A stretch of DNA of 64,000 nucleotides, taken from assembly GCA_964474895.1 (NCBI GenBank), contig CAYYUK010000001.1, positions 13,994-77,993 of the forward strand. Reading direction: 5' to 3'. The position numbers and the translations under genes were made by a program. Origin of the DNA: Candidatus Woesearchaeota archaeon. Lineage in GTDB: Archaea > Nanobdellota > Nanobdellia > SCGC-AAA011-G17 > PNOQ01. The notes under the pieces are model-generated. The model was given only the letters and a program-made list of their open reading frames with translations, was not told where the DNA came from and did no database searches. Positions 1-64,000 of this stretch are shown piece after piece. Each line of letters begins with the position of its first letter. The stretch's first letter is position 1.

Positions 1-15
1 TCAAATTTTGCCATT

Positions 16-405
16 TTATCTTCCCTTCATCATTACTTTCTGCCCGATTATTATCCAATATGTTATTGAATCTCCTTCTTTTACCACTTCTTTTAATTCT
101 TTTGGTATTTTTAAATCAAAGGTTTCATATGTTTTTGCATCCATTACGTTTGCAGTGTCTCCCTGTATTGAAAGTATTTGTGCTCCTTCTTTTTCTATTA
201 TTGGCACCTCAACTTTATCATGGCCGGGGTAAACTTTTATTATCTTTGATCCGTCAATTAGACCAACTGCAGATATCCTTGCTTTTGCATGTCCATGTTT
301 TCCTGTCTTTGATATTTGCATGTCTGTTATCTTACATGCCTTATCATCAAAGATGACAAAACCACCAACTTTTAGACCAGATACTTGTGCTATTTTTTTA
401 TCCAT
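16..405 (-). CDS. eif5a: translation initiation factor 5A (aIF-5A)
   Basis: Contains the hypusine-loop motif SKTGKHGHAK; length is typical for archaeal aIF5A. Confidence 0.85.
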   Translation of the reverse strand: MDKKIAQVSGLKVGGFVIFDDKACKITDMQISKTGKHGHAKARISAVGLIDGSKIIKVYPGHDKVEVPIIEKEGAQILSIQGDTANVMDAKTYETFDLKIPKELKEVVKEGDSITYWIIIGQKVMMKGR

Positions 406-456
406 TGCTAATTCATGGAGCTAGTTTGTTTTTAAGTTTTTCTAAAATATTGCCCA

Positions 457-1218
457 TTATCTTTTTGCCACTTTCCACATATCTTCAAAGAATTTCAAAT
501 AACTATTGGCAACATTTTTGTCTTTAATTAAAAATAAAATTGGTTCTTCTGTCCAAACTATGATTCCAACTTTGTCTCCTTGAATATTTGTTTCTGTTAG
601 AGGTTCAAAATCTTTATCAAAATATTTTACAAGGGTTAACTTGTTTACTATCGTTTTTCCATAATTTTTTATAGATGGATTAAATATCATTCTTGCCTTA
701 ACTTTTCTTTCCATTCTCTTTATATCATAATTTTTCCAAAAAGTTTTTCCCATGACTTCAATAGAGTCTTGTGGAGCTCCAAAAACTACGTAGTCAGTTC
801 CTTCCAATGTTTCTTTATAGAATGCTCTTATTCCTTGTTTTCCCCTGTATATTGTTGCTTCTTGTTTTTCTAAGCTTTGTTTTGCAATCTTTTTTATTTC
901 GTTTGATATTTTTTTTGCTTTTTCTTTAGTTTTTTCAGTTTCTTTTATTTTTTCTTCAAATATGTCTACTAAAATTTCTGGAGAAGCAATATGAAATATT
1001 TTTTTATTTCCTTCTACAATAAATGTAATTAAACCTTTGTCTATTAATTTGTCTAAGTTATCGTATACAATATTTTTATGGAATTTTGTGTCTTGTATTA
1101 TCCTATGGGCGTCTGCATTTTTGAATTTGATTAGTGAAAGATATACTTTAGCTTCATTTTTGTTGAATCCTAATTCCATTAGTTCTTTTGTGTTCATAGT
1201 AGTCATAATATGTGACAA
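457..1218 (-). CDS. TrmB-family HTH transcriptional regulator
   Basis: N-terminal winged HTH resembling TrmB (LGFNKNEAKVYLSL...); rest of protein uncharacterised. Confidence 0.5.
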   Translation of the reverse strand: MSHIMTTMNTKELMELGFNKNEAKVYLSLIKFKNADAHRIIQDTKFHKNIVYDNLDKLIDKGLITFIVEGNKKIFHIASPEILVDIFEEKIKETEKTKEKAKKISNEIKKIAKQSLEKQEATIYRGKQGIRAFYKETLEGTDYVVFGAPQDSIEVMGKTFWKNYDIKRMERKVKARMIFNPSIKNYGKTIVNKLTLVKYFDKDFEPLTETNIQGDKVGIIVWTEEPILFLIKDKNVANSYLKFFEDMWKVAKR

Positions 1219-1240
1219 CTAATATTTAAATGTTGTTCTT

Positions 1241-1627
1241 TTGCTATCTTGGAGTAATGAAATTGGAGAAAAAATGGAAAAACAAAATGAAACAAGTTTC
1301 ATCAGAAGAAATAAAATAAACCGCATCAGAGATGGAATATATAGTTTATTGGCAATTGGGGCCTTAACAACTTGTTTAGCAGCAGGGATCAGTCATTGCA
1401 ATCCTGCTGGGCGTAACAATGAAATAGATAAAGTTTTTTTAGCAGAGGTAACTGGAGATTCGCTTTTAGATTCAATCGTAACTACCGAATCAGGGAATTA
1501 TGAAGTATTTGTTCAATTACCCGAAGGAAACTTTGCTCAATTTAATGATTTGGATACTTCTAGATCTCCAATCTCTAACGAGTATAGAAAGTTTGTTCAC
1601 AAAAAAGTTATGGGGGCAATTTATTAA
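1241..1627 (+). CDS. hypothetical single-pass membrane protein
   Basis: ORF with one N-terminal hydrophobic helix; tandem with two similar small genes. Confidence 0.4.
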   Translation: MLSWSNEIGEKMEKQNETSFIRRNKINRIRDGIYSLLAIGALTTCLAAGISHCNPAGRNNEIDKVFLAEVTGDSLLDSIVTTESGNYEVFVQLPEGNFAQFNDLDTSRSPISNEYRKFVHKKVMGAIY

Positions 1628-1629
1628 AA

Positions 1630-2019
1630 ATGGGTGAAGTAATAGATATACTAAGAAAGGGAGCATTTTCTTTGTTGGCATTGGGGTTGGTGGCAACAGT
1701 TTATTACTCTGTTATTTCCCCTAATCTTAAAAAATTAAATTCAGTTCCAGTTTTTAATCCTTCGGAAATATTGCCCGGGCAAGTTACATTAGACTCAAAG
1801 ATTGATACATATACTTGGAGCGATGAACTAGCTTTTCACGGAGTAGATACTTCTGGTAGATCCGATATTTATTTTGTTGATAGCGGTTATAATGGATCCT
1901 TGGATTATGTACTTGTACAAAATAGTGAAGGCAAACATGTTGTTGATAGAGATAATCCTTACTTTTCAGAGTGGAATGAAAAATTCTTAGAAATGAGAGA
2001 AAGAAGGTTTGGTGAATAA
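1630..2019 (+). CDS. hypothetical single-pass membrane protein
   Basis: ORF with N-terminal TM helix; starts 3 nt after stop of previous gene. Confidence 0.4.
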   Translation: MGEVIDILRKGAFSLLALGLVATVYYSVISPNLKKLNSVPVFNPSEILPGQVTLDSKIDTYTWSDELAFHGVDTSGRSDIYFVDSGYNGSLDYVLVQNSEGKHVVDRDNPYFSEWNEKFLEMRERRFGE

Positions 2020-2533
2020 AATGAAACTTGAAAGAAAAGCTAGAGGGGACAATGTTAAATTCTCCAAGGATGATTGGATACTTTCTCTTGGTTTATTGTT
2101 CATACCTGTAGCTTTTGTTAGTATCTTTAGTTATATTCTTAGCTCTCCACACAGGCAAGATTCTTATCTGGCTGAAAAAAGAGAAGCAATGCTTCAGTCA
2201 ATTGAATCTGAAACCCAATTAGAAGAGGACTGGATATATTTAGATAGATTATTTCAAAAACATCTAGAAGATAGTCTTTCCCTGAGAGATTCCCTGAGAG
2301 ATGGGAAATTTTCGTATATGGATTTATTTAATGATTGGAAAGAAAATGCAGAGATTGTAAATGCGAGATCTGAATTTTTTTTATATGATATACGTAACCA
2401 ATACTTAGAATATAACCCTTCATTTAGAGATTCACTTAGTAATGGAACTGCATCTTATGGAGATTTAGATGAGCGGTGTATGGATTATCTGGAACATCTC
2501 AATGATGGAGTAAATTTCAACAGAGGACGATAG
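2009..2533 (+). CDS. hypothetical single-pass membrane protein
   Basis: ORF with N-terminal TM helix; overlaps the previous gene by a few nt. Confidence 0.4.
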   Translation: MVNKMKLERKARGDNVKFSKDDWILSLGLLFIPVAFVSIFSYILSSPHRQDSYLAEKREAMLQSIESETQLEEDWIYLDRLFQKHLEDSLSLRDSLRDGKFSYMDLFNDWKENAEIVNARSEFFLYDIRNQYLEYNPSFRDSLSNGTASYGDLDERCMDYLEHLNDGVNFNRGR

Positions 2534-2598
2534 AGTTGGAGAATAAAAAAATTTTGATAATTAGCAACATTTAAAAGTGGATTTGTTTCTCGCAATTT

Positions 2599-3267
2599 AT
2601 GATAACGATAAAGGAAGGCGACTTTATAGAAATAGAGTACACTGGTAGAATAAAAAATAACAATAAAGTTTTCGATACTACTTTAGAAAATGTTGCTAAA
2701 AAGGAAGGGATACATTCTAAGGGTGCAACTTATGGTTCAAGAATTATTTGTATAGGAAATTATCATATTTTGAAAGGATTGGATGATAACTTAAAAGGAA
2801 AAGAGATAGGAAAGGAATATACTTTTGATATTGATATGAAAGATGCATTTGGCAAGAAAAATGCAAAATTGATTAAAACTGTTCCAAGTTCTTTGTTCAA
2901 GAAGCAGAAAATGAATCCATTTCCTGGCTTGCAAATAAATGCTGATGGCATGATGGGGGTTGTTAGAAGTGTTGCTGGAGGAAGGGTTCTAGTTGATTTT
3001 AATCATCCTTTGGCTGGTAGAGAATTAGTCTATTATGTTAATGTCATAAAAAAAGTTGATGATGAGAAGGAACAGATAAGTTCTATTTTAATGGTTGAAC
3101 TTGGTTTAAAGAAAGATATGTATTCCTTGGAATATAAAGATGGAGCTGTAGAAATCAAGACTAAGATAAAGATTCCTGATGAAATACAGAAAGTCTTTGC
3201 CGATAGGGTGAAAAAGCTAGTTAAAGGCCTTAAAAAGCTTAGCATTGTAGAGGAAAAAAAGAAATAA
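2599..3267 (+). CDS. FKBP-type peptidyl-prolyl cis-trans isomerase (long archaeal type)
   Basis: N-terminal FKBP signature GDFIEIEYTGR...VFDTT; about 220 aa like archaeal FKBP26/29. Confidence 0.7.
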   Translation: MITIKEGDFIEIEYTGRIKNNNKVFDTTLENVAKKEGIHSKGATYGSRIICIGNYHILKGLDDNLKGKEIGKEYTFDIDMKDAFGKKNAKLIKTVPSSLFKKQKMNPFPGLQINADGMMGVVRSVAGGRVLVDFNHPLAGRELVYYVNVIKKVDDEKEQISSILMVELGLKKDMYSLEYKDGAVEIKTKIKIPDEIQKVFADRVKKLVKGLKKLSIVEEKKK

Positions 3268-3328
3268 CCACTCGAGAATAAATAAACTTAAAAGTTGTTG
3301 GGCACTTCTTCCAGCAAATCAGTTAAGG

Positions 3329-4453
3329 GTGTTATCAATGGATTCTATAATAAGAAATGTTAATTTGCAGGAAGAATCTGCTTCCGAGCCAACTCCTAGA
3401 AAGTTAAGTAATATTGATGAAGAATTAGAAGAAATTTTATCCAGGCAAAGAGCCAGGATTAAAGTTATTGGTGCAGGTGGAGCTGGAAATAATACTATTA
3501 ACAGAATAAGTGAAGTTGGAATTACTGGTGCTGAAACTATTGCTATAAACACAGATGCACAAGATTTGCTTTATTGTAATGCTTCTATGAAAGTTTTAAT
3601 TGGAAAAGATATAACTGGTGGTTTGGGTGCTGGAAGTATCCCCCAAGTTGGTGAAGAGGCTGCCAGAGAAAGTGAACATGAACTTAGAGATGCTATAAAG
3701 GGTTCAGATATGATATTTATCACTTGCGGTTTAGGTGGTGGTACTGGTACTGGTAGTGTCCCTGTTGTTGCAGATTTGGCTAAGAAGTTGGGTGCTCTGA
3801 CAGTTGCCATTGTTACTTTGCCTTTCCAGATGGAAGGAAATAGAAGATATCAAAATGCTATTTATGGATTGGAGAAATTGGAATCCATTGTAGATACATT
3901 AATTGTAATTCCTAATGAGAAATTGTTAGAATTGGCTCCTGATTTACCATTACATACTGCATTCAAGGTTGCTGATGAAATTTTAACAAATGCTGTTAAA
4001 GGAATTGCTGAATTGGTTACTAAAGCTGGTTTGGTTAATTTAGATTTTGCTGATATTAGAACAATAATGGGAAAGGGCGGTGTTGCTATGATTGGTATTG
4101 GTGAGTCTGATACTGAAAATAGGGCTGCGGAAGCAGTTGATAAAGCTGTAAATAATCCTTTACTTGATGTTGATGTGTCTGGTGCTAGTGGTGCTTTAAT
4201 TAATGTTATTGGTGGTTCTGATTTGACTCTTGCCGAGGCTAAAGAAGTAGTTGATGACATTGGTGGAAAGTTGGCTGAAGATGCTAGGATTATTTGGGGT
4301 GCACAGATTTCTGAAGATTTGGATAAGACTTTGAGAGTAATGCTGATTATAACTGGTGTTACGAGTCCTCAAATAATTGGTCCAAGCAATAAGAAGAGAG
4401 AAGATAAGAAGAAGAAAGAGATTGAGGAAGAACTAGGTATTGATTTCGTTTAA
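3329..4453 (+). CDS. ftsZ: cell division GTPase FtsZ
   Basis: Tubulin/FtsZ motifs GAGGAGNNTINR and GLGGGTGTG; T7 loop region conserved. Confidence 0.93.
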   Translation: MLSMDSIIRNVNLQEESASEPTPRKLSNIDEELEEILSRQRARIKVIGAGGAGNNTINRISEVGITGAETIAINTDAQDLLYCNASMKVLIGKDITGGLGAGSIPQVGEEAARESEHELRDAIKGSDMIFITCGLGGGTGTGSVPVVADLAKKLGALTVAIVTLPFQMEGNRRYQNAIYGLEKLESIVDTLIVIPNEKLLELAPDLPLHTAFKVADEILTNAVKGIAELVTKAGLVNLDFADIRTIMGKGGVAMIGIGESDTENRAAEAVDKAVNNPLLDVDVSGASGALINVIGGSDLTLAEAKEVVDDIGGKLAEDARIIWGAQISEDLDKTLRVMLIITGVTSPQIIGPSNKKREDKKKKEIEEELGIDFV

Positions 4454-4455
4454 AA

Positions 4456-4662
4456 ATGGATAGAGGTTTACAAATAGGTTATTACATTAACAAAGGATTT
4501 TCTATAGAAAGTATTCCTTTATTTGGTGGGCAAAGAAGAGTTTCTGGTAAGGAATTATGCAACTATGTTGATTGTCCATTGCAGGAAAGAGAAGTTCCCG
4601 TAGAAGAGTGTCTTGGTTGTGACCAATACGATCGTGAAGAAGGTTCTTGTGGTTATAAGTAA
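4456..4662 (+). CDS. small Cys-rich hypothetical protein (possible zinc ribbon)
   Basis: 68 aa with CxxxxC...CxxC...C pattern; tightly packed between ftsZ and secE. Confidence 0.3.
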   Translation: MDRGLQIGYYINKGFSIESIPLFGGQRRVSGKELCNYVDCPLQEREVPVEECLGCDQYDREEGSCGYK

Positions 4663-4728
4663 CGTCCATAGAAACCCTTATAAATCGAGATTTTTCTCTC
4701 ATATTATTAAATTTTCTTTGAATTTATA

Positions 4729-4935
4729 ATGGAGAAAATGGAAGAGCAAAAAAGAAAACGTACAATAGTTGCGAAGATTAAGAGTTTTATAACTCAGTCT
4801 AGAAGGGTTTTTAGAATAACTAAGAAGCCTGGAAAAGAAGAGTTTAGAACTATCGTTAAAGTCACTGCAATAGGTATTGCAATCATAGGTGTTATTGGTT
4901 TTTTAATTCACCTTGTATGGAAATTATTAAGTTAA
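4729..4935 (+). CDS. secE: protein translocase subunit SecE / Sec61 gamma
   Basis: 68 aa, basic N-terminus plus single C-terminal TM; conserved position before spt5-rpl11. Confidence 0.75.
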   Translation: MEKMEEQKRKRTIVAKIKSFITQSRRVFRITKKPGKEEFRTIVKVTAIGIAIIGVIGFLIHLVWKLLS

Positions 4936-4939
4936 AAAA

Positions 4940-5401
4940 ATGGAAACCGAAATTTTTGCATTAAGGACAACAGCTAATAGAGAAGATCAAGTTCTTGATT
5001 TTATATCTTCTAATGTTGATAAGAAATGTCTCGCCGTTTATAGTCTTTTTAGGCCCCACGGACTTAGGGGTTATATTTTTCTTGAGGCTAGATCTAGACA
5101 GGATGCTGAAGAATCATTTCAAGGTGTTCCATATGCTAAAGAATTATTGAAAAAACCATTAGAGTATTCTGAAGTTGAACCAATGTTGGAACAAACAAAG
5201 ACTCAGATGAACATAAAAGATCATGATATTGTTGAAATTATTAGTGGTCCTTTCAAAAGAGAAAAGGCAAAGGTTATAAGAATTGACAAACTCAAGGAGG
5301 AAGTTGTTGTTGAGTTATTGGAAGCAGCAGTTTCAATTCCGATTACGGTTAAGTTAGATTCATTGAAGGTAATTAGGAGAGAGGAAGGCGAAGATGAGTA
5401 A
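4940..5401 (+). CDS. spt5: transcription elongation factor Spt5 (NusG homolog)
   Basis: NGN domain plus KOW motif (GPFKREKAKVIRI); canonical secE-spt5-L11 order. Confidence 0.8.
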   Translation: METEIFALRTTANREDQVLDFISSNVDKKCLAVYSLFRPHGLRGYIFLEARSRQDAEESFQGVPYAKELLKKPLEYSEVEPMLEQTKTQMNIKDHDIVEIISGPFKREKAKVIRIDKLKEEVVVELLEAAVSIPITVKLDSLKVIRREEGEDE

Positions 5402-6071
5402 AGAAACAGTTGATGTTATTGTTGAAGGTGGGAAAGCTAGTGCAGGTCCTGCAATGGGTCAAGCTTTTGGGCCATTGGGTGTAAATATGCAAGCAATTCT
5501 TGCTGAAATAAACAAGAAAACAGAAGGCATGCAGGGTATGAAAGTTCCTGTAAAGGTTACTGTTGATACTAATACTAAGGAATTTGAATTGGAAGTTGGT
5601 ACCCCTCCTGTTTCTGGGCTAATTAAGAAAGAATTAAACTTAGACAAGGGTTCTGGTTATCCGCAATTAGATAAGAAAGGCAATCTGTCCATTGAGCAAG
5701 TTATTAAAATCGCAAAGGTAAAAATGGATTCTCTTTTGGTTAATAATTTGAAATCTGCTGTTAAAACTGTGGTTGGTAGTTGTGTTCCTCTTGGTGTTTT
5801 AGTTGAAGGAAAAATCCCTATTGAGACTGGCAAGGATATTGATGAAGGTAAGTATGACAAAGAAATAGATTCTGAAGCTACTGAAACCAGCGACGAGAAA
5901 AAGAAAGTTCTTGGCGATCAATTAAAAACTGTTAGGGCTCAGTTAGATGAAGAAAGAGAGAAAGTTATGAAAGCTGCCGAAGAGAAAAAGGAAGAATCTA
6001 AGGAAGAAGTTAAACCTGAAGAAGATAAGGAAGAAAAGAAAGACACCAAAACTCCTGCTAAAAAGAAATAG
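5394..6071 (+). CDS. rpl11: ribosomal protein L11 with Lys/Glu-rich C-terminal extension
   Basis: N-terminal L11 signature GPAMGQAFGPLGVNM; about 70 extra charged residues at C-terminus. Confidence 0.9.
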   Translation: MSKETVDVIVEGGKASAGPAMGQAFGPLGVNMQAILAEINKKTEGMQGMKVPVKVTVDTNTKEFELEVGTPPVSGLIKKELNLDKGSGYPQLDKKGNLSIEQVIKIAKVKMDSLLVNNLKSAVKTVVGSCVPLGVLVEGKIPIETGKDIDEGKYDKEIDSEATETSDEKKKVLGDQLKTVRAQLDEEREKVMKAAEEKKEESKEEVKPEEDKEEKKDTKTPAKKK

Positions 6072-6102
6072 TTATAAGTTAATTCTAATTCTCTTTTTTA
6101 GG

Positions 6103-6504
6103 GTGTTAGAACTTAAAGATTTGCGTAATGGTCCTGGAGTTTATTTAGGTCGTGATAGTAGAATTAGAAATGATAAAAGATATCATAGAGTTCTTGCTAA
6201 ATTTGAAGAGATGTACGGGCCTGTTTTATGTTCTGGTTGGAAAGGTGTTTTAGAAAACCTTGGACATAGGAAATTTGATAATTCTTTTATTGGTACTAGA
6301 TATGATGTTTTTCATATGGACGATGGCGTTGTAGTTTTAAGTGGGGTTTATGATGTTGTTCACCATGGTAGACTCGATTTTAGGCATATAGGTCTTAAGG
6401 TTTCTGGACAGTCTCCAACTCATGAAAAGACTATTATGGTTGATTTAGTTGGGTTTATTGAAACTGAGCTTGCTGCAGATAGAGCTGAGCACGGGTTAGA
6501 ATAA
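6103..6504 (+). CDS. hypothetical protein
   Basis: 133-aa ORF with slightly higher GC; no recognisable motif. Confidence 0.35.
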   Translation: MLELKDLRNGPGVYLGRDSRIRNDKRYHRVLAKFEEMYGPVLCSGWKGVLENLGHRKFDNSFIGTRYDVFHMDDGVVVLSGVYDVVHHGRLDFRHIGLKVSGQSPTHEKTIMVDLVGFIETELAADRAEHGLE

Positions 6505-6507
6505 AAG

Positions 6508-6581
6508 TGAGAATGCCCGGATTTGAACCGGGGTCTAGTGGCCCCAAACCACTGATGCTAACCAAGCTACACCACATCCTC
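6508..6581 (-). tRNA. tRNA-Pro (anticodon TGG)
   Basis: Manual fold: acceptor GAGGATG/CATTCTC, anticodon stem AGTGG/CCACT with loop TTTGGGG, T-arm CCCGG-TTCAAAT-CCGGG, discriminator A. Confidence 0.75.
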
Positions 6582-6685
6582 TCTATGATATGCTGCTTTT
6601 GTCCCCTTAATAAATCTTACTTTTATCAACAGAAACCTTTTTAAAAGAATATTGAGCACAGAAGTAAAGTGTTCTTTATACTAAA

Positions 6686-6898
6686 ATGGCAAAGAAAAGA
6701 AAAGGAAGCGCAGGAAGGTTTGGTGCGCGTTATGGTGCAAGGCTTAAAGAAAAGGTTTCTGAAGTAGAAGCCAGGCAGAGAAAACTGTATAAATGTCCTC
6801 TTTGTCATAAACTTAAAGTAAAGAGATTGTCTTATGGGCTTTGGCAATGTGGGGTTTGCAATACAAAATTTGCTGGGAAAGCATATTCGCTTGATTAA
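6686..6898 (+). CDS. rpl37ae: ribosomal protein L37Ae (eL43)
   Basis: C4 zinc ribbon (CPLC...CGVC) and sequence pattern of L37Ae. Confidence 0.88.
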   Translation: MAKKRKGSAGRFGARYGARLKEKVSEVEARQRKLYKCPLCHKLKVKRLSYGLWQCGVCNTKFAGKAYSLD

Positions 6899-6900
6899 AA

Positions 6901-7038
6901 ATGGTAGATTATAAATGTTTTTCATGTGGAAAGAAAGTTTCCGATACTTATGTAAAAAAGAGGATAAGGTGTCCTTATTGTGGTTCTAAAATTCTATTTA
7001 AGCCTAGGACAGTGATTAAAAAAGTAAAGGCGGTCTAA
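6901..7038 (+). CDS. rpoP: DNA-directed RNA polymerase subunit P (RpoP/Rpb12)
   Basis: 45-aa ORF MVDYKCFSCGKKV...RCPYCGSKILFKPR with two CxxC pairs; below the ORF-track cutoff; canonical position after L37Ae. Confidence 0.75.
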   Translation: MVDYKCFSCGKKVSDTYVKKRIRCPYCGSKILFKPRTVIKKVKAV

Positions 7039-7042
7039 AAAA

Positions 7043-7381
7043 ATGTCAGAAAAAATTAGTGAAAAAATGCAAGAAAAGTTGTCAGAATTGCAAGAATTTG
7101 AACAGAAGATGCAAAGTATTGCTATGCAAAAACATGGTTTTCAAACTCAGCTTTTAGAAATTGAAAATGCATTGGGTGAGTTAAAAGACGCAAAGGAAGC
7201 TTTTAAAATAGTTGGCAATGTTGTGGTTTCTGCTGAAAAAGAAGATTTGATTAAAGATCTTACTTCTAAAAAGGAAATTATGGATCTTAGATTTACTAAT
7301 ATTGAAAAACAAGAAAAGAGTTTGAGAGACAGTGCTGAGCAGTTACAAAAGGAAATTATGAGTGACAAAAATGAAAAATGA
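7043..7381 (+). CDS. pfdB: prefoldin beta subunit
   Basis: 112-aa coiled-coil protein with central beta hairpin; follows L37Ae-RpoP as in many archaea. Confidence 0.7.
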   Translation: MSEKISEKMQEKLSELQEFEQKMQSIAMQKHGFQTQLLEIENALGELKDAKEAFKIVGNVVVSAEKEDLIKDLTSKKEIMDLRFTNIEKQEKSLRDSAEQLQKEIMSDKNEK

Positions 7382-7625
7382 ACAGTTGAGTGAAGTAATT
7401 GATTTATTGTCAAGTTTAGAGTCCGATTACTTAATTCCTAAAAATATAAGATTTAAAATAAAAAACGCTCATTCTTTATTGCTTAGTGAGGATCATGCTC
7501 TTTCTATAAGGGTTGATAGGTCAATGCAGGAATTGGATGACGTGGCTGATGACCCAAATGTTCCTGTGGAAACCAAAACTCAGCTATGGAACTTATTTTC
7601 TAAGTTGGAAGCTATCCAACAATAG
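7362..7625 (+). CDS. small conserved helical protein (UPF0147-like)
   Basis: 87-aa acidic helical ORF overlapping pfdB end; a similar small gene often follows prefoldin beta. Confidence 0.35.
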   Translation: MTKMKNEQLSEVIDLLSSLESDYLIPKNIRFKIKNAHSLLLSEDHALSIRVDRSMQELDDVADDPNVPVETKTQLWNLFSKLEAIQQ

Positions 7626-7630
7626 AAATA

Positions 7631-7640
7631 TTTATATATT
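7631..7640 (+). promoter_or_regulatory. TATA box upstream of sepF (tttatatatt), about 30 nt before the ATG
   Basis: AT-rich TATA-like element at the spacing expected for a leaderless archaeal transcript. Confidence 0.4.
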
Positions 7641-7665
7641 TTACAAGATTACCACCCTTGTTAAA

Positions 7666-8070
7666 ATGAGAGATATGTTTTCAAAACTAAAAGATAAGGT
7701 GGTTTCTAGGGATTATTCTTACGAAGGAGAGTTTCCAGACCAGTTTAGCGAGGATTATGTTGAGCTTGATACAGAGTTTAAAGGTTCTAAATCAAAGATA
7801 AAAGTTAGGCCTTTTATTGTTGAAGATTTTGTTGACATAAAACCTGCACTTGATGCTTTAAGAGAGGGATATACCATTGCTTTGATCAACATTAAGCCAT
7901 TGAAAGATAGAGATATGATTGAGTTGAAAAGAGCCGTTGGTAAACTTAAGAAGACTTGTGAAGCTATTGATGGTGATATTGCTGGTTTTGGGGAAGATTG
8001 GTTGGTTGCAACACCCAGTTTTGCCAGTATTCATAGAGACGATGAGCTAGATGGTGCTCTTGAATCATAA
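7666..8070 (+). CDS. sepF: cell division protein SepF (FtsZ-binding)
   Basis: DUF552 pattern ...KVRPFIVEDFVDIKPALDALREGYTIALINIKPL...GDIAGFGEDWLVATP; start placed at internal ATG 7666 after the TATA box. Confidence 0.75.
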   Translation: MRDMFSKLKDKVVSRDYSYEGEFPDQFSEDYVELDTEFKGSKSKIKVRPFIVEDFVDIKPALDALREGYTIALINIKPLKDRDMIELKRAVGKLKKTCEAIDGDIAGFGEDWLVATPSFASIHRDDELDGALES

Positions 8071-8099
8071 TTCTTTTAAATCTTTTTATCTAATTTTTA

Positions 8100-8627
8100 A
8101 TGATGGAAATCTTGAAGAATCAGACTTGTCCAATTTGTGGAAAAAAGAAGTTGGAGCTTAAAGAAGAAGAAAAGAATATAGATGGTTTTGGAAAAGTCTA
8201 TGTTTTATCTATGGATTGTGGTGGTTGTGATTTTTCTAAATGTGATATTGAATCTGAAGAAGAAAGAGAAGGATCTAGCCAAACAATAATCGTTGATTCT
8301 GAGAAAGATATGAAAATAAAAATAGTTAGATCTAGTCTTGGCACTATAAAAATTCCTCAAATAAGAATGAGTATTGAAAGTGGTGAGAGTTCTGAAGGTT
8401 TTATAACTGATGTTGAAGGTCTGATTAGAAAATTTGAAGCTATCGTCGAGAAAGAAAGAGATAGTAGCGAGGATCCAAGTGCTAAGAAAAGTGCAAAGAA
8501 TTTGCTAAAGAAATTGTGGAAGGTTAAGTTAGGGGATGTTCCTTTGAAAATAACTATTGAAGATCCTACTGGAAATTCTGCTATTATTAGTGATAAAGTT
8601 GAAACAAAAAAGTTTAAGAAGAAATAA
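8100..8627 (+). CDS. ZPR1-type zinc-finger domain protein
   Basis: CPICG...(24 aa)...CGGCDF zinc finger followed by beta-rich domain about 170 aa. Confidence 0.45.
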   Translation: MMEILKNQTCPICGKKKLELKEEEKNIDGFGKVYVLSMDCGGCDFSKCDIESEEEREGSSQTIIVDSEKDMKIKIVRSSLGTIKIPQIRMSIESGESSEGFITDVEGLIRKFEAIVEKERDSSEDPSAKKSAKNLLKKLWKVKLGDVPLKITIEDPTGNSAIISDKVETKKFKKK

Positions 8628-8655
8628 AATTCTTAAATTGTTAGGAGGAATAAAA

Positions 8656-8892
8656 ATGAAAAAAATAAAAGTGTATTCGACCCAATCTTGTCCTTATTGT
8701 ACTATGGCCAAGGATTTTTTGAAAGAGAAAGGTGTTGAGTTTGAGGATATAGATGTAAGTGAAGATCAGGCTGCTGCAAAAGAAATGGTTGAAAAATCTG
8801 GTCAAATGGGCGTTCCTGTAATTGATATTGATGGTGAATTAATTGTTGGATTTAACAAGCCAGCTATCGAGAAGGCATTAGAGAAAAGATAA
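8656..8892 (+). CDS. glutaredoxin-like protein (CPYC active site)
   Basis: MKKIKVYSTQSCPYCTMAKDFL... thioredoxin-fold with CPYC; GGAGG Shine-Dalgarno 8 nt upstream. Confidence 0.8.
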   Translation: MKKIKVYSTQSCPYCTMAKDFLKEKGVEFEDIDVSEDQAAAKEMVEKSGQMGVPVIDIDGELIVGFNKPAIEKALEKR

Positions 8893-8893
8893 T

Positions 8894-9793
8894 ATGATTT
8901 ACGACGTTTTAATCATTGGTGGAGGAGCTGCAGGTTTGGGAGCAGCACTTTATTCTGCTAGATTTAGTATGAAAACCATATTGATTGCAAAAGAAGTGGG
9001 TGGAACTGGAAACATTGCTCACCAAGTTGATAATTGGATTGGTGAACCTGGTATTTCTGGCATGGCTCTAATGAAGAAATTTATTGATCATGTAAAACAG
9101 TATAATGTACCAATGGTTGATGATGAAGTTATAGAGATCAAAAAAAGTGGTAAAGGATTTAAAGTAAAGACAACTAGTGGCGAATCATACGAATCTAAAA
9201 CTTTGATTTATTCTGCAGGTATGAAATATGGAAAGTTGAATATTCCAGGTGAAAAAGAATTTGAAGGAAAGGGTGTCCATTATTGTTATACTTGTGATGG
9301 TCCTTTGTATAAAAATAAAGTTGTTGGTGTTGTTGGTGGCAGCGACGCTGCAGGTCTTGCTTCTTTAATGTTAAAAGATTACGCAAAAAAAGTTTATGTT
9401 ATCTATCGAAAAGGTAAATTAAGAGCAGAACCAATCACTTCTGAAAATGTTTACAAAGAAAAGAAAATTGAAGTTATTCATAACTCAAACGTTGTTGAGA
9501 TTAAGGGAGACAAATTTATAAATTCTGTTAAGTTGGATACTGGAAAAGAAATAAAACTTGATGGGCTGTTTATTCAAATAGGCCATATTCCTTTAACGGA
9601 TATTGCTAAGAAATTGGGTGTTAATTTGGTGAAGGGCATCATAAAAGTTGATAAAACACAATCTACAAATATTAATGGTTTTTTTGCGGCTGGTGATTTG
9701 ACTGATGCAAGTAAGTTGAAACAGTTTATTACTTCTGCAGCAGAAGGTAGTGTTGCTGCACAGTCTGCATATAATTATGTTGCTAAACAATAA
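8894..9793 (+). CDS. trxB: thioredoxin-disulfide reductase
   Basis: FAD motif GGGAAG at N-terminus, redox CxxC (CYTC), second Rossmann GGSDAAG. Confidence 0.85.
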   Translation: MIYDVLIIGGGAAGLGAALYSARFSMKTILIAKEVGGTGNIAHQVDNWIGEPGISGMALMKKFIDHVKQYNVPMVDDEVIEIKKSGKGFKVKTTSGESYESKTLIYSAGMKYGKLNIPGEKEFEGKGVHYCYTCDGPLYKNKVVGVVGGSDAAGLASLMLKDYAKKVYVIYRKGKLRAEPITSENVYKEKKIEVIHNSNVVEIKGDKFINSVKLDTGKEIKLDGLFIQIGHIPLTDIAKKLGVNLVKGIIKVDKTQSTNINGFFAAGDLTDASKLKQFITSAAEGSVAAQSAYNYVAKQ

Positions 9794-9830
9794 GAAAGTT
9801 TATATACACTCCTCTTCTTTTTTCCGTCTC

Positions 9831-10676
9831 ATGATTTTCAATAACTTAAAGACATTTTTTGTCCTTGGTGTGCTAACTCTGTTAGTTTTAGTTATAGGTT
9901 TTGCGCTTGGTGGCACTATTGGTCTTACAATTGCTTTGGTCTTTACTATCTTAATGAATATTATCTCATTTTGGTATTCTGATAAGATTGTTCTTAAAAT
10001 GTACAAGGCTAAACCAGCATCGCACTCCGAATATGGTGCATTAAATGATACTGTAAAAGATTTGGCTGATAGGGCGGGCATAAAAAAACCAAAAATTTAC
10101 ATAGTTCCTAAAGATACTCCTAACGCATTTGCTACAGGCAGATCTCAAAAAAAAGCAGCAGTGGCAGTTACAAGCGGATTATTAGATTTGTTGGATGAAA
10201 GGGAACTAAGGGGGGTTTTGGCACATGAACTTGCTCATATAAAAAATAAAGATACTCTGATTCAAACTGTTGCGGTTATACTTGCTAGTGCCATTGCGTA
10301 TATTGCTATTATCGCAAGATGGGGTGCAATTTTTGGTTCTCGAGATGAAAATAGTACTGGTTTATTTCAAATTATTGCTTTATCAATTGTAGCTCCGTTG
10401 GCTGCAACTATTCTTCAGCTTTCTATATCTCGCTCTAGAGAATATCTTGCTGATGAAAAGGGTGCTTCTTTTACTAAAGATCCTTCTGCTCTGGCCTCTG
10501 CGCTAAATAAGTTAGAGAACAATCCTAAAAAACTTAGAGTAGGTAATCAAGCTACTGCTAGTATGTTTATTGTAAACCCTTTTTCTTCAAGAAATTTCAT
10601 GAAATTATTTAGTACACATCCGGCAACTTCTGAAAGGATTAAAAGACTTAGAAAAATGTCTATGAAAGAGTATTGA
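9831..10676 (+). CDS. htpX: zinc metalloprotease HtpX (M48)
   Basis: HELAHIKNKD zinc-binding motif with TM helices; start placed at ATG 9831 after the trxB stop. Confidence 0.85.
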   Translation: MIFNNLKTFFVLGVLTLLVLVIGFALGGTIGLTIALVFTILMNIISFWYSDKIVLKMYKAKPASHSEYGALNDTVKDLADRAGIKKPKIYIVPKDTPNAFATGRSQKKAAVAVTSGLLDLLDERELRGVLAHELAHIKNKDTLIQTVAVILASAIAYIAIIARWGAIFGSRDENSTGLFQIIALSIVAPLAATILQLSISRSREYLADEKGASFTKDPSALASALNKLENNPKKLRVGNQATASMFIVNPFSSRNFMKLFSTHPATSERIKRLRKMSMKEY

Positions 10677-11844
10677 GTTGATCTTCATCTAAATGTAAAT
10701 CTTCTATGTACCCTTCATTTTTTGCTATGCTTCTCAAATATGGAATAACATCTTTTACTGCTTTTTTCGAAGAGATATGTAGTTTTTTTGCCACTATCTC
10801 CGAAATTTCTTTTCTTCTTGCGTACCTCATCTTAGCTCTCCATAGTTTTAGTATTCTTTGTGGTCTTGAATACTTAGAAAATTCTTTTTTTGGGGAAGTT
10901 TTTGATAGTGCTACTCCTGCCCCCATAAAAAATTTCTGATAAACTAAAAATCTCCAATGTTGATTTCTTCTTATTCTTCCCCTAAATAAATCTGCTTTCG
11001 ATAGTTTTTCAAAAGCGTTTGATAGTTCTTCCCCATAATATTCATTAGTTACGTTTTCTTCTACCCACAACATAATTTCATCTAGACTTAATGGTACACT
11101 ATCTGTCATTTCATTTATTGAATAAAGATCTTTTGTTTTGAATATTATTTGTAGCAAGTTAAATATTGATTCATCTCTTTCTCTATAACCAAGGTTTTCT
11201 ACATCTTTTTTACTTATCATTTCTAGCTCTATGCTCATTGCTTGTAAATCTGTTATTGCAGATCTTGCATCCCCCTCATTTTTTATCGAAATGGCTTTTA
11301 GTACTTCCTCAGTTACATCTAATTTTTCTTCTTTGCATATTCTTCTTAAAACTCTTAGAATTTCTAAGTGAGATATTGGTTTGAATTCTACAATTTCTGT
11401 TTTTGATCTCAATGACGAAAATTTTCTATTCCATAAATCATTTGATGTTAGAATTATTGGGTGTGCTGTATTCGCAAATAAGGATATTACTGCTTGGATG
11501 CCCCCTCTATCTTTTGTTCCACTTAACCCATCTATATCGTCGAATAAAAATATTTTTCCTTTGTTAAATAAACTTGATTGTGTTAAAGCATCTCCAAAAG
11601 TTTCTAGAATTCCTTTTTTATTTCTTACATCAGAAGAATTTACTTCTATTACTTCAAAGTTATTTTCTTTTGCTATTGCATAAACTGAACTCGTTTTTCC
11701 AGTACCTGTTGGGCCGTGTATTATCATAGCTTTTTTTCTAAATCTTGAATGATTAAGCACAAAATCTTGCAGCTTCAACAATGGCGGTTTGTCCCCTACA
11801 ATTTCATTTAACTTTTGTGGAGAATATTTGTCTGCCCATATCAT
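10660..11844 (-). CDS. rfcL: replication factor C large subunit
   Basis: AAA+ Walker A GPTGTGKTS, DEID Walker B, C-terminal extension; overlaps rfcS by 4 nt. Confidence 0.88.
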   Translation of the reverse strand: MIWADKYSPQKLNEIVGDKPPLLKLQDFVLNHSRFRKKAMIIHGPTGTGKTSSVYAIAKENNFEVIEVNSSDVRNKKGILETFGDALTQSSLFNKGKIFLFDDIDGLSGTKDRGGIQAVISLFANTAHPIILTSNDLWNRKFSSLRSKTEIVEFKPISHLEILRVLRRICKEEKLDVTEEVLKAISIKNEGDARSAITDLQAMSIELEMISKKDVENLGYRERDESIFNLLQIIFKTKDLYSINEMTDSVPLSLDEIMLWVEENVTNEYYGEELSNAFEKLSKADLFRGRIRRNQHWRFLVYQKFFMGAGVALSKTSPKKEFSKYSRPQRILKLWRAKMRYARRKEISEIVAKKLHISSKKAVKDVIPYLRSIAKNEGYIEDLHLDEDQLNTLS

Positions 11845-12839
11845 TTTGAGAAGTTGGCGATTAAGCTTTCTAATTGTACAAACTCGTCTGATCCTTCGAC
11901 CATTCTGAACTCAATTTCACCGCACATTTCTACCATATCCATTTTCTTTTTGTCATCTATTTCTAAGTTAAGAACTTCTTTTTGTATTTGTTTTATTATG
12001 TCTATTCCAGATAGTCCATGTTTTGACATTGTATCTAGTAATAAATCTCTTGCTTTCACAAAATAACCATTGATGCACATTTCTAAAATTAGTTTTACTT
12101 CTTCTGGTTCTGCAGCTGAAACTATCCCATATACTACTTGGTTTGTTATTAATTTGCTTATTGCAGCACATCCTTGAAGTATATTTTCTGCCTTTCTTGC
12201 ATCTCCGTTGCTTAAATTATAGATTGAGTAGACAGCTTCTTCTTCTATTTTTATTTCTTCTTTTTCACAGACTGCTCCGATTATTTCTAAAATATTTTCT
12301 TTTTCTAATGGTTTAAATCTAAAAACTGTACACCTTGATTGTATAGGGTCTATTATCTTTGAGCTATAATTACAAGACAAGATAAACCTGCATGTTTTGG
12401 AGTAATTCTCCATTGTTCTTCTTAATGCCTGTTGTGCTTCTTTTGTTAATGAATCACATTCATCTAAGTAGATTATCTTGAATGGCACATCTCTTATGGA
12501 CTTCGTTCTTGCAAAATCTTTAACTTTCACCCTAATTACATCTATTCCTCTTTCATCAGACGCATTTAGTTCTAAGAAAGTATTTCCCCAGTTTTCTCCA
12601 AATAGTTCTCTTGCTATAATCAGAGATAATGTTGTTTTTCCAACCCCTGCTGGGCCTGCAAATAGTAAATGTGGCATTTCCTTTTTCTCTACAAATGCCT
12701 TTATTCTCGCTACTATGTTTTCTTGCCCTTTAATTTCGGAGAATGTTTTTGGCCTATATTTTTCAGTCCACATTTTACTGAAGAATTGAATGCTCTCCCA
12801 TTTATAAGAATTATGTGGGCATTTGACAAGTATAATCAA
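11841..12839 (-). CDS. rfcS: replication factor C small subunit
   Basis: Walker A GPAGVGKTT, DECD, SRC-like motif SRCTVFRF. Confidence 0.9.
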   Translation of the reverse strand: MIILVKCPHNSYKWESIQFFSKMWTEKYRPKTFSEIKGQENIVARIKAFVEKKEMPHLLFAGPAGVGKTTLSLIIARELFGENWGNTFLELNASDERGIDVIRVKVKDFARTKSIRDVPFKIIYLDECDSLTKEAQQALRRTMENYSKTCRFILSCNYSSKIIDPIQSRCTVFRFKPLEKENILEIIGAVCEKEEIKIEEEAVYSIYNLSNGDARKAENILQGCAAISKLITNQVVYGIVSAAEPEEVKLILEMCINGYFVKARDLLLDTMSKHGLSGIDIIKQIQKEVLNLEIDDKKKMDMVEMCGEIEFRMVEGSDEFVQLESLIANFSK

Positions 12840-12987
12840 AACTTATATAAACTGCAATCTGCTTTTTTGGATAATGAGAATAACAACTGATATTAACATT
12901 ATTTCTATCATTATTATATAGTCATGTCTTTTTCGGAGGCTTTTTCAATGGAAACATATTTAAAATATAGTCATCAACGGTCAAAAA

Positions 12988-15900
12988 ATGTATGAAGCTA
13001 AAAAGATAGAAGAAGAAGTATTGGATTTTTGGAAAAAGGGACGTATTTATCAAAAGTCTAAAGATAGAAATAAAGGTAAAAAATCATTTTATTTCTTGCA
13101 GGGTCCTCCTTATACGTCTGGAAGATTGCATTGTGGCCAAGCGTGGAATCATTCTCTTAAAGATTCTATCCTTAGATATAAGAGAATGCAAGGTCTTCAT
13201 GTTTGGGATAGGGCTGGATATGATATGCATGGTATTCCTACAGAATCAAAAGTTCAAAAAAAACTTGGATTAAAAACCAAGGATGATATTATTAATTTTG
13301 GATTAGATAAGTTTTCTAAAGAATGTATGAGATTCTCAATTGAACATGCAAAACTGATGGATGTTGATCTCTCAAAAATGGGAATCTGGCTTGATTTCGA
13401 AAATGCTTATCATCCAATAGATGAAGAGTGGATTGAAGGAGTTTGGTGGTTAGTTAAGAGGGCAGAAGAACAAAACCGTTTATATGAGGGGGAAAAAACA
13501 ATGAGCTGGTGTGCGGAATGTGCAACTGCTCTTGCTAAGCATGAATGTGAATATGCTGAATTAGAAGATACTTCTATATTTGTTAAATTTAAAGTTGAAA
13601 ATAAAGATAATGAATACTTCATTATTTGGACTACAACTCCTTGGACAATAACTTTTAATCTTGGAATAATGGCAAATCCAAATTTTGATTATGTTAAGGC
13701 TAAAGTTGGTAATGAAGTATGGATTGTTGCTAAAGATCTTGCTGATAGTGTTATTAAAGAAAAAATGGGCAAGGATTATGTAATTCTTGAAGAACTGACT
13801 GGAAAAGAATTGGTTGGAACTAAATATCTCCACCCTTGGGAAAAAGAAATTTCAGATTTGGCAAAGATAAAAAAATCCCATCCTAATTCTTTTAGTGTTG
13901 TCTCATCCGAAGAGTTTGTTACATTGGATGCTGGAACGGGGTTGGTCCATATGGCTCCTGGATGTGGTCCTGAAGACTATGAAGTTGGTATGGCAAATAA
14001 GATTCTCCCATTTAATACAATAAATCAAGAAGGAATCTTTCCAGAAAATTATGGAGAAATTTCGGGATGGATTGCTAAAAAGGATGATCAAAAATTCATA
14101 AAAAAATTATCTGAAGATGGTGTATTGCTGAAAACAGAGAAGACAAAACATGATTATGCGCACTGTCAAAGATGTAAAAGTCCAGTAATATTTAGAACAA
14201 CAAAGCAATGGTTTTTCAAAGTTTCTGATTTGAAAGACAAGATGTTGGATTATAACAAGAAGATTCATTGGGTTCCAGATTCAATAAGAAACGCATTTGT
14301 TTCTTGGTTGGAAAACTTAAGAGATAATTCGATTACAAAGCAAAGATTTTGGGGAACACCAATTCCAATATGGAGATGTGATGCTTGTGGAGATTATACT
14401 GTTGTTTCAACTAAAGAAGAATTGAGCAAATTATCGGGCAAGATTCCAGAAAACTTGCATATTCCTTGGATTAATGACATTACTATTGATTGTAAATGTG
14501 GTGGTGTGAAAAAGAGATTACCGGATGTTTTAGATGTTTGGATTGACGCCGGTGTTGCATCCTGGGCTTGTTTGTATTATCCTAGAAGAAAGGATTTACT
14601 AGATAATGTGTTTCCTCCAGATCTTATCTTGGAAGGTAGTGATCAAATTAGGGGATGGTATAACCTACTTATGGTTTGTTCTGTTCTTGGGTTAGACAGT
14701 ATACCCTTCAAAAATAATTATACTCATGGAATGCTAACTGATGTAGATGGTGTAAAGATGTCCAAATCATTGGGTAATGTTCTCTCACCTTATGAAATAA
14801 TTGATAAGCATGGTGTCGACGCTATGAGGCTTTATTTCACCCAAAACAATGCTGGAGAAGATATTAACTTTAGTTGGCCAGAAGTTAAGATGAAACAGAG
14901 GAATCTTAATGTTCTTTGGAATATTCATGATTATTTAATTGAACATCACAGGGCTTTGAAACAAAGTGGAAAACTTCAAACTTCGGAAACTGGTCTTGAG
15001 GAAAAATATATTCTCTCTAAATTAAATAGAACTATGAAAAGTGTCACAGAACTCTACGAATTTTATAGATTGGATGAAGTTCCAGGATTATTGGAGGATT
15101 TATTTTTAGATTTGAGCAGAGAATATATACAATCTGTTAGAGATAAAATAAACAAAGATCCAGAGTTGGTTTTGAATACGATCTTTCATGTTTTGTTTGA
15201 AACTTTAAAGATGTTCTCTACTGTTGCTCCTTTCATAACTGAGAAAATTTATCAAAACTTGAAAAGCGAATTTGCATTAGATAAAGAAAGTATCCATTTA
15301 TTTGATTGGCCTAAATCATCTGAAAATTTAATAGATATAAAATTAGAAAATAATTTTTTGATTGCTAAACAAATTATACAGGCGGGTCTTTCGGCGAGAG
15401 AGAAATCTGGTGTTGGTGTTAGATGGCCTTTGAATAAATTGACTATTGTTTCACAGAGTGAAGAAGTTTGTGGTTCTGTTGGAATTTTGGAAAATTTAAT
15501 TTTATCTAAATTAAATGTGAAAAAAATAGAAATTAAAGAAAAATCAGATTCTTTTGATATTGAACTTAGTCCCAATAAGACCAAAATTGGTAAAGATTTT
15601 AAAAAGGATGCTCCCAAAATTATTTCTGGACTTACTGATAAGATTATGAAAGATCTTTTTAAAGGAGTACCAACTTTTGTTGATAAATTTAGCTTAAACA
15701 AAGATCACATCTTAGTAAAACAAATTGTTCCAGATAATCTTCACATCTCTGAATTTAAATTTGGTCACGTTATGTTAGATACTGAAGTTAGCAATGAACT
15801 TGAAACTGAAGGATATGTTCGTGAATTGGCTAGAAGACTGCAAGATCTTAGAAAGGAATTAAATTTAAAGAAACTAGATAAAATTAATCTTTCTCTTGAA

Positions 15901-16053
15901 ACCGATTTTGATATCTCTTCTTGGAAAGATTTCTTAAAAGATAGAATTGGTATTGAAAACTTAACTATTGGTTCTATGAATTATAAGGATTTTAGAGAAT
16001 TTAAGATAAAAAATCATAAATTTGTTGTTAATTTCGAGATTTTTAACAACTAA
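12988..16053 (+). CDS. ileS: isoleucyl-tRNA synthetase
   Basis: Class I aaRS, 1021 aa; HIGH-region PPYTSGRLHCGQAWN and KMSKS motif. Confidence 0.92.
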   Translation: MYEAKKIEEEVLDFWKKGRIYQKSKDRNKGKKSFYFLQGPPYTSGRLHCGQAWNHSLKDSILRYKRMQGLHVWDRAGYDMHGIPTESKVQKKLGLKTKDDIINFGLDKFSKECMRFSIEHAKLMDVDLSKMGIWLDFENAYHPIDEEWIEGVWWLVKRAEEQNRLYEGEKTMSWCAECATALAKHECEYAELEDTSIFVKFKVENKDNEYFIIWTTTPWTITFNLGIMANPNFDYVKAKVGNEVWIVAKDLADSVIKEKMGKDYVILEELTGKELVGTKYLHPWEKEISDLAKIKKSHPNSFSVVSSEEFVTLDAGTGLVHMAPGCGPEDYEVGMANKILPFNTINQEGIFPENYGEISGWIAKKDDQKFIKKLSEDGVLLKTEKTKHDYAHCQRCKSPVIFRTTKQWFFKVSDLKDKMLDYNKKIHWVPDSIRNAFVSWLENLRDNSITKQRFWGTPIPIWRCDACGDYTVVSTKEELSKLSGKIPENLHIPWINDITIDCKCGGVKKRLPDVLDVWIDAGVASWACLYYPRRKDLLDNVFPPDLILEGSDQIRGWYNLLMVCSVLGLDSIPFKNNYTHGMLTDVDGVKMSKSLGNVLSPYEIIDKHGVDAMRLYFTQNNAGEDINFSWPEVKMKQRNLNVLWNIHDYLIEHHRALKQSGKLQTSETGLEEKYILSKLNRTMKSVTELYEFYRLDEVPGLLEDLFLDLSREYIQSVRDKINKDPELVLNTIFHVLFETLKMFSTVAPFITEKIYQNLKSEFALDKESIHLFDWPKSSENLIDIKLENNFLIAKQIIQAGLSAREKSGVGVRWPLNKLTIVSQSEEVCGSVGILENLILSKLNVKKIEIKEKSDSFDIELSPNKTKIGKDFKKDAPKIISGLTDKIMKDLFKGVPTFVDKFSLNKDHILVKQIVPDNLHISEFKFGHVMLDTEVSNELETEGYVRELARRLQDLRKELNLKKLDKINLSLETDFDISSWKDFLKDRIGIENLTIGSMNYKDFREFKIKNHKFVVNFEIFNN

Positions 16054-16137
16054 AGGATAGATACTTTATTCCATATCCTTTTATATATTTTTCCATTATC
16101 TTATTTGAATATATTTGTTAGAGTGGGGGTTAATAAA

Positions 16138-16689
16138 ATGGTTGAAGAAAAGAAAAAAGTTATGATTAAAATTGTTAATATCGTTTGTTCTAGTTCATTG
16201 GAGCATGATGTTCATTTGGTAAAGCTTGCTGAAACGTTAACTAACACAGAATATAATCCTGAGCAGTTCCCTGGGCTTGTTATGCGTATAAGGGATCCAA
16301 AGACGTCTGCATTGATATTTAGTTCTGGAAAGATAGTTCTAACTGGTGCAACTTCTTTAAAGATGGTTAGAGAGTCCATAAACCAGATAATTAAAAACGT
16401 TGCTAAAATAGGTGTAAAAGTTAAAGTAACACCAAAAATTACTGTTCAAAATATGGTTGCTTCTGGTCAGATTGGCATGGTTCTAAACCTAAATATGCTG
16501 GCTATGAAACTTGAGAACGCGGAATACGAGCCAGAGCAGTTCCCTGGATTGGTATATAAGTTACCTGGAACAAGGGCAACTTTTCTGTTGTTTAGTAATG
16601 GGAAGATTGTTTGTACAGGTACTAAATCTGAAACTGATTTGAGAGATGCTGTTAGAAAGCTAATCCTTACACTCAAAAAGGTAAAATAA
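16138..16689 (+). CDS. tbp: TATA-box binding protein
   Basis: Two direct repeats containing NxEQFPGLV...; start placed at ATG 16138 preceded by GGGGG. Confidence 0.9.
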   Translation: MVEEKKKVMIKIVNIVCSSSLEHDVHLVKLAETLTNTEYNPEQFPGLVMRIRDPKTSALIFSSGKIVLTGATSLKMVRESINQIIKNVAKIGVKVKVTPKITVQNMVASGQIGMVLNLNMLAMKLENAEYEPEQFPGLVYKLPGTRATFLLFSNGKIVCTGTKSETDLRDAVRKLILTLKKVK

Positions 16690-16729
16690 ACCTTAGCAAT
16701 CTTTTTATTTGGTTTAGATATCTTATTTT

Positions 16730-16735
16730 GGGGGG
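16730..16735 (+). promoter_or_regulatory. Shine-Dalgarno-like GGGGGG 5 nt upstream of the mcm start
   Basis: G-run complementary to the 16S 3' end at canonical spacing. Confidence 0.4.
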
Positions 16736-16740
16736 CATAA

Positions 16741-18777
16741 ATGCAAGAGGATAGTTTTTCACAAGTAGATGAATTTAAGGACTTTTTCGAATCAGTGTAT
16801 TCTGATGAACTTCTTGATGTAAATAAGAAGGGTGGGGACTACATTCTTATTGATTTTTCTGAATTATCTAAATTTAGTGTTGATCTTGCTGAGCATTTGT
16901 TGAATGATCCTGGTGAAACTTTACTAAATGCAGAATTAGGAATTGACCAAATGGGTTTATCCTTAAAGAATAAAATTAGGGTTAGACTTTCAGGTTTGCC
17001 AGACTCCCAGTATATTAAAATTAGGGATATTAGAAGTAATAATATTGATAGCTTTTTAGTCATAGAAGGCATTGTTAGGCAAGCATCGGATGTTAGACCT
17101 CAAGTTGTTTCTGCCAAATTTGAATGTCCTACTTGTGGGAATGTTTTGTCCATTCTTCAATTGGAAGCGTCATTTAAGGAACCTTCAAGATGTAGTTGCG
17201 GTAGGCAAGGAAAGTTTAGATTACTATCTAAAGAATTGGTTGATGCTCAAAGATTGGTTATCGAAGAAGCTCCAGAAGATTTGGATGGTGGTGATCAACC
17301 AAAGAGACTTAGTGTTTTTCTTAAGGAAGATTTGGTAGAGCCAAAGATGGAAAAGAAGACAACTCCTGGAAGCAAAATTAGAATAACTGGTGCTGTGAAA
17401 GAAATTCCTGTTTTCCTTAAAACAGGTGCACAATCAACAAGGTTTGATTTAATTATGGAAGCTAATTATGTTGAACCCCTTCAAGAAACTTTTGAAGGTT
17501 TAGATTTTTCTAAGGAAGAAGAAGAAAGAATAAAAAGATTATCCAAGGATCCAAAAATTTGGACTAAATTAATTAGTACTATTGCTCCTACTATTTATGG
17601 TTACAATGAAATAAAGGCTTCATTACTTTTACAACTTTTTGGTGGGAGAAGAAAGACTCTTTCAGATGGATTAATCAAAAGGGGCGATATTCACATTCTT
17701 TTAGTTGGTGATCCTGGAGCAGGTAAGTCTCAATTATTGCAATTTATTGGTAAGGCTGCTCCAAAAGCAAGATTTGTTAGTGGTAAGGGTGCTTCAGGTG
17801 CAGGATTAACTGCTGCTGTTGTGAAGGATGAATTTTTGAAAGGTTGGAGTCTTGAAGCCGGAGCAATGGTTTTGGCAAACAAAGGACTTTGTGCTATTGA
17901 TGAATTAGACAAAATGTCTCCTGAAGATAGAAGTGCTTTGCACGAAGCATTGGAGCAACAAACCGTTACAATTTCCAAAGCAAATATTCAAGCAACATTA
18001 AGGGCAGAAACAACAGTTCTTGCCGCTGCAAATCCTAAACAAGGTAGATTTGATCCTTATACACCAATTGCATCTCAAATAGATCTTCCTCCAGCATTGA
18101 TTAGTAGATTTGATTTAATTTTTCCCATAAGAGATTTACCTAATAGGGAACAAGATACAAACATCGCTTCACATATTTTAGATCCACCTAAAGAAAAAGA
18201 TATTTCTTCAAAGGGTATTGATTTGGATTTACTCAGGAAATATATTTCATATTCTAAGAATAATATTAAACCGGTTTTAAGTGAGGGTGCAAAGGAAGAG
18301 ATAAAAAAATTCTATGTTGATTTAAGAAACAATCCTTCTTCTCCAATGGCTTCTGAACAGGAGATCAAACCAATTCCCGTAACACCAAGGCAACTTGAAG
18401 CAATAGTTAGATTAGCTGAAGCTTCTGCTAGAGTTAAATTATCAAAAACTATTACAAAACATGATGCAAAGTTGGCAATAAGTTTACTAAAATACTGTTT
18501 AACCCAAGTTGGGTTTGATGAAGAAACACAAAGCTTTGATATTGATAGATTATCTACAGGCATTAGTGCTTCTGAAAGAGGTAGAATGGTTACAGTTAAA
18601 GAAATAATTCAAGAAATTGAAGCTAGGTCTGACATAAAAACAGTTTCTTTGGATGAAATAAAATCAGAGGCTTCTGATAAGGGGATACCAGAAGATAAAC
18701 TTATTGAAATTATTGAAAAATTAAAAAGAAGTGGTGATCTTTTTGAACCAAAGAGAGGACATATTCAAAGGATATAA
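16741..18777 (+). CDS. mcm: MCM replicative helicase
   Basis: Zn finger CPTC...CSC, Walker A GDPGAGKSQ, Walker B CAIDELDKM, arginine finger SRFDLIF. Confidence 0.92.
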   Translation: MQEDSFSQVDEFKDFFESVYSDELLDVNKKGGDYILIDFSELSKFSVDLAEHLLNDPGETLLNAELGIDQMGLSLKNKIRVRLSGLPDSQYIKIRDIRSNNIDSFLVIEGIVRQASDVRPQVVSAKFECPTCGNVLSILQLEASFKEPSRCSCGRQGKFRLLSKELVDAQRLVIEEAPEDLDGGDQPKRLSVFLKEDLVEPKMEKKTTPGSKIRITGAVKEIPVFLKTGAQSTRFDLIMEANYVEPLQETFEGLDFSKEEEERIKRLSKDPKIWTKLISTIAPTIYGYNEIKASLLLQLFGGRRKTLSDGLIKRGDIHILLVGDPGAGKSQLLQFIGKAAPKARFVSGKGASGAGLTAAVVKDEFLKGWSLEAGAMVLANKGLCAIDELDKMSPEDRSALHEALEQQTVTISKANIQATLRAETTVLAAANPKQGRFDPYTPIASQIDLPPALISRFDLIFPIRDLPNREQDTNIASHILDPPKEKDISSKGIDLDLLRKYISYSKNNIKPVLSEGAKEEIKKFYVDLRNNPSSPMASEQEIKPIPVTPRQLEAIVRLAEASARVKLSKTITKHDAKLAISLLKYCLTQVGFDEETQSFDIDRLSTGISASERGRMVTVKEIIQEIEARSDIKTVSLDEIKSEASDKGIPEDKLIEIIEKLKRSGDLFEPKRGHIQRI

Positions 18778-18779
18778 AA

Positions 18780-19478
18780 ATGGAAAATCAACAGGTAAGA
18801 CAAATTGCACATAAGGTTAGAATTTTTGATTTAGTTAATAGCGAATATATTCAACAATCTGGAGAATGGGAACCAAATTATGTGTCAATCGGAGATAAAA
18901 AGATTTCTAGGGTAAACATTATCGCAAATATAATTACTAATTATAAAAGTGAAGATGGTACATATGCTACAATAACTATTGATGATGGTTCTGGAAACAT
19001 TCAAGTTAAAACTTGGAAAGAAGACACCAAAATTTTTGAAAAAGTTGATATTGGAGACTTTATTCTTCTTGTTGGAAGGATAAAAGAATATAATGGTGAA
19101 AAGTATTTGGTTCCAGAAATTATCAAGAAGTTAGATAATTCGGAATGGTTATCTTTTAGGAGAAAAGAATTATCCAAGTTGTATGGTGAAACTGAAGTTC
19201 AAACTCAAAAGCCAGTAGAAAAAACAGAAGATTCTGTAGGGCAGCAGCCAATTCTTATTAGTGAAGAATCTGTTACTGATGATTCTTCTTCTGAAGGGGA
19301 TAGACAAAAAATCTTAAATATCATAGAAAAACTGAGTTCTGTTGAAGGGGCCGATAAATTAGAGATTATAAAGGAGTCTAATGTTGGCGAAGATGCTGCT
19401 AATGAAATAATTCATGGGCTCATTAGAGATGGTGAGATTTTTGAAATCAAACCAGGTAAGGTGAAGATATTAGGATGA
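18780..19478 (+). CDS. OB-fold plus C-terminal winged-helix protein (RPA32/Stn1-like)
   Basis: N-terminal OB-like beta segment, acidic linker, C-terminal wH-like ...GLIRDGEIFEIKPGKV; tight coupling to mcm. Confidence 0.4.
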   Translation: MENQQVRQIAHKVRIFDLVNSEYIQQSGEWEPNYVSIGDKKISRVNIIANIITNYKSEDGTYATITIDDGSGNIQVKTWKEDTKIFEKVDIGDFILLVGRIKEYNGEKYLVPEIIKKLDNSEWLSFRRKELSKLYGETEVQTQKPVEKTEDSVGQQPILISEESVTDDSSSEGDRQKILNIIEKLSSVEGADKLEIIKESNVGEDAANEIIHGLIRDGEIFEIKPGKVKILG

Positions 19479-19885
19479 ATGATTATGAATCACTTTTGGA
19501 AAGGGCAAAATCTAAACTCCCTAAGATTGTTCAATCTAAAGAGAGGTTTGAAATTCCAAAACTAATCTCTAGAATTGAAGGTAATAAGACAATAATAACT
19601 AATTTTATCCAAGTTTCAAACTTATTGCATAGGGAGCCCAAACAAATTCTTAAATATTTGCAAAGAGAATTAGCTACTCCTGGTAATATTGATGGTCAGA
19701 GGTTAATACTGGGTAGGAAGTTAGGGTCTTCTTTCATAAATGAGAAAATAGCAAAGTATACGAAAGATTTTGTTTTGTGCAAGGATTGTGGAAAACCCGA
19801 CACTCAGCTAGTTAAAGAAGATAGGATCTTAATGTTAAAATGTATGGCCTGCGGAGCAAAGCATCCTATTAAGGCAAAGATATAA
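19475..19885 (+). CDS. eif2b: translation initiation factor 2 beta subunit (aIF-2 beta)
   Basis: C-terminal C4 zinc finger CKDCGKPDT...CMACGAK and conserved core. Confidence 0.85.
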   Translation: MNDYESLLERAKSKLPKIVQSKERFEIPKLISRIEGNKTIITNFIQVSNLLHREPKQILKYLQRELATPGNIDGQRLILGRKLGSSFINEKIAKYTKDFVLCKDCGKPDTQLVKEDRILMLKCMACGAKHPIKAKI

Positions 19886-20175
19886 TGTATGTAAAAAAAC
19901 ATGAATCAGGGGATCGGATAATATTTGCTATTTGTGATGAAGATTTGGTTGGTAAAAAGTTTTCTGAAGGTGATTTAATGCTGGACGTTTCTGAACAATT
20001 TTATAAAGGTGAGAAAAAAACTAATGCAGAAGTAAAAGAAATACTTGCTAGTGCATTTAACATAAATCTGGTTGGAAAGAAAACCATTGATTTTGCTTTA
20101 AAATTAGGTATACTGAATAAAGATAGCATAATATTCATAGATGGTGTACCGCATGCACAAATAATTGATGTTTAA
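19885..20175 (+). CDS. hypothetical small protein (DUF424-like)
   Basis: 96-aa ORF immediately after aIF2 beta, where a DUF424 gene commonly sits. Confidence 0.35.
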   Translation: MYVKKHESGDRIIFAICDEDLVGKKFSEGDLMLDVSEQFYKGEKKTNAEVKEILASAFNINLVGKKTIDFALKLGILNKDSIIFIDGVPHAQIIDV

Positions 20176-20476
20176 AATGTTTCACAAAGCTAAAATTCAA
20201 ATAAGACCTTTTGATAAAGAAGTTATAAAATTTGTTTATACTAGTTTAAAAAAAGAAGGAATTAAAATTACTGAAGAAAAAAAGTTAAAAGAGGGTTTGG
20301 ATGTTCATACACACAACGCTACTTTTGCTGTAACTCTTTCTAGGAAATTTAAACAAAGATTTAATGGTGAGACTAAAATTACTAGATCTTTGATTGGTGA
20401 GAATAAAAATAAGGGAAAAAGAATTTACAGACTTACAGTTTTGTTGAGAAGACTGCCTGAAGAGGAACCTTTATAA
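20165..20476 (+). CDS. hypothetical protein (weak resemblance to KEOPS Pcc1)
   Basis: 103-aa basic ORF; AKIQIRPFDKEVIKFVYTSLKKE resembles the Pcc1 beta-alpha start, but weakly. Confidence 0.3.
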   Translation: MMFKMFHKAKIQIRPFDKEVIKFVYTSLKKEGIKITEEKKLKEGLDVHTHNATFAVTLSRKFKQRFNGETKITRSLIGENKNKGKRIYRLTVLLRRLPEEEPL

Positions 20477-20499
20477 AACTAATTCTGGGTCCTTAATTT

Positions 20500-20841
20500 A
20501 TGTATAGGAAACCCAATCCAAAATATAAGCAAAAGGGTACTGGTGTAGACCAACCTATTAGAGTTAGAACTCCTAAAGGAAGGGAAGTTATTGGAATAGT
20601 TACACAGAGATTGGGTGGTTCTAGGATGAATGTTGCTTGTATGGATGGAAAAACTAGGATTTGTAGAATCCCTGGTAGATTAAAAAGAACTCTTTGGATA
20701 AGGGAGGGTGCAGTTGTTATTGTTGAACCCTGGGAATTTCAGGGTGACGAGAAGGGAGACCTCATTTGGAAATACAATGGTGCCCAAATTGAATGGTTAA
20801 AAAGAAAAGGTTTCCTAAAAGAAATCAAAGAAGAATTCTAA
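20500..20841 (+). CDS. eif1a: translation initiation factor 1A (aIF-1A)
   Basis: S1-like OB fold with ...[25 protein letters not shown]... Confidence 0.88.
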
Positions 20842-20842
20842 G

Positions 20843-21361
20843 ATGCAAGAAGAAGTAAAAATACCAAAAGAAAGGATTGCAGTTCTTATCGGTGAAAAAG
20901 GTAATGATAAGAGAAGAATCCAAAGAAGAACCAATACTAAAATTATAATTAGTTCTAAAGAAGGTGATGTTTTGATTGAAGGAGAAGATTCTTTGAATGT
21001 AGTCATTGCCAGAGATATTGTTAGGGCTATTGGAAGGGGCTTTAATCCTGATATTGCATTGGCTCTAAGTAATGAAGAAAATTCTTTTGAATTGCTTAAT
21101 ATTCAAGATTTTGTTGGAAAAGCTAAAAATCAAAATATTAGAATTAAATCCAGACTTATTGGCACAAATGGAAAATGTAGAAGAAGTATAGAAAATTTAA
21201 CTGGAACATCCATAGTTGTCTTTGGAAAAACTGTTGGAATAATTGGCACTATTGAAGGAGTTAGTTTAGCTAGAAGAGCTATAGAAAAATTAATCACTGG
21301 TTCTCCCCATAATAAAGTTTACAAGTGGATTGAAATACAAAAACCAAGAGAGGCTACATAA
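20843..21361 (+). CDS. KH-domain RNA-binding protein (archaeal Dim2/Pno1-like)
   Basis: Two KH-like units with IGRGFNPD and IGTNGKCRRSIE patterns; conserved neighbour of eIF1A. Confidence 0.65.
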   Translation: MQEEVKIPKERIAVLIGEKGNDKRRIQRRTNTKIIISSKEGDVLIEGEDSLNVVIARDIVRAIGRGFNPDIALALSNEENSFELLNIQDFVGKAKNQNIRIKSRLIGTNGKCRRSIENLTGTSIVVFGKTVGIIGTIEGVSLARRAIEKLITGSPHNKVYKWIEIQKPREAT

Positions 21362-21394
21362 ATCTTTAAATATTAAAATTCTTTAAGCAAGAAA

Positions 21395-22975
21395 ATGCAA
21401 ACAAAATTAAGTGAAAGTCCAAAAGAAATAATATACGCAATTGATCAAGCTAAGAAACAAAGGGAAATCTCTATTTCTGAGTTTTTTACTAAAAATAGAC
21501 ATCTGCTTGGTTTTGATAATCCTTTGAAATCTCTTTCTACCACCATAAAAGAAGGTGTTGATAATGCTTTGGATGCTTGCGAAGAGTCAAGAATTTTACC
21601 AGATTTAAAAATTGAAATAAATCAAGTTTCTGAAGGCAGATTTGCAGTTATAATTGAAGATAATGGTCCTGGAATCGTAAAAGAACAAATTCCGAAAATA
21701 TTTGGTAAATTGCTTTATGGTTCAAAATTTCATAAATTATCTCAAACAAGGGGGCAACAGGGAATAGGGATTAGTGCTGCTGCATTGTATGGTCAACTGA
21801 CAACAGGCAAACCAATTAAGATTACGTCTAAAATTGGAAAAGGAAAACCTTCCCACTATTATGAGATCCATATTGATACATCCAAGAATGAGCCAGAGAT
21901 AATAAAAGATATTGAAGTTGATTGGAATGGGGATCACGGAACTAAGATAGAACTTCAGATGGAGGGAAAGTACCAAAAAGGCAAAAGATCCGTTTCTGAA
22001 TATCTTAAACACACTGCAATTTCTAATCCCCATGTTAATTTAAGTTTTAAGGAACCAGACGGAACAAAAACAGAATACCTTAGAGTAACAAATACTTTGC
22101 CTGTTGAACCAAGAGAAATAAAACCACATCCTGATGGAATTGAGTTGGGAATTCTAATTGATATGTTAAAAAATACTAATTCTAGAACATTACAGAGTTT
22201 TTTATGCACTGAATTTTCAAGAGTTAGTTCAAATAGTGCAAGAAGTATTTGCGAGAAAGCTAATCTTTACCCAAATGCAAGACCTGGAAGAATTGCAAAG
22301 CAAGAAGCAGATAAATTACTTGGTGCAATGAGAGAAAGTAAATTCATGGCACCACCAACTAATTGTTTGAGTCCAATTGGAGATAAATTATTAGAAGGTG
22401 GATTAAAAAAAGAGATTGATGCCGAGTTTTATACATCAGTTACAAGGCCTGCTTCTGTTTATAGGGGTAATCCATTTATGGTTGAAGCAGCAATTGCTTA
22501 TGGTGGTTCTTTGAATCGTGAATCTCCTGTTGAATTAATCAGATTTGCAAATAAAGTACCTCTTCAATATCAACAGGCCGCTTGTGCAATAACAAGAAGT
22601 GTTTCTAAAACTGCATGGAAACAATATGGGTTGCACCAATCGGGATCAAATATTCCTGTTGGTCCTGCTGTGATTGTTGTTCATATTGCATCCGTTTGGG
22701 TTCCTTTTACTTCTGAAAGTAAAGAAGCTATTGCACATTATCCAGAAATAATTAAAGAAATAAAATTAGCAGTTCAGGAATGTGGAAGACAATTGAATAA
22801 GTTTGTAAGAAAACAACATAAGGTTAAAGATGAAGCTAAGAAAAAATCTTATTTAGAAAAATATGTTCCCGTTATCGGAGAAGCTTTGAAAGAAATATTA
22901 AATCTTAAGGATGCAGATGAAAAGAGATCCATAGAAAATCTTAAGATTGTATTGGAGAAGTCTAGACAAAAATGA
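21395..22975 (+). CDS. top6B: DNA topoisomerase VI subunit B
   Basis: GHKL ATPase Bergerat-fold motifs ([15 protein letters not shown], GxxGxG region); overlaps top6A by 4 nt. Confidence 0.9.
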
Positions 22976-24054
22976 AGGAAACTGTAAAACAAATAAAAGA
23001 AACTGCAACTAAGATTTATGATAAAATAAATAAGAAAAAGAAGCCAGAGGTTTCAGTGCCTATAAGATCTTTGGGCAATGTTAGCTATGACCCAAAAGTT
23101 GGTTTCTTTGAGTTAAAGGGTGGAAGGAAAAAGAGAGCTTTAACTGTTAACACAATAAAGTCGTTTGCTCAGACACTAAAGATGATGGCCCTTTCTAAGA
23201 ATGTCGTTGAAAATGATGATATTGCAACCAAGAGAGAAGCATATTACGTTTCAAAGAATTGGGGTGATGCTAGATTTAAAGAACAAACTGAGTCTGATAC
23301 TGTTATGGATGATATTGAAGCAATGTTTATGGTTAACAGGGAGCAATTGGGATTTATTCCTGAAGAAAAGGGTGGAGATATAGCTGGTAATTTAATTGTT
23401 ATTGATAAAGATCCTTCTACTGGAAAAGAAATTAAGATTGATTGTACTAAATTTGGTTCTGGTGCATATTCTATTCCAACTTCTGTCGAACATTTGAAAT
23501 TTGAAACTAATGCTAAGTTTATCTTGGCTATTGAAACTGCAGGTATGTTTCAAAGGTTGGTTAAACATAACTACTGGAAAAAAGCCAATTGCATTTTAAT
23601 TTCCATGGGCGGTGTTCCTACTCGTGCTTGTAGAAGATTCATAAGGAGATTGAGTGATAAAAAGAATTTACCCGTTTATGTTTTTACAGATGGTGATCCC
23701 TATGGTTATATGAGTATTTATAGAACTCTGAAAGTTGGTTCTGGAAATGCTGCACATATCAATAAATATTTTTGTGTTCCTCGTGCTACATTTTTGGGTG
23801 TAACCCCTGGTGACATTGATGATTATAAATTACCTACCCATCCATTAAAAGACGTTGACAAGAAAAAGATAAAGGATGTTTTGAAAAATGATCCTTTTGT
23901 TAGAGAACATAAGGAATGGCAAAGGGCTTTAAATGCAATGCAGAAGATGGGTCAGAGAGTTGAGCAGCAAGCATTGGCTGCACATGGTTTAAATTATGTT
24001 ATTGATAAATATTTGCCAGATAAGTTGAAAAGTGTGAAGAAATTCTTACCTTAA
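22972..24054 (+). CDS. top6A: DNA topoisomerase VI subunit A (Spo11 homolog)
   Basis: Toprim region [17 protein letters not shown] and 5Y-CAP domain. Confidence 0.9.
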
Positions 24055-24360
24055 TTATTCTTCTGATGCTTTTGATTCTATATTACATGTTGCCATATTA
24101 AGAACAAAGCCGGTTAGAGTTTTACCCCTTTCTTTTTGTTCTAGTTTATTTTTTAGCCCCATATATACTTTATATCTTCCAGGGTCTGTTGCTCTTAGAT
24201 GTTCTTCATACTGGCATCCCGTCCCCATTGCCATTTCGAAACTTCTGTTGGATTCGCCTGCAGTTGGATATTCCATATGGGGGGTTGGTTTTGGTTTGTA
24301 TATAAAATTTTGTCTTCTGTTTATACGTAATCTAATCTTAACCAATAGATTTTTAAACAA
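24055..24360 (-). CDS. hypothetical protein
   Basis: 101-aa ORF; no recognised motif. Confidence 0.3.
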   Translation of the reverse strand: MFKNLLVKIRLRINRRQNFIYKPKPTPHMEYPTAGESNRSFEMAMGTGCQYEEHLRATDPGRYKVYMGLKNKLEQKERGKTLTGFVLNMATCNIESKASEE

Positions 24361-24381
24361 AATTGTTAACCAAATTTCTAT

Positions 24382-24456
24382 GCCTCGGTGGCTTAGTCTG
24401 GTTAAAGCGCATGGCTGTTAACCATGAGATCGCAAGTTCAAATCTTGCCCGGGGCG
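24382..24456 (+). tRNA. tRNA-Asn (anticodon GTT)
   Basis: Manual fold: acceptor GCCTCGG/CCGGGGC, anticodon arm CATGG-CTGTTAA-CCATG, T-arm GCAAG-TTCAAAT-CTTGC. Confidence 0.8.
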
Positions 24457-24463
24457 CTCTTTT

Positions 24464-25513
24464 TTAGAAACCTACATCTTCTTCAGGCGTGGTTTCTTCC
24501 TCAACTATTTTGGTTGGTACTGAATCTCCAAGTTCTTCTATTCTTGCAATTTCTTCTTCAGAAAAATTCCTTTTTACATTTCTAGTACCCTTTCCACCAT
24601 TTAATGTCTTTTCTTGTTCTAAGAACCATTGGATCCATGCATCATGATTTCTATCTTCTATTTCAACTATTGGAAATTGCATTAGTTCTACTTCTTCGTT
24701 TATTATTACCCCTTTTGGAGAATTTACTCTCTTTATCACATAATCATTCGGATTTAGTCCAATTTGCTCTATTATTAATTCTGGATTTTCTAAAAATCCT
24801 TGGAATGCTGCGGCTCTTGCCATGGTGCAAGAAGGATATCCATACTCTCCCCTCTTAACATTGCTTTCAAATCTATACACTAAACTCTCGTTTGGTATTC
24901 CATATTCTTTTCCTTGTAAATTCAAGATTATGCTTAATGGTACTTTAACTTCTGCTATTGTTCCCCTTTCTGCTAATTCCTTAAATAACTCAGACATTGT
25001 TAAATTAAAATTCTCGGATTGCACTCCGAAAAAAATATGTCTGAAAAGATTAAACTGAGTTTTGAAATTTGGAAGTCTCTGTTGGACTTTTCTGTATTTT
25101 CTTATTTGCCCGTCAAAAAGATGACAAGCTTGTCCGAACCTCCAAGCTTTTGATTCCCAAACTAATTTATCTTTTAGATTAATTCCATCAGGTTTTGTGT
25201 GTTCATCTGCGTCTTCGCAATCTAAAAATTGTTCTAGCCCCTCAAATAAATCTAGTTGATCAGGATTTCCAAAAAAAATCCTATTTAATACAGTCCCCCC
25301 ATAGAACGCCTTGGACACTCCTTCATAAAAATCTCCCATTGTCACATGACTTGCTGGTTTTTGATTACCATAGAGATCATAAATTAGGGGTATTGTTGCA
25401 GAATATTTCTTGGGATCCATTACTCCTTGATGTTTGTTTATTATCCCTTCTAGTATTTCATTAAACTTTGGGCATTCATGTATTCCTATTTTCTTGGAAT
25501 TTCCTCTAGACAT
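24464..25513 (-). CDS. conserved hypothetical protein (349 aa)
   Basis: Long well-formed ORF with acidic C-terminus; no motif recognised. Confidence 0.55.
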   Translation of the reverse strand: MSRGNSKKIGIHECPKFNEILEGIINKHQGVMDPKKYSATIPLIYDLYGNQKPASHVTMGDFYEGVSKAFYGGTVLNRIFFGNPDQLDLFEGLEQFLDCEDADEHTKPDGINLKDKLVWESKAWRFGQACHLFDGQIRKYRKVQQRLPNFKTQFNLFRHIFFGVQSENFNLTMSELFKELAERGTIAEVKVPLSIILNLQGKEYGIPNESLVYRFESNVKRGEYGYPSCTMARAAAFQGFLENPELIIEQIGLNPNDYVIKRVNSPKGVIINEEVELMQFPIVEIEDRNHDAWIQWFLEQEKTLNGGKGTRNVKRNFSEEEIARIEELGDSVPTKIVEEETTPEEDVGF

Positions 25514-25632
25514 ATTGAAGGGAGTCTAATATCTTTAAAAAAGATATCTGAAGTACACTCGTTTGTCCCTTAACGCCTGCTAGAAAGGTTGTATCTCCTC
25601 TATTTATAATTTGAAAAAGAGATTAATAGTTA

Positions 25633-25643
25633 ATTTTATAAAA
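25633..25643 (+). promoter_or_regulatory. TATA box TTTTATAAAAG about 28 nt upstream of tRNA-Ile
   Basis: Same 11-mer occurs about 28 nt upstream of tRNA-Glu on the other strand. Confidence 0.5.
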
Positions 25644-25666
25644 GAAAATAAGGTTTCTTCAGTTTA

Positions 25667-25740
25667 AGGCCCGGTAGCTTAGTCTGGTGGAGCACTCGAC
25701 TGATAATCGAGAGGTCGCCGGTTCAAATCCGGTCCGGGCC
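25667..25740 (+). tRNA. tRNA-Ile (anticodon GAT)
   Basis: Acceptor GGCCCGG/CCGGGCC, anticodon arm CTCGA-CTGATAA-TCGAG, T-loop TTCAAAT. Confidence 0.85.
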
Positions 25741-25788
25741 ACTCCTTTTCACTAGTTTTATATATATTCCTAAATAGTTAATTTTACA

Positions 25789-26022
25789 ATGAAATCATAT
25801 CTTTTCATAGCAACTAGTTCCGAGGAAGAGCAAAAAGTAGTAGAAAGTATACAACAATTTCCAGAGGTATTAAAGGCAAATATAGTTTTTGGAGAATGGG
25901 ATATTGTTGCTTTGTTGGAAACTGAGTCTCCAGAGAAACTTGGTAGTTTTGTTATGGAAAAAATAAGAAAATTGCCAGAAGTAAGATTAACTAGTACTAT
26001 GATCTTGTGGGATTCAGATTAA
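25789..26022 (+). CDS. Lrp/AsnC ligand-binding (RAM) domain-like small protein
   Basis: 77-aa ORF resembling stand-alone RAM domains. Confidence 0.4.
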   Translation: MKSYLFIATSSEEEQKVVESIQQFPEVLKANIVFGEWDIVALLETESPEKLGSFVMEKIRKLPEVRLTSTMILWDSD

Positions 26023-26348
26023 CTGATTTTTGAACCTGGTGAAATATCTTTGTCTACAGTTAGAAGTACTACTTTGTCACCTTCTGATGCTGCAAATAAC
26101 ATTCCTTCACTTTTTACCCCTCTTAGTACTGCTGGTTCTAAATTAGTAAAAACTATTATTTTTTTACCTTTTAATTCTTCTTTTGTATAATTATTTTTTA
26201 TACCTGCAACTATTGTTCTTTCTTCTTCACCAAGATTTATTTTTATTACATATAGTTTGTCTGCATTTGGGTGATCTTGCACATCAAGTATTTCTGCTAC
26301 TCTTATGTCTAAATTTTGCCAATCTTTGAATTCAATTTTGTTTACCAT
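26019..26348 (-). CDS. stand-alone tRNA-binding domain protein (Trbp111/MetRS C-terminal domain-like)
   Basis: OB-fold tRNA-binding domain pattern (DIRVAEILDV..HPNADKLYV..I..GEE.R.IVAG); directly downstream of metG. Confidence 0.75.
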   Translation of the reverse strand: MVNKIEFKDWQNLDIRVAEILDVQDHPNADKLYVIKINLGEEERTIVAGIKNNYTKEELKGKKIIVFTNLEPAVLRGVKSEGMLFAASEGDKVVLLTVDKDISPGSKIS

Positions 26349-26399
26349 TTTTGTATTAAGTTGGATGATTTATAGTATAAAAATTTGTCTTTAATAAAA

Positions 26400-28127
26400 T
26401 TAATTAAAAAAACCTTTTAAATCAATTCCTTTTGAAGACTCCCTTTTGTAAGACCCAACATCCTCTTTCTTAAGTTTTTTGAAAAGTATTTCTTGGTTTC
26501 CTATTTGGTGCGTTTTGTCAAATTCAGATAAAGAGTTATTCCATGCATTTGCATCTAGTGGAGATCCTTCTAATCCTAACTGGCTCCATACCTTTTCAGA
26601 AGTTTCTGGGATAAATGGTGCGATATATGTTGTTAGTGCCTTGAGTAATCTTGCACCAACGTAGATTATGTCGTTTGTTCTTTGCATATCTTCTTTTAAT
26701 GTAATCCAAGGAGCAGAATCATTAATGTATTTATTTCCAAGGCTGGATAATGCTAAAACTTCAGAATATGCCTTTCTTATCTCAGACTTTTCTAAATAGC
26801 CTTCAATTCTTTTTTTATACTCTTTTACTTCATTTAATACAGAATTATCTAATTCGTTGAGCCTACTCTCATCGGGCCTTTCTATTATTCCCTCAAGCCT
26901 ATCACTTGTAAATTTAACTATCCTGTTAACAAAATTACCAAAATTATCAATCAAATCAGAATTAGTTCTTTCTATAAACTCCTCCCATTTAAATTCAGAA
27001 TCGTTTGATTCTGGAATAACTTGGGTTAGATATGCTCTCCAAATGTCTGCATCTAAGCCTAATTTTGGAAGTGTTTCGCAAAATACCCCTACTTGCTTGC
27101 TTTTTGAAAACTTTTTTCCTTCATAATTCAGATATTGTAATCCTACAACATTTGTTGGTAGATTGAATTGCTCTGTACCGATTATCATTCCTGGCCAGAA
27201 AATGGTGTGGAAAGGTATGTTATCTTTTCCTAAAAAGTTGTAAATTTGACTATCTCCTGTCCAAAAAGATTTCCATTTATCTGTGGCTTCTTTTGTGGAA
27301 GAAATATATCCCATTGGAGCATCAAACCATACATAGAATACCTTATCTTCATACCCTTTCAATGGTACTTGGATACCGTTCTTTAAGTCTCTAGTTATGC
27401 ATCTTTCTCTTAATCCCTCTTTAATCCATCCCATTGCTAAATTTTTTACTTGTGGTCTCCAATGTGTTTGTTTTTCTATCCAGTGCTCTATTTCTGGGGA
27501 TAATTTATCTAATGCAAGAAATAAATGCTTACTTTCCCTAACTTCTATTTTTTCTCCAGTTATCGTAGACTTTGGATTTTTTAATTCATGTGCATCCAAA
27601 AGGGATGTACAGCTTTCACATTGATCACCTGTTGCACTTTTATAATCGCACTTAGGACATTCTCCAATAACGTATCGATCTGGTAAAAACATGTCATCAT
27701 TAGGGGAATAAAAAACAGGCATTATACCCTCATTGATTAATCCTTTTTCATTTAATCTCTTAAAAAAAGAAGTAACTACCTTTTTATGGGTGTCACTCGA
27801 TGTTCTAGAAAAATGATCGTAAGAAATCCCAAACCAGTCATATACTTTTTTGTGTTCTTCATGTAACTTATCTGAAAATGTTTTTAAGTCCACCCCAACT
27901 TGGGATGCTGCTATTTCTGAAGCAGACCCATGTTCATCTGTTGCGCCAACAAACAGTGTTTTAAATCCCTTAGACCTGCAATATCTAGCAAAAATATCTG
28001 CTGGAAGGTGAGATCCTGCAATATGGCCAAGGTGTGGAACATTATTTATATAAGGCAGGGCTGCCGTAACTAGCCTTCTCCTTCCTGAATATCCACTATT
28101 TACCATGGTTTCTAAGTTATCTTTCAT
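26400..28127 (-). CDS. metG: methionyl-tRNA synthetase (catalytic core plus anticodon-binding)
   Basis: HIGH motif PYINNVPHLGHI, KMSKS-like KFSKSK, knuckle Cys clusters CPKCD...CESC. Confidence 0.9.
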   Translation of the reverse strand: MKDNLETMVNSGYSGRRRLVTAALPYINNVPHLGHIAGSHLPADIFARYCRSKGFKTLFVGATDEHGSASEIAASQVGVDLKTFSDKLHEEHKKVYDWFGISYDHFSRTSSDTHKKVVTSFFKRLNEKGLINEGIMPVFYSPNDDMFLPDRYVIGECPKCDYKSATGDQCESCTSLLDAHELKNPKSTITGEKIEVRESKHLFLALDKLSPEIEHWIEKQTHWRPQVKNLAMGWIKEGLRERCITRDLKNGIQVPLKGYEDKVFYVWFDAPMGYISSTKEATDKWKSFWTGDSQIYNFLGKDNIPFHTIFWPGMIIGTEQFNLPTNVVGLQYLNYEGKKFSKSKQVGVFCETLPKLGLDADIWRAYLTQVIPESNDSEFKWEEFIERTNSDLIDNFGNFVNRIVKFTSDRLEGIIERPDESRLNELDNSVLNEVKEYKKRIEGYLEKSEIRKAYSEVLALSSLGNKYINDSAPWITLKEDMQRTNDIIYVGARLLKALTTYIAPFIPETSEKVWSQLGLEGSPLDANAWNNSLSEFDKTHQIGNQEILFKKLKKEDVGSYKRESSKGIDLKGFFN

Positions 28128-28172
28128 ATATTTTTAAATCTAACGGTTAATTTATAAGTTTTTCTATTGTTA

Positions 28173-29093
28173 TTATTCGGAAGTGGTTAATAATCTTTTG
28201 GATATTTTTTCGTAATCTTTGTTATCCCATACTCTTTTTTTTAATGAATAAATTATCTTAGCAAAGGATTTAATATCGTTTTCAATTAAATTCCTTCCAA
28301 AAAATAATATTAAATACTCTACCGAATCAATTTTTTCTAATTTTTTCAGAAGTATCTTGCTTTGAGAGATAACTTCCAGAGAATTATTTAATTCCGGAAA
28401 AATTTTGATTAGTATTTTTGATCTAAAAATTTGTTTTACTAACTTACTTTTGTGTTTAGAATAAGAAATTGTCCTAAATATTGAAGAAATTAGAGACCTG
28501 TATTCTTTTGTATTTTTTCCTTTACTGATGTTGTAGTTAATTTCATTTATTATAGACTTTGTTTTCTTTGAACTTAAAGAGATATTGTATTTTGAGCACA
28601 AATAAATTAGTCTCGAAAATAAAATAAATGGATCTTCGTTGTTTTTGTTAATAATTAGTTGTATGTTTTTAGTTTTTACACCTTCAAGAGATTTATGATT
28701 ATCAATTAGCTCAAAACTTGGATATTTTAGACATAAAGTATCAATATTGTAATGCCCCACAGACTCTGGATTTTTTAAAAATGCTAAATCTAATTTTAGA
28801 TTATCTTTATTGGCTTGCATTAGTATTGCTCTTTTGTTTTTGTAGATTATATATTTTCTCGGTTCTTGAATAATTTTGTATCCATTTCTAGTTAGGTGCT
28901 TTTTGCATTCATTTATCTTTTTTTTATTTAATCCTTTAATGTTAATATCAATATCTCTATAATTAATCTTTTTTGATAATAATAAGTTGATTAATATGCC
29001 TCCGCAAATTACGAAGTTATCTAATCCTGTGTCGTTTTCTAATTTTTTTGCTAATTTTTTTATATTTTGCGGAATTATTTTTTGTTTTGCCAT
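28173..29093 (-). CDS. hypothetical protein, possible Pol-beta-superfamily nucleotidyltransferase
   Basis: CGG-x14-DIDI then later hDh (LKLDLAF), reminiscent of the GS...DxD NTase motif; very K/N/I-rich and low GC. Confidence 0.35.
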   Translation of the reverse strand: MAKQKIIPQNIKKLAKKLENDTGLDNFVICGGILINLLLSKKINYRDIDINIKGLNKKKINECKKHLTRNGYKIIQEPRKYIIYKNKRAILMQANKDNLKLDLAFLKNPESVGHYNIDTLCLKYPSFELIDNHKSLEGVKTKNIQLIINKNNEDPFILFSRLIYLCSKYNISLSSKKTKSIINEINYNISKGKNTKEYRSLISSIFRTISYSKHKSKLVKQIFRSKILIKIFPELNNSLEVISQSKILLKKLEKIDSVEYLILFFGRNLIENDIKSFAKIIYSLKKRVWDNKDYEKISKRLLTTSE

Positions 29094-30733
29094 ATTTCTT
29101 TATCAAATACCTTTTTTTGGTTGATTAGGATTTTTATAGTTTCTTTAGCAAATTTTTTATTATAGTGTGGAGAAACAGGATATATCTTTATAGCTGAAAT
29201 TTTATTTCCTTTGTAATTGATATATGACGAGCTGAAAGAATAATTTGGGCTATTGTTATTTTTTAAAATTCTTGTTTTGTAATCCCAAAGATAAAATTCT
29301 TTTATGTACTTACTTATTACTGGAATGTCTTTTTTCGGTAAATCTTCATTTGTAGTCTTACTTATTTCAGGTGGAAATAATCTTACCATTGTGGCAAAGC
29401 CATTTGAAAAAATATTTATGATAGATATATCTTTTCTATTATTAAGGAGTTCTCTAATTAACTGAGTATTCTCTACCAGATTTGATAAATTTCTTTGATA
29501 TCCTTCAATTCCGAGAAAATTTAGCGATGCTAGTGCTGCCAATGCAGCCCCCGCATTTCTTGAAGTTTCTAGCGTATAATCTGCAGGAGATATATAATTA
29601 ATCTCTCTTGCTAGTTGATGCATCTCTAGTTCAGGATTATTTGTTTTAGATAAGTATGCCAAGTCTGAAGTTTTGTTGAACATAATTATACTACTATTCA
29701 CTGGGCACCCTCCTATACCCTTGTGAAAGTCAACTCCCCAACTATCAGCATATTTTAATTGGGAAATTTTTAGATATTGTTTTTTTATTTTCTCTAAGCA
29801 ATTTTTTGATAAATTTAAATTATTTTTTTTAAAGTCATACTCTTTGAAAAATAACCAACCCCATCCAATTACGGAGTCTACATGAATATGCGGGGTGTAT
29901 TTTAGAGAATATTTTTTTACTAATTTGTCTCTAATCTCTATAAATTTTTTAATTTCATCTACTGTGTGATCATATGTGGTCCCCCCATTTAATAAAATTG
30001 AAGTTACAATATTTCCCTTCTTAAGTTCTTTTTCAAGTTTTATCGAAAAGTCATCAATATTACTAGTTCTATCTTTGTTTGCAATTATTTTTATAATTTT
30101 AGCTGTACCAATTCCTAACCAATCTGCACTTAATGAATGAGTAAAATGTGAATCTTCTGTCACAAATATTCTTACATTTTTGGGAACTCCTTTTTTATCT
30201 GCCCCTGGGCAATTCTTCTTTAACCCCACTTTTGTTGCGTAAAGATTGGTAGCTGTCCCTCCAAAAACAAATAATCCTGAACCTGGTTTTTTTAGGTCTG
30301 CTAACTTAGACAATATTCTTGTTATTGCTTTTTCAGCAACAAGTGCGTTTCCTGCCAGACCTTCATCAATAGAATAAATATTTTCATCTAAAGCAAGAGA
30401 GTATATTGCGGAAGAGGGTGTATTTACTGCAGACCCAACATTATACTGGAGTAATGGACTTCTCCAACGAAGGATACCTTGAAATAAATCACTTACAATT
30501 TTAGAAGAGGATTTTAGTGGGTCACTTGGTTTTTTTGGGATTGTGGAGTACTTATTTATTAAATTATTGTAATAATCCTTTCCAAACTTGCCACCTATTC
30601 TTGGAGATAATGAATTTGGGATCTTATGATTTAAAATTTTAAAATATTCTTTTAGAAAATGTGGGAGTTCATTATCTTTATATTTTAAAGGATAATATTT
30701 TCTGATTTTTTCGTATATTGATTTAATCTTCAT
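29075..30733 (-). CDS. PLP-dependent group II decarboxylase-like enzyme (fold type I)
   Basis: FVFGGTATNLYA, HIHVDSVIGWGW and candidate PLP-lysine motif SWGVDFHKGIGG match DDC/GAD/SPL-family signatures. Confidence 0.6.
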   Translation of the reverse strand: MKIKSIYEKIRKYYPLKYKDNELPHFLKEYFKILNHKIPNSLSPRIGGKFGKDYYNNLINKYSTIPKKPSDPLKSSSKIVSDLFQGILRWRSPLLQYNVGSAVNTPSSAIYSLALDENIYSIDEGLAGNALVAEKAITRILSKLADLKKPGSGLFVFGGTATNLYATKVGLKKNCPGADKKGVPKNVRIFVTEDSHFTHSLSADWLGIGTAKIIKIIANKDRTSNIDDFSIKLEKELKKGNIVTSILLNGGTTYDHTVDEIKKFIEIRDKLVKKYSLKYTPHIHVDSVIGWGWLFFKEYDFKKNNLNLSKNCLEKIKKQYLKISQLKYADSWGVDFHKGIGGCPVNSSIIMFNKTSDLAYLSKTNNPELEMHQLAREINYISPADYTLETSRNAGAALAALASLNFLGIEGYQRNLSNLVENTQLIRELLNNRKDISIINIFSNGFATMVRLFPPEISKTTNEDLPKKDIPVISKYIKEFYLWDYKTRILKNNNSPNYSFSSSYINYKGNKISAIKIYPVSPHYNKKFAKETIKILINQKKVFDKEIWQNKK

Positions 30734-31770
30734 TTTATGTAGGGGAATAAAGATTTGTTTGTTTTTATTTGTTTTCCCAAAACTATATCGTTAATTAATT
30801 TTAACCCTGCTAAGTAATAATATAAAACTCTTTTTTTATTTGGTTTTTCCTTTCTTGCATGGTATGAAGAAAAACTAATTGCATGAAATCCTGCCAAAAG
30901 CAGTAATTTTCTTAATTTGTTTTTTGGGATCTTATCAATATATTTGTCCTGTAGATATGCATATCTCCTTCCTATACTTTCTTTTGTTAGTTCTATTGAA
31001 ATCTTGTTCTTAGATTTGTTTAGTGAAAAATAATCTTCATGCACTTCGTCGTACCTAGTTATCAAGTGACAAATCATTTTAGATTCATCGTAATCTACGC
31101 TTCCAATAGTTTCGCCTCTTGGATCTATTAAAATAAACTCATTTTTATCGGCAAGTATGTTTGCAGTATGAAAATTACCGTGAAATAATGTTAGATATTT
31201 TGGATTCATTAAATTAACTAATTTTTTATCTTTTTTTAATAACTCAATTAGGCTATATATATTTGTTAGCTCATCCCCGTTTAAGAATGTGTTTGATTTC
31301 AAGATATCTTTATAATATTCATCTTTTTCAAGAATTTTTAGTGCAGAATTTAGCCTATTGAAATAAGCTTTTTTCAAATAATTTTTTTTTAATGTTGTTT
31401 TCTTTTGAGTATACAGGTTCTCTTTCATGAATAATGTAACCTTTTCTATATCTTTCCAAATTTGAATTTTATTAATTTTTTTATCTAAAAGTTGATCTGT
31501 TATTGAGGGAATTGTATGATAAGATAGTAAAAGTGAAAATGAATTTTTATCATTTAATTTTTCAAGAATTTTTGGGAAATAATGTCTTAATTCTTTTGGG
31601 AGATTTTCTAAATAGATTGCTTCTTTTTTTAATTTTTCTATCCCTCTTGGATCTTTTCCTTTATAACTTTTAATTATATAGTCATCACAAAGATATATCT
31701 TAGATAGTGATCCTCCTTTGAACTCCTTTTTTCTTTTATTTTTTAAAAGAAGTTTTAAGATTGAAGCCAT
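30730..31770 (-). CDS. APH/choline-ethanolamine-kinase-fold small-molecule kinase
   Basis: Brenner motif HGNFHTANIL and downstream ILIDPRGETIGSVDYDESKM (Dxx/DxD); N-terminal K-containing lobe. Confidence 0.55.
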   Translation of the reverse strand: MASILKLLLKNKRKKEFKGGSLSKIYLCDDYIIKSYKGKDPRGIEKLKKEAIYLENLPKELRHYFPKILEKLNDKNSFSLLLSYHTIPSITDQLLDKKINKIQIWKDIEKVTLFMKENLYTQKKTTLKKNYLKKAYFNRLNSALKILEKDEYYKDILKSNTFLNGDELTNIYSLIELLKKDKKLVNLMNPKYLTLFHGNFHTANILADKNEFILIDPRGETIGSVDYDESKMICHLITRYDEVHEDYFSLNKSKNKISIELTKESIGRRYAYLQDKYIDKIPKNKLRKLLLLAGFHAISFSSYHARKEKPNKKRVLYYYLAGLKLINDIVLGKQIKTNKSLFPYIK

Positions 31771-31854
31771 AAGAACTATTTTGGAAATTTGTTATAAAAA
31801 ACTTTCTTTTATTTTTAAGAATTGAAATTAACTAAAAAAAAGAAAAAGAAAAAT

Positions 31855-32334
31855 TTATTCGACTTGTGTTGTTATGGAACCTGTCTTTGTGTGGTCCAAA
31901 CCGCCTGCTCCAGTATAACCAAATACAACATCTCCCTTAAACTTACTTCCTGTTGCACCTATTCCTGTACAGTCTGTTGCTCCCCACGTTGTTAGGATCC
32001 CATCTGGCATCGTATCTGTATCAGTGCATCCATCAGTACATGTTAATGAACTAGTACATACTGCAGTACCCCCATCCGGATCTGTAATTGTAACTGTTAC
32101 AGCATCTAAGTCATCACCCATTCCGTTTCTTAACGTCAGAGTAATTGATGTGGCATCTTCAGCAACAACGAAGTCTTCACACGATATACCAGGAGTTATT
32201 GTACAACTTGCAGGTAAGAATCTTCCAGGACTTAATGCTCCAAAATATGCTAAAGCAGATATTGCCACTAAAACCACCAAGATGGCCCAGCCATAAGTCA
32301 TTAAGAACTCCATGGCTGCTTGTCCTCTTTTCAT
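31855..32334 (-). CDS. archaeal type IV pilin-like protein (class III signal peptide)
   Basis: N-terminus MKRGQAAMEFLMTYGWAILVVLVAI = basic KRGQ|A prepilin-peptidase site plus hydrophobic helix; Thr/Gly/Asp/Cys-rich mature part; GC far above neighbours. Confidence 0.65.
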   Translation of the reverse strand: MKRGQAAMEFLMTYGWAILVVLVAISALAYFGALSPGRFLPASCTITPGISCEDFVVAEDATSITLTLRNGMGDDLDAVTVTITDPDGGTAVCTSSLTCTDGCTDTDTMPDGILTTWGATDCTGIGATGSKFKGDVVFGYTGAGGLDHTKTGSITTQVE

Positions 32335-32369
32335 AAATTAGAAGTTATACTTATTATTTAAAAGATTAC

Positions 32370-33167
32370 CTACACAACATAGAAATATTCCATTGCTTCG
32401 CTTATTGTGCTTACTTCTATTATTTCTATACCTGTTTCTTTTGCAAGATCAACAGCTTTTGGTATTCTTTCTATGGTGCACCAGTCCATGTTTCCAAATT
32501 GTTCGCAATGTTCTTGTTCTTCATATGCAACTTCTTTGCTTTGTAATAATGGAACAAGTATTCTCCTTAGTCCTATATCCTTTGCAGCTCCTGCTTTTTC
32601 TAATACTCCACCTATTGGACCAATTGTTCCATCATGATTTACTGTTCCAGTTATAACTACGTCATCTCTTAATTCTTTATTTTCAAGTGCTGCTATTGTT
32701 GCTATTGTTAATGCCGCACCCGCACTTTCTCCACCTATTAGAGATGCTTGTGCATCAATTTTGTAAGTTATATCATACAGATCTAGATCTAAATTTGTTT
32801 GTTGTTGGGCTACCAATTTTGCTTTTCTTATGCTGTTTTGTGTATCAACCCAGAATAGTAAACTATCAATATCAACTAATGTTTTTCCGGTTCCTTCTTT
32901 TACTGTAACTGCGAGGTTTGTTGGAACTCCGTTGCCTTCTTGGTCGATTGCAGGAACTACTATCTGTGCTGTGTTTTCTCCTTCAAGAGGTATAAATAAT
33001 AATGTTGGTTCCACTTCATCTGGAATTATGTCAAGCAATTCTTCTCCAAATATGCCTCCAACAATCCCAAGTGCTAGAATAACTATTGATAAATAATATG
33101 TCCATGGTGCACTTTTTGTTTTTATTTTTTTAGAAACAGGTTTTTTTCCTCTTTTTTTATTAACCAT
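32370..33167 (-). CDS. membrane-anchored Lon-like serine protease domain protein (S16)
   Basis: N-terminal TM; IGGESAGAAL matches the Lon catalytic (G)PSAG Ser motif, with downstream Lys (EKAGAAKD). Confidence 0.55.
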   Translation of the reverse strand: MVNKKRGKKPVSKKIKTKSAPWTYYLSIVILALGIVGGIFGEELLDIIPDEVEPTLLFIPLEGENTAQIVVPAIDQEGNGVPTNLAVTVKEGTGKTLVDIDSLLFWVDTQNSIRKAKLVAQQQTNLDLDLYDITYKIDAQASLIGGESAGAALTIATIAALENKELRDDVVITGTVNHDGTIGPIGGVLEKAGAAKDIGLRRILVPLLQSKEVAYEEQEHCEQFGNMDWCTIERIPKAVDLAKETGIEIIEVSTISEAMEYFYVV

Positions 33168-33238
33168 GTTTTAATTTTGGATGGACATTATATAAACTTT
33201 TTGCTAAATTATATAAAGAGTGAAATTCTAATCTTGTT

Positions 33239-33511
33239 ATGAAAACCGAAAGAACAGAAGCATTGATGAGAATAGTTGTTCTGATTGTTTCTGGTTTTAT
33301 TCTTAGTATCTGGAAAATGTTGGTACAAGTGATAGTAGTTATCCATTGGTTGTATGCAATTTTTACATCAAAGAGAAGTAAAGATCTTGCAGACTTTTGT
33401 AATATTTGGAACACACAAGTTTTGGAGTTCTTACAGTACATAACTTTTGTGCATAATAACAGACCTTGGCCTTTTTCTAATTTAAAGAAATCAATTAAAG
33501 GTGGCAAGTAG
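33239..33511 (+). CDS. hypothetical membrane protein (DUF4389-like)
   Basis: 90-aa ORF with two hydrophobic helices; preferred over the overlapping minus-strand ORF. Confidence 0.3.
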   Translation: MKTERTEALMRIVVLIVSGFILSIWKMLVQVIVVIHWLYAIFTSKRSKDLADFCNIWNTQVLEFLQYITFVHNNRPWPFSNLKKSIKGGK

Positions 33512-33514
33512 AAA

Positions 33515-33832
33515 TTGTTTCAAGATTTAATTGGATGGTATATAGGTATTCTCGGAGTTATTGTTGGAGTTGTTGGTGGAATCTTTTTTCTTAAGGCATC
33601 TGCTGGATTGAAAAGTGGCTTGAAGAGACCAATAATTCATTTAGTAACTGCTAGTTTGCTTTACGTTCTATTTAGTGCCGTGATGATCTTTTTTGGAATA
33701 ACTCAAAGAGAAATCACAGATCCTGTATGGCAAGTAATTCCTATTTTGTATTTTATTAGTACAATCTTTTTTGTTGTTGGTTCTATTAATTTAGTTAAAG
33801 TTGTGAAATTGATTAGAGTTCTTGTAAAATAG
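33515..33832 (+). CDS. hypothetical polytopic small membrane protein
   Basis: 105 aa, three predicted TM helices. Confidence 0.4.
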   Translation: MFQDLIGWYIGILGVIVGVVGGIFFLKASAGLKSGLKRPIIHLVTASLLYVLFSAVMIFFGITQREITDPVWQVIPILYFISTIFFVVGSINLVKVVKLIRVLVK

Positions 33833-33835
33833 TTA

Positions 33836-33910
33836 TGCTCCCGCCGAGATTTGAACTCGGGTTTCGGCCTCGAGAGGGCCGCGTCCTGGACCGGACTAGA
33901 CTACAGGAGC
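33836..33910 (-). tRNA. tRNA-Glu (anticodon CTC)
   Basis: Revcomp folds: acceptor GCTCCTG/CGGGAGC, anticodon arm CGGCC-CTCTCGA-GGCCG, T-arm CCGAG-TTCAAAT-CTCGG; TTTTATAAAA box about 28 nt upstream. Confidence 0.75.
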
Positions 33911-33989
33911 ATGGGTTTGGCTTGATTATTTCTTTTATAAAATTAACTAGGAAGGAAAGAATTATAAGTCGTATGGAATTTCCTTTTTT

Positions 33990-34238
33990 ATGGATTATCC
34001 TATTGAAATAAATGGAAGAGTCGGTTTTATTGAAGGAACTAGTTTTTATGCTAAGATTTGGTGTTCTGATAAAGGGTGTCAAACTGTTGCAAGAGTTGAG
34101 TATGCTTTTCTTGGCTTTCTAGAACGAGAAGTAAAAAATAATAAACTCGAGGTTATTGTTACTGGTTTATCAGGCAATAAAGCTAGAAAAAAGATTATTA
34201 GGTATATTGCCCAAGACCTGAAATTAGAAAATAAGTAG
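33990..34238 (+). CDS. hypothetical small protein
   Basis: 82-aa ORF between two tRNA genes; stop overlaps tRNA-Gln 3' end. Confidence 0.3.
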   Translation: MDYPIEINGRVGFIEGTSFYAKIWCSDKGCQTVARVEYAFLGFLEREVKNNKLEVIVTGLSGNKARKKIIRYIAQDLKLENK

Positions 34239-34308
34239 TCCCGCCAGGATTCGAACCTGGGTCACAAGGCCCAGAACCTCGTATGCTTGGCCACTACACT
34301 ACGGGACT
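34236..34308 (-). tRNA. tRNA-Gln (anticodon CTG)
   Basis: Revcomp folds: acceptor AGTCCCG/CGGGACT, anticodon arm CGAGG-TTCTGGG-CCTTG, T-arm CCAGG-TTCGAAT-CCTGG. Confidence 0.7.
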
Positions 34309-34344
34309 GTAAAAAATGAATAATTATTTCTTTTAAAAAGGTTT

Positions 34345-34920
34345 TTAGAGTGTTAATTTGTTTTTTATCATTCTAAAAACAAAATATCCTATTGCAATAA
34401 TTGATATTGGCAATATGTAAAAAACATATGTTGTGAAGAGTGCAACTACATACATTTGCCAGATAAATAAAATTGCATATGCTATTGTTACAACTATTAG
34501 AACTACTTCAAGTATTTTTGACAGCTTTTTATTGTCTCTTGAAATTAAGTATAATAAAAAGAATAAAACCAGTGGTAGCAACTTTTGTATACTAAAAAAA
34601 AGCAAGCTCCCAATATCCAATAGTGGGTTTAATTCATCTAAAGAATATTTATTCAAGTAAACCCAAGTTATTATCCAATCCCATTCAATTAATAATGTTA
34701 GAAAGATAAGCAGATTTATTCTTTTATTTTTTAACTTTTTAATTAAAAATGTCAAAGGGTAGAATATAATTGATGCCATGAATATTACTAATAATAAATT
34801 GGTTATTATTTCATTTACAACAAAATATTGTGCTATTAAGAATATTATTGGAATTATAATTAGCAAGGATAATATATATTGGTTCTTTTCAAATTTTTTT
34901 ATAGATTTTATTATTAACAC
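34345..34920 (-). CDS. hypothetical polytopic membrane protein
   Basis: 191 aa, at least 5 hydrophobic helices. Confidence 0.45.
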   Translation of the reverse strand: MLIIKSIKKFEKNQYILSLLIIIPIIFLIAQYFVVNEIITNLLLVIFMASIIFYPLTFLIKKLKNKRINLLIFLTLLIEWDWIITWVYLNKYSLDELNPLLDIGSLLFFSIQKLLPLVLFFLLYLISRDNKKLSKILEVVLIVVTIAYAILFIWQMYVVALFTTYVFYILPISIIAIGYFVFRMIKNKLTL

Positions 34921-34979
34921 TACTAAAAGAATTCCTATTATTGATATGTAAACAAAATCTAATACGCTTAAAATTTATA

Positions 34980-35438
34980 TCACCCAGTTTTGCACGTTTT
35001 CGATTTTAAATCGTAAGTATAAATCTCTATTTTTCCCTCTTTTTCGAATATCCATTCTTTAAAGTTAGATTTTGAGTAGGTATATGTTATTGTTTCTCCT
35101 TCTCTTGTACAAATGTCTGTTGTTTCATCACCAACACCTTCGCTTGTACATTCAAAGTGTTTTTGTGAAATTTCAAACTTATTTTTTGCAATTAGGCAAT
35201 TATCTATATCTTTTACAGCATAACCACTAAAATCCATAAAGTTTAGAAATGAGAAAAATAGGGCACCCACTGTAAGTATCAATATCGAGAAGAATATTGT
35301 TTGTTTTTTCATATTTACTGAAAGTATTTTTAGCTTATATACCTTTCTACAAATAAACTTATAAATCAAAATATTATCTGAATTGGTATGATATTCACTG
35401 AAAGATTGTTTAATGGTAACGTTGATGAAGAGGTGCAT
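34980..35438 (-). CDS. hypothetical secreted/membrane-anchored protein
   Basis: N-terminal signal/TM (FFSILILTVGALFF), Cys-containing ectodomain. Confidence 0.4.
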   Translation of the reverse strand: MHLFINVTIKQSFSEYHTNSDNILIYKFICRKVYKLKILSVNMKKQTIFFSILILTVGALFFSFLNFMDFSGYAVKDIDNCLIAKNKFEISQKHFECTSEGVGDETTDICTREGETITYTYSKSNFKEWIFEKEGKIEIYTYDLKSKTCKTG

Positions 35439-36005
35439 AAACAGTTTGTAAGGTTTGGGCCCGGTAAGTATGAAAATAGGTCTTTGCTGAAGATTGTTAA
35501 GCCAAAAGATGTTTTGAAAGTTACATGTTCTTATGACTTAATTAAAGATTTGACTAGGGCTATTGGTGGTTCTTTTGAGAAAATATCTGTTGACGGTAAA
35601 TTATTCTATTCTGGGAAGAAAAAAGAAGAACTGGAGAAAAAAGAAATTTCTGGTACTGATTTGGTTAAATTTTGTGATGAATGTGAATTTGTTTTGTTAA
35701 ACCTTGAATTTCCTAGTGGTTCTTTAAAAGTTGGAAAGACTCTGCCTAAACCAGGTAGTGCTTTAAAGAAGAATTTCGGAAAAGCTGTGTTACCTTTGGA
35801 TTTTTCTGATAAAATTATTGATGTTGAATTTAAGAAAAGATTAGAATTATCTTGCACTTTTGTGATTGAAGATGTTGTTATTCCCAAAGAATATGCAGAT
35901 GATTCTGAAAAAGCAAGGTTATTTGCTAAAAGAAAGGGGAAACTTGTTAGAAACTTAATAATTGACGGTTCTGGGAGTGTTGTGGAGAAAGAATTTGAGG
36001 CTTAA
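35388..36005 (+). CDS. hypothetical protein
   Basis: 205-aa ORF upstream of the ribosomal operon; no motif recognised. Confidence 0.4.
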   Translation: MIFTERLFNGNVDEEVHKQFVRFGPGKYENRSLLKIVKPKDVLKVTCSYDLIKDLTRAIGGSFEKISVDGKLFYSGKKKEELEKKEISGTDLVKFCDECEFVLLNLEFPSGSLKVGKTLPKPGSALKKNFGKAVLPLDFSDKIIDVEFKKRLELSCTFVIEDVVIPKEYADDSEKARLFAKRKGKLVRNLIIDGSGSVVEKEFEA

Positions 36006-36087
36006 GCAAAACCTTTATAAATTGCCCAAATTAGCTAATCTTACCCTATTGATTGTAAGACGTTAGTCGCTGGTTCTAGACAGAAAA

Positions 36088-36098
36088 GTATATAAAAG
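36088..36098 (+). promoter_or_regulatory. TATA box (gtatataaaag) about 27 nt upstream of the rpl3 ATG
   Basis: Spacing consistent with a leaderless ribosomal-operon transcript. Confidence 0.5.
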
Positions 36099-36119
36099 CG
36101 TTAAGAGCGCAAATAACAA

Positions 36120-37067
36120 ATGTCAAAGTCACATAAACCAAGATCCGGAAGTATGCAAGTTTGGCCTAGAGTTAGGTCTAAAAAAATATATTCTACAATT
36201 AAGTCTTGGGTGAAATCTGATTCTCAAAATATCATTGGTTTTGCAGGTTACAAAGCTGGAATGACACATATTTTTGAAAAGAGTATAAGTCCCAGGACTG
36301 AAAACCTAAACGTGTTTACAGCTGTGACAATTATTGAGTGTCCCCCTTTAAAGCCTCTTTCTCTTCGTTTTTACAAAAAAACTCCATACGGTTTTTCTGT
36401 TATTTCTCAGATTTTCTCAAAAAATTTAGATAAAGAATTGGGCAGGAAAATAAACTTATCAAAAAAGGAAGCTAAAAACGAAATTCCAAAAGAATATGAT
36501 CATATTAGGCTAGTTGTCTATACTCAACCAAAATTAACAAAAATAGGTAAGAAAAAACCAGAAATATTTGAATTGCCTTTGAATGGAGACTTAGAATTTG
36601 CCAAATCTCTGTTGGAGAAAGATATTAAGGTTTCAGATATCTTAAAGGCTGGTGAATATGTCGATACACATTCAATTACAAAAGGAAAGGGATTCCAGGG
36701 ACCTGTTAAAAGATTTGGAATATCTTTGAAATCACATAAATCTGAGAAGAAAAGAAGATCTCCTGGTAATCTTGGTGCTTTTACTCCAAGAAAAACAGAT
36801 TGGAGAGTTCCACAACATGGTCAACATGGATACCATAAAAGAACAGATTACAATAAGTTGGTTTCACATATAGGTTCAGATCCTAAAGAAATAAACCAAA
36901 TGGGTGGTATCAAACAATATGGTGAGTTAAAAAATGATTACGTTTTAATTAAAGGATCTGTTTCTGGTCCTGCAAAGAGATTAATTATGTTAACTAAAAA
37001 TATTAGAGGTAAGAAGACTCTTAATGCTCCTGAAATAATTTCTGTGAGTCAAAGTTCAAAACAATGA
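36120..37067 (+). CDS. rpl3: ribosomal protein L3
   Basis: L3 family pattern; first gene of the conserved L3-L4-L23-L2 block. Confidence 0.9.
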   Translation: MSKSHKPRSGSMQVWPRVRSKKIYSTIKSWVKSDSQNIIGFAGYKAGMTHIFEKSISPRTENLNVFTAVTIIECPPLKPLSLRFYKKTPYGFSVISQIFSKNLDKELGRKINLSKKEAKNEIPKEYDHIRLVVYTQPKLTKIGKKKPEIFELPLNGDLEFAKSLLEKDIKVSDILKAGEYVDTHSITKGKGFQGPVKRFGISLKSHKSEKKRRSPGNLGAFTPRKTDWRVPQHGQHGYHKRTDYNKLVSHIGSDPKEINQMGGIKQYGELKNDYVLIKGSVSGPAKRLIMLTKNIRGKKTLNAPEIISVSQSSKQ

Positions 37068-37828
37068 AAGCCAAATTATATGATTTACAAGGTAAGGAAA
37101 CAAAAAGCATAGATTTACCTAAAGTGTTTTCTGAAGAAGTTAGACCTGATTTGATTAAAAGAGCTGTTTTTTCTTTACAGTCTTCAAGGAGGCAAGATTA
37201 TGGTGCCAGTCCACGAGCAGGTATGGACTACTCCGCTAAATTGTCTAGAAGAAGAAAAAAATATAGGGGCGGATATGGTAGGGGTATGTCAAGAATACCT
37301 AGGAAAGTCATGATAAGAAGGGGTACGCAATTTGTTTATACCGGTGCTATTGTTTCTGGAACTGTAGGTGGAAGAAGAGCGCACCCTCCAAAGGCAGAAA
37401 AGAATCTTGGACAGGCAATAAACAAGAAAGAAAATAGAAAAGCAATAAGATCTGCTATAGCTGCAACTTGTGAAAATGGAGCTACTGTTGTTGAAAAATT
37501 GGAAAGTTTATCTAAATCAAAAGATGCAATTTTATTATTTAGCAAATTAGGATTAGAAAAAGAGATTGAAAGAGGTGCGAATAAGAAAGTTCGTGCTGGA
37601 AAGGGAACTCTTAGAGGGAGAAAATATAAAAAATCAAAAGGTGTTTTGGTTGTTGTTTCAAATGAATCTGCAATGTCAAAAGCTTGCAGAAATCTTGCAG
37701 GTTTTGATATTTCAAATGTTAATTCACTAAATGCTGAGTTATTGGCACCTGGAGCGGTTCCTGGAAGATCAACAGTTTGGTCTTTGGATGCTATTGAAAA
37801 AATGAAAAAGGAGAAATTATTCGAATAA
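37064..37828 (+). CDS. rpl4: ribosomal protein L4 (L1e)
   Basis: Family pattern and position. Confidence 0.9.
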   Translation: MKAKLYDLQGKETKSIDLPKVFSEEVRPDLIKRAVFSLQSSRRQDYGASPRAGMDYSAKLSRRRKKYRGGYGRGMSRIPRKVMIRRGTQFVYTGAIVSGTVGGRRAHPPKAEKNLGQAINKKENRKAIRSAIAATCENGATVVEKLESLSKSKDAILLFSKLGLEKEIERGANKKVRAGKGTLRGRKYKKSKGVLVVVSNESAMSKACRNLAGFDISNVNSLNAELLAPGAVPGRSTVWSLDAIEKMKKEKLFE

Positions 37829-37830
37829 AA

Positions 37831-38091
37831 ATGGATCAATATAGCATAATAAAATATCCTTTAGCAACTGAAAAGGCAGTTAGGTTGATGGAATCAGAAA
37901 ATAAATTAATATTTGTAGTAGATAATAAAGCTAGGAAACCTGAAATAAAGGAAGCTATCGAAAAGGAATTTAAATTGAAAGTTGTAAAAGTTAATACTTT
38001 GATTGATAGAGCAGGACATAAGAGAGCTTACATTTCAATTTCTCCAGAAACACCTGCAATTGATGTTGCAACACAATTAGGTTTAATGTAA
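37831..38091 (+). CDS. rpl23: ribosomal protein L23
   Basis: 86 aa, family pattern and position. Confidence 0.9.
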   Translation: MDQYSIIKYPLATEKAVRLMESENKLIFVVDNKARKPEIKEAIEKEFKLKVVKVNTLIDRAGHKRAYISISPETPAIDVATQLGLM

Positions 38092-38092
38092 A

Positions 38093-38815
38093 ATGGGAAA
38101 ACGAATTATTTCACAGAGAAGGGGAAGAGGAACTTCCACATATAGAACTCCTGGTCATAGATTTGTCTCTGCAATATTCCATAGATCTTATGATGATGTT
38201 GAAAAAACTAGTGTTATGAATGGTGTTGTTAAGAACTTTTTGAAATGCCCTGGACATACTGCTCCATTGGCAGAAATAGAATATGAAAATGGTGATAGGG
38301 GTCTTACATTTGCTACATTGGGAATCCATACTGGTAAGAAGGTTCAAACTGGAAAACTTTCAAAAGTAGAAAATGGTAATACGGTTCCACTAAAAAGTAC
38401 AAAGATAGGTACTATTGTTTATAATATTGAATCAAAGGTCGGTGATGGTGGCAAGTACATAAGATCTGCAGGCTCATTTGCAACTGTTGTAGGAAAAACT
38501 AGAACTAAGGTATCCGTTAAAATGCCTTCTAAAAAAATAAAATTATTTGATGTTGATTGTAGAGCCACTGTTGGTATTGTTGCCGGCGGCGGTAGAAAAG
38601 ATAAACCAATAGTTAAAGCTGGTAAAAGACACTTTATTATGAAGGCGAGAAACAGACTTTATCCGCAGACATCTGGTGTTGCTATGAATGCAGTTGATCA
38701 TCCATTTGGATCTGGTAGGGGAAGACATATGGGTAAACCACGAACGGTTTCAAGACATGCTCCTCCTGGAAGAAAGGTTGGTTCAATCTCTCCAAAGAGA
38801 ACAGGTAAGAAATAA
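38093..38815 (+). CDS. rpl2: ribosomal protein L2
   Basis: VDHPFGSGRGRHMGKP signature. Confidence 0.92.
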   Translation: MGKRIISQRRGRGTSTYRTPGHRFVSAIFHRSYDDVEKTSVMNGVVKNFLKCPGHTAPLAEIEYENGDRGLTFATLGIHTGKKVQTGKLSKVENGNTVPLKSTKIGTIVYNIESKVGDGGKYIRSAGSFATVVGKTRTKVSVKMPSKKIKLFDVDCRATVGIVAGGGRKDKPIVKAGKRHFIMKARNRLYPQTSGVAMNAVDHPFGSGRGRHMGKPRTVSRHAPPGRKVGSISPKRTGKK

Positions 38816-38816
38816 A

Positions 38817-39212
38817 ATGGCAAAAGAATTAACTTACAAAGGAAAGACTAAGGAAGAATTGATTAATTTGAATATGCAAGACTTTGCTAAACTTGTCCCT
38901 GCTAGACATAGGAGAACCCTTCTTCGAGGATTCACTGAAGAACAAAAAAAACTATTAAAAAAAATAAGTGCCACAAGGGAAGGAAAATATAAGAAAAATA
39001 TTAAGACACATTGTAGAAGTATGATTGTCTTACCTGAAATGATTGACTTAACAATTTATGTTTATAATGGAAAGGTTTTCATGCCTGTTTTAGTTGTATT
39101 TGACATGCTTGGACATCGTCTTGGAGAATTTGTAGATACAAGAACAAGAATTAAACATAGTGCTCCAGGAATTGGTGCAACTAGATCTAGTTCATCCCAA
39201 TCTGTGAAATAA
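38817..39212 (+). CDS. rps19: ribosomal protein S19
   Basis: Start placed at ATG 38817 (MAKELTYKGKTKEEL...); family pattern. Confidence 0.88.
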   Translation: MAKELTYKGKTKEELINLNMQDFAKLVPARHRRTLLRGFTEEQKKLLKKISATREGKYKKNIKTHCRSMIVLPEMIDLTIYVYNGKVFMPVLVVFDMLGHRLGEFVDTRTRIKHSAPGIGATRSSSSQSVK

Positions 39213-39214
39213 AA

Positions 39215-39709
39215 ATGGCGGAAGATAAAAAAGCAAAGGAAGAAGTAAAAAAGGAAAAGGTCAAAAGGAAAAAGGAAATTCCGAAGGTCGATTCTGAGAA
39301 AGCACATTTTGCTAGTGTTAACGTTAAAAATCTTCCGATATCTATAAAACAATCTGTAGAAATTGCAAGATATCTTAGAGGAAGAGGCTTGGCACAATCG
39401 AAGGCATTCTTACAAGATGTTATTGATAAGAAAAGAGCAGTTCCTTTCAAAAGATACAATAGAGATGTTGGACATAAACCTGGAAAAATTGCTGCTGGAA
39501 GATATCCTGAAAAAGCTTCTGGTCATTTCCTCTTGCTTTTGAATTCGCTTGAAGCCAATGCTGAAAATAAAGGATTGGATGTTGACACTTTAATCATTTC
39601 AGAAGTAATTGCAAATAAGGGTCCTGATCAATGGCATTATGGTAGGCTTAGAAGAAGAAAGATGAAGAAAACTCATCTACAGATAAAAGCTGTGGAAAAA
39701 GAAAAATGA
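39215..39709 (+). CDS. rpl22: ribosomal protein L22
   Basis: Family pattern and position. Confidence 0.88.
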   Translation: MAEDKKAKEEVKKEKVKRKKEIPKVDSEKAHFASVNVKNLPISIKQSVEIARYLRGRGLAQSKAFLQDVIDKKRAVPFKRYNRDVGHKPGKIAAGRYPEKASGHFLLLLNSLEANAENKGLDVDTLIISEVIANKGPDQWHYGRLRRRKMKKTHLQIKAVEKEK

Positions 39710-40539
39710 TAGAGAGAGAAATAATTAGGAAAAACTTGAAAGAGTTTGGGATAAAAGAACATATGTCTGACGTAGTTGGGAAGTCTGGTTATAGTCATAC
39801 TGATATACAAAAAACCCCCCTTGGTGAAAAGGTTGTGGTTTATACTTCTAAACCTGGTTTGATTGTTGGAAGCAAGGGAAAAGGTATAAAGGAATTAACT
39901 GCTGTTTTAAAAAATAAATTTGGATTGGAAAATCCGCAAATTGAAGTTAGTGAGATTGATCGTCCATTTTTGAATCCTAAATCTGTAGCTAAAGATATTG
40001 TTAGTTCATTTGAGAGATTTGGACCAAGACGTTTCAAGTTCACTGGTTATAAGATGTTAGAATTGATTATGGCTGCCGGTGCCCAAGGCGCTGAAATCGT
40101 TATTACAGGTAGAGGAATTCCAAGTACAAGATCTAAAAGTTGGAGATTTTCTGCCGGGCACTTAAAGAAATCTGGCAATGTTTCAGAAAATCTTGTTTCA
40201 AGAGGTTATGCAATTGCCCATTTAAAGTCTGGCGCAATAGGTGTCAAAGTTATGATTCTTACTCCTGATGTTGAACTTCCAGATAAGATAACTATTAGGG
40301 AACCTGTTGTGGTTGAAGAAATAGAAGAAGAATCAAAAGAAGAAGAGAAAAAAGAGGAAAAGAATGAAGAAGTTAATGCTGACGAAAAGGTCTCTAATGA
40401 AAAAGTAAAAGAAAAAACAGTAACTGCAAATGAACCAAAGGAAAAAAAAGAAGTAAAGAAAATAGAACAAGAAAAGGTTCCTACTGCTGCAGAATTAAAA
40501 AAGAAAAAGGAAGAAGATGGCAATAATAAGAAAGAATGA
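39706..40539 (+). CDS. rps3: ribosomal protein S3 with K/E-rich C-terminal tail
   Basis: KH domain VVVYTSKPGLIVGSKGKGIKEL; about 80-aa charged tail. Confidence 0.9.
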   Translation: MIEREIIRKNLKEFGIKEHMSDVVGKSGYSHTDIQKTPLGEKVVVYTSKPGLIVGSKGKGIKELTAVLKNKFGLENPQIEVSEIDRPFLNPKSVAKDIVSSFERFGPRRFKFTGYKMLELIMAAGAQGAEIVITGRGIPSTRSKSWRFSAGHLKKSGNVSENLVSRGYAIAHLKSGAIGVKVMILTPDVELPDKITIREPVVVEEIEEESKEEEKKEEKNEEVNADEKVSNEKVKEKTVTANEPKEKKEVKKIEQEKVPTAAELKKKKEEDGNNKKE

Positions 40540-40729
40540 ATTAGCTCAGATGAATGAGAAAGCCTTGGATGATAAAATGGTTGAGCTAAAGAAGGAACTG
40601 ATTAAGATTAATGCTCAGGTTGCGATAGGAACTGTTCCTGAAAATCCTGGAAAAATCAAAGAAATAAAGAGAACTATTGCTAGAATATATACTTTGAAAA
40701 AAATAAAGGGAGGTATTGAAAAGGTATGA
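40517..40729 (+). CDS. rpl29: ribosomal protein L29
   Basis: 70-aa helical protein in canonical position. Confidence 0.85.
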   Translation: MAIIRKNELAQMNEKALDDKMVELKKELIKINAQVAIGTVPENPGKIKEIKRTIARIYTLKKIKGGIEKV

Positions 40730-41028
40730 ACGTCGTATGCCCAAAATGTGGCCTACCAATGGATCTTTGTGTCTGTGAAACCATATCCAAAGAGGAACAA
40801 AGAATAACTGTTAAGAAAGACAAGAAACGTTACGGAAAACTCGTTACGGTTATTAAAGGTCTTGATCAAAACAGTATCAACATAAAGGATTTGGCTAAAC
40901 AACTCAAAAATAAACTTGCTTGTGGTGGAACTTACAAGGATGGAATTATAGAGTTGCAAGGAGATCACATATCGAAGGTTAAGGAAGAGCTTATAAAACT
41001 CGGCTTTAATCCCGACACGATAGAGTAA
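40726..41028 (+). CDS. sui1: translation initiation factor SUI1 (aIF1)
   Basis: N-terminal Cys motif CPKCG..C.C plus SUI1 domain; canonical position between L29 and RNase P p29. Confidence 0.8.
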   Translation: MNVVCPKCGLPMDLCVCETISKEEQRITVKKDKKRYGKLVTVIKGLDQNSINIKDLAKQLKNKLACGGTYKDGIIELQGDHISKVKEELIKLGFNPDTIE

Positions 41029-41029
41029 G

Positions 41030-41257
41030 ATGAAGTGGAAAGGTGGGTTAATTGGCTCGTGTATAGAGGTTGTAGAGTCCAAAAATGAAAAGTTGGTTGG
41101 GTTGAAAGGAAAAGTAATCGATGAGACGAAAAATATTATTGTGATTGAAAGCAATGGAACAAAAAAAATAATCAAAAGTCATGTCATGCTAAAGATTGAC
41201 GGAAAAATTGTTGATGGAAAATCAATGGTTGGTCATCTGAAGGATAGAATAAAATGA
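41030..41257 (+). CDS. rnp1: RNase P protein component 1 (Rpp29/Pop4)
   Basis: 75-aa Sm-like barrel protein (LIGSCIEVVESKNEKLVGLKGKVIDETKN) in conserved position before S17. Confidence 0.75.
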   Translation: MKWKGGLIGSCIEVVESKNEKLVGLKGKVIDETKNIIVIESNGTKKIIKSHVMLKIDGKIVDGKSMVGHLKDRIK

Positions 41258-41586
41258 AAAAAAACAGCGGAATCGGAATTGAATTGAATTTGCCTAAAGA
41301 AAAGGTTGAAGAGTTAGGTAGGGAATTGTCAGATAGTAGCATAAAGTTAAGGGGGAGAACTTTTACTGGAAAAGTAGTTTCCAGAGACGCCCATAAATCT
41401 GCACGAGTCGAAATAACTAGAATACGCCCAGTTAGAAAATATGAAAGATTTGAACATAGAACATCTAAATTCAGTGTTCACAATCCTCTTTGTTTGGATT
41501 GTAATGTTGGAGATAAGGTAAAGATTGTAGAATGTAGACCAATAAGTAAAACAAAGAAATTTGTCATAATTGAGAAATTAAAATGA
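41254..41586 (+). CDS. rps17: ribosomal protein S17
   Basis: Family pattern. Confidence 0.88.
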   Translation: MKKNSGIGIELNLPKEKVEELGRELSDSSIKLRGRTFTGKVVSRDAHKSARVEITRIRPVRKYERFEHRTSKFSVHNPLCLDCNVGDKVKIVECRPISKTKKFVIIEKLK

Positions 41587-41984
41587 AAGCAATAAAAGCA
41601 AGAATTCCAAGATGTATTGTAAGAGGTTCCAAGATGGGAGTCTGTGACAATTCGGGTGCTAAAATTGCTTATTTAATTTCCATAAAAGGATCTAAAACTG
41701 TTAAGGGAAGATTTCCTTCCGCTGGTGTTGGTGATTTGGTTACAGTTTCTATAATCAAGGGTGATAAGAGTGTTAGAAAGCAAGTAATGTCTGCGATTGT
41801 AGTTAGACAATCTAAGGAGTATAGAAGATTAGATGGAAATAGAATTAAATTTAATGATAATGCGGTTATAATTTGTAAAGATGAGAAAGGTAATCCAAAG
41901 GGAACTTCGTTTAAAGGACCTATTGCTAAGGAGGCTACTGAAAGATGGCCAGCTGTTAGTAAGCTAGCCAAGATTATAGTTTAA
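41583..41984 (+). CDS. rpl14: ribosomal protein L14
   Basis: Family pattern. Confidence 0.9.
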   Translation: MKAIKARIPRCIVRGSKMGVCDNSGAKIAYLISIKGSKTVKGRFPSAGVGDLVTVSIIKGDKSVRKQVMSAIVVRQSKEYRRLDGNRIKFNDNAVIICKDEKGNPKGTSFKGPIAKEATERWPAVSKLAKIIV

Positions 41985-41985
41985 A

Positions 41986-42366
41986 ATGAAATCAATTTTT
42001 TCAATTTCATGGAAGAGGAGCAAACAACCTAGAAGGCAGCGTAAATATATTCATAACGCTCCCGGACACGTTAGAGATAGATTGGTATCTACTTCATTAT
42101 CAAAGGAATTGAGACAAAAATATGGTAAGAGGAATCTTCTTATCAGAAAAGGAGATAAAGTGAAAATTTTGAGAGGACAATTTAAAGGAAAAGTTGGAGA
42201 AGTGTCTAGAGTAGATAGGCAAAACTTGAGAGTTCATATTGAAAATATAGGTATCTTAAAAAAGGATGGTTCAAGAACATCATATCCCATTCACCCATCA
42301 AATTTAGTCATAACTGAAATAAAATTGGAGGACAAGAAAAGAAAGGCAATCTTGGAAAGGAAATAA
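41986..42366 (+). CDS. rpl24: ribosomal protein L24
   Basis: KOW motif GDKVKILRGQFKGKVG. Confidence 0.88.
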   Translation: MKSIFSISWKRSKQPRRQRKYIHNAPGHVRDRLVSTSLSKELRQKYGKRNLLIRKGDKVKILRGQFKGKVGEVSRVDRQNLRVHIENIGILKKDGSRTSYPIHPSNLVITEIKLEDKKRKAILERK

Positions 42367-42367
42367 A

Positions 42368-43069
42368 ATGGTAAGAAATCATATCAAAAGACTGGCTGCC
42401 CCTAAGACGTGGCCTATTCACAGGAAGGCTTACTCTTGGATTGCAAAACCAAGTTCAGGAACTCATAGTTTAGATAGTTGTGTGTCTATTGGAACTTTCT
42501 TAAAGGAATTTTTGAAAATATGTAGTAATTCTAGAGAAGTCAAATTCATGCTTTCAAATGGTCTTGTTAAAATAGATGGAAGAATAAGAAGAGATATAAA
42601 ATTTCCAGTTGGAATTATGGATGTAGTCTCTGTTAAAGATAAGAATTATAGAATATTATTTAGCACAAAAGGAAAACTTGCTCCTGTTGAAATTTCTAAA
42701 GAGGAATCCAAGATAAAACCTATGAAAGTTATTGGAAAAACATCTCTGAAAGGTAAGAAATTGCAAATAAACTTATTTGACGGGACAAATATTTTATCAG
42801 ATAAAAAAGATTTTAAAACTTATGACTCTCTTATTTTTAGCGAAGGTAAATTTAAAGAAAAAGTAGATTTCAAAGAAGGTGCCTTTGTATATATTACAGG
42901 TGGAAAACAAATAGGTAGAGCAGGTATTTTGAAAAAAATAGAGAATTTTAAAGGTATTCAATCTAAAAAAATAATTTTCAGTGATGGAAAATCTGATTTT
43001 GAAACTTTGAAAGATTTTGCTTTTGTAATTGGCAAAGATAAACCATTGATTACACTTCAAAATGAATAA
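42368..43069 (+). CDS. rps4e: ribosomal protein S4e
   Basis: Family pattern. Confidence 0.88.
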   Translation: MVRNHIKRLAAPKTWPIHRKAYSWIAKPSSGTHSLDSCVSIGTFLKEFLKICSNSREVKFMLSNGLVKIDGRIRRDIKFPVGIMDVVSVKDKNYRILFSTKGKLAPVEISKEESKIKPMKVIGKTSLKGKKLQINLFDGTNILSDKKDFKTYDSLIFSEGKFKEKVDFKEGAFVYITGGKQIGRAGILKKIENFKGIQSKKIIFSDGKSDFETLKDFAFVIGKDKPLITLQNE

Positions 43070-43577
43070 GATGAAAGAAATTAGGATAGAGAAGATAACT
43101 CTTAACAAAGGAGTTGGAGAAGCTGGAGAGCTTCTAAAAAAAGCTTCAAAGCTTTTGAGCATGATTTCTGGCAAAAAATCTATTAATAATGTATCTAGTA
43201 AGAGAATACCAAAATGGGGCGTTAGACCTGGTTTAGAAATTGGAACTAAAGTTACTATAAGGGGCAAAGCTGCGGAAGAGTTGTTGAAAAGGTTGCTCGC
43301 CGCTGTTGAGAATAAAATAAATCCAACATCTTTTGGAAATGATGGTAATTTTTCATTTGGAATTCCAGAATATATTGAAATTCCTGGTATAGAATATGAT
43401 CCTGAGATTGGAATTGTGGGCTTAGAAGTTGCAGTTACATTAGAGAGACCAGGTTACAGAATTAAAAAGAGAAAGTATAGAAAAACAAAAGTTGGAAAGG
43501 GTCATTCCATCAAAAAAGATGATGCAATGGATTATGCTAAAAGTAAATTTAATGTTAATCTAGGGGTGGAAGAATAA
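43062..43577 (+). CDS. rpl5: ribosomal protein L5
   Basis: Family pattern. Confidence 0.9.
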
Positions 43578-43578
43578 A

Positions 43579-43809
43579 ATGACTGCAAGTGATCATAGGA
43601 AAGCGTTTAAACAGCTCAAAGCAAAGCCAGCTAAACTGGCTAAGTTTATTAAACATAACAAACCGAAAAAAAGAAGTTGTGGTAATGCGTTACGGAAATG
43701 TAAAAGATGCGGGAGAAATGGTGCCCATATACAAAAGTATGGCATTGGTCTATGCAGACAATGTTTTAGAGAAGTAGCAAAGAATATAGGGTTTAAAAAA
43801 TATAGTTGA
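43579..43809 (+). CDS. rps14: ribosomal protein S14 (zinc-binding type)
   Basis: C-terminal CxxC...CxxC ([22 protein letters not shown]). Confidence 0.85.
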
Positions 43810-43817
43810 GGTTAAAA

Positions 43818-44210
43818 ATGTCATTAAACGATCCATTAGCAAATGCAATGTCACACATTTTGAATTGTGAACAAAAGAGTTTGAAAACTTGTACTGTTAA
43901 AAATGCATCCAAGTTTATTAATTCTGTTTTCACTCTCTTAAAGAGCAAGAATTATATTAAAGACTTTAAGTCGGTTAAAACTCAACGGGGAGACTTTCTG
44001 GAAATTGAATTGGCTGGAAGCATAAACAAATGCGGAGTTATTAAGCCAAGATTTTCTGTTAAAAAGAATGAATATGAGAAGTTCGAGAAAAGATACCTTC
44101 CTGCACATGGTTTTGGAATAATTATTGTATCAACTCCAAAAGGTTTGATGATGCATGATGAGGCGATTGAGAAAGGATTGGGTGGAAAGCTTATTGCTTA
44201 TTGTTACTAA
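43818..44210 (+). CDS. rps8: ribosomal protein S8
   Basis: Start at ATG 43818 (MSLNDPLANAMSHI...). Confidence 0.88.
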   Translation: MSLNDPLANAMSHILNCEQKSLKTCTVKNASKFINSVFTLLKSKNYIKDFKSVKTQRGDFLEIELAGSINKCGVIKPRFSVKKNEYEKFEKRYLPAHGFGIIIVSTPKGLMMHDEAIEKGLGGKLIAYCY

Positions 44211-44211
44211 A

Positions 44212-44760
44212 ATGGCTAAAATAAACTTAAAGGAAACTATAGTAATCCCCGATGGGATAGAGATCACGATAGATCCTTTGTCATTAAAAGCTAGCGGACC
44301 TAATGGTACTTTAGATAGAAAATATTTTTATCCTGGTCTTAAGTTAACTAAGGAAGGTAATATTTTATCTTTAGAGTATACAAATGCATCAAAAAAAGAA
44401 AAAATGGTTCTCAAAACTCTTAAGGCCCATATTGAAAATATGCTGATGGGTACAAAAAGAGATTTTGTGTATTCTTTAAAAATTTGTTCTGGACACTTTC
44501 CTATGACTGTAACTCAAGAAGGAAATAAAATAATTATAAAAAACTTTTTAGGAGAAAAAGTTTCAAGAAGTGCTAAAATTTTAGAAAATGTTAAGGTCGA
44601 AATAAATAAAGATGTAATTACTCTTTCTGGATTTGATATTGAAGCTGTTGGTCAAAGTGCTGCAAATTTGGAAAAGTCAACTAGAATTACAAATAGAGAT
44701 AGAAGACGTTTTCAAGATGGAATTTACATAACTAACAAAGCAGGAGAAAAAGAAGAATGA
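44212..44760 (+). CDS. rpl6: ribosomal protein L6
   Basis: Start at ATG 44212 (MAKINLKETIVIP...). Confidence 0.88.
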   Translation: MAKINLKETIVIPDGIEITIDPLSLKASGPNGTLDRKYFYPGLKLTKEGNILSLEYTNASKKEKMVLKTLKAHIENMLMGTKRDFVYSLKICSGHFPMTVTQEGNKIIIKNFLGEKVSRSAKILENVKVEINKDVITLSGFDIEAVGQSAANLEKSTRITNRDRRRFQDGIYITNKAGEKEE

Positions 44761-45416
44761 AAGACATTTTGGCAATCAGGAAAATTTTGAAGTCTAAGAA
44801 GCCAAAATTCTTGAGACAGGATTCTAATATATTAAAAGGCAAGACAAAGTCTAAATGGAGAAAACCAAGAGGTTTGCATAATAAACGTAGATTACATAAA
44901 AAGGGGCATCAAAAAAATCCTTCTGTGGGTTTTAAATCTCCAAAGTTGGTTAAAAATCTTCTTCCTAGTGGAAAAATCATTCATTATTTAACAAGAATTG
45001 ATGATTTGAAAGGATTTGATAGCACCAAACACGAAGTTCTTATTTCTTCTGGTGTCGGTTTGAAGAACAAAATCAAAATACTTGAAAAATGTCTCGAGAG
45101 TAATATACCCGTCTCCAATGTTAAAGATATTGCTGCTTTTTTGAAAGATTCTAAATCTAAATTAACTAAAAGAAAAGATACTTCAAAGGGAAGGAAAATT
45201 AAGAAGAAAAAAGAAGAAGAAAAGGCATCTAAAAAGAAAGAAGAAAAGAAGGATGAAGGAAATAAGGATGATGCAAAGAAGGAAGAAGTAAAAAAAGAAG
45301 TTTTGGGTGCAAAACAAGAAGAAAAGAAAATCTCAAAGGGGATTGATGTTAAAAAAGACACAACCAAATCAAAAAGCGGACATATGGCGAGAAGTGTTCC
45401 AGGGACTAAACAATGA
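44757..45416 (+). CDS. rpl32e: ribosomal protein L32e with long K-rich C-terminal tail
   Basis: L32e core KFLRQDS...WRKPRG plus about 90-aa K/E-rich extension. Confidence 0.85.
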   Translation: MKDILAIRKILKSKKPKFLRQDSNILKGKTKSKWRKPRGLHNKRRLHKKGHQKNPSVGFKSPKLVKNLLPSGKIIHYLTRIDDLKGFDSTKHEVLISSGVGLKNKIKILEKCLESNIPVSNVKDIAAFLKDSKSKLTKRKDTSKGRKIKKKKEEEKASKKKEEKKDEGNKDDAKKEEVKKEVLGAKQEEKKISKGIDVKKDTTKSKSGHMARSVPGTKQ

Positions 45417-45871
45417 AATTAGATAAACAAAAGAAACTGGCCGCAAAAGTTTTTGGTGTTGGTAAAAAAAGAGTAACCTTCGATGAGGATAAGTTATCTG
45501 AAATAAAGGAAGCAATAACAAGATCAGATATAAGATCTCTTAGAGTATTAAAGGCAATTAAAAAGAATCAAAAAAATTCTGTGTCAAGAGTAAGGGCAAG
45601 AAAGGTTCTCAAACAAAAAAGGAAGGGGAGAAAAACAGGTCCTGGTTCAAGAGAAGGAAAGAAAACTGCAAGACTTGGTAGGAAAAGGTCTTGGATAAAT
45701 AAGATAAGAATACAACGATCTTTTGCAAAGGAACTAAGAGACAAAAAATTAATCTCTCTTTCAAATTATAGATTAGTTTATAGAAGGATAAAGGGTGGTT
45801 ACTTTAGAAGCAAAGGCCACATAAAAACATATTTAACAGATAATAGGTTATTTGAAAATGTCAAAAAGTAA
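45413..45871 (+). CDS. rpl19e: ribosomal protein L19e
   Basis: Family pattern. Confidence 0.88.
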   Translation: MKLDKQKKLAAKVFGVGKKRVTFDEDKLSEIKEAITRSDIRSLRVLKAIKKNQKNSVSRVRARKVLKQKRKGRKTGPGSREGKKTARLGRKRSWINKIRIQRSFAKELRDKKLISLSNYRLVYRRIKGGYFRSKGHIKTYLTDNRLFENVKK

Positions 45872-46454
45872 AACACATACGGTAAAATTCGGGCGTAAGA
45901 GAAATGGTAAAACCGATTACAGAAAGAGAATAAAGTATCTTTCTTCAAATAAGATACGGATAGTCATTAGACCATCGAATAATAAGATTATTATACAGGC
46001 CATTGAATTTAATGAAAATGGAGACAAATGTTTGTTATCTGTTGATTCAACATCTCTTAGGAAGTATGGTTGGAAAGGATCTACAGGCAATATATCTGCA
46101 GCTTATTTGACAGGAATTCTCTTTGGTAATACTATTAAAGAAAAAGTCAAAGAAGGTATTGTAGACTTTGGTCTTCACTCTGTAACTAAGGGAACAAGAT
46201 TACCAGCAACAATTAAGGGATTAATTGATTCTGGATTGGGTGTTCCTTGTTCAAAAGATATATTCCCAAACGATGATGTTATTAGTGGGAAGCTTTTATC
46301 AGTTTATTCTTCTGAATTGAAGAAAACAAGTCCTGAAAAGTATGAAAAGCAATTTTCAAAATATTTAAAAATAGGTTTAAATCCTGAAGATTTACCTAAA
46401 AATTTTGAAGAGGTAAAAACTAAATTAATGGGTTCAAATGAGAAGACAAAATAG
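45852..46454 (+). CDS. rpl18: ribosomal protein L18
   Basis: Family pattern; exact start (45852 or 45858) uncertain. Confidence 0.85.
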   Translation: MKMSKSKTHTVKFGRKRNGKTDYRKRIKYLSSNKIRIVIRPSNNKIIIQAIEFNENGDKCLLSVDSTSLRKYGWKGSTGNISAAYLTGILFGNTIKEKVKEGIVDFGLHSVTKGTRLPATIKGLIDSGLGVPCSKDIFPNDDVISGKLLSVYSSELKKTSPEKYEKQFSKYLKIGLNPEDLPKNFEEVKTKLMGSNEKTK

Positions 46455-47205
46455 AAACGACAGAAAAGGCAAATTTGTAGATAGAAAAGAAGCCGAATTG
46501 AATAGGAGAGCTGAAGCTATTGCTAAGTGGATCCCCAAAACATCTCTTGGAAAGAAAGTTAAGTCTGGAGAGATTAAAAATATCGATGAAGTTTTTGATA
46601 ATGGTTTTAAAATATTAGAGTCTGAAATTGTTGACGTTCTTTTGCCAGGTTTGGAGTATGAATTAATTGCCATAGGTCAATCTAAAGGAAAGTTCGGTGG
46701 TGGAAAGAGAAGTATTTGGAAACAAACCCAAAAGAAAACTAGTGAGGGAAATAAACCTAAGTTTTCTACAATTGCTGTTGTTGGAAATAGGGATGGTTAT
46801 ATTGGGCTTGGAAGGGGCAAAGCCAAGGAAACAGTTCCAGCTAGAGAAAAAGCAATTAGAAATGCTAAGTTAAGTATTATGAAAATTAGGAGGGGTTGTG
46901 GCTCTTGGTCTTGTGCATGTGGTGAAAATCATTCTATTCCTCTTAGTGTATCTGGAAAGCGTGGTAGTGTTAAGATTAGTCTTATACCAGCTCCAAAGGG
47001 TACTCGTTTAACTGCTCACAAAGAAGTGCAAAAAATATTGAAATTTGCAGGTATAAGTGATATTTATTCCAAAACGTATGGTCAGACAAAAACTCAATTA
47101 AATTTGGTTGGGGCTTGTATGGATGCGTTCAAAAAATTAAATACAACAAAAATAAAACAAGAGTATTATGAAAAGTCTGGTTTAACAGAGGGTAAGAATG
47201 GTTAA
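46438..47205 (+). CDS. rps5: ribosomal protein S5
   Basis: dsRBD-like and S5 C-terminal domain. Confidence 0.88.
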   Translation: MRRQNRNDRKGKFVDRKEAELNRRAEAIAKWIPKTSLGKKVKSGEIKNIDEVFDNGFKILESEIVDVLLPGLEYELIAIGQSKGKFGGGKRSIWKQTQKKTSEGNKPKFSTIAVVGNRDGYIGLGRGKAKETVPAREKAIRNAKLSIMKIRRGCGSWSCACGENHSIPLSVSGKRGSVKISLIPAPKGTRLTAHKEVQKILKFAGISDIYSKTYGQTKTQLNLVGACMDAFKKLNTTKIKQEYYEKSGLTEGKNG

Positions 47206-47668
47206 GATTGTCATAATTAGGATTGCTGGACAGCAGGGATTATCTAGAAAAGTAAAAAATACTTTTAATTTGTTAAACCTTCATAAAAAGAATACTTGCA
47301 CAATTATTGATTCTTCTAAAGATATGAAAGGAATGATTAATGTCATAAAAGATCATTCTACTTGGGGAGAGATAGATAAGAATACTTTATCTCTTTTAAT
47401 TGAAAAAAGAGGTAGGCTTCCAGGTAATGTTTGTGTTGATGAAAGTTATGTTAAAGAAAAAGTTAAGAAAAGTTTTGACGAAATATCTTCTGAATTAATT
47501 GAAGGAAAAATGAAATTAAAGGATATCCCTGGTTTGAAACAATTCTTCAGATTGAGCCCACCCAAAAAAGGTTATGCTCAACAGGGAACGAAGAAGCCAT
47601 TTTCATTAGGTGGTGCGCTTGGCTATAGAAAGGAAAAAATTAATGATTTAATACAAAGGATGTTGTAA
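47198..47668 (+). CDS. rpl30: ribosomal protein L30
   Basis: Family pattern. Confidence 0.85.
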   Translation: MVKIVIIRIAGQQGLSRKVKNTFNLLNLHKKNTCTIIDSSKDMKGMINVIKDHSTWGEIDKNTLSLLIEKRGRLPGNVCVDESYVKEKVKKSFDEISSELIEGKMKLKDIPGLKQFFRLSPPKKGYAQQGTKKPFSLGGALGYRKEKINDLIQRML

Positions 47669-47669
47669 G

Positions 47670-48095
47670 ATGCCTACAAACAAAAGGAAAAAGAATACTA
47701 GGATGCGTGCAAAGACCACACATGGTTATGGTTCTATGAAAAAGCATAGGGGTGCAGGTAATCGTGGTGGTAGGGGTAATGCTGGTACTGGTAAAAGAGC
47801 AGATCAGAAAAAACCAACAATCCTTAAAGAATTTGGGTTAGCTTATTTTGGTAAAAAAGGTTTCAAAAATCAAAGAAGGGTTGGTAAAAAGAATTTAGTT
47901 CTAAATTTGGATTATGTTAATGATAATTTAAGTGAAAAAGTTGGGGAATTTTACATATTTGATGCTTCAAAATATGATAAAATCTTAGGTACTGGTAATA
48001 TTACCAAGAAACTAAAAATTAAGTGTAAATCATTTTCAAAGACCGCCCTTGAAAAAATTAAGAAGGCGGGCGGAGAAGCAGAAATATGTTCTTAA
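47670..48095 (+). CDS. rpl15: ribosomal protein L15
   Basis: Gly/Arg-rich N-terminus GAGNRGGRGNAGTGKR. Confidence 0.88.
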   Translation: MPTNKRKKNTRMRAKTTHGYGSMKKHRGAGNRGGRGNAGTGKRADQKKPTILKEFGLAYFGKKGFKNQRRVGKKNLVLNLDYVNDNLSEKVGEFYIFDASKYDKILGTGNITKKLKIKCKSFSKTALEKIKKAGGEAEICS

Positions 48096-49528
48096 AGAAT
48101 TTAATGGCTAATTTGCCCGAAGTAAGGGCTCCACTCCAGAAATTGTCGTTTAAGGAAAAGATGAAGTGGACTGGAATAATTCTTTTTTCGTTCTTTATAC
48201 TTTCTATGATTCCTTTATTTGGTTTGGGTCAAAATTCTTTAGCTCAATTTGAGCAGTTGTCGATTATCCTTGGTGCTAGTTTTGGTTCCATTATGTCTTT
48301 GGGTATTGGTCCTATTGTTACCTCATCTATTGTGTTGCAACTTTTAACAGGATCAGGTATACTAAACATAGATCTAACAACTTCTGAAGGGAAAAAGTAT
48401 TTTCAAGGTCTACAGAAATTACTTGCTGTATTTTTCATAATTTTTGAAGCTTTTATTTATGTATTTATGGGTGGTTTGGCTCCATTAGCTACCCTTGCAC
48501 CTGCAGTTTACAAAACAATGCAGTTTATTTTAACTTTTCAATTAATCCTTGGTGGTTTTCTAATACTGTTTATGGATGAAGTTGTGTCTAAATGGGGATT
48601 TGGTTCTGGTGTTAGCTTGTTTATTGCAGCTGGAGTATCTCAACAAATTTTCATAAGAGCATTTTCTCCATTAAGTACTGCTGGTAAATTTGCATTTGGT
48701 TCTGGTTTGCCTCCTGTTGGGGCTGTTTGGGTTTTCTTTAGATCTCTTATGAATGCTGATTTATGGGGTGCGGCGATTCCTTTCTTTGCTATTTTATTTA
48801 CTGTGGTTGTTTTTGTCATGTCCGTATATGCTCAAGCAATGAAGGTTGAAATTCCTTTATCGTTTGGTAGAATAAGGGGGCATGGTATGAGATGGCCGTT
48901 GAGATTTATTTATACATCTAACATTCCAGTTATTTTGGTTGCCGCTTTGTTAGCTAATGTTCAATTATGGGCTAGGTTACTTCAGAATAGAGTTGGGGAA
49001 ACTGGTTTGATGGCTTGGGCTTCCCAGCATATCTTTGGTCAATTTTCTGGACAAATTCCAATTTCTGGTTTAGTTTATTGGACACATGCTCCTAACTTAG
49101 TAGAATATGTTCTTAGTGGTATAAAAGCTGGTGTTTGGGGTTTAACTCCAATCTTGCAAGCTTTGTCTTACATGTCTTTTATGGTAATTGGTGCAGTTAT
49201 ATTTTCTATATTTTGGGTGCAAACATCTGGAATGGATGCAAAATCTCAAGCTAAACAAATATTGTCTTCAGGATTGCAAATGCCTGGATTTAGAAGGGAC
49301 CCAAGAGTTTTGGAAACTGTGCTTAAAAGATATATTACGCCTTTGACTGTTATGGGTGGTGCTGCGGTTGGTATCTTGGCAGCTACTGCTGATCTGACTG
49401 GAGCGTTATCTAGGGGAACTGGTATTTTGTTAGCAGTTATGATTATCTATAAATTGTATGAGGATATTGCTCAACAGCACATGATGGATATGAATCCAGC
49501 TTTGAGAAAAATGATGGGGGGAGAGTAA
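48086..49528 (+). CDS. secY: preprotein translocase subunit SecY
   Basis: 480 aa, 10 TM helices; canonical position after L15. Confidence 0.92.
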   Translation: MFLKNLMANLPEVRAPLQKLSFKEKMKWTGIILFSFFILSMIPLFGLGQNSLAQFEQLSIILGASFGSIMSLGIGPIVTSSIVLQLLTGSGILNIDLTTSEGKKYFQGLQKLLAVFFIIFEAFIYVFMGGLAPLATLAPAVYKTMQFILTFQLILGGFLILFMDEVVSKWGFGSGVSLFIAAGVSQQIFIRAFSPLSTAGKFAFGSGLPPVGAVWVFFRSLMNADLWGAAIPFFAILFTVVVFVMSVYAQAMKVEIPLSFGRIRGHGMRWPLRFIYTSNIPVILVAALLANVQLWARLLQNRVGETGLMAWASQHIFGQFSGQIPISGLVYWTHAPNLVEYVLSGIKAGVWGLTPILQALSYMSFMVIGAVIFSIFWVQTSGMDAKSQAKQILSSGLQMPGFRRDPRVLETVLKRYITPLTVMGGAAVGILAATADLTGALSRGTGILLAVMIIYKLYEDIAQQHMMDMNPALRKMMGGE

Positions 49529-49560
49529 GCTTTAAAAAGCAGATTATTAAAAATTAGACA

Positions 49561-50001
49561 ATGGTGCTTGACAGTTTTTTTAACAAAATTTTTGGAGGAA
49601 TTATAGAATCTTCTCCTCTTGGTGGATTAATTTTTATATCTTTTATTTTGACCTTTCTAATTACATTAGCGTACAAGTTTATGACGGATCAAGTATTAAT
49701 GAAATCTGTCAAAGGAGAGATGAAAGATATAAGGAAACAAATGAAAGAGTACAAGGATGATCCAACCAAAGTCATGGAACTTCAAAAAAAGTCTATGGAA
49801 AGGTCAATGGCCCAAATGAAAAACTCTTTTAAACCAATGCTAATCACCTTTATTCCACTCATAATCATCTTCGGATGGCTACGAGGAGTATATGCTGAGT
49901 TAGAGATTAGTTTTATTGGAATCTCTAGTTGGTTATGGATATACATTATATTTTCCATAATATTCAGCATCACCTTAAGAAAGATATTGAAGGTACACTA
50001 A
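49561..50001 (+). CDS. DUF106 family membrane protein (Oxa1/EMC3-like archaeal insertase homolog)
   Basis: 3 TM helices with a cytosolic coiled-coil between TM1 and TM2 (KEMKDIRKQMKEYK...). Confidence 0.6.
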   Translation: MVLDSFFNKIFGGIIESSPLGGLIFISFILTFLITLAYKFMTDQVLMKSVKGEMKDIRKQMKEYKDDPTKVMELQKKSMERSMAQMKNSFKPMLITFIPLIIIFGWLRGVYAELEISFIGISSWLWIYIIFSIIFSITLRKILKVH

Positions 50002-50002
50002 A

Positions 50003-50266
50003 ATGCCAGCAGGAAAACACAAGTCACGAACATTAAGAAGGGTTTTTGTAAAGATTCCTAGTGGAAAGAATGTTGTTCATTATAGGAAGAGAAAAATAAG
50101 CATACCCAAATGTAGTGGTTGCGGAAAACCTTTGCAAGGAATTCCAAAATTAAAGCAATCTAAATTTAAAAATTTGTCTAAAACTAAAAAAAGACCCTCT
50201 AGACCTTTTGGTGGTGTTTTGTGTTCTGTTTGTAGTAGAAAAAAAATAAAGGAGCAAATTGAGTAA
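50003..50266 (+). CDS. rpl34e: ribosomal protein L34e
   Basis: Zinc ribbon CSGCGKPL...CSVC; basic. Confidence 0.85.
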   Translation: MPAGKHKSRTLRRVFVKIPSGKNVVHYRKRKISIPKCSGCGKPLQGIPKLKQSKFKNLSKTKKRPSRPFGGVLCSVCSRKKIKEQIE

Positions 50267-50564
50267 AATGTTTGATGTTGGAAGAATTTGTGTCAAGATT
50301 GCCGGTAGAGATGCTGGGCAAACTGCAGTAGTGGTTGATACACTGAAGGATGGTTATGTTATTATAGACGGTAATGTCAGAAGGAAAAAATGTAATACTA
50401 AACATTTGGAACCTTTGAAAGATATTTTGAAAATAAAGAAAGGTGCTTCAACCATAGATGTTCATAAAGCAATGATTAGCTCTAAAATGAAAGTTATTGA
50501 AAATGGTAAGGTAAAAAGAAGTGCTCCAAAGAAAAAAGTAGAAACTAAAGGAAAGAAGAAATGA
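50259..50564 (+). CDS. rpl14e: ribosomal protein L14e
   Basis: KOW-like N-terminus GRICVKIAGRDAG. Confidence 0.8.
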   Translation: MSKMFDVGRICVKIAGRDAGQTAVVVDTLKDGYVIIDGNVRRKKCNTKHLEPLKDILKIKKGASTIDVHKAMISSKMKVIENGKVKRSAPKKKVETKGKKK

Positions 50565-50938
50565 CTGAATTTGATAAAGACCAGATGAAAGCTCTTGAGA
50601 TGCAACTCATGAACCATAACCTAACTAATCTTAGAAATCAACTTGCTTCGTTATCCCAACAAGTTTTGGAACTTGAAGATCTTAGAAATGGTTTGTCTAG
50701 TTTGAAAGATATTGAGGATAAAAAATCATTTGTTCCTTTTGGAAGTGGTATTTTCTTGGAAGCTGAATTAAAAAAACCCAAAGATGTTCTAATGAATGTA
50801 GGTACGGGAGTCCTTGTAAAAAAAGACTTCAACACTGCCCTTGATATAATTGGAAAACAAATAACTGAATTGAATAAAATCTCATTTGAAATGAGTTCTG
50901 AGTTGGAAAAGATAGAATCTCAACTTAATTCCCAGTAG
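50561..50938 (+). CDS. pfdA: prefoldin alpha subunit
   Basis: Coiled coils flanking two beta hairpins (FVPFGSGIFLEAEL / VLMNVGTGVLVK). Confidence 0.7.
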   Translation: MTEFDKDQMKALEMQLMNHNLTNLRNQLASLSQQVLELEDLRNGLSSLKDIEDKKSFVPFGSGIFLEAELKKPKDVLMNVGTGVLVKKDFNTALDIIGKQITELNKISFEMSSELEKIESQLNSQ

Positions 50939-50975
50939 GCAAATTTATTTAAAATTGGGATAGTTTCTCCTTTTT

Positions 50976-52205
50976 ATGGTATCAAATTTTTTGGATTATT
51001 ATTCTAGGTCTGATGTACAAAAGGGCATTTATGAAAATTGTAAAGATAAAGAAATTGCTGTTCAATTGGGTGAAAGGGGCTTTGCTAGGAGACCAAATAT
51101 AATCCAGTATGATGGGGAGATTTTGGACTTTGTAAAAGATGGTGGAACTTCTTTTCATATTTCTGAAGAAACTTGGGGTGATCCTCTTTCTTTGGCCCCT
51201 GGTATGCCTAAAAAAAAGTTAGATCCTCTTAGGATAGGTTGGGATTTGGTTTTGGATATTGATAGTCCAGATTTAGAAGATTCTAAAATAATTGCCCACT
51301 ATCTTGTCGAAGCTATGAAATTTCATGATGTAAAAAGTATTTTTGTTAAATATTCTGGAAATAAGGGGTTTCATATTGTTGTTCCTTTCGAAGCATTTCC
51401 TATTGAAGTTAATAACATTTTAATAAAAGATCAATTTCCAGAAGGTCCAAAAGTTATAACTGAGTATTTAACCAATATGATCAAAAAACCCCTCTTTGAA
51501 GAGTTCAAAGAAAGAACTAATGAGGTTCTTAAGATAGACACCGTTCTGATATCTAGCAGACATATGTATAGGGCTCCTTATTCTTTACACGAAAAAAGTG
51601 GTCTTGTTAGTTTGCCTGTTGATCCTAGTAACTTATTAAGTTTTGATAAGAATTCTGCCAATCCCAAAACTGTAAAGTTTGATGTTGGGTTTTTGGAAAA
51701 TAGAGAGAAAATAACTGAAAGAGATGCTTCTAAATTAATGATGCAGGCTTTTGATTGGCATTCCAGGATAAAAAACATTCGAAGTGCAAGGGAAGAGTAT
51801 GTTGAAACAATTAAAGGTCCTAAAAATTATGAAGAGTTTAAGGACACTGTGCCTGAAAAATTCTTTCCAGAGAGTATAAAGAAAGGTTTGACTGGGTTGG
51901 AGGATGGGAAAAAGCGTTTTTTATTTGTTTTGATAAATTTCTTAAAATGTGTTGGTTGGAATTTTGAAGATATAGATAAAAAAGTTAGAGAATGGAACTC
52001 TGCAAATCCTGAGCCGCTTAGAGAAGGTTACTTGCTTTCGCAGTTAAATTGGCATAAGAGGCAAAAAGAGAAGATTCTCCCCCCTAATTATGATAACAAT
52101 AATTATTACAGAGATCTGCAGATCCCCGATCCAGACCATATAATGAAAAAATTCAAGAATCCGGTAAACTATGCTATTCTAATGTATAAACGTTCTAAAA
52201 AGTAA
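50976..52205 (+). CDS. priS: DNA primase small (catalytic) subunit PriS
   Basis: Catalytic motifs GWDLVLDIDSPD, SGNKGFHIVVPF, RAPYSLHEKSGL match the AEP-primase DxD / SGxRGxH / H motifs. Confidence 0.85.
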   Translation: MVSNFLDYYSRSDVQKGIYENCKDKEIAVQLGERGFARRPNIIQYDGEILDFVKDGGTSFHISEETWGDPLSLAPGMPKKKLDPLRIGWDLVLDIDSPDLEDSKIIAHYLVEAMKFHDVKSIFVKYSGNKGFHIVVPFEAFPIEVNNILIKDQFPEGPKVITEYLTNMIKKPLFEEFKERTNEVLKIDTVLISSRHMYRAPYSLHEKSGLVSLPVDPSNLLSFDKNSANPKTVKFDVGFLENREKITERDASKLMMQAFDWHSRIKNIRSAREEYVETIKGPKNYEEFKDTVPEKFFPESIKKGLTGLEDGKKRFLFVLINFLKCVGWNFEDIDKKVREWNSANPEPLREGYLLSQLNWHKRQKEKILPPNYDNNNYYRDLQIPDPDHIMKKFKNPVNYAILMYKRSKK

Positions 52206-52237
52206 GACTTATAAATAGTTTCAATTAAGCCTATTGT

Positions 52238-52426
52238 ATGGGAAGAATCAAAACTACTATGATCAAAAGGGTAACTCTCAAGTTATTTAGAGATAATCCA
52301 GATAAGTTTGAGAAGGATTTTAACGATAATAAAAAAGTTGTAGAAGAACTGGTCGACGTCAAATCCAAGAAATTGAGAAATATTATAGCGGGATATATGA
52401 CTAGATTGGCTAAGCAGAATAAATAA
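52238..52426 (+). CDS. rps17e: ribosomal protein S17e
   Basis: MGRIKTTMIKRVTLKLFRD... family pattern. Confidence 0.85.
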   Translation: MGRIKTTMIKRVTLKLFRDNPDKFEKDFNDNKKVVEELVDVKSKKLRNIIAGYMTRLAKQNK

Positions 52427-52453
52427 TATTCACCTATCCATGGAGGTATTAAA

Positions 52454-52789
52454 ATGGCGGAAGATACAACTGATCAACCAGATGTGAGAAGAGAAGTGCA
52501 GAGGCGGAATAGTAATGACAATGTAGTTTTTATTGGTGGTAAGCCTTTTATGAATTATGTTACGGGTGTGGTAATGCAATTTACAACTCAAAACTCTAAA
52601 GAAATAGTGGTTAAGGCAAGAGGTAAGTTTATTTCAAGGGCTGTGGATGTTGCGGAAGTTGCCAGTAGAAGATTTTTGGAGAATACTTGTGACATTGGTA
52701 AAATTGAGATAGGTAGTGAAGAGTTCAAGAATAAAGAAGGAAAACAAATTAGAGTTTCAACGATAGAGATTACTTTGAACAAGAAGTAA
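52454..52789 (+). CDS. alba: DNA/RNA-binding protein Alba
   Basis: NVVFIGGKPFMNYVTGVVMQF...VKARGKFISRAVDVAEV matches the Alba core. Confidence 0.85.
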   Translation: MAEDTTDQPDVRREVQRRNSNDNVVFIGGKPFMNYVTGVVMQFTTQNSKEIVVKARGKFISRAVDVAEVASRRFLENTCDIGKIEIGSEEFKNKEGKQIRVSTIEITLNKK

Positions 52790-52799
52790 CTTTTCTCTT

Positions 52800-53243
52800 T
52801 TATTTTTTTAAGTAGAATTTTTTTTCTTTATAATTAGCTAATATTTTTTCGCTCGGAAAGTATAATGGAGTTGGCAAATCTTCTATATCGAACCACTGCC
52901 ATTCTGTTATTTCATCTGGTTCCATTACTTTTGGTTCTCCCTCAAAATTATCTGTGAACAAACCCACTGTTATGAAATGTGCAGTGTCTACTATATCATT
53001 ATTTAGGCAGATTACGTTTGGACTATTTATTTTTATTCCTGTTTCTTCTAAAACTTCTCTTTTTGCTCCTTCCTCAAAAGATTCTCCAAATTCTAATTTT
53101 CCCCCTGGCATTGTCCATGTCCCCTCTCCCTTTAGTAAGCTTGATGCTTTTTCAGGGTCTTCGTGACGTTTTCCTAGAAGTACTTTCCCCTCTTTAAGAA
53201 TCATTACTCCAAAACCACTTCCTACTTTTCTCTTTTTTTCCAT
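52800..53243 (-). CDS. NUDIX hydrolase
   Basis: Nudix box GGKLEFGESFEEGAKREVLEETGI. Confidence 0.85.
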   Translation of the reverse strand: MEKKRKVGSGFGVMILKEGKVLLGKRHEDPEKASSLLKGEGTWTMPGGKLEFGESFEEGAKREVLEETGIKINSPNVICLNNDIVDTAHFITVGLFTDNFEGEPKVMEPDEITEWQWFDIEDLPTPLYFPSEKILANYKEKKFYLKK

Positions 53244-53280
53244 ATTTGTTCAATGGTTAAATTAGATATAAATTTTTCTA

Positions 53281-53577
53281 TTAGAACTCATAAAGATGTT
53301 TGTCTAAATTTATCTTATTATTTTTTATTTCAACTCCTTCTTCTTTTAGGATTTTTACTTTAGTTTTGGTTCCAGAAAAGAATCCCCCTACATCCCCATT
53401 TGAGTTTATTACTCTGTGACAGGGGACTTCTGGTGCATATGGGTTCTTATTCATTGCATTTCCAACTGCCCTGTATGCTTTGGAATTTAGAGCTTTAGCT
53501 AATTCTTTGTAAGTTGTTACTTTTCCTTTTGGAACTTTTCTAAGAATTTCGTAACATCTTTCATTGAATGATTTCAT
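53281..53577 (-). CDS. methylated-DNA-protein-cysteine methyltransferase DNA-binding domain protein (Ogt/MGMT-like)
   Basis: Active-site PCHRV; only about 98 aa (C-terminal domain only). Confidence 0.8.
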   Translation of the reverse strand: MKSFNERCYEILRKVPKGKVTTYKELAKALNSKAYRAVGNAMNKNPYAPEVPCHRVINSNGDVGGFFSGTKTKVKILKEEGVEIKNNKINLDKHLYEF

Positions 53578-53657
53578 AATCTTGTAATTCTTTTCGAATT
53601 TAATAATTTATCCCAAAGAAACCTTTAAATAACAAATAAATCAAAAATGTATTAGAG

Positions 53658-55379
53658 GTGACTATGGATTTTTTACAGGTTGTTTCAGCCTTAAACCAAA
53701 ATATACTTGTTGATATTGGATTTTTGATAATTCTTGCGACTATTATTGCATATTTTGCTAGAATGTTAAAGCAGCCTTTAATTCCGGCCTATATTATAAC
53801 AGGTTTAATTGTTGGGCCTATTGGCTTTGGTTTAATCAAAGACCAGGAACTTATTAGATCAATTGCTGAATTTGGTATTGCGTTTTTGCTGTTCGTTGTT
53901 GGTCTAGAAATTAATCTTAAAAAATTGAAACATGTTGGTCCTGTGGCAAGCATTGGTGGATTAATACAGGTTGCTGCTACTTACTTTATTGGTTTCTATA
54001 CTGCTTCTTGGTTGGGTTTTTCTTATTTTGAATCCTTGATCGTTGGTTTGTTTTTGGCATTTAGTAGTACCATGATTGTAATCAAGTTGCTTTCTGATAA
54101 GAATGAGTTAGATACCTTGCATGGTAAAATTGCTTTGGGTATTTTGATAATTCAGGATATAATTGTTATTTTGGTTATGGCTTTGATAAGCACCTTTGGT
54201 AGCTTTAACATTTCTGTTGCTGCTATTGCATTGGCAAAGGGTTTACTCTTATTTGTTATTGCTTTCTTAGCTGGAAGGTTTATCTTTCCCTGGTTGTTTG
54301 GTTTTGCTGCTAAAACCAAGGAACTTTTGTTTTTGTCTTCATTAGCAGTGCTATTTTTGTTTGCTATTTTGGCACATATGCTTGAATTTTCAATTGCTAT
54401 AGGTGCATTTTTGGGAGGAATTGCATTGTCAAATCTTCCTTATTATCTTGATATAATAGGAAAGGTTAATCCTTTGAAGAGTTTCTTTTCCACTATTTTC
54501 TTTGTAGCAATAGGTATGCAGTTAGTTCCGTTTTCCCTTTCACAAAATTTGAAAGTTCTTGTAGTTTTATTCCTGATTATAGTTTTCATAAAACCTGTTG
54601 TTATTTTCCTTACAACAACTTTGTTTGGTTATGAAAAAAGAACTGCTTTCTTAACAGGTATTAGTTTGGGTCAGACAAGTGAGTTTTCTTTGATATTGGT
54701 GACAATTCCTTTTGTTTTTGGACTTATCTCTGCTGAGTTATTTACGATTGTTATATTCTTAACAATTCTTACTATGGTTTTGACTTCTTACTCTTTAGAA
54801 TTTAAGAATGGTCTATATAGATCATTTTCCCCTATTCTATCTCTATTTGATAAAATTCCTATTCACAGAAAAAAAATGGAATATCTGAGCAAAGCCCATG
54901 CCAAGACTGTTGTTTTGGTTGGGAGACATAGGATGGGTTCTATTTTTTATGAAACTTTGAGGAAGATGAAAAAAAGTACAATTGTAGTTGATAATAATCC
55001 TGATATAATAAAACATATGATAAACGCTGAAGAGTCATGTATTTATGGAGATATTAATAATGTTGAAGTTTTGGATAAATTGAATTTAAGGAAAGTAAAG
55101 GTAATAATTTCTACTGTTCCTGGTGAAAATGATAATTTATTTTTATTGGATTATGTTAAAAAGATTAATCCCAAGATAAGGGTTTTACTTACTGCACAAC
55201 ATGTTCATGAAGCTGAAAAGTTATATGAAAAGGGTGCTGATTATGTAATTGTCCCCCATATCTTAAGTGGTGAGAAAGTTTCTTTGATTATTAGAAAGGT
55301 TTTGAAAGATATATCATATACTGGCAAATTGAAGGATAGACATTCTAAGTATTTACATAAATTGATGAAAGAAGATTAG
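53658..55379 (+). CDS. Kef-type cation:proton antiporter (CPA2) with C-terminal TrkA-N/RCK domain
   Basis: About 12 TM helices followed by a Rossmann-like KTVVLVGRHRMG domain. Confidence 0.8.
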   Translation: MTMDFLQVVSALNQNILVDIGFLIILATIIAYFARMLKQPLIPAYIITGLIVGPIGFGLIKDQELIRSIAEFGIAFLLFVVGLEINLKKLKHVGPVASIGGLIQVAATYFIGFYTASWLGFSYFESLIVGLFLAFSSTMIVIKLLSDKNELDTLHGKIALGILIIQDIIVILVMALISTFGSFNISVAAIALAKGLLLFVIAFLAGRFIFPWLFGFAAKTKELLFLSSLAVLFLFAILAHMLEFSIAIGAFLGGIALSNLPYYLDIIGKVNPLKSFFSTIFFVAIGMQLVPFSLSQNLKVLVVLFLIIVFIKPVVIFLTTTLFGYEKRTAFLTGISLGQTSEFSLILVTIPFVFGLISAELFTIVIFLTILTMVLTSYSLEFKNGLYRSFSPILSLFDKIPIHRKKMEYLSKAHAKTVVLVGRHRMGSIFYETLRKMKKSTIVVDNNPDIIKHMINAEESCIYGDINNVEVLDKLNLRKVKVIISTVPGENDNLFLLDYVKKINPKIRVLLTAQHVHEAEKLYEKGADYVIVPHILSGEKVSLIIRKVLKDISYTGKLKDRHSKYLHKLMKED

Positions 55380-55380
55380 G

Positions 55381-55453
55381 TGGCGCCTCCCGGAATTGAA
55401 CCGGGGACCTCTGCCGCATGAGAGCAGCGTTCTAACCGCTGAACTAAGGCGCC
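55381..55453 (-). tRNA. tRNA-Met (anticodon CAT; elongator type, or tRNA-Ile2 if C34 is agmatidinylated)
   Basis: Revcomp folds: acceptor GGCGCCT/AGGCGCC with G1-C72, D-arm GTTC-AGCGGTTA-GAAC, anticodon loop CTCATGC. Confidence 0.75.
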
Positions 55454-55473
55454 TTATGAATTTGGAGAGAACT

Positions 55474-55884
55474 TTATTTTAAAAAGCTTTTTATCTTGTC
55501 TATTAACGCTTTATTTTCTTCTTCCGATATTTCTTTTGTTCTCTTCCATTCAAATTTAGAACCATCCTCATTAAATCTTGGCATTAAATGAAAATGTACA
55601 TGATTAACAACTTGGCCTGCTATTTTCCCGTTGTTTTGGAAGATATTCATCCCATCTGAATTATTTAAAATTCCTTTGCTAATTTTAGTTATTGCGTTGG
55701 ACAAATTTGCAAAATCTTTGGGTGTCATTTCCCCTATGTTTGAGAAGTGTTTTTTTGGGATAACTAAAGTATGTCCCCTTGCGTTTGGTTGTGCATCCGG
55801 AAATGCAAACGCGTGTTCATCTTCATAGATTACATCTGTTGGAATTTCTCCTTTTGCTATTTTACAAAATATACAGTCTGTCAT
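55474..55884 (-). CDS. HIT-family (histidine triad) nucleotide hydrolase
   Basis: HIT motif HVHFHLMPR, N-terminal CxxC. Confidence 0.85.
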   Translation of the reverse strand: MTDCIFCKIAKGEIPTDVIYEDEHAFAFPDAQPNARGHTLVIPKKHFSNIGEMTPKDFANLSNAITKISKGILNNSDGMNIFQNNGKIAGQVVNHVHFHLMPRFNEDGSKFEWKRTKEISEEENKALIDKIKSFLK

Positions 55885-55897
55885 TTTTTTCTTTTTA

Positions 55898-55968
55898 TGG
55901 ACCCACCGGGAATCGAACCCGGATTTCGAGACTGCCAGCCTCGTGTGATACCACTACACTACAGGCCC
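55898..55968 (-). tRNA. tRNA-Ala (anticodon GGC)
   Basis: Revcomp folds with G3:U70 identity pair, anticodon arm CGAGG-CTGGCAG-TCTCG, T-arm CCGGG-TTCGATT-CCCGG; abuts rtcB stop. Confidence 0.65.
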
Positions 55969-57423
55969 TTAACCTTTTATTACTCCAAGAGGTTTTAGTT
56001 TACAAATTTTCTTTCCTATTCCAATTTTGTCTGAAACTTCTGCAACATCTTCTATATTTTTGTAAACACCTGGTGATTCTTCGCTTATTCCTCTGCTTGA
56101 TGCTGCTTTAATATAAATCTTGTTTTTTTCCAATTCTTTTATTGTGCCTTCTGATGTAAATCTTTTGTTTGCTTCGTGTCTTGACATTAATCTTCCTGCT
56201 CCGTGTGCAGTGCTTGAAAATGTTTCATCCATTGCTTTATCTGTTCCTGCAAGTAAATAAGATGATGTTCCCATACTACCAGGTAAAAGTATTGGTTGGC
56301 CTGTTTTTTTATATTTTTTTGGAAGTTCTTTGTGTCCAGGACCAAAACTTCTAGTTGCTCCTTTCCTATGGATATAAACTTTCTTTACTTTTCCATTGAT
56401 TTTGTACTCTTCAATTTTAACTATGTTATGAGCAACATCATAAACAAGATTTAGATTAATCTTTGATCCAAAGACTTTTTTGAACGATTCTCTCATATAA
56501 TGTGTTATTATTTGTCTGTTGCACCACCCGTAGTTTGCAGCAGCACTCATTGCCCCAAGATAATCTTTTGCTAGTTGTGACCCTGTTGGTGCATAAATTA
56601 AATCTTTATCTGGAAGTTTTTTCACAATCTCTGGAAATTCATCCTCCATTCTTCTTAAGTAGTCGCTACAGACTTGGTGTCCCAATCCCCTTGATCCTGA
56701 GTGAACCATCACTACAATTTGATTTTCCTTTGTTATTCCAAAAGTCTCTGCAATTTCTTTGTCATAAATTTCTTCTACGTACTGTAATTCTATGAAATGA
56801 TTGCCCGCTCCTAAAGTTCCTAACTGTTTTCTTCCTCTCTTCTTTGCTTTTGGTGAAACCTTTGAGAAATCTGCAGTCTTCATGTGTCCTTTTTCTTCAC
56901 AAAGCTCTACATCTTCTTTTGTTGCATATTTGTTTTCTAATGCCCAATCTACACCAGTGTTTAGCACTTCTTTGTAGTCTTCATCACTTAATCTTAAATT
57001 TGACTCCTTGCCAATCCCACAAGGAATATCTTCGAACAGTTGGTTGATTAATTCTTTTATTTTTGATTCAACTTCTTCTTTTGTTAGTTTAGTTGTTAAT
57101 AATCTTACTCCGCAGTTTATGTCAAATCCTGTTACACCTGGTGAAATACATCCCTTTTCTATGTCAAATGCTGCTACACCGCCCACTGGTGCCCCGTACC
57201 CTTGGTGAGCATCAGGCATCATTAGAGATGCTTTTTGAATTCCTGGCAAGGTTGATAGATTAACTGCCTGTTGTATTGAGTCATCTTGCTTTATTTTGTT
57301 TAGAATTTTTTCTGAAGCAAAGATCTTTACTGGGACGTTCATATCCCCTTCTTTGTCTATCTTGTAAACATTTTCTCTTACTTTCTTTATTTTCCAATCT
57401 TTCATTTTAAGTATCGACCACAA
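55969..57423 (-). CDS. rtcB: RNA-splicing ligase RtcB
   Basis: 484 aa; metal-binding Cys/His motifs and SSTAHGAGRLMSR (H-GAGR) RtcB signature. Confidence 0.9.
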   Translation of the reverse strand: MWSILKMKDWKIKKVRENVYKIDKEGDMNVPVKIFASEKILNKIKQDDSIQQAVNLSTLPGIQKASLMMPDAHQGYGAPVGGVAAFDIEKGCISPGVTGFDINCGVRLLTTKLTKEEVESKIKELINQLFEDIPCGIGKESNLRLSDEDYKEVLNTGVDWALENKYATKEDVELCEEKGHMKTADFSKVSPKAKKRGRKQLGTLGAGNHFIELQYVEEIYDKEIAETFGITKENQIVVMVHSGSRGLGHQVCSDYLRRMEDEFPEIVKKLPDKDLIYAPTGSQLAKDYLGAMSAAANYGWCNRQIITHYMRESFKKVFGSKINLNLVYDVAHNIVKIEEYKINGKVKKVYIHRKGATRSFGPGHKELPKKYKKTGQPILLPGSMGTSSYLLAGTDKAMDETFSSTAHGAGRLMSRHEANKRFTSEGTIKELEKNKIYIKAASSRGISEESPGVYKNIEDVAEVSDKIGIGKKICKLKPLGVIKG

Positions 57424-57817
57424 CTGTTGCTTCGTAACCCTTTTTAGTTTTTTTTATTTCCATATCGCTGTATGTTACTGCCTTTATATCACTTTTTAAC
57501 TCGTAGTTGTTACAATTGTCTCCTTCTAATGTTGCAGTTAGTTCAAAGTCGTCTGTTACTTTAATTTGTTTTACTTTGTGTAAGAAAAAATGTTCAGTAT
57601 CTAACAAAAATAACAACTCTTGTAAGAAATCATACAACAATTGATCATAACTTTTTGTTTTTACTTTAATCTTCTTGGTTTTTGTTGATTTTACTTTGTT
57701 TGTTGGTCCTAAAATGTTGAACATTGCAAGTGCAGAATTACTAAAAACAGCGTCGATGTTTCTACCAAATGCTTTAAACTTTACATCTGCAGTGTGACTT
57801 ATGTATTTGTATTGCAT
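57407..57817 (-). CDS. archease (RtcB activator)
   Basis: N-terminal YISHTADVKF, about 136 aa; overlaps rtcB start. Confidence 0.8.
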   Translation of the reverse strand: MQYKYISHTADVKFKAFGRNIDAVFSNSALAMFNILGPTNKVKSTKTKKIKVKTKSYDQLLYDFLQELLFLLDTEHFFLHKVKQIKVTDDFELTATLEGDNCNNYELKSDIKAVTYSDMEIKKTKKGYEATVVVDT

Positions 57818-57933
57818 GTTTTACTTAGTTTTTTGTAAATTAAAAACTTTTTTGTTCTTGTTTTGTTAAAATAACAAGGTTTATAAAGTTTTAATTTTAA
57901 AATTTGCATGTAAATCATACTTTGATTTAGCAA

Positions 57934-57939
57934 AGGAGG
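57934..57939 (+). promoter_or_regulatory. Shine-Dalgarno AGGAGG 8 nt upstream of the basic repeat protein gene
   Basis: Near-perfect anti-SD complement at ideal spacing. Confidence 0.55.
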
Positions 57940-57947
57940 AAAAATAA

Positions 57948-58253
57948 ATGGTAGCTGCAAGAAGAACTACAAAAAGAAAAACTGCAAGAAGAACTACAGC
58001 ACGTAGAACTGTTGCAAAAAGAAAGACAGCAACACGAAGAACTGCTGTTAAGAAAAGAACTACTGCACGAAGAACTACTGCAAAAAGAGCTGTAAGAAGA
58101 ACAACGGCTAAGAGAGCTGTAAGAAGAACAACAGCACGTAGAACTACTGCAAAAAAAGCTGTAAGAAGAACAACAGCTAAGAGAGCTGCAGGAAGAACTA
58201 CTGCAAAGAGAAGAACTACTGCACGTAGAACAGCTGTAAGAAGGAGAAGATAG
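57948..58253 (+). CDS. highly basic low-complexity repeat protein (RRTTAK(R/K)AV repeats)
   Basis: 101 aa, about 45% Arg+Lys, roughly 10 tandem 9-aa repeats (27-nt DNA repeats); TATA-like box and strong SD upstream. Confidence 0.6.
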   Translation: MVAARRTTKRKTARRTTARRTVAKRKTATRRTAVKKRTTARRTTAKRAVRRTTAKRAVRRTTARRTTAKKAVRRTTAKRAAGRTTAKRRTTARRTAVRRRR

Positions 58254-58316
58254 TTTCTCCTTTATTTTTTTTCTTATCAAAACTTATTTATATCCCAATT
58301 TTTATTTTCAGTTAGT

Positions 58317-59246
58317 ATGAAGATTGTTGTTGCTCTTGGTGGGAATGCATTAACCTCTGGAAGGGGTAAGAATACCTATGTAAGTACTATTAATAGTTTG
58401 AAAAGAATTTCTATAATCTTGGCTGATTTGGTAAAGAAAAAACATAATCTTGTTATTACACATGGTTCGGGTCCACAGGCGGGCGCACTTTTGTTACAGA
58501 ATGAATTGTCAAAGAAAAAAGTTTCTAAACTGCCCCTTGATGTACTTGATGCAGAGGTGCAAGGACAGCTTGGTTATTTAATAGAGCAAACTTTACTTAA
58601 TACATTAAATGAACATAGGTTGAGAAAATCTGTTGTCACCTTACTTACACAAGTTGTAGTTGATAGAAAGGATCCTTCTTTTAGACGCCCAAGTAAACCT
58701 ATTGGACAGTTTTATACTAAAACACAACTTAATAAGATAAAGAAGAAAGGTGCTACATACAAAGAAGATTCTGGTAGAGGTTATAGGAGATTTGTTGCAA
58801 GCCCTTATCCTTTGGAGATTGTTGAATCAAAAACAATAAAGAATTTAGTTAAGAAAGGCATAATTGTTATTGCAACTGGTGGTGGTGGGATTCCTGTTTG
58901 TAAGAAAGATGGTCAACTATTTGGTATTGAAGCTGTTATAGACAAAGATTTGGCAAGTAGTGTTTTGGCTAATCAAGTTAAAGCAGATGTTCTACTCATT
59001 GTTACTAGCATCGATAGGGCTTATCTTAATTTTAGAAAAAAGAATCAAAAAGGTTTAAATAAAGTTAAATTGAAAGATGCTATAGTGTACTTGAAACAGG
59101 GACATTTTGCAGAAGGAAGTATGGCTCCAAAAATAATGTCTGCAATTGAGTTTTTGAAAAAAGGTGGTAAGAAAGTTATAATTACTGATCCAGGAAACAT
59201 ATCAAAGTCTATTGCAGGTATGGCTGGAACTACAATAATAAAATGA
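58317..59246 (+). CDS. arcC: carbamate kinase
   Basis: MKIVVALGGNAL N-terminus and amino-acid kinase fold; 309 aa. Confidence 0.88.
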   Translation: MKIVVALGGNALTSGRGKNTYVSTINSLKRISIILADLVKKKHNLVITHGSGPQAGALLLQNELSKKKVSKLPLDVLDAEVQGQLGYLIEQTLLNTLNEHRLRKSVVTLLTQVVVDRKDPSFRRPSKPIGQFYTKTQLNKIKKKGATYKEDSGRGYRRFVASPYPLEIVESKTIKNLVKKGIIVIATGGGGIPVCKKDGQLFGIEAVIDKDLASSVLANQVKADVLLIVTSIDRAYLNFRKKNQKGLNKVKLKDAIVYLKQGHFAEGSMAPKIMSAIEFLKKGGKKVIITDPGNISKSIAGMAGTTIIK

Positions 59247-59292
59247 AAAAAAGAGTTATTGCTATTAAAAGAGACTTAATTTTAAAAAATAG

Positions 59293-59364
59293 TGGGCGCG
59301 GAAGGAATTGAACCTTCATTTCTATCGGGTAAGGATAGCGTCCTAACCATTGGACTACGCGCCG
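59293..59364 (-). tRNA. atypical tRNA-like gene (Val, anticodon TAC?)
   Basis: Cloverleaf-like: D-arm GTCC-AATGGTTA-GGAC, anticodon arm CTATC-CTTACCC-GATAG, T-arm GAAGG-TTCAATT-CCTTC; but C at position 37 and a C1-C72 mismatch. Confidence 0.45.
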
Positions 59365-59368
59365 ATAA

Positions 59369-60145
59369 TCAAATGAAACAATTTGATGTCTCAAAGTATG
59401 CAATATGGTCTAATTTAGATTTATTAAGCTTTCTAAACAAGTTAATTGATTGTTGGAAATTTTGCCAAGAACATTTTGGCAAAATGAATATTGAAGTATC
59501 AATTTTTTGTTCAATTAGATCTAGGTAGTACATTACCAATGCTGAGATACAATAATTGTCTGCTTTTTCATATTTTTTGTTTATCTTATTTCTCCTAATC
59601 AGATGTTCAATTCTATTGCTTAGTTTTTTCTCAGTAAAAATAACTTCTTTGTTCCACCCACAAGGCAAAACATCTTTTTCTGTTAATCCATGTTTTTTTA
59701 GGATTCTCTTAAACTTTTTTGGCAACTGGATTTTTTTAAAGATTATTTTACGAGATTTTTTGGTTAACCCTATATCATTTAACATCAAAGAGATTTTAGC
59801 ATTAATATTTTTCTCTTTAAGAGATTTTACTAATTGACAACCTAGAGACCAAGTCTTGGTTGGGTTTCTTCCAATATCTTCATAATCGTCACTATTTGGG
59901 ATAAAATGTCCGGCATTAACAACTATACTTTTATTTTTGAGATATTTTACAACCTTATTACTAAATACCTTAAAATTTGCTTGTTCTTTTTTTTCAGTAA
60001 TGGAATCATAGTAGTTAAAATTTAATTTAGATAACTCCTTCCATTTTGTACATATTGGATCTTTGAAATTATTTTTATTTAGCATTATTATGCAAAGATA
60101 ACCATACTTAATAAATTTTTGGATGAATTGTAGTCTTCTTGACAC
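59369..60145 (-). CDS. hypothetical K-rich protein
   Basis: 258-aa ORF with very low GC; no motif recognised. Confidence 0.4.
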   Translation of the reverse strand: MSRRLQFIQKFIKYGYLCIIMLNKNNFKDPICTKWKELSKLNFNYYDSITEKKEQANFKVFSNKVVKYLKNKSIVVNAGHFIPNSDDYEDIGRNPTKTWSLGCQLVKSLKEKNINAKISLMLNDIGLTKKSRKIIFKKIQLPKKFKRILKKHGLTEKDVLPCGWNKEVIFTEKKLSNRIEHLIRRNKINKKYEKADNYCISALVMYYLDLIEQKIDTSIFILPKCSWQNFQQSINLFRKLNKSKLDHIAYFETSNCFI

Positions 60146-60200
60146 GTTGACATGGACGCGCGTGAGCTATTTAAATATAATTCTATAACTGGTATTGTGA

Positions 60201-61160
60201 AATCAGATAGTAAATAAAATAAAATTTAACAGGAATCCTGAATTAAATAAAGATGTTTCCTGGCTTATTGGGTTCTACTTGGCCGAAGGACTTAGAAAAA
60301 CTAAAGATTCAATAGGCGTAAGTAATGCAGAACCTTACCTAATACTTAAATCTCTTGGAATATTTGAAAAGTATTTTTGGATTAAAACTGATAATTGGAA
60401 AGTATTCATAAAAACAGATGAAAGAGAGAAAAGTAAATTGAGAAAAATATTAAATAAGTGGGATAACAATCTTGGACTGGTTACTAGATCATCTTATTCT
60501 AGTTTGGCTAAAAATCAAGCTGTTGATGTGAGGCTAAACAGCAGAATTTTAAATAAATTCCTAAAAGATTATATCAAAAAATCCCTAGCATTGATATCTA
60601 AAGATAGAACTCTATCTGAATACTTCTTAAGAGGTTATTTTGTTGGAGATGGATGTCCTATCAAAAGAAAGGATCAAATACACAGTATAACAATAACAAC
60701 AAAAGAAGAAACCCATTTAAAATTTTTGGTTGAGATTATGAACTTCTTTTTTGGTAAGATGCCAAACGTTAGATTGACTAAAAAATCTTACGAAATTTAT
60801 TATTGTGCTGTTGGAATAATAACTGAAGCGATACTTGCTAAGATTTTTATAGATTCGGAGAGACAGTGGAATAAATTTGTAAATGGGTATAAAAATAAAC
60901 AATACACGCGAGCGAGGATAAAATATTGGAAAGAAATTGCTTTTCATTCTTTAACCTCTTATGAAATAGCCAAATTATCTGGAAATTCTCATTGGTCTGT
61001 AAGTGATGCTTTGAATAAAGATATTAAACTTGGATTAGTTGATTCATCTTGCAAACAAATACATAAATTTGGTGCACCTGCCAAGAGTTATTCGTTAAGT
61101 TTAAAAGGATTGAAATTGTTAAACCTCTTAGAAGGGGTAGATAGTTATGAAAAAATATAG
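60201..61160 (+). mobile_element. LAGLIDADG-family homing endonuclease gene (double-motif), lacking a canonical ATG start
   Basis: First motif DVSWLIGFYLAEG (60252-60290) and second EYFLRGYFVGDGC; open frame starts after the stop at 60198-60200 with no in-frame ATG before the first motif (first TTG at 60279). Confidence 0.6.
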
Positions 61161-62448
61161 AGTTATTATTTCGGGGGCAGGGGGGCGTGATTTTTCAAAT
61201 TATCTAGTTTATTTCAAGAAAAACCCCAATTATGAAGTTGTTGCATTTACTGCTGCACAGATTCCTGGAATTGAAAAGAGAGTTTTCCCAAAGAAGTTAG
61301 CAAAAGGAAAAAGCATTCCTATTTATTCTGAAGAGAATCTTACTAAATTGATCAAATCTTTGAAAATTGATTATGTTTTCTTGAGTTATTCTGATCTTAG
61401 TGACCAATATGTTATGAATTTTGCATCAAAAGTTTTGAGTGCTGGCGCAAACTTTGGTTTACTTGGAACTAAAGATACTTATGTCAAATCTAAAAAACCT
61501 GTAATTGCTGTGACTGCTGTTAGAACTGGTTCTGGGAAAAGTCAAACTTCTAGAGCTATTGCTGAAATTTTAAGGAAGAAAGGTAAGAAAGTTGTTGCTA
61601 TCAGACATTCAATGCCTTATGGTAATCTGTTGAAACAAACATCTCAAAGATTTGAGAAAGAATCTGATTTTAAGAAGTATAAAACAACGATTGAAGAAGA
61701 AGAGGAATATCAACCTTGGATTGATCATGGCTTTGTTGTTTATTCCGGATTTGATTATAAGGAAATATTAAGTAAGGCCGAGAAAGAAGCAGATGTTATT
61801 ATATTTGATGGTGGAAACAATGATATCTCTTTTATTAAACCTGATTTGTTAATTACTGTTGTTGATCCGCATAGAGCTGGACATGAGTTGACTTATTATC
61901 CTGGTTTCGTTAATTTTCTTATGGCAGATGTTATTGTTGTGAATAAAGTAGATAGTGCTAAGAAAAAAGATATTGAAACTGTAAAATGGAATATCTTTAA
62001 GCACAATCCGGGGGCGGCTGTTGTTTTGGCCAAATCTGAATTGTTGATAAATAAGTCTGGTTCAATAAAGGGAAAAAGATGTGTTGTTGTTGGTGATGGT
62101 CCTACTTTAACCCATGGTGGTATGGGTTATGGTGCGGGATCCATTGCTGTTAGAAGACATGGTGGGAAATTTGTAAATGCTAAGAAATATGCTGTTGGTT
62201 CTTTGAAGAAGACTTTTAAAAAATATTCCCACTTGAATGAGGTTCCTGCAATGGGCTATAGTGGAAAACAGATTAAGGAATTAGAAAAAACAGTTAATCG
62301 GACTCCTTGTGATGTTGTTATTGATGGTACTCCTGCAAATTTGAAGAAATTGATTTCTGTGAATAAACCAATGATTGAAGTTGATTATGAATTGGGTGAA
62401 GATTCTGTTAGACATCTAAAGAATATTCTTTCGAGGAAGTTGAAATGA
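61147..62448 (+). CDS. P-loop NTPase-domain protein, possibly cyclic 2,3-diphosphoglycerate synthetase-like
   Basis: Walker A AVRTGSGKSQTS in the middle of a 433-aa protein with N-terminal Rossmann-like VIISGAGGRD; sits between carbamate kinase and carbamoyltransferase. Confidence 0.35.
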   Translation: MKKYRVIISGAGGRDFSNYLVYFKKNPNYEVVAFTAAQIPGIEKRVFPKKLAKGKSIPIYSEENLTKLIKSLKIDYVFLSYSDLSDQYVMNFASKVLSAGANFGLLGTKDTYVKSKKPVIAVTAVRTGSGKSQTSRAIAEILRKKGKKVVAIRHSMPYGNLLKQTSQRFEKESDFKKYKTTIEEEEEYQPWIDHGFVVYSGFDYKEILSKAEKEADVIIFDGGNNDISFIKPDLLITVVDPHRAGHELTYYPGFVNFLMADVIVVNKVDSAKKKDIETVKWNIFKHNPGAAVVLAKSELLINKSGSIKGKRCVVVGDGPTLTHGGMGYGAGSIAVRRHGGKFVNAKKYAVGSLKKTFKKYSHLNEVPAMGYSGKQIKELEKTVNRTPCDVVIDGTPANLKKLISVNKPMIEVDYELGEDSVRHLKNILSRKLK

Positions 62449-63332
62449 AACATTTTTTGACATTGAAAGATTATAGTTCTAAGGAGTTGTTGGGTTTAAT
62501 TAAACTTGGTCGTAAGATAAAGATGACTCCTTCTAAGTATGAGAATAAATTGAGGGGGAAAGTTCTTCTTATGTTATTTGCCAAACCTAGTTTGAGAACT
62601 CGCTTGAGTTTTGAAATTGGAATGCTTGGTCTTGGAGGTCATGCAATCTTTTATGATATTTCTACAAGTCCTTTAGGTAAGAAGGAGAGTATTAGAGATG
62701 GTTCTGCGGTTTCTACGCGTTATGTTGATATTGTAATGGCTCGTTTGTATGAACATAAAGATATTGAAGAGTTTGCTTCTCATTCTTCTGTTCCTGTAAT
62801 TAATGGTTTGACCAATAGTTATCATCCTTGTCAGGCTCTTGGTGATATGTTGACTATTTGGGAGAAGTTTCATGGGTTTAATGTTAAATTAGCTTATTTG
62901 GGTGATGCTAATAACAATGTTACTCATTCTTTGATGTATGCTTGCTCTAAATTGGGTGTTAAAATGCAAATTGCTTGTCCTAAGTCTAAAGAGTTTATGC
63001 CTGATTCTCGGGTTGTAAAAGAAACTGGAGTTAAAGTTGTTAGTTTGAAAGAAGCAGTTAGGGGTGCTGACGTTATTTATTCTGATTCTTGGAGATCATA
63101 TCATATTAAAGATAGTCAGATGAAACGTAGGTTGAAGGCTTTGAAAAAATATCAAGTTAATTCTAAAACTTTTGGTCGCAAAGCTTTGTTTATGCACTGT
63201 TTGCCCGCTACACGTGGTGAAGAAGTTACTGATCAAGTTATGGATAGTCCTAGAAGTGTTATTCTAGATCAGGCAGAGAATCGTGAGCATATTGAGAAAG
63301 CTATTATGTTGAAGTTGATGCGGAAGGGTTGA
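62445..63332 (+). CDS. ornithine-type carbamoyltransferase (OTC/ATC superfamily)
   Basis: STRTR carbamoyl-phosphate motif (PSLRTRLSFE), HPCQ, HCLP(A)TRGEEV. Confidence 0.8.
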   Translation: MKHFLTLKDYSSKELLGLIKLGRKIKMTPSKYENKLRGKVLLMLFAKPSLRTRLSFEIGMLGLGGHAIFYDISTSPLGKKESIRDGSAVSTRYVDIVMARLYEHKDIEEFASHSSVPVINGLTNSYHPCQALGDMLTIWEKFHGFNVKLAYLGDANNNVTHSLMYACSKLGVKMQIACPKSKEFMPDSRVVKETGVKVVSLKEAVRGADVIYSDSWRSYHIKDSQMKRRLKALKKYQVNSKTFGRKALFMHCLPATRGEEVTDQVMDSPRSVILDQAENREHIEKAIMLKLMRKG

Positions 63333-63340
63333 GATTTATT

Positions 63341-63733
63341 TTAATTTGTTGATATTCCAATAGCAATTATAATTATTATTAAAATTAAGAATATTATTCC
63401 CATTGTAATTCCTATTTCTTTTGCAGGATTTCCGAGTTTATTGTGCCAAAGATTGCTTTCATAATAATGCCCTACAGCATTGTAATAATTGCATTGTTTT
63501 TCTTTTTTTATTTTATTTATTCTTTCTTCAGTAGATAAATCAATAGCTATACTTTTCGCCTCTTTGATATATTTTTTTATTGTTGGTGTGCCTACCCCCC
63601 AAAGAGTAGCTAATTTATTTATATCGTTACACTTCTTTTTTAATAGGTAGCTTGTTAATAGAATTCTATCTCTCTTTAGTCTGCTTCTTTCTTCAGCTTC
63701 AAGCATATGAACCCATTGCCCACTCTTATTCAT
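63341..63733 (-). CDS. membrane-anchored helix-turn-helix protein
   Basis: HTH-like INKLATLWGVGTPTIKKYIKEAK plus C-terminal TM helix. Confidence 0.4.
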   Translation of the reverse strand: MNKSGQWVHMLEAEERSRLKRDRILLTSYLLKKKCNDINKLATLWGVGTPTIKKYIKEAKSIAIDLSTEERINKIKKEKQCNYYNAVGHYYESNLWHNKLGNPAKEIGITMGIIFLILIIIIIAIGISTN

Positions 63734-63972
63734 TTTACCTTCTTACTTTTATCATTGATTTTCTTCCAACCCCACAAACCAAAAACTAAACCAGCTATTC
63801 CCCAAATAATTATATTAAGTGTAACATAAAATTCTTCTTCAAAAATAAATTTAGTAAAAAACCAAAAGAATATAAACATAAGTAGTGCATACCGGCCTCC
63901 ATATGTTAGAACATAATTCCATTTTCCCTGTTTAAGTATTTCCTCAAGTTTCTTTTTTTCTTCTTTATTCAT
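63730..63972 (-). CDS. small two-TM membrane protein
   Basis: 80 aa, two hydrophobic helices, 4-nt overlap with downstream gene. Confidence 0.35.
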   Translation of the reverse strand: MNKEEKKKLEEILKQGKWNYVLTYGGRYALLMFIFFWFFTKFIFEEEFYVTLNIIIWGIAGLVFGLWGWKKINDKSKKVK

Positions 63973-64000
63973 AAGATTCTATGTTATTTCAATCCTTATA

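Follow-up and report, generated by a model that had tools for sequence, protein, structure and literature searches.

A predicted PLP decarboxylase and nucleotidyltransferase encoded beside methionyl-tRNA synthetase in Woesearchaeota, Patescibacteria and actinomycetes

In lactic acid bacteria, an aminoacyl-tRNA synthetase (aaRS) gene can adjoin the gene of its cognate decarboxylase, as in the tyrS-tdcA-tyrP-nhaC tyramine clusters, and hisS beside histamine clusters is implied to be an apparently analogous case (PMC3315439). In FR-900098 biosynthesis, FrbH unites a MobA-like cytidylyltransferase with a PLP decarboxylase whose substrate is a CMP-linked amino acid: the nucleotide is attached through the side-chain phosph(on)ate, and decarboxylation follows (PMC6697681, PMC8007912). 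Here, we analyze a three-gene cluster in a 64-kb stretch of DNA (the window) from a very small marine archaeon of the Woesearchaeota that resembles both systems in part. Biosynthetic genes are scarce in CPR bacteria and DPANN archaea, and the majority of the non-translational genes that these groups conserve are still without explanation.

The cluster consists of three co-directional, overlapping genes lying exactly where the first-pass annotation had placed them (Table 1), and they encode a kinase-like protein, a predicted decarboxylase (DEC1) and a predicted nucleotidyltransferase (NTase; P3). The kinase and DEC1 genes overlap by 4 nt and the DEC1 and P3 genes by 19 nt, and 45 nt separate the P3 gene from the start of the next gene downstream, the co-directional gene for methionyl-tRNA synthetase (MetRS). 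As context only, we note that a tRNA_bind protein gene, 91% identical in the sister genome, follows MetRS on the same strand. All previously quoted motifs are present, that is, HGNFHTANIL (aa 197-206), IDPRGE (aa 215-220) and DYDE (aa 226-229) in the kinase, FGGTATNLYA (aa 157-166), HVDSV (aa 284-288) and DFHKG (aa 335-339, with Lys338) in DEC1, and GG (aa 31-32), DIDI (aa 47-50) and LDLAF (aa 101-105) in P3; because they fall on invariant columns of the family alignments (A1, A2 and A3), they are not chance matches. The earlier calls of an APH fold, a group II decarboxylase and a Pol-beta NTase fold hold at the superfamily level. The neighboring pilin-like and Lon_C genes, once offered as a functional clue, are kept only in the sister genome and not in other lineages, and their adjacency therefore carries no functional signal.

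Table 1 Features of the cluster and its MetRS flank, in window coordinates
Feature	Position	Strand	Length (aa)	Description
Kinase	30730..31770	-	346	APH/choline-kinase-fold protein
Degenerate Brenner motif of kinase	31153..31182	-		H197-G-N199-F-H-T-A-N204
DEC1	29075..30733	-	552	Predicted group II (fold-type I) PLP-dependent decarboxylase
P3	28173..29093	-	306	Predicted Pol-beta nucleotidyltransferase, class II CCA-adding/poly(A)-polymerase architecture
MetRS	26400..28127	-	575	Pfam tRNA-synt_1g/Anticodon
tRNA_bind (Trbp111-like) protein	26019..26348	-	109	PF01588 on identical gene in L001

Judged by its sequence, DEC1 is a predicted group II PLP decarboxylase in a distinct conserved clade that matches no characterised enzyme. 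It passes the Pfam gathering score for PF00282 (35.1 bits; GA 27), a domain precomputed on most of its homologues, and it matches GAD67 in the PDB (3vp6, E 6e-10), with the family profile extending to 2qma (E 3e-21). Models of characterised decarboxylases (DABA, Tyr, Asp, His, Glu) all scored far below their cutoffs, the best NCBIfam match being the DABA decarboxylase model NF052646 at 62.7 bits with a cutoff of 900. The homologues number more than 300, and mean column identity in A2, which includes archaeal and bacterial members, is 56%. K338 (DFHK, the PLP lysine), D286 (HVDS, the pyridine-N Asp) and H196 (SHF, the ring-stacking His) do not vary in A2 and have counterparts at the aligned positions of GAD67 and 2qma. 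In group II decarboxylases, a catalytic-loop Tyr, Tyr332 in DOPA decarboxylase, protonates C-alpha; the corresponding column in A2 is variable (Y/L/F/T/A/R/H), the loop alignment being uncertain, and the DEC1 of the window has a Tyr in DLAYLSK. His372, near that column, is nearly invariant.

P3 is predicted from its structure model to be a Pol-beta NTase with the architecture of class II CCA-adding enzymes and poly(A) polymerases (PAP). The model shows the head-neck-body fold of these enzymes, bearing out the NTase relationship suggested before, and stops after the body helices, with none of the C-terminal tail domain that holds tRNA (306 aa vs 344-517 aa in the matched enzymes). The top structural matches are all tRNA or RNA 3'-end NTases (4wby, 3wfo, 1miv, 1ou5, 3aql), and ANT/Lnu-type antibiotic NTases, to which P3 had been likened, are not its closest relatives. 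G31, D47 and D49 of motif A (GG...DxD) and the third catalytic carboxylate, D102, are invariant among 43 sequences, as are E153 and R287. Motif B (RRD) and motif D (EDxxR), which select ribose and base, are absent from the family; the consensus at these sites reads GxFNIxSLY and ENPYLLxSRF, and the window protein has NEDPFIL and no Arg. The gene is extremely divergent, to the point of being hypervariable: no Pfam or NCBIfam model matched the window protein, and weak PF01743 matches occur in 8/43 family members (best 5e-6).

The kinase-like protein belongs to a small family (15 clusters found) and has the bilobal, eukaryotic-protein-kinase-like fold of the APH/ChoK type, complete with a Gly-rich loop (GGS, 19-21), Lys34, Glu50 and the Mg-binding Asp216. 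A3 shows no variation at G20, E50 and D216 and hardly any at G19 and K34. The Brenner motif was correctly recognized but is not intact, since Asn199 occupies the position of the catalytic Asp of HxDxxxxN, where it aligns with the Asp of HGD in the 5-methylthioribose (MTR) kinase MtnK; 12/13 family members have Asn here. An Asp-to-Asn exchange has been used experimentally to inactivate such kinases (PDB 8i80, 'Cph001-D189N'), and from its sequence the protein may be weakly active or perform a different chemistry. Among Pfam models only APH_6_hur was reported, at 18.2 bits vs 27, and PF01636 was not. MtnK is the nearest sequence relative (E 1e-5). Homologues elsewhere lie beside an SDR and an IF-2B/MtnA-like gene, PRK and a LOG-like gene, or PurF and a class III aminotransferase. 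One homologue sits within a defence island.

The core of the module is the DEC1 clade, almost always beside MetRS and paired with P3 or a MobA-like NTase. In 25/33 loci from Woesearchaeota, Patescibacteria and actinomycetes, no more than 10 kb separates MetRS from DEC1, for which the chance probability is about 1e-30 under the assumption of independent loci. This linkage recurs in at least five gene orders and with MetRS types mutually only 21-40% identical. LeuRS takes its place at one locus (L018), and no MetRS was found nearby at the Paenibacillus locus and at two CPR loci with full flanks. The sister clade DEC2 lies beside TyrRS in 27/47 loci, with GT1/GT4, HAD and canonical HGD APH genes as neighbors and no P3. 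DEC1 and P3 are encoded side by side or in overlapping genes in 23/33 loci and form a single protein in two cases (P0052, 855 aa; P0188, 839 aa). In eight CPR loci a PF12804 MobA-like NTase replaces P3; the two NTases are not homologous, and the exchange argues for small-molecule nucleotidyl transfer as the activity that is required. Other P3 fusions are with GT2 (P0202, P0210 and Solirubrobacter WP_169542196) or with a histidine phosphatase (P0143). GT2 or GT4, HAD, His_Phos and APH genes recur beside the DEC1/NTase pair, and the frequent accessories comprise glycosyltransferases, HAD/histidine/PHP phosphatases, NHL propellers and APH-type kinases. In Paenibacillus curdlanolyticus, a sugar-1-P NTase separates the pair and NAD-epimerase-like ORFs lie alongside; similar ORFs occur in Streptomyces (L024) and Solirubrobacter (L019), all recognized by N-terminal sequence. 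The first-pass logic of small-molecule activation by kinase, NTase and decarboxylase fits these fusions and neighbors elsewhere; the cross-domain MetRS linkage, which is the main pattern, was absent from that annotation, as were the Asp-to-Asn change and the divergence of the NTase gene.

The three genes are found together in five or more lineages (the window, its sister genome and three contigs that bear the homologue pairs P0126/P0005, P0127/P0007 and P0131/P0008, the kinase/DEC1 pairing being deduced for two of the three from contigs of matching length), and the order kinase, DEC1, P3 is shared by the window, the sister genome and the P0131 contig. The DEC1/NTase pair is typical of Woesearchaeota/Nanoarchaeia and Patescibacteria, at odds with the earlier remark that it would be unexpected in a minimal DPANN-type genome. 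We tentatively regard the three genes with MetRS as a lineage-specific form of a module that is widespread and uncharacterised.

As the best reading, to which we assign a probability of roughly 0.4, we propose by analogy a model whereby a Met-type amino acid would be decarboxylated and nucleotide-activated for a glycoconjugate. In this model, DEC1 would remove the alpha-carboxyl group of methionine or of a similar amino acid, for example an S-substituted homocysteine or one with an activated side chain; this assignment is inferred from gene adjacency and analogy, the adjacent aaRS being taken to mark the amino acid consumed, in parallel with tyrS-tdc and the TyrRS-linked DEC2. The NTase would join an NMP to a phosphate-bearing small-molecule intermediate to give an NDP-linked unit, supplied in phosphorylated form by the APH-fold protein in the Woesearchaeota-type lineage. 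Either kinase, NTase and decarboxylase would act in this order, as in FrbH, or the decarboxylase would act first. A ribose-type hydroxyl would be the likeliest kinase target because the kinase homologues lie among ribose/nucleotide genes and their nearest relative is an MTR kinase. Finally, glycosyltransferases, encoded next door in other lineages and not in this window, would pass the activated amine-bearing unit to a glycoconjugate. The folds and catalytic residues, the adjacencies and fusions, the NTase swap, the MetRS and TyrRS linkages and the two precedents introduced above argue for this model. Against it, methionine offers no hydroxyl group for phosphorylation or nucleotidylation, which makes the kinase and NTase roles hard to fit; the nearest structural relatives of P3 act on RNA 3' ends and not on small molecules; the kinase lacks its catalytic Asp; the DEC1 catalytic-loop Tyr is not clearly conserved; L018 has LeuRS, and Paenibacillus and two CPR loci are without MetRS. 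Moreover, the 64-kb window encodes no glycosyltransferase, phosphatase or second NTase, nor any MobA/NTP_transferase or GT2 relative of the accessory families.

The structural matches of P3 would also fit a tRNA-directed system, in which P3 would have the 3' end of tRNA(Met) or of another RNA as its substrate. The PLP enzyme would transform tRNA- or nucleotide-carried Met, by analogy with PSTK/SepSecS or SepRS/SepCysS; the charged tRNA would come from MetRS, and the target of the kinase would be a tRNA-bound intermediate. The tight linkage of the decarboxylase clades to MetRS and TyrRS and the presence at some loci of RNA-related neighbors (a MiaB/MtaB-like methylthiotransferase, a LigT 2H phosphoesterase and a methyltransferase) agree with such a system. 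Nevertheless, we consider it unlikely: neither the tail domain nor the motif B RRD nor the EDxxR Arg is present in P3, which also occurs as fusions with GT2 and histidine phosphatase and is missing from DEC2 loci that have TyrRS, and alpha-decarboxylation is not possible on an esterified amino acid. P3 is, furthermore, swapped at eight loci for an NTase of the MobA-like family, which acts on small-molecule phosphates. Such substrates are documented for LicC, PntC and FrbH (PMC6697681). More specifically, P3 and the MetRS-linked PLP enzyme could act on tRNA(Met), Met-tRNA or nucleotide-bound Met, as a new tRNA- or nucleotide-dependent amino-acid transformation by a truncated class II CCA-type enzyme with the TyrRS-linked clade as a second instance, which we think distinctly unlikely. 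In archaea, DPANN included, CCA addition is normally the task of class I enzymes.

It is improbable that the module makes an antimetabolite against MetRS, in the form of a nucleotide conjugate derived from an amino acid, and that the neighboring MetRS serves as the self-resistant target copy, comparable to mupirocin-, albomycin- and agrocin-type clusters. Decarboxylase and NTase chemistry does finish microcin C-type adenylate mimics, and the actinomycete cluster MetRS looks like a divergent extra copy, with KFSTS for KMSKS and HLGN for HIGH, 35-40% identity to archaeal-type copies (window, L009, L014, L015, L017) and only 29-32% to CPR types. However, MetRS in CPR and DPANN is canonical and probably the only copy, the window enzyme having HLGH, KFSKS and the Met-pocket and anticodon-binding residues; very different MetRS types lie beside near-identical decarboxylases, unlike the co-transfer of a resistant allele; and no recurrent exporter or peptide precursor was found beside DEC1.

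The aaRS-decarboxylase adjacency is a hallmark of tyrS-tdc clusters (PMC3315439) and could mark a simple operon for biogenic amines or acid stress as in lactic acid bacteria, made up of aaRS, decarboxylase and antiporter genes, with the kinase and NTase as unrelated neighbors. We find this hard to credit: no amino acid/amine antiporter or transporter recurs in the 33 DEC1 and 47 DEC2 loci, glycosyltransferases and phosphatases recurring instead, and the NTase gene overlaps or is fused to that of the decarboxylase.

GC content of the three genes (0.239, 0.297 and 0.254) is indeed lower than that of the window ORFs (0.327 +/- 0.032, n = 78), as reported in the first-pass annotation. The deficit is at codon positions 1 and 2 because the proteins are rich in K/N/I/Y/F (fraction 0.41-0.48 vs about 0.32). 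Despite this low GC, the hypervariable P3 and the defence-island kinase homologue, a recently acquired foreign island or anti-phage cassette is very improbable and largely refuted, since GC3 (0.20-0.22) is native, most other window ORFs having roughly 0.2-0.25, the sister genome (88% identity) has the cluster at the same position in the same order between flanks 71-91% identical, no integrase or repeats are associated with it, and PADLOC defence models gave 0 hits to all three proteins.

The module is common to CPR and DPANN, includes a protein family without a database model and is genomically tied to one aaRS. If a Met-derived, nucleotide-activated surface decoration is its product, it would be a candidate determinant of episymbiont attachment to hosts and would give the CCA-adding-enzyme fold a new biochemical role. 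The pairing of two sister decarboxylase clades with MetRS and TyrRS would offer a simple rule for substrate prediction. Because the module is also present in the culturable Kitasatospora cystarginea JCM 7356, Solirubrobacter soli DSM 22325 and Paenibacillus curdlanolyticus YK9, it is open to genetics.

The tyramine clusters of lactic acid bacteria share with the module a class I/II aaRS beside a decarboxylase (PLP or pyruvoyl) that acts, in the module by prediction, on the same amino acid. Unlike them, the module has no antiporter, its partners are NTases, glycosyltransferases, phosphatases and kinases, its hosts are DPANN, CPR and actinomycetes, and its decarboxylase clades score 28-70 bits against tyr_de_CO2_Ent (cutoff 905), the TdcA model. 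In comparison with LicA-LicC-LicD/Kennedy-type activation, the module kinase lacks the catalytic Asp, the decarboxylase is integral, and no LicC-type (NTP_transferase) or LicD gene was noted in the window, LicC-like NTases lying beside the module only in other lineages. The kinase shares the segment HG-x-hHTxxI...IDP with MtnK (TIGR01767; 2olc, 2pyw), its best sequence-level relative, and one family member lies beside an IF-2B/MtnA-like gene; it differs in scoring 24.8 bits against the TIGR01767 equivalog cutoff of 275, in its Asn for Asp and in the absence of other methionine-salvage genes from the window. Compared with class II tRNA nucleotidyltransferases and bacterial poly(A) polymerase (PF01743), P3 is about 100 residues shorter and tail-less, lacks RRD and the templating Arg of EDxxR and stays below the Pfam threshold, and it is found in archaea and fused to decarboxylase, GT2 or phosphatase. 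FrbH differs from the module in its NTase, which is MobA-like where P3 has a predicted Pol-beta/class II CCA-like fold, and in lacking an aaRS linkage, and no phosphonate genes are among the annotated neighbor families of the module. The PLP residues of FrbH are in an aminotransferase-type domain (PMC8007912) and not in a PF00282 group II domain as in DEC1. Like FrbH, DEC1 and its NTase appear to work as a unit, DEC1 having a PF12804 NTase as its neighbor in 8 loci and P3 as neighbor or fusion partner in 23.

The most informative feature of the three-gene cluster is its linkage to an aminoacyl-tRNA synthetase (aaRS) gene, which lies outside the stretch singled out by the first-pass annotation. 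The best supported model, to which we tentatively assign a probability of roughly 0.4, is one whereby the 552-aa group II PLP decarboxylase would act on a methionine-type amino acid, a nucleotidyltransferase (NTase; here P3, the product of the third gene) would make a nucleotide-activated intermediate, the APH/choline-kinase-fold protein would supply phosphate where required, and glycosyltransferases would pass the unit to a glycoconjugate. We favor this model because of two precedents, the exchange of one NTase for another, and fusions to glycosyltransferases and phosphatases; folds, catalytic residues, adjacencies and fusions are observed, and its substrate, step order, nucleotide and acceptor are inferred.

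The three ORFs occupy the positions on the minus strand proposed by the first-pass annotation, and every motif it quoted was found and mapped. Kinase and decarboxylase genes overlap by 4 nt and decarboxylase and P3 genes by 19 nt. A Trbp111-like tRNA_bind gene comes after the methionyl-tRNA synthetase (MetRS) gene, and TopoVI, MCM, aIF and ribosomal genes flank the cluster, the host being a DPANN archaeon.

Coordinates of the cluster genes in the window and of two example loci of DEC2, the sister clade of the decarboxylase
Feature	Position	Strand	Length	Remark
Kinase ORF	30730..31770	minus	346 aa	
Decarboxylase ORF	29075..30733	minus	552 aa	
P3 ORF	28173..29093	minus	306 aa	
MetRS	26400..28127	minus		begins 45 nt downstream of P3
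DEC2 locus	L041:8635-9798			
DEC2 locus	L044:5447-11090			

The decarboxylase passes the PF00282 gathering score (35.1 versus 27), and all NCBIfam equivalogs are far off, the nearest, DABA decarboxylase, scoring 62.7 bits where the cutoff is 900. Its clade, DEC1, has more than 300 homologues, with at least 43% identity among the 120 matches listed and a mean column identity of 56%, from Nanoarchaeia/Woesearchaeota, Patescibacteria, Streptomyces, Kitasatospora, Solirubrobacter, Pseudonocardiaceae and Paenibacillus. Lys338 (PLP), Asp286 and His196 are invariant in the family and align to GAD67 and 2qma, and conservation of the catalytic-loop Tyr, canonical in group II decarboxylases, is not clear. 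The solved Streptomyces L-methionine decarboxylase, which should match if it belonged to DEC1, is absent among PDB hits at E <= 1e-5, a negative that counts only if the library includes its entry.

Searching species-representative genomes with the decarboxylase alignment turned up 77 loci, whose family-HMM scores are bimodal and separate DEC1 from DEC2. In 25 of the 33 loci of the DEC1 set, which includes the window and metagenome loci, MetRS is encoded no more than 10 kb from the decarboxylase, and five of the eight loci lacking a near MetRS are short contigs. The chance probability of this linkage is ~1e-30 assuming independent loci, a figure that overstates the evidence. Gene orders include MetRS-DEC-P3, DEC-P3 with convergent MetRS, kinase-DEC-P3-MetRS, DEC-MobA-MetRS and, in actinomycetes, DEC, GT2, P3, His-phosphatase and MetRS (DEC, decarboxylase). 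The adjoining MetRS types share a mutual identity of only 21-40%; because they are so divergent, the linkage looks, from sequence comparison, to be under selection rather than inherited by simple co-transfer. At the Patescibacteria locus L018:2185-6867, the pair of DEC1 and a MobA-like NTase adjoins LeuRS (with editing domain), not MetRS. DEC2 (47 loci, L041-L087; decarboxylases of ~550 aa) occurs in many Streptomyces, in Saccharibacteria, Peribacteria, Pacearchaeota and Vampirovibrio, and in one Helarchaeota genome. TyrRS (tRNA-synt_1b plus S4) adjoins it in 27/47 loci, and genes recurring nearby encode GT1/GT4, HAD or fusions of HAD with GT4, and an APH kinase with a canonical HGD. A riboswitch and T-box search of nine bacterial loci returned tRNAs only and therefore gave no ligand clue, and literature searches on aaRS-decarboxylase adjacency in CPR/DPANN, on MetRS paralogues accompanied by a decarboxylase and an NTase, and on CCA-enzyme homologues in gene clusters returned nothing relevant.

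As a single sequence, P3 had no match in Pfam, in NCBIfam or among PDB sequences, and a word-indexed homology search returned P3 alone; an exhaustive HMMER scan recovered 90 cluster representatives, in the alignment of which G31, D47, D49, D102, E153 and R287 are invariant. The family profile matches poly(A) polymerase from E. coli (E 9e-4), the PolyA_pol head domain is weakly hit by 8 of 43 members, and AF2 predicts the P3 structure with high confidence (pLDDT 93.5). Neither the tail domain nor the motif B RRD is present in P3, and its EDxxR motif is without the Arg. From these losses and its class II relatives we conclude that P3 is an NTase of the class II CCA/PAP-like kind, truncated and divergent, and not the ANT/Lnu-type enzyme suggested earlier; within the CCA-enzyme fold it represents an undescribed branch. 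Mean column identity across the P3 family is 33%, versus 56% for the decarboxylase. The P3 gene (L005:9641-10567 in the sister genome) is a strong rate outlier: its window and sister copies share 39% identity, 16 other syntenic genes being 71-91% identical (decarboxylase 88%, kinase 80%, MetRS 89%). This divergence may reflect either very fast evolution or exchange/allele replacement between lineages.

Its structural relatives and the aaRS linkage would both suit a tRNA-directed role for P3, the main rival to our model, which we nevertheless consider unlikely, given that tail and templating motifs are missing, that a MobA-like PF12804 NTase stands in for P3 in eight CPR loci, and that P3 is fused to other enzymes. 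P3 is adjacent or fused to DEC1 in 23/33 loci, and fusions join it to the decarboxylase (P0052, P0188), to GT2 (P0202, P0210) and, in P0143, to a histidine phosphatase.

Other recurrent DEC1 neighbors are likewise GT2 or GT4 glycosyltransferases and HAD, His_Phos or PHP phosphatases; an NHL beta-propeller, APH-type kinases from different subfamilies, a radical SAM enzyme resembling MiaB/MtaB, a methyltransferase and a LigT-like phosphoesterase also recur. The Paenibacillus locus holds a sugar-1-P nucleotidylyltransferase, confirmed by NCBIfam, and NAD-epimerase-like ORFs (by N-terminal sequence only), similar to ones in Streptomyces L024. In seven loci (L010, L012-L014, L016, L023, L033; e.g. 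L014:7492-8520), the NTase gene is followed by a highly conserved 326-346-aa protein without a Pfam match, rich in invariant His and Asp, which in a PDB profile search resembles NHL-repeat beta-propellers; at L036:1554-2390 the decarboxylase is followed by a canonical NHL propeller. The recurrent neighbor f4, considered as a hidden relative of the window kinase and rejected (hhalign probability 0.7%), is an NHL-repeat beta-propeller. The 64-kb window itself contains no match to GT2, MobA-NTase, NHL propeller, MiaB-like, APH f6 (a neighbor family), HAD or His_Phos.

Actinomycete-cluster MetRS (L019, L024, L025, L027-L029; e.g. L027:14471-16225) carry HLGN for HIGH and KFSTS for KMSKS, retain Met-pocket and anticodon-binding residues, and are 35-40% identical to archaeal-type copies versus 29-32% to CPR types; they are probably extra (second) copies. 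Antimetabolite biosynthesis with a resistant MetRS strikes us as improbable, and a plain biogenic-amine operon as, if anything, more doubtful.

In our model of amino acid activation, the kinase would be called upon where phosphate is required. Its sequence matches are marginal (MTR kinase TIGR01767, E 1e-5; 2olc, E 0.034). The family keeps the Gly loop together with Lys34, Glu50, Asn204 and Asp216, and 12 of 13 members have Asn in place of the catalytic Brenner-motif Asp; the family is small, with 15 clusters found and only two loci from a metagenome scan with the kinase alignment. The order kinase-decarboxylase-P3 was observed in the window, the sister genome and the P0131 contig; for two further kinase/decarboxylase pairs a shared contig is deduced from contigs of equal length. 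One homologue, P0133, has an SDR on one side and a SIR2_2+IF-2B fusion (MtnA-like) on the other, another lies beside SDR, PRK and a LOG-like gene, and a third (L090:2707-6611) sits between a gene for a PurF-like amidophosphoribosyltransferase and one for a class III aminotransferase; these ribose and nucleotide contexts make a substrate of ribose type a reasonable guess. L090 is also a second instance of the kinase family paired with a PLP enzyme. The island around P0133 (L089:7306-15302) also encodes QatB, a KAP NTPase, a recombinase and a QueC-like protein, surroundings that look like a defence island.

The first-pass annotation had found a real cluster and called its folds largely correctly, but its framing as a low-GC island is wrong. 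GC of the three genes is 0.24-0.30 versus 0.327 +/- 0.032 for 78 window ORFs, the shortfall sitting in codon positions 1 and 2 because the proteins are K/N/I/Y/F-rich; GC3 (0.20-0.22) is similar in the majority of other window ORFs. The sister genome, labelled Candidatus Woesearchaeota, has the same genes at the same site and in the same order between flanking genes of 71-91% identity, so the cluster was not imported recently as an island. With native GC3, this synteny and no PADLOC defence match for the three proteins, we dropped a foreign or defence island as scarcely credible. Near the otherwise syntenic block, gene content has changed locally: the window has a 349-aa ORF without Pfam match (24464-25513) where the sister has adenylosuccinate synthetase (L005:13281-14513), and it is missing the HD-domain gene between the sister's TopoVI B and A genes (L005:15715-16299). 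The 'pilin' ORF beside the cluster (31855-32334) has no Pfam hit; its N-terminus (MKRGQAAMEFLMTYGWAILVV...) resembles, by eye, an archaeal class III (type IV pilin-like) signal peptide, and it is 77% identical in the sister genome and does not adjoin the module in other lineages. A 117-aa minus-strand ORF whose composition by codon position is extreme (57927-58280; GC1 0.10, GC2 0.70) is probably not a real gene, or is a low-complexity/antisense artefact.

As neither CbiB/CobS nor GT-C partners turned up, we dropped cobamide aminopropanol-phosphate (PduX/CobD/CobY logic) and methylthioxylose-type sugar routes. The module, which is widespread in CPR and DPANN, would follow a known logic of small-molecule activation and is built partly on the undescribed CCA-enzyme-fold branch. 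The DEC1-MetRS pairing resembles tyrS-tdc of lactic acid bacteria, in which an aaRS gene lies beside a decarboxylase using the same amino acid; hisS is implied next to histamine clusters, and the aaRS has been suggested to protect tRNA charging during amino-acid drain (PMC3315439). Similarly, the pairing of DEC1 with an NTase resembles FrbH of FR-900098 biosynthesis, a MobA-like NTase joined to a PLP decarboxylase, where a CMP-linked amino acid is decarboxylated (PMC6697681; PMC8007912).

Follow-up and report, generated by a model that had tools for sequence, protein, structure and literature searches.

An archease-divergent family of basic pentamer-repeat genes in Woesearchaeota with a proposed nucleic-acid-coating product

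The window, by which we mean the whole 64-kb stretch of DNA analysed here, from a marine Candidatus Woesearchaeota archaeon of the DPANN group (G+C about 32%), carries on its forward strand an ORF that begins with ATG, ends with TAG and encodes the 101-aa protein MVAARRTTKRKTARRTTARRTVAKRKTATRRTAVKKRTTARRTTAKRAVRRTTAKRAVRRTTARRTTAKKAVRRTTAKRAAGRTTAKRRTTARRTAVRRRR (Table 1). The residue counts of this protein (R33 T26 A21 K12 V7 M1 G1) reduce it to essentially five residue types, and its measured K+R content of 44.6% and D+E count of 0 agree with the Arg+Lys share of about 45% and the near absence of acidic residues claimed in a sequence-only reading of this DNA. The protein has a mass of 11.7 kDa, a pI of ~12 and a net charge of about +45, and its N-terminus, MVAARRTT, contains no hydrophobic signal. 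Trypsin would cut it into pieces of 1-5 residues. No second basic gene of this kind was found within the 64-kb window. The flanking genes are of the housekeeping type, i.e., archease, RtcB, HIT, a carbamate-kinase-like protein, tRNAs and Alba; RtcB comes after archease, and Alba, which the same reading had placed elsewhere in the window, is found 5.5 kb upstream of the basic repeat gene. A viral origin was rejected, as a PHROGs search with the window protein gave no match and the neighbourhood is a housekeeping one. The Ser/Cys-rich ORF on the antisense strand was likewise rejected as a gene and is regarded as a by-product of the repeat, because its counterparts in the Lys-type orthologues described below are Phe/Leu/Thr-rich, so that an antisense protein is not conserved, and because the promoter, Shine-Dalgarno (SD) sequence and terminator all face the forward strand.

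Table 1. Features in and around the basic repeat gene (positions in the window)
Feature	Position	Strand	Evidence or remark
Alba gene	52454-52789		Pfam, 57.8 bits
RtcB gene	55969-57423		Pfam RtcB, 566 bits
Archease gene, divergent, sole conserved neighbour	57407..57817	-	Pfam Archease, 133 bits; 130-bp shared promoter region
TATA-like element of the archease promoter, TTTTTAA on the minus strand	57840..57846	-	about 25-30 nt ahead of the archease start codon; columns 23-29 of the intergenic alignment, T..AAA(A), are invariant
A-rich BRE-like stretch of the promoter	57873-57879	+
TATA box TTTATAAA	57880-57887	+	TTATAAA invariant in 15 aligned orthologous intergenic regions
7-bp inverted repeat in the 5'UTR	57911-57929		kept in the Arg/Thr clade
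Antisense 117-aa ORF, by-product of the repeat	57927..58280	-	composition not conserved; signals face the plus strand
Shine-Dalgarno AGGAGG	57934..57939	+	8-nt spacer to ATG; GGAGG(TG) kept in orthologues
Polycationic pentamer-repeat CDS, 101 aa	57948..58253	+	ORF, composition, positional orthologues, synonymous > nonsynonymous differences against L005
Higher-order repeat of 69 nt (23 aa), RTTARRTTAKRAVRRTTAKRAVR, including 27-nt (9-aa) sub-repeats	58055..58223	+	TRF, 2.4 copies
Terminator: 10-bp hairpin over the stop codon	58240-58263	+
Terminator: T8	58265-58272	+	oligo-T after the stop in all orthologues

The TATA-like box and the AGGAGG at ideal spacing that had been claimed for this gene are both present, and the promoter, SD and terminator are kept in all 15 orthologous intergenic regions that were aligned. 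The TATA octamer is embedded in ggtttataaag (57878-57888), and its exact form occurs at just 7 sites in the 64-kb window, two of which lie upstream of tRNA genes (about 33 nt before tRNA-Ile, and before tRNA-Glu). By analogy with these tRNA genes, transcription would start near 57907-57913 and produce a leader of about 40 nt. In the window, a strong SD, i.e., AGGAGG or GGAGGT with a start codon and a real ORF, is confined to 4 of about 82 genes, these being a glutaredoxin-like gene (8656), aSUI1 (40726), Alba (52454) and the basic repeat gene. In the intergenic alignment, TTATAAA is invariant, GGAGG(TG) is conserved, and a further invariant TATA-like element is directed towards archease, the transcript of which would be leaderless. 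Since the basic repeat gene has its own promoter, SD and terminator, it appears to be a monocistronic unit, for which these signals predict strong expression. A 5'UTR structure shared by the family was rejected, as folding z-scores were weak (-1.8 to +1.6) and none was common to the family; a leader peptide or uORF was rejected because the downstream gene varies by lineage and the terminator follows the ORF.

The repeat array was first described as about ten imperfect 9-aa repeats encoded by 27-nt tandem units, a description that the analysis does not bear out. The 9-mer A[KR][KR]A[VA][RG]RTT occurs only four times (at residues 45, 54, 68 and 77), its form AVRRTTAKR exactly twice, and TRF found the 27-nt period in two short tracts of 2.5 and 2.7 copies. 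A period of 15 nt runs through almost all of the gene (19.7 copies, 59% match), and the autocorrelation of positive charge along the protein has its maximum at lag 5 (0.61, reached by 0 of 5000 residue shuffles), lag 9 being secondary (0.30, reached by 2 of 5000). The building block is therefore the pentamer A(R/K)(R/K)T(T/V), present in about 19 copies, and each nonamer joins a stretch of four residues to one of five. Above the pentamer stands the 69-nt higher-order repeat (86% match, TRF score 255), whose copies differ mainly at third codon positions. The charge periodicity is well beyond chance and is kept in related genomes.

Related loci were oriented on archease and screened in all six frames for basic, acid-free ORFs. 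A basic repeat gene divergent from archease was found in 23 fetched loci representing about 15 distinct sequences, 115-137 bp upstream of archease both in species genomes (L004, L005, L007, L010, L011, L012, L014, L015, L025, L066) and in metagenome contigs (L084, L087, L088, L096, L097, L098). Among GTDB species genomes, the nearest relatives of the archease come from MAGs of Candidatus Woesearchaeota, including several Saanich Inlet-type 'SI' bins; L084 is contig Ga0233431_1002750. The window protein itself is encoded on at least 24 assembly contigs, three of which were compared and have 100% identical DNA; since exact matching retrieves only identical sequence, these contigs do not bear on variation within the species. 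Four loci (L006, L008, L085, L086) at first seemed empty; they have the same promoter and SD, followed by an ORF collapsed to 19 aa, MAAKKKATKKKATKKK(S/A)KR. The only member of this clade from which the gene is absent is L009, where an aminotransferase gene directly adjoins archease, and a scan for composition and SD over about 0.9 Mb of fetched loci revealed no other such genes outside the archease position. We therefore describe an 'archease-divergent basic repeat protein' family by position and composition: the gene is a short ORF, divergent from archease, that is accompanied by TTTATAAA, a GGAGG(TG) SD and oligo-T, the product having K+R >40%, essentially no acidic residues and a lag-5 period. 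The window gene has all of these features.

Placed on the archease tree, the family takes four forms, namely an Arg/Thr type (the window, L084 and L005; 99-101 aa), a Lys type built of KKKAV, KKKVT or KKKPA pentamers (L004, L007, L010, L015, L025, L066, L088, L096, L097 and L098; 78-110 aa), a Lys type whose central part is heptad-periodic, with a 21-nt period (L011, L012, L014 and L087; 88-118 aa), and the 19-aa mini form. All of them begin with MVA(A)R(R/K) and finish with KKRKR or RRRR. They also have in common a charge period of five residues, which dominates in most of the 15 members aligned and is weak in the four heptad-core orthologues. The linkage to archease is present in every locus carrying the basic gene. 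Downstream, the window and L084 have a carbamate-kinase-like gene, L004, L005 and L025 an aminotransferase gene, and the other loci a convergent thioredoxin gene. This neighbour has changed at least three times, which leaves the back-to-back promoter pair with archease as the sole stable linkage.

Codon differences, counted in protein-guided codon comparisons, show more synonymous than nonsynonymous changes in five of six pairs, i.e., window and L005 (27 synonymous, 18 nonsynonymous), L084 and L005 (28 and 17), L004 and L010 (27 and 11), L010 and L066 (19 and 2), and the 19-aa forms of L006 and L008 (4 and 1), the archease genes of which are 85% identical in nucleotides. The sixth pair, window and L084, has 16 synonymous and 22 nonsynonymous differences in an alignment made uncertain by re-arrangement of the repeats. 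Between the window and L005, the differences fall on third (34), first (14) and second (13) codon positions, and nonsynonymous changes are mostly K/R, T/A and V/T swaps. The synonymous excess points to purifying selection on the basic gene in this frame, and the reading frame is kept in the relatives, so that the sequence-only reading withstands the frame-conservation test that it had set itself. These data bear on the possibility that the gene is non-functional, a tandem DNA repeat that is open in one frame by chance. The repeat is indeed open on the antisense strand too, the exact window protein is absent from a collection of 15 billion proteins, and HMM searches returned no relatives, a failure for which the bias correction of HMMER accounts, as described below. 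Against a chance frame stand the synonymous excess, the tandem periods, which in 12 orthologues are nearly all multiples of three, and the retention of the frame, start context, termini, promoter, SD and terminator in carrier genomes with archease identity as low as 44-70%. We find a non-functional repeat hardly credible, as it is effectively refuted by these conservation data.

The expectation that the array would be a hotspot of length variation proved well founded. The higher-order unit differs in every lineage, with a period of 69 nt in the window, 45 nt in L084, 78 and 129 nt in L005, 75 nt in L004, 60 nt in L088 and 27 nt in L015. Between the window and L084, archease DNA is 93% identical, while the basic gene is 81% identical with 48 gap columns. 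In a sister species, contigs L015, L096, L097 and L098 show 100% identity at the 677 nt covering archease, the intergenic region and the downstream flank, and their basic genes measure 264, 264, 237 and 291 nt, respectively, the sole differences being in-frame 27-nt units; collapse in short-read assembly is a caveat on this polymorphism, and two independent assemblies agree on four copies. We propose that the array expands, contracts and is re-templated via slippage or unequal recombination, which would give each lineage its own higher-order unit and length (19-118 aa across the family), and that selection retains charge density and frame throughout this turnover.

Sequence searches gave a very different impression of the family. 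Searches of 5.8 billion clusters by phmmer and hmmsearch with the window protein found nothing, and a profile of 15 orthologues retrieved only Zn-ribbon proteins with a Lys-rich tail (P0001-3) and no family member. The Lys-type protein of L004 as a query found only the bacterial protein P0005, which has a hydrophobic N-terminus and a Lys-rich stretch, and full HMMER over 1.84 billion representatives gave one spurious match to an acidic repeat (P0004). In a local control, true orthologues scored 36-117 bits with the bias correction of HMMER switched off; with it on, L084 and L005 fell to 39-41 bits and the Lys types were undetected. The apparent rarity of the family is an artefact of the method, and the negative searches carry no information on its distribution because the correction suppresses true orthologues. 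Families of such polycations are systematically under-counted, given this correction, the failure of seeded searches and tryptic fragments as short as those expected here.

Among known proteins, the only models matched by the window protein are those of the bacterial H1-like polycations, all below cutoff: Pfam HC2 (PF07382), the sole Pfam match, at 26.9 bits against a cutoff of 40, the Burkholderia/Bordetella H1-like model NF038053 at 20.9 bits against 80, and the Hc2 model NF038052 at 18 bits against 135. Pfam HC2 gives 40.2 bits with L084 (cutoff 40), 26.4 bits with L005 and no match with the Lys types, so the match appears to track composition and not descent. Pfam Linker_histone had no match at E<=1, there is no winged-helix globular domain, and a PDB sequence search with the window protein found no relative. 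The proposed likeness to H1/Hc1 or AlgP thus stands in part: the matches are to Hc2 and BpH1 models, and the architecture of Hc1 and AlgP, a structured domain with a tail, is absent. The further claim that the protein is unlike the standard archaeal chromatin proteins is supported, since neither Pfam nor the PDB sequence search matched any such family.

The closest parallel is Hc2 (hctB), which has basic pentamers with A/T/V, higher-order elements and in-frame copy-number variation (PMC2848022). Its pentamers are arranged in 36-aa elements that are duplicated or deleted in frame, resulting in variants of 165-237 aa, and besides condensing DNA the protein has a high affinity for RNA (PMC2848022). 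The window protein, in contrast, is half that size (101 aa), is Arg/Thr-rich and archaeal where Hc2 is Lys-rich and chlamydial, is not known to have a developmental-cycle context, and shares only about 5-6 terminal residues with its orthologues (MVARKK..., ...KKRKR/RRRR), without the conserved non-repeat flanks of Hc2. As the likeness is compositional and periodic, lies around or below cutoffs and concerns low-complexity sequence, we do not claim homology to Hc2. We regard the window protein as a putative functional analogue of the Hc2 kind and not as a member, because it shares the Hc2 architecture but scores below the cutoffs, lacks the conserved flanks and comes from an archaeal host. BpH1 of Bordetella and Burkholderia also consists of consecutive basic pentamers and varies in size with repeat number (PMC2848022); the BpH1-type proteins are, however, betaproteobacterial and 149-231 aa long, and the score of the window protein is far under their cutoff.

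The C-terminal KPAA domains of AlgP and PhaF are likewise low-complexity basic repeats with an H1-tail-like composition. In AlgP, the repeat number is a mutational hotspot, and KPAA-repeat peptides bind DNA (PMC9239181). The AlgP unit is a Pro-containing tetramer with one Lys, carried on a 124-aa helical N-terminal domain (PMC9239181), whereas the window protein has no Pro and no second domain, a period of 5 and not 4, and more charge per unit length. With their KKKPA/KKKPV units, the Lys-type orthologues come nearer to AlgP/PhaF in composition. The lysine-rich PAKKA-type tails of actinobacterial HupB/MDP1 and Ku are also basic low-complexity repeats that modulate DNA binding (PMC3553676). Those tails are appended to folded DNA-binding domains, and the window protein is repeat throughout.

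An AlphaFold2 single-sequence model of the window protein is one long helix (residues 2-100, pLDDT 92, pTM 0.45). The helix is not a property of the whole family, because the Lys-type orthologues are rich in Pro, and a helix of such charge would probably need a counter-ion to be stable. We therefore read the model only as a helical propensity that might appear once the charge is neutralised, the polycation on its own being probably disordered. The C-terminal tail of H1 and the sperm protamines are disordered polycations that neutralise the charge of DNA. With their Lys/Ala/Pro/Val/Thr composition, the Lys-type orthologues resemble the H1 tail, and the window type is reminiscent of protamines in being rich in Arg; unlike these, the window protein has neither S/TPKK motifs nor a winged-helix globular domain, its Arg content is 33% and not about 60%, and it has no Cys. 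With the archaeal chromatin proteins (histone fold, Alba, Cren7/Sul7d, MC1, HTa) it shares a small size, basic character and presumed abundance, and with the Alba of the window also the rare strong SD. Those proteins and HU are folded and have Pfam models, none of which matches the window protein.

On balance, we cautiously favour the reading of the product as an abundant, sequence-nonspecific polycation that coats nucleic acids and would be the archaeal functional counterpart of Hc2/BpH1 and the H1 tail. Such a protein would bind phosphate backbones electrostatically and neutralise their charge, could condense or bridge DNA and probably RNA too, and may act beside Alba and, if the genome has them, histones. 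Conservation in the family extends to charge density, the period of five residues, the basic ends, the frame and the signals for strong expression; what is not conserved is sequence, the choice of basic residue, repeat order and length. Conservation of charge and not of sequence or length fits a protein that binds polyanions electrostatically and non-specifically and not one with a defined binding site, which argues against a role like that of a ribosomal protein. Among the observations that count against the coating reading are that 19 aa is short for an architectural chromatin protein, that the similarity of the window protein to database models is below cutoff and driven by composition, that the window and L084 show the nonsynonymous excess noted above in their uncertain alignment, and that the AlphaFold2 model is a helix and not disordered.

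The analogy with Hc2, BpH1 and the H1 tail would favour DNA over RNA as the main ligand. RNA is nevertheless a serious alternative owing to the archease-RtcB linkage and the RNA affinity of Hc2, and we consider it possible, though unlikely, that the product is an RNA-directed polycation, such as a chaperone of RNA or a counter-ion associated with tRNA or ribosomes, co-regulated with archease-RtcB via the shared divergent promoter region. Archease, which with RtcB forms an RNA-repair and tRNA-ligation pair, is the only conserved synteny in a neighbourhood whose downstream gene has repeatedly changed, and this could point to RNA; Hc2 has a high affinity for RNA (PMC2848022); and the 19-aa form would suit a peptide that fills an RNA groove. 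The linkage is, however, weak evidence, because a 130-bp back-to-back promoter pair resists rearrangement breakpoints whatever the function of its genes. Moreover, the length (19-118 aa), sequence and Lys/Arg identity are too variable for a defined site on RNA or the ribosome, and no ribosomal or RNA-binding family of Pfam was matched.

Purifying selection on the 19-aa form shows that a short oligocation is enough in some lineages, which would also suit a gene-encoded polyamine. The task of such a polyanion organiser or polyamine surrogate would be to offset the charge of nucleic acid in bulk, or to arrange polyphosphate or other anionic granules in the way of AlgP/PhaF tails, in a cell whose reduced genome possibly does not encode polyamine synthesis. 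Charge density and periodicity being the only conserved traits would suit this role, as would the resemblance of the 19-aa forms to an oligolysine counter-ion and the spacing of polyP granules by the KPAA tail of AlgP (PMC9239181). The 64-kb window gives no sign of polyP metabolism or of missing polyamine genes, and the structured N-terminal domain of AlgP/PhaF is absent from the window protein, so we judge this role distinctly improbable.

Arg-rich polycations penetrate membranes, and rapid repeat turnover is also seen in arms-race proteins; both would be compatible with a polycation exported by an episymbiotic DPANN cell against the membranes of a host or competitor, similarly to an antimicrobial or cell-penetrating peptide. 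The N-terminus without a hydrophobic signal, the lack of hydrophobic or aromatic residues, and a neighbourhood with neither secretion genes nor a PADLOC- or PHROG-type context make such export a very remote prospect, and the selection is purifying and not diversifying.

There is good support for the gene family and for the way in which it evolves; the coating function is inferred. A full-text literature search found no report of an H1-like repeat protein in archaea and returned bacterial examples only. According to the AlgP study, the H1 family is believed to have arisen in bacteria and not in archaea (PMC9239181), and for Woesearchaeota one review on chromatin in archaea mentions histones and Alba (PMC6136690). 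What appears to be new here is a stand-alone polycation family of the H1-tail/Hc2 type in DPANN archaea, delimited by position and composition and not by homology. It is conceivable, as a speculative and fairly unlikely extension, that DPANN archaea have their own stand-alone, length-tunable class of 'linker-histone tails' that, together with Alba and histones, does much of the charge neutralisation and compaction or replaces polyamines, and that has been overlooked through the composition filters of search tools and trypsin-based proteomics. If this were true, H1-tail-like chromatin components would not be limited to bacteria and eukaryotes, and the switch from Lys to Arg/Thr and the collapse to 19 aa would represent natural experiments on the polycation need of a minimal cell. 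If the protein coats DNA, it would add a missing component to chromatin models of ultra-small archaea. The family also offers a natural variant series for polycation-driven compaction, from 19 to 118 aa, with Lys or Arg, and with or without a heptad-periodic core.

As for the relation between the two chemistries, derivation of the Arg/Thr type by a frameshift in a Lys-type gene was rejected, as the other frames of the window DNA contain no Lys pentamers. AAA-to-AGA transitions fit the AGA-dominated Arg codons of the window gene (27 of 33).

Strong Shine-Dalgarno sites, defined as AGGAGG or GGAGGT ahead of a start codon that opens a real ORF, precede only 4 of the approximately 82 window genes, i.e., the glutaredoxin-like gene, aSUI1, Alba and the basic repeat gene (see table), and the majority of the window genes seem to lack an SD of any kind. 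Archease appears to have a leaderless transcript, its ATG being preceded at about 25-30 nt by a TATA-like element. The window contains seven copies of the palindromic TATA octamer TTTATAAA, and since two of them lie upstream of tRNA genes (about 33 nt 5' of tRNA-Ile at 25668, and 5' of tRNA-Glu at 33911 on the minus strand), the octamer's distribution suggests that it is the strong-promoter form in this genome. The predicted 5' leader of the basic repeat gene contains a 7-bp inverted repeat, TAAATCA-N5-TGATTTA (57911-57929), with a folding z-score of just -1.8. Its stems are kept and its loop is changed in the Arg/Thr-type loci L005 and L084, and the repeat is absent from the Lys-type loci.

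Coordinates of promoter octamers, genes with a strong Shine-Dalgarno (SD) site and divergent orthologue forms
Feature	Locus	Position	Strand
TTTATAAA copies	window	9515, 20000, 20470, 25635, 33934, 36014, 57880	
Glutaredoxin-like gene, strong SD	window	8643-8892	
aSUI1, strong SD	window	40709-41028	
Alba, strong SD	window	52442-52789	
Basic repeat gene, strong SD	window	57934-58253	
Heptad-core orthologue	L011	3526-3882	-
Heptad-core orthologue	L014	3556-3882	-
Heptad-core orthologue	L012	1475-1741	-
Heptad-core orthologue	L087	439-768	-
19-codon form	L006	3810-3869	-
19-codon form	L008	3810-3869	-
19-codon form	L085	2310-2369	-
19-codon form	L086	2310-2369	-

In one subclade of four loci the basic repeat gene is reduced to just 19 codons, MAAKKKATKKKATKKK(S/A)KR, with the TATA box and SD retained and a synonymous-to-nonsynonymous ratio of 4:1 between L006 and L008; this form may be a functional micro-polycation. 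In four Lys-type orthologues the middle of the coding sequence follows a 21-nt (heptad) period, KKKVSKA / DKKKLVK, and includes codons for a few acidic residues. This segment is a candidate coiled-coil or dimerisation core flanked by pentamer arrays. Three small Zn-ribbon-like metagenome proteins (CxxC...CC; P0001-P0003; one locus, L165 2343-2672) finish at the C-terminus with a tail of KKKPA/KKKAT pentamers whose last residues are KKRR. This tail is of the kind found in the basic repeat family, here attached to a folded domain.

Directly 3' of the Arg-rich basic repeat gene lies a carbamate-kinase-like gene (AA_kinase, 58317-59246), followed 4 kb further on by ornithine carbamoyltransferase (about 62445-63332), both components of an arginine-deiminase-type pathway. 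This proximity is probably coincidental, because the Lys-type loci carry different neighbours. Two ORFs adjoin tRNA-Val (59292-59364) and are both kept in the related loci L001 and L003: a 258-aa ORF (59369-60145, minus strand) without any Pfam family, and a free-standing 293-aa ORF (60279-61160, plus strand) with a weak LAGLIDADG_3 match (24.7 bits vs a cutoff of 22.5). As listed, the RtcB ORF begins with a TTG at 57423 and shares 17 nt (57407-57423) with the 3' end of archease. The gene caller of L001 places the RtcB start six codons downstream, giving 478 aa abutting archease, an arrangement consistent with an archease-rtcB operon.

What the first reader, a model, noticed from the sequence alone, without database searches (positions are those of the whole stretch)
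60201..61160. Free-standing LAGLIDADG homing endonuclease gene without a canonical start, inside a carbamoyl-phosphate metabolism cluster
Both LAGLIDADG motifs are present (DVSWLIGFYLAEG and EYFLRGYFVGDGC). The first motif lies upstream of the first possible start codon (TTG at 60279). The open frame extends back to a stop at 60198-60200 with no in-frame ATG, so the gene is N-terminally decayed, uses a non-canonical start, or is the remnant of an intron/intein-borne endonuclease. It sits, together with a K-rich orphan gene on the opposite strand and an atypical tRNA, between carbamate kinase and a P-loop protein plus carbamoyltransferase that would otherwise form a compact cluster. This looks like a mobile-element insertion scar.
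Basis: seen in the sequence. Interest (0 to 1): 0.55.

Follow-up and report, generated by a model that had tools for sequence, protein, structure and literature searches.

The report
Live homing endonuclease beside its target
This is not a decayed scar but an intact, selectively maintained DNA-cutting (LAGLIDADG) gene from a small archaeal family that always sits just upstream of one highly conserved GTPase gene; in nearly all relatives that GTPase gene also carries a tiny tRNA-type intron, which points to a two-part mobile element not described before in archaea.

Summary
An open frame runs from 60201 to 61160, both LAGLIDADG motifs are present, and there is no ATG, GTG or TTG before the TTG at 60279, which lies inside motif 1. 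The "decay/scar" reading does not hold. Homologues start (ATG or TTG) at the codon that is ATA here (60207). The ATA is identical in four independent assemblies and in a relative with 88% nucleotide identity. dN/dS against that relative is 0.09, including the codons upstream of the TTG. The predicted fold is a double LAGLIDADG core plus a C-terminal winged helix. Both catalytic acidic residues are invariant in 21 homologues.

All 18 distinct copies of the gene recovered sit directly upstream of a conserved "predicted GTPase" gene. None of the 80 GTPase loci sampled from other genomes carries it, including compact arcC-GTPase-OTC clusters. In 16 of the 18 distinct copies, the GTPase gene carries a 17-31 nt bulge-helix-bulge mini-intron exactly at G-R-D|F-H-N-F. 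The two exceptions are the window and its close relative. They lack the intron and have a remodelled motif (FSNY).

Best reading: a free-standing homing endonuclease that partners an ORF-less BHB intron ("collaborative homing"). Cleavage and splicing are inferred, not shown.

The parts
60207..61160 (+). Gene X: a LAGLIDADG endonuclease with a C-terminal winged helix (317 aa counted from ATA 60207, plus the stop). The frame is open from 60201.
   Evidence: Translation. Homologue alignments A1 and A3. AF2 model with pLDDT 89. Foldseek matches to WhiA, intein endonuclease domains, I-Tsp061I and I-DmoI. dN/dS 0.088 against L097.
60207..60209 (+). ATA codon at the position of the homologues' start codon; the putative non-canonical start.
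   Evidence: It aligns with the Met of MVNK/MVNR/MTNK in P0002, P0011 and P0012. It is identical in L001-L004 and in L097. The same ATA-for-ATG occurs independently in L106 and L105.
60170..60177 (+). TATA-like box (TTTAAATA) about 30 nt upstream of the ATA. This implies a very short leader or none.
   Evidence: Read from the sequence. Homologues L011, L012, L106 and L108 have TTTATAA(A) at a similar distance. Assignment as an archaeal promoter is inference.
60156..60163 (+). ACGCGCGT palindrome just upstream of the TATA box. It contains the only CGCGCG in the 64-kb window and is a possible operator (speculative).
   Evidence: It is conserved in L097 while flanking bases changed. L012 and L102 carry small CGCG-type palindromes at the same place.
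60252..60290 (+). LAGLIDADG motif 1 (DVSWLIGFYLAEG). The catalytic Glu is invariant.
   Evidence: W19, G22, F23, A26, E27 and G28 are invariant in 21 sequences. It forms helix 17-29 of the model.
60618..60656 (+). LAGLIDADG motif 2 (EYFLRGYFVGDGC). The catalytic Asp is invariant.
   Evidence: Pfam LAGLIDADG_3, E 2.8e-6. F140, G143, G147, D148 and G149 are invariant.
60858..61133 (+). C-terminal winged-helix DNA-binding domain. This is the most conserved part of the family (GYKNKQYTRARIKYW...SGNSHWSVxDALNKD).
   Evidence: Alignment. Secondary structure H220-311. Foldseek matches to TubR and MarR wHTH domains and to full-length WhiA.
61147..62448 (+). P-loop "predicted GTPase" gene, the presumed target gene. 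Its start overlaps the end of X by 14 nt. It has no intron here.
   Evidence: An X homologue lies directly upstream of this gene in every X locus.
61174..61203 (+). Region equivalent to the intron-insertion site. The site lies between 61191 and 61192 (GAT|TTT) within G-A-G-G-R-D|F-S-N-Y. This is the presumed, here mutated, homing site.
   Evidence: Relatives carry the BHB intron exactly here. The motif GAAGRD|FHNF is nearly invariant in 80 X-less genes, whereas the window and L097 have FSNY.
58317..59246 (+). Carbamate kinase (arcC). This is the upstream flank of the X slot in most relatives.
   Evidence: TIGR00746, 360 bits. Synteny.
62445..63332 (+). Ornithine carbamoyltransferase, cluster partner of the GTPase gene.

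Best explanation
The ORF encodes a functional, monomeric two-motif LAGLIDADG endonuclease fused to a winged-helix domain. It belongs to a small family found in DPANN archaea (Pacearchaeota and Micrarchaeia types).

The family behaves as a free-standing homing endonuclease gene. It is inserted immediately upstream of a near-universally conserved GTPase gene. The likely recognition site is the invariant GAAGRD|FHNF-coding stretch 13-17 codons into that gene.

In almost all carriers, the GTPase gene is interrupted at that site by a 17-31 nt bulge-helix-bulge mini-intron. The tRNA-splicing endonuclease and RtcB ligase would excise it from the mRNA. The intron would break the recognition site and protect the carrier. 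A cut in a naive allele, repaired from a carrier, would copy the intron and, by co-conversion over about 50 bp, the endonuclease gene. This is "collaborative homing".

The window lineage is a derived variant. The intron has been lost, six bases of the 12 bp just 3' of the insertion site are changed (FHNF to FSNY), and the endonuclease gene is kept under purifying selection. It is probably translated from ATA at 60207 on a near-leaderless transcript.

Shown:
- gene integrity and selection
- predicted fold and conserved catalytic residues
- strict linkage to the GTPase gene
- presence/absence polymorphism
- the BHB structure with covariation
- restoration of the reading frame

Inferred:
- DNA cleavage and its site
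- RNA splicing
- protection by the intron or by the mutated motif
- ATA initiation
For: Gene integrity and selection:
- There is no canonical start, but the ATA aligns with the homologues' ATG.
- The ATA is identical in four assemblies and in L097, which is 88.5% identical in nucleotides.
- dN/dS is 0.088 for X, against 0.061 for OTC and 0.156 for the GTPase. It is 0.105 for the 24 codons upstream of the TTG.
- ATA occurs at the start position independently in L106 and L105, whose closest relatives have ATG.

Fold and catalytic residues:
- AF2 model with pLDDT 89.
- Foldseek matches to WhiA, intein endonuclease domains, I-Tsp061I and I-DmoI.
- E27 and D148 are invariant in 21 sequences sharing 28-92% identity.

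Linkage to the GTPase gene:
- X lies directly upstream of the GTPase gene in all loci.
- This holds even in L011, where carB/carA rather than OTC follow the GTPase gene.

Presence/absence:
- 0 of 80 GTPase loci from GTDB genomes carry X or an intron.
- L005 against L018 shows clean indels of X and of the 27-nt intron.
- X+ and X- lineages are interspersed on the GTPase tree.

The intron:
- There are 16 distinct introns.
- In the 15 tabulated, the central 4-bp helix is paired in 60 of 60 cells, with four covarying types (CGCG/CGCG, CGUG/CACG, CGUG/UACG, AGAG/CUCU).
- The two bulges are 3 nt each.
- Canonical cleavage always restores GA(U/C)|U(U/A)(U/C), which is the D|F or D|Y seen in intronless genes.
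- 92.7% of cells are paired, against 30-62% in slid registers. The covariation score is 0.504 against 0.236, with 0 of 500 shuffles reaching it.

Break-site relics and mosaics:
- L016 keeps the first 13 GTPase codons upstream of X.
- Between the L012 and L124 GTPase products, identity is 60% in residues 1-40 and 95-99% after residue 80.
- Between the window and L097, divergence peaks over the GTPase gene.

Precedent for the mechanism: F-CphI and the psbA intron (PMC6083498); T4 mobE (PMC2790892).
Against: - There are no biochemical or transcript data. No spliced-type product was found among database cluster members.
- The window itself has no intron, so the partnership is seen only in relatives.
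- The recognition site is inferred from position only.
- Long-term retention under strong purifying selection, the WhiA-like architecture, and the winged helix being the most conserved part all fit a host-beneficial DNA-binding role equally well.
Introns without X elsewhere are therefore not excluded.
- The assemblies carrying the ATA come from one kind of environment.
- AUA is a poor initiator in the systems that have been studied.
Confidence: 0.6

Rival explanations
1. Domesticated, WhiA-like DNA-binding regulator. The LAGLIDADG scaffold plus winged helix no longer cuts DNA. Instead it controls transcription of the arcC-GTPase-OTC (carbamoyl-phosphate) cluster, and perhaps its own promoter through the ACGCGCGT element.
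For: - The best structural match is full-length WhiA (3hyi).
- The C-terminal winged helix is the most conserved region.
- dN/dS is 0.09.
- The gene is always linked to carbamoyl-phosphate genes, including carB/carA in L011.
- It persists in the window clade without the intron.
- A unique palindrome lies by the TATA box.
Against: - Both catalytic acidic residues are invariant over 21 sequences. WhiA lacks them, by established knowledge of that family.
- No WhiA Pfam family is hit by the window protein at E up to 1. P0003 gives only a sub-threshold hit at E 0.01.
- Close relatives run the same operon without the gene.
- The strict co-occurrence with the intron, the relic in L016, the 5' mosaic tracts, and a second unrelated LAGLIDADG gene in the same slot are all signatures of mobile elements.
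- The two roles are not mutually exclusive. I-TevI, for example, is also an autorepressor (own knowledge).
Confidence: 0.2
2. Start-codon loss has made this a recently dead pseudogene or scar of a mobile element.
For: There is no ATG, GTG or TTG upstream of motif 1. L016 shows a frameshift in its N-terminal extension.
Against: - The ATA and the intact 317-codon ORF are retained across dS = 0.38, with dN/dS 0.088, including the N-terminal 24 codons.
- The probability of such an open frame by chance is about 2e-12.
- The ATA recurs in other lineages.
Confidence: 0.04
3. Remnant of an endonuclease that was once encoded inside an intervening sequence (a large BHB intron or an intein) in the GTPase gene and later became free-standing, leaving the mini-intron behind. 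It would no longer be mobile.
For: - The LAGLIDADG_3 subtype and the structural matches are to intein-borne and archaeal intron-borne enzymes.
- In L016 a GTPase exon-1 fragment lies upstream of X.
- In L118 a distant relative is flanked by an N-terminal relic of a methylthiotransferase gene.
Against: - There are no intein splicing blocks, and stop codons lie on both sides of the gene.
- A complete exon 1 with its own Shine-Dalgarno sequence and start follows X in every locus.
- The patchy distribution and mosaics point to continuing mobility.
- This is a statement about origin rather than present function, and it is compatible with the best explanation.
Confidence: 0.1

Closest known systems
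Collaborative homing: free-standing endonuclease F-CphI plus the ORF-less group I intron in cyanophage psbA (Zeng, Bonocora and Shub 2009, as summarised in PMC6083498). Also T4 mobE with the I-TevIII intron (PMC2790892).
   Same: - The endonuclease gene sits next to, not inside, the target gene.
- Carriers have an ORF-less intron at a conserved site in that gene.
- Genomes without the endonuclease lack the intron.
- Flanking sequence is mosaic.
   Different: - The intron here is a 17-31 nt bulge-helix-bulge intron removed by host enzymes, not a self-splicing group I ribozyme.
- The endonuclease is a LAGLIDADG enzyme with a winged helix.
- The hosts are cellular DPANN archaea, not phages.
- Cleavage and protection are untested.
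- The window copy has no intron partner.
Archaeal LAGLIDADG homing endonucleases of rRNA BHB introns (I-DmoI, I-Tsp061I, I-PorI)
   Same: - Monomeric two-motif LAGLIDADG fold with conserved acidic residues.
- Archaeal hosts.
- Association with BHB introns.
   Different: - Those enzymes are encoded inside large introns of rRNA genes and are about 170-200 aa.
- This one is free-standing, has an extra C-terminal domain of about 100 aa, and is linked to a protein-coding gene.
WhiA (bacterial sporulation and cell-division regulator; PDB 3hyi, 8dy9)
   Same: Same domain architecture: two LAGLIDADG domains followed by a C-terminal helix-turn-helix. It is the best Foldseek match.
   Different: - WhiA has lost the catalytic residues, whereas here E27 and D148 are invariant.
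- There is no significant sequence-profile match to the WhiA Pfam families.
- The host is archaeal, the distribution is patchy, and the behaviour is that of a mobile element.
The cbf5 pre-mRNA BHB intron of Crenarchaeota (PMC2738675). It is cited in PMC7714728 as the only BHB intron reported in an mRNA apart from that study's own Haloferax 5'-UTR substrate (HVO_1309).
   Same: [quoted passage not shown]
- Lineage-specific presence and loss.
- It confuses gene callers.
   Different: - Different gene (a CPGS-like GTPase) and different phyla (DPANN).
- The BHB geometry is canonical 3-4-3.
- The intron is physically linked to an endonuclease gene, which cbf5 introns lack. PMC2738675 notes they are too short to encode one and gives no mobility mechanism.

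Membership tests
LAGLIDADG homing endonuclease (two-motif, monomeric) | Two LAGLIDADG helices, each ending in an acidic residue followed by Gly | tested here: met
   The motifs end ...YLAEG and ...VGDG. E27 and D148 are invariant in 21 homologues.
LAGLIDADG homing endonuclease (two-motif, monomeric) | Profile match above the curated threshold | tested here: met
   Pfam LAGLIDADG_3 scores 27.9 bits against a cutoff of 22.5, covering motif 2 only.
LAGLIDADG homing endonuclease (two-motif, monomeric) | Duplicated alpha-beta-beta-alpha-beta-beta-alpha core fold | tested here: met
   AF2 model with pLDDT 89 and pTM 0.87. Foldseek probability 1.0 to PI-SceI, TliVMA, I-Tsp061I, I-DmoI and I-SceI.
LAGLIDADG homing endonuclease (two-motif, monomeric) | Optional element at a fixed site in a conserved gene region (presence/absence polymorphism) | tested here: met
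   L005 against L018. 0 of 80 other GTPase loci carry X. The distribution on the GTPase tree is patchy.
LAGLIDADG homing endonuclease (two-motif, monomeric) | Site-specific double-strand cleavage of the empty allele | not testable with these tools
   Needs an in vitro cleavage assay.
Collaborative homing system (free-standing HEG plus ORF-less intron) | Intron at a conserved site of the gene adjacent to the HEG in carriers, and absent where the HEG is absent | tested here: met
   16 of 18 distinct X-linked GTPase genes have the intron, against 0 of 80 X-less genes. Not met in the window itself or in L097, which have X but no intron.
Collaborative homing system (free-standing HEG plus ORF-less intron) | The endonuclease cuts the intronless allele at the intron-insertion site, and the intron prevents self-cleavage | not testable with these tools
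   Only indirect evidence is available: the relic ending 2 codons before the site in L016, and the remodelled motif in the intronless window clade.
Bulge-helix-bulge (BHB) intron | A 4-bp helix flanked by two 3-nt bulges on opposite strands (definition in PMC7714728) | tested here: met
   Central helix paired in 60 of 60 cells across the 15 introns tabulated, and in 100% of cells in the 15 distinct core rows of the 16-locus alignment A4. Bulges AU|N and NN|U. MFE folds show the motif. Relatives only; absent from the window.
Bulge-helix-bulge (BHB) intron | Compensatory covariation, and exact restoration of the host reading frame by canonical cleavage | tested here: met
   Four central-helix types, including AGAG/CUCU where the Arg codon is AGA. 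7 of 11 pairs have double-sided changes. Spliced ORFs are full length (440-446 aa in the four translated loci).
Bulge-helix-bulge (BHB) intron | Excision by the splicing endonuclease and ligation in vivo | not testable with these tools
   No transcript data. No spliced-type product in the database clusters.
WhiA | Degenerate LAGLIDADG core lacking catalytic acidic residues | tested here: not met
   E27 and D148 are invariant.
WhiA | Match to the WhiA Pfam families (WhiA_N, LAGLIDADG_WhiA, HTH_WhiA) | tested here: not met
   No hit at E up to 1 for the window protein. P0003 hits LAGLIDADG_WhiA at E 0.01 with 16.3 bits, below the 23.2-bit cutoff.
WhiA | Two LAGLIDADG domains plus a C-terminal HTH | tested here: met
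   Foldseek top hit 3hyi, E 2.9e-7.
Intein-borne endonuclease | In frame with host exteins, with an N-terminal Cys/Ser and a C-terminal His-Asn splicing junction | tested here: not met
   A stop codon lies 2 codons upstream of the ATA, and the gene has its own stop. The C-terminus is ...SYEKI. Structural matches to inteins cover the endonuclease domain only.

The most novel reading that the evidence does not exclude
A free-standing LAGLIDADG endonuclease gene and an ORF-less bulge-helix-bulge mini-intron in the coding region of a conserved GTPase gene form one composite mobile element in DPANN archaea. This would be the first archaeal case of collaborative homing, and the first DNA-level mobility mechanism proposed for the short BHB introns found in mRNAs and tRNAs.

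The window lineage would then be an escape variant. The intron has been lost, the target motif is remodelled, and the endonuclease is kept at low expression through an AUA start.
Probability: 0.5. Interest if true: 0.85.

Novelty: new variant of a known kind. Interest (0 to 1): 0.75.

Why it matters
- **How short introns spread.** It is an open question how short archaeal BHB introns, which encode nothing, are gained and spread. PMC2738675 notes that the cbf5 intron is too short to encode a nuclease. A linked free-standing endonuclease would give a concrete, testable mechanism.
- **A second coding-region intron family.** Apart from cbf5 and one 5'-UTR case in Haloferax (PMC7714728), no BHB intron in an mRNA appears in the literature I could search. 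This one has 16 natural sequence variants, which makes it a ready substrate set for studies of splicing-endonuclease specificity.
- **Genome annotation.** Gene callers truncate, mis-frame or miss this GTPase gene in every carrier genome.
- **Possible tools.** The family offers new LAGLIDADG scaffolds with an added winged-helix module and a well-defined presumptive target.
- **AUA initiation.** The recurrent ATA at the start position is a candidate natural case of AUA initiation in archaea.

Tried and rejected
- **Sequencing or assembly error at the start.** Rejected. The 192 bases are identical in four assemblies, and the ATA plus the upstream TGA are kept in the diverged L097.
- **TTG 60279 as the true start.** Rejected. 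It lies inside LAGLIDADG helix 1, and the upstream 24 codons are under purifying selection.
- **A +1 frameshift from the small GTG ORF (60197-60217), in the manner of prfB.** Rejected. Its stop codon is not conserved in L097 (TAA to CAA), and that change is synonymous in the X frame.
- **ATA start as a consequence of intron loss.** Rejected. L105 and L106 have the ATA and still have the intron.
- **The tRNA-Val and the minus-strand ORF as part of the element.** Rejected.
- **Intein.** Rejected.
- **The mini-insert as frameshift, bypass or assembly noise.** Rejected. The lengths are 17, 18, 20, 22, 27, 29, 30 and 31 nt, falling in all three length classes modulo 3. All carry stops or shift the frame. 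All fold as the same covarying BHB, and all restore D|F or D|Y.
- **Search for spliced cDNA-like products among cluster members of the truncated GTPase proteins.** None was found. The 440-aa members turned out to be intronless alleles next to a different LAGLIDADG gene.
- **Pfam and NCBIfam on the minus-strand ORF.** Nothing found.
- **The 1.5-kb gap between arcC and the GTPase gene in L017.** It holds a metallopeptidase-like ORF (HESGH motif, read by eye; no profile search run), with no LAGLIDADG motif apparent.
- **Literature searches for this system.** Nothing found.
Full report
**1. The observation**

- TGA at 60198-60200 closes the frame upstream.
- The frame is open from 60201 to TAG at 61158-61160.
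- The first ATG, GTG or TTG in frame is the TTG at 60279.
- That TTG is the Leu codon inside LAGLIDADG motif 1 (DVSWLIGFYLAEG, 60252-60290).
- Motif 2 (EYFLRGYFVGDGC) is at 60618-60656.

The window is 32.6% GC. A random 319-codon open frame has a probability of about 2e-12. Pfam LAGLIDADG_3 matches motif 2 above its gathering score.

The neighbours are carbamate kinase, a P-loop protein and ornithine carbamoyltransferase. The tRNA at 59292-59364 is an ordinary tRNA-Val. The minus-strand ORF has homologues at 56-72% identity in unrelated contexts, so it is not an orphan and not part of this element.

**2. The gene is alive**

A search of 5.8 billion proteins found a small family at 37-53% identity, from Pacearchaeota and Micrarchaeia MAGs. 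A profile search of 1.84 billion representatives found only 16 clusters below E 1e-30.

In the alignment, homologues begin M-VNK, M-VNR or M-TNK exactly where the window reads I-VNK. The ATA at 60207 therefore occupies the start position.

This is not an assembly error.
- Four independently assembled metagenome contigs are identical over the 192 bases compared.
- A diverged relative, L097, keeps the same TGA and ATA. L097 is 88.5% identical in nucleotides over 3.4 kb, and its X protein is 92% identical.

Between the window and L097, dN/dS is:

| Gene or region | dN/dS |
|---|---|
| X (dS 0.38) | 0.088 |
| OTC | 0.061 |
| P-loop gene | 0.156 |
| The 24 codons of X upstream of the TTG | 0.105 |

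The protein, N-terminus included, is therefore under purifying selection.

The same ATA-for-ATG substitution occurs independently in the Micrarchaeia-type clade.
- L106 has ATA ACG AAC AAA, with no canonical start and a stop three codons upstream.
- L105 has ATA ACA AAT AAA.
- Their relatives L108 and L011 have ATG at that codon.
- Other members use TTG (L005, L012).

A TATA-like box (60170-60177) lies about 30 nt upstream of the ATA. Homologues have TTTATAA(A) at a similar distance. The likely picture is a near-leaderless mRNA with a weak start. This is inference.

**3. What the protein is**

The AlphaFold model built on the family alignment is confident (pLDDT 89, pTM 0.87). It shows two alpha-beta-beta-alpha-beta-beta-alpha LAGLIDADG domains followed by a helical, winged-helix C-terminal domain.

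Foldseek against the PDB gives these matches:
- full-length WhiA first (3hyi)
- then the endonuclease domains of the TliVMA and PI-SceI inteins
- then the archaeal intron enzymes I-Tsp061I and I-DmoI
- TubR and MarR winged helices for the tail

Unlike WhiA, both catalytic acidic residues are invariant. Numbering from the ATA, these are E27 in ...AEG and D148 in ...GDG. They hold in 21 sequences sharing as little as 28% identity. The WhiA Pfam families are not matched. There are no intein features.

**4. Where it sits, and the unexpected partner**

In every locus recovered, the gene ("X") lies immediately upstream of the homologue of the window's P-loop gene at 61147-62448. Its end often overlaps that gene's ribosome-binding site or start. 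The loci came from exact-protein look-ups and from a metagenome scan with the family profile (21 loci).

Source databases call the P-loop gene "predicted GTPase". It is distantly related to cyclic 2,3-diphosphoglycerate synthetase. It is 51-61% identical across Bacteria and Archaea.

Gene callers truncate, mis-frame or miss this gene next to X. The reason is a short insert after the codons G-R-D, 13-17 codons into the gene. It is 17, 18, 20, 22, 27, 29, 30 or 31 nt long and carries stop codons, shifts the frame, or both.

All 16 distinct inserts share the same architecture:
- an outer helix (GGN pairing with NCC or NUC)
- a central 4-bp helix
- two 3-nt bulges on opposite strands (AU|N and NN|U)
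- an inner hairpin

This is the canonical bulge-helix-bulge motif of archaeal splicing-endonuclease substrates. [quoted passage not shown]

Cleavage after the second bulge nucleotide is the position used in canonical pre-tRNA introns (established knowledge). In every case it joins GA(U/C) to U(U/A)(U/C). That gives the D|F or D|Y found in uninterrupted genes, and it yields full-length ORFs, each preceded by its own Shine-Dalgarno sequence and start (440-446 aa in the four loci translated).

The central helix covaries with the Arg codon:

| 5' strand | 3' strand | Loci |
|---|---|---|
| CGCG | CGCG | most loci |
| CGUG | CACG | L107, L109, L115 |
| CGUG | UACG | L110 |
| AGAG | CUCU | L111-113 |

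In the 15 introns tabulated, pairing is 60 of 60 cells in the central helix and 58 of 60 in the inner helix.

On a fixed-register core alignment of all 16 loci (15 distinct rows):
- 92.7% of cells pair, against 30-62% when partners are slid.
- 7 of 11 pairs show changes on both sides.
- The covariation score is 0.504 against 0.236 for shuffles, with 0 of 500 shuffles reaching it.

I conclude that these are BHB mini-introns in a protein-coding gene. Splicing itself is inferred. The window also encodes RtcB and archease, at 55969-57817 (Pfam assignments for the identical contig L001).

**5. X and the intron come and go together**

Of 18 distinct X-linked GTPase genes, 16 carry the intron. The two that do not are the window and L097, which form one clade.

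The 80 best GTPase loci from GTDB species genomes carry neither X nor an insert. This sample is biased towards contiguous matches. It includes Woesearchaeota with compact arcC-GTPase-OTC clusters (L018, L019, L023).

L018 is a close X-less relative of the carrier L005, with arcC 83.6% and GTPase exon 2 75% identical in nucleotides. In L005, about 940 bp containing X sit exactly between the AAAGAGGT Shine-Dalgarno sequence and the GTPase start. The 27-nt intron is exactly absent from L018.

On a neighbour-joining tree of the GTPase, X+ and X- lineages are interspersed. The X tree mirrors the GTPase tree only at shallow depth.

**6. Traces of breaks and gene conversion at the site**

- In L016, a copy of the first 13 GTPase codons (MKKRRVIILGAAG) lies upstream of X. 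It ends two codons before the intron site. A complete exon 1, intron and exon 2 follow X.
- Distant relatives of X (28% identity) sit in the same way upstream of a MiaB-like methylthiotransferase gene. In L118 a 53-aa N-terminal relic of that gene is displaced upstream.
- In L124-L127, an unrelated LAGLIDADG_3 gene occupies the same arcC|GTPase slot next to an intronless GTPase gene. It is 410 aa and has an N-terminal HTH. That GTPase product is 95-99% identical to the L012 carrier product from residue 81 on, but only 60% identical in residues 1-40.
- Between the window and L097, identity runs from 99% in the upstream gene, through 86-95% across X, to 72-80% over the GTPase gene, and back to about 94% in OTC.

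These are the mosaics expected around homing-endonuclease genes.

**7. Mechanism proposed**

The stretch interrupted by the intron encodes GAAGRD|FHNF. This motif is almost invariant in the 80 bacterial and archaeal genes examined, which is the type of site that homing endonucleases exploit.

The best-supported model is that X cleaves intronless alleles at or near this site. Repair from a carrier allele would copy the intron and, about 50 bp away, X. The intron would disrupt the site in carriers. This is the logic of "collaborative homing", described for the cyanophage endonuclease F-CphI and the psbA group I intron (PMC6083498) and related to mobE of T4 (PMC2790892).

In the window clade the intron is absent. 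There, six of the 12 bp just 3' of the site differ from the carriers' exon sequence (TTT TCA AAT TAT against TTC CAC AAT TTC). This turns the conserved FHNF into FSNY, and Ser at that position is seen in no other sequence examined. I read this as an alternative form of immunity. It is inference.

**8. Rivals**

- **WhiA-like domesticated regulator.** This remains possible and is not exclusive. It would explain the strong selection, the very conserved winged helix, and the unique ACGCGCGT palindrome by the TATA box. It does not explain the invariant catalytic residues, the patchy distribution, the linkage to the intron, the relics, or the second endonuclease family in the same slot.
- **Pseudogene or scar.** Contradicted.
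- **Origin from an intron-encoded ancestor.** Plausible, but this concerns history rather than present function.

**9. Novelty**

Full-text searches found no description of this gene family, of a BHB intron in this GTPase gene, or of an endonuclease/BHB-intron partnership.

Apart from that study's own Haloferax 5'-UTR substrate, PMC7714728 cites cbf5 of Crenarchaeota as the only BHB intron reported in an mRNA. PMC2738675 notes that such introns are too short to encode a nuclease.

The components and the logic are all known: LAGLIDADG enzymes, BHB introns and collaborative homing. I therefore rate this a new variant of a known kind, with high interest. The window copy itself is the atypical member: no intron, and an ATA start.

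**10. Caveats**

- Everything rests on metagenome assemblies.
- The X-less sample is the top 80 of at least 592 hits.
- The trees are neighbour-joining only.
- The cleavage site, splicing, immunity and AUA initiation are all untested.

Noticed in passing
L124 231-1463 (also L125-L127): A different LAGLIDADG_3 gene occupies the same slot between arcC and the GTPase gene, next to an intronless GTPase gene. It is 410 aa, has an N-terminal HTH, carries the motifs GYVLGLMISDADKD and LNGIYDGDGC, and has no detectable similarity to X. The slot looks like a hot spot for free-standing endonuclease genes.
   Followed up: partly
L118 4617-7431; L119 5001-7446: Distant relatives of X (477-483 aa, 28% identity) sit immediately upstream of a MiaB-like methylthiotransferase gene. 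In L118, a 53-aa relic of that gene's N-terminus lies upstream of the endonuclease gene, and a complete copy starts at its 3' end.
   Followed up: partly
L118 9468-10814 (-): Another 448-aa LAGLIDADG_3/HTH_38 gene lies beside gatB, at the position where the related contig L119 has gatD.
   Followed up: no
window 60156-60163: ACGCGCGT contains the only CGCGCG in the 64 kb. It lies 7 nt upstream of the TATA-like box of X and is conserved in L097 while neighbouring bases changed. L012 and L102 share an identical 22-nt element (TCACTAGTCCATCGGACAACCT) and small CGCG-type palindromes upstream of their TATA boxes. This may be an operator.
   Followed up: partly
window 60197-60217: A six-codon GTG ORF in the -1 frame overlaps the ATA. 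Its stop is not conserved in L097, so it is probably not functional.
   Followed up: yes
window 61147-62448 vs L097 1180-2472: The GTPase gene is a divergence hot spot between two otherwise close strains: 82% amino-acid identity and dS 0.74, against 92-97% and dS 0.29-0.38 for X and OTC, with the short orfM segment held in L097 identical. This suggests recombination with a more distant allele.
   Followed up: partly
L005 7005-8297; L011 6906-8250; L012 7205-8293; L016 7307-8365; L123 4055-5359: Public gene calls for the intron-bearing GTPase genes are wrong. They are either N-terminally truncated, started in a wrong frame that reads through the intron (L123), or missed entirely (L011).
   Followed up: yes
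window 57948-58253: A 101-aa protein made of R/T/A/K-rich repeats, with a sub-threshold match to the histone H1-like HC2 family. It lies between the archease/RtcB genes and arcC.
   Followed up: no
window 55969-57817 (-): RtcB RNA ligase and archease, the ligation half of the BHB splicing pathway, lie 0.5 kb upstream of arcC. They are common to archaea, so this is probably coincidental.
   Followed up: no
L016 5799-6001: The long-form homologue P0004 has a frameshift in its N-terminal extension of about 100 aa (ATG MGFK... in one frame, the body in the next). Long forms (394-410 aa: P0003, P0006, P0010) carry this extra N-terminal domain, whose function is unknown.
   Followed up: no
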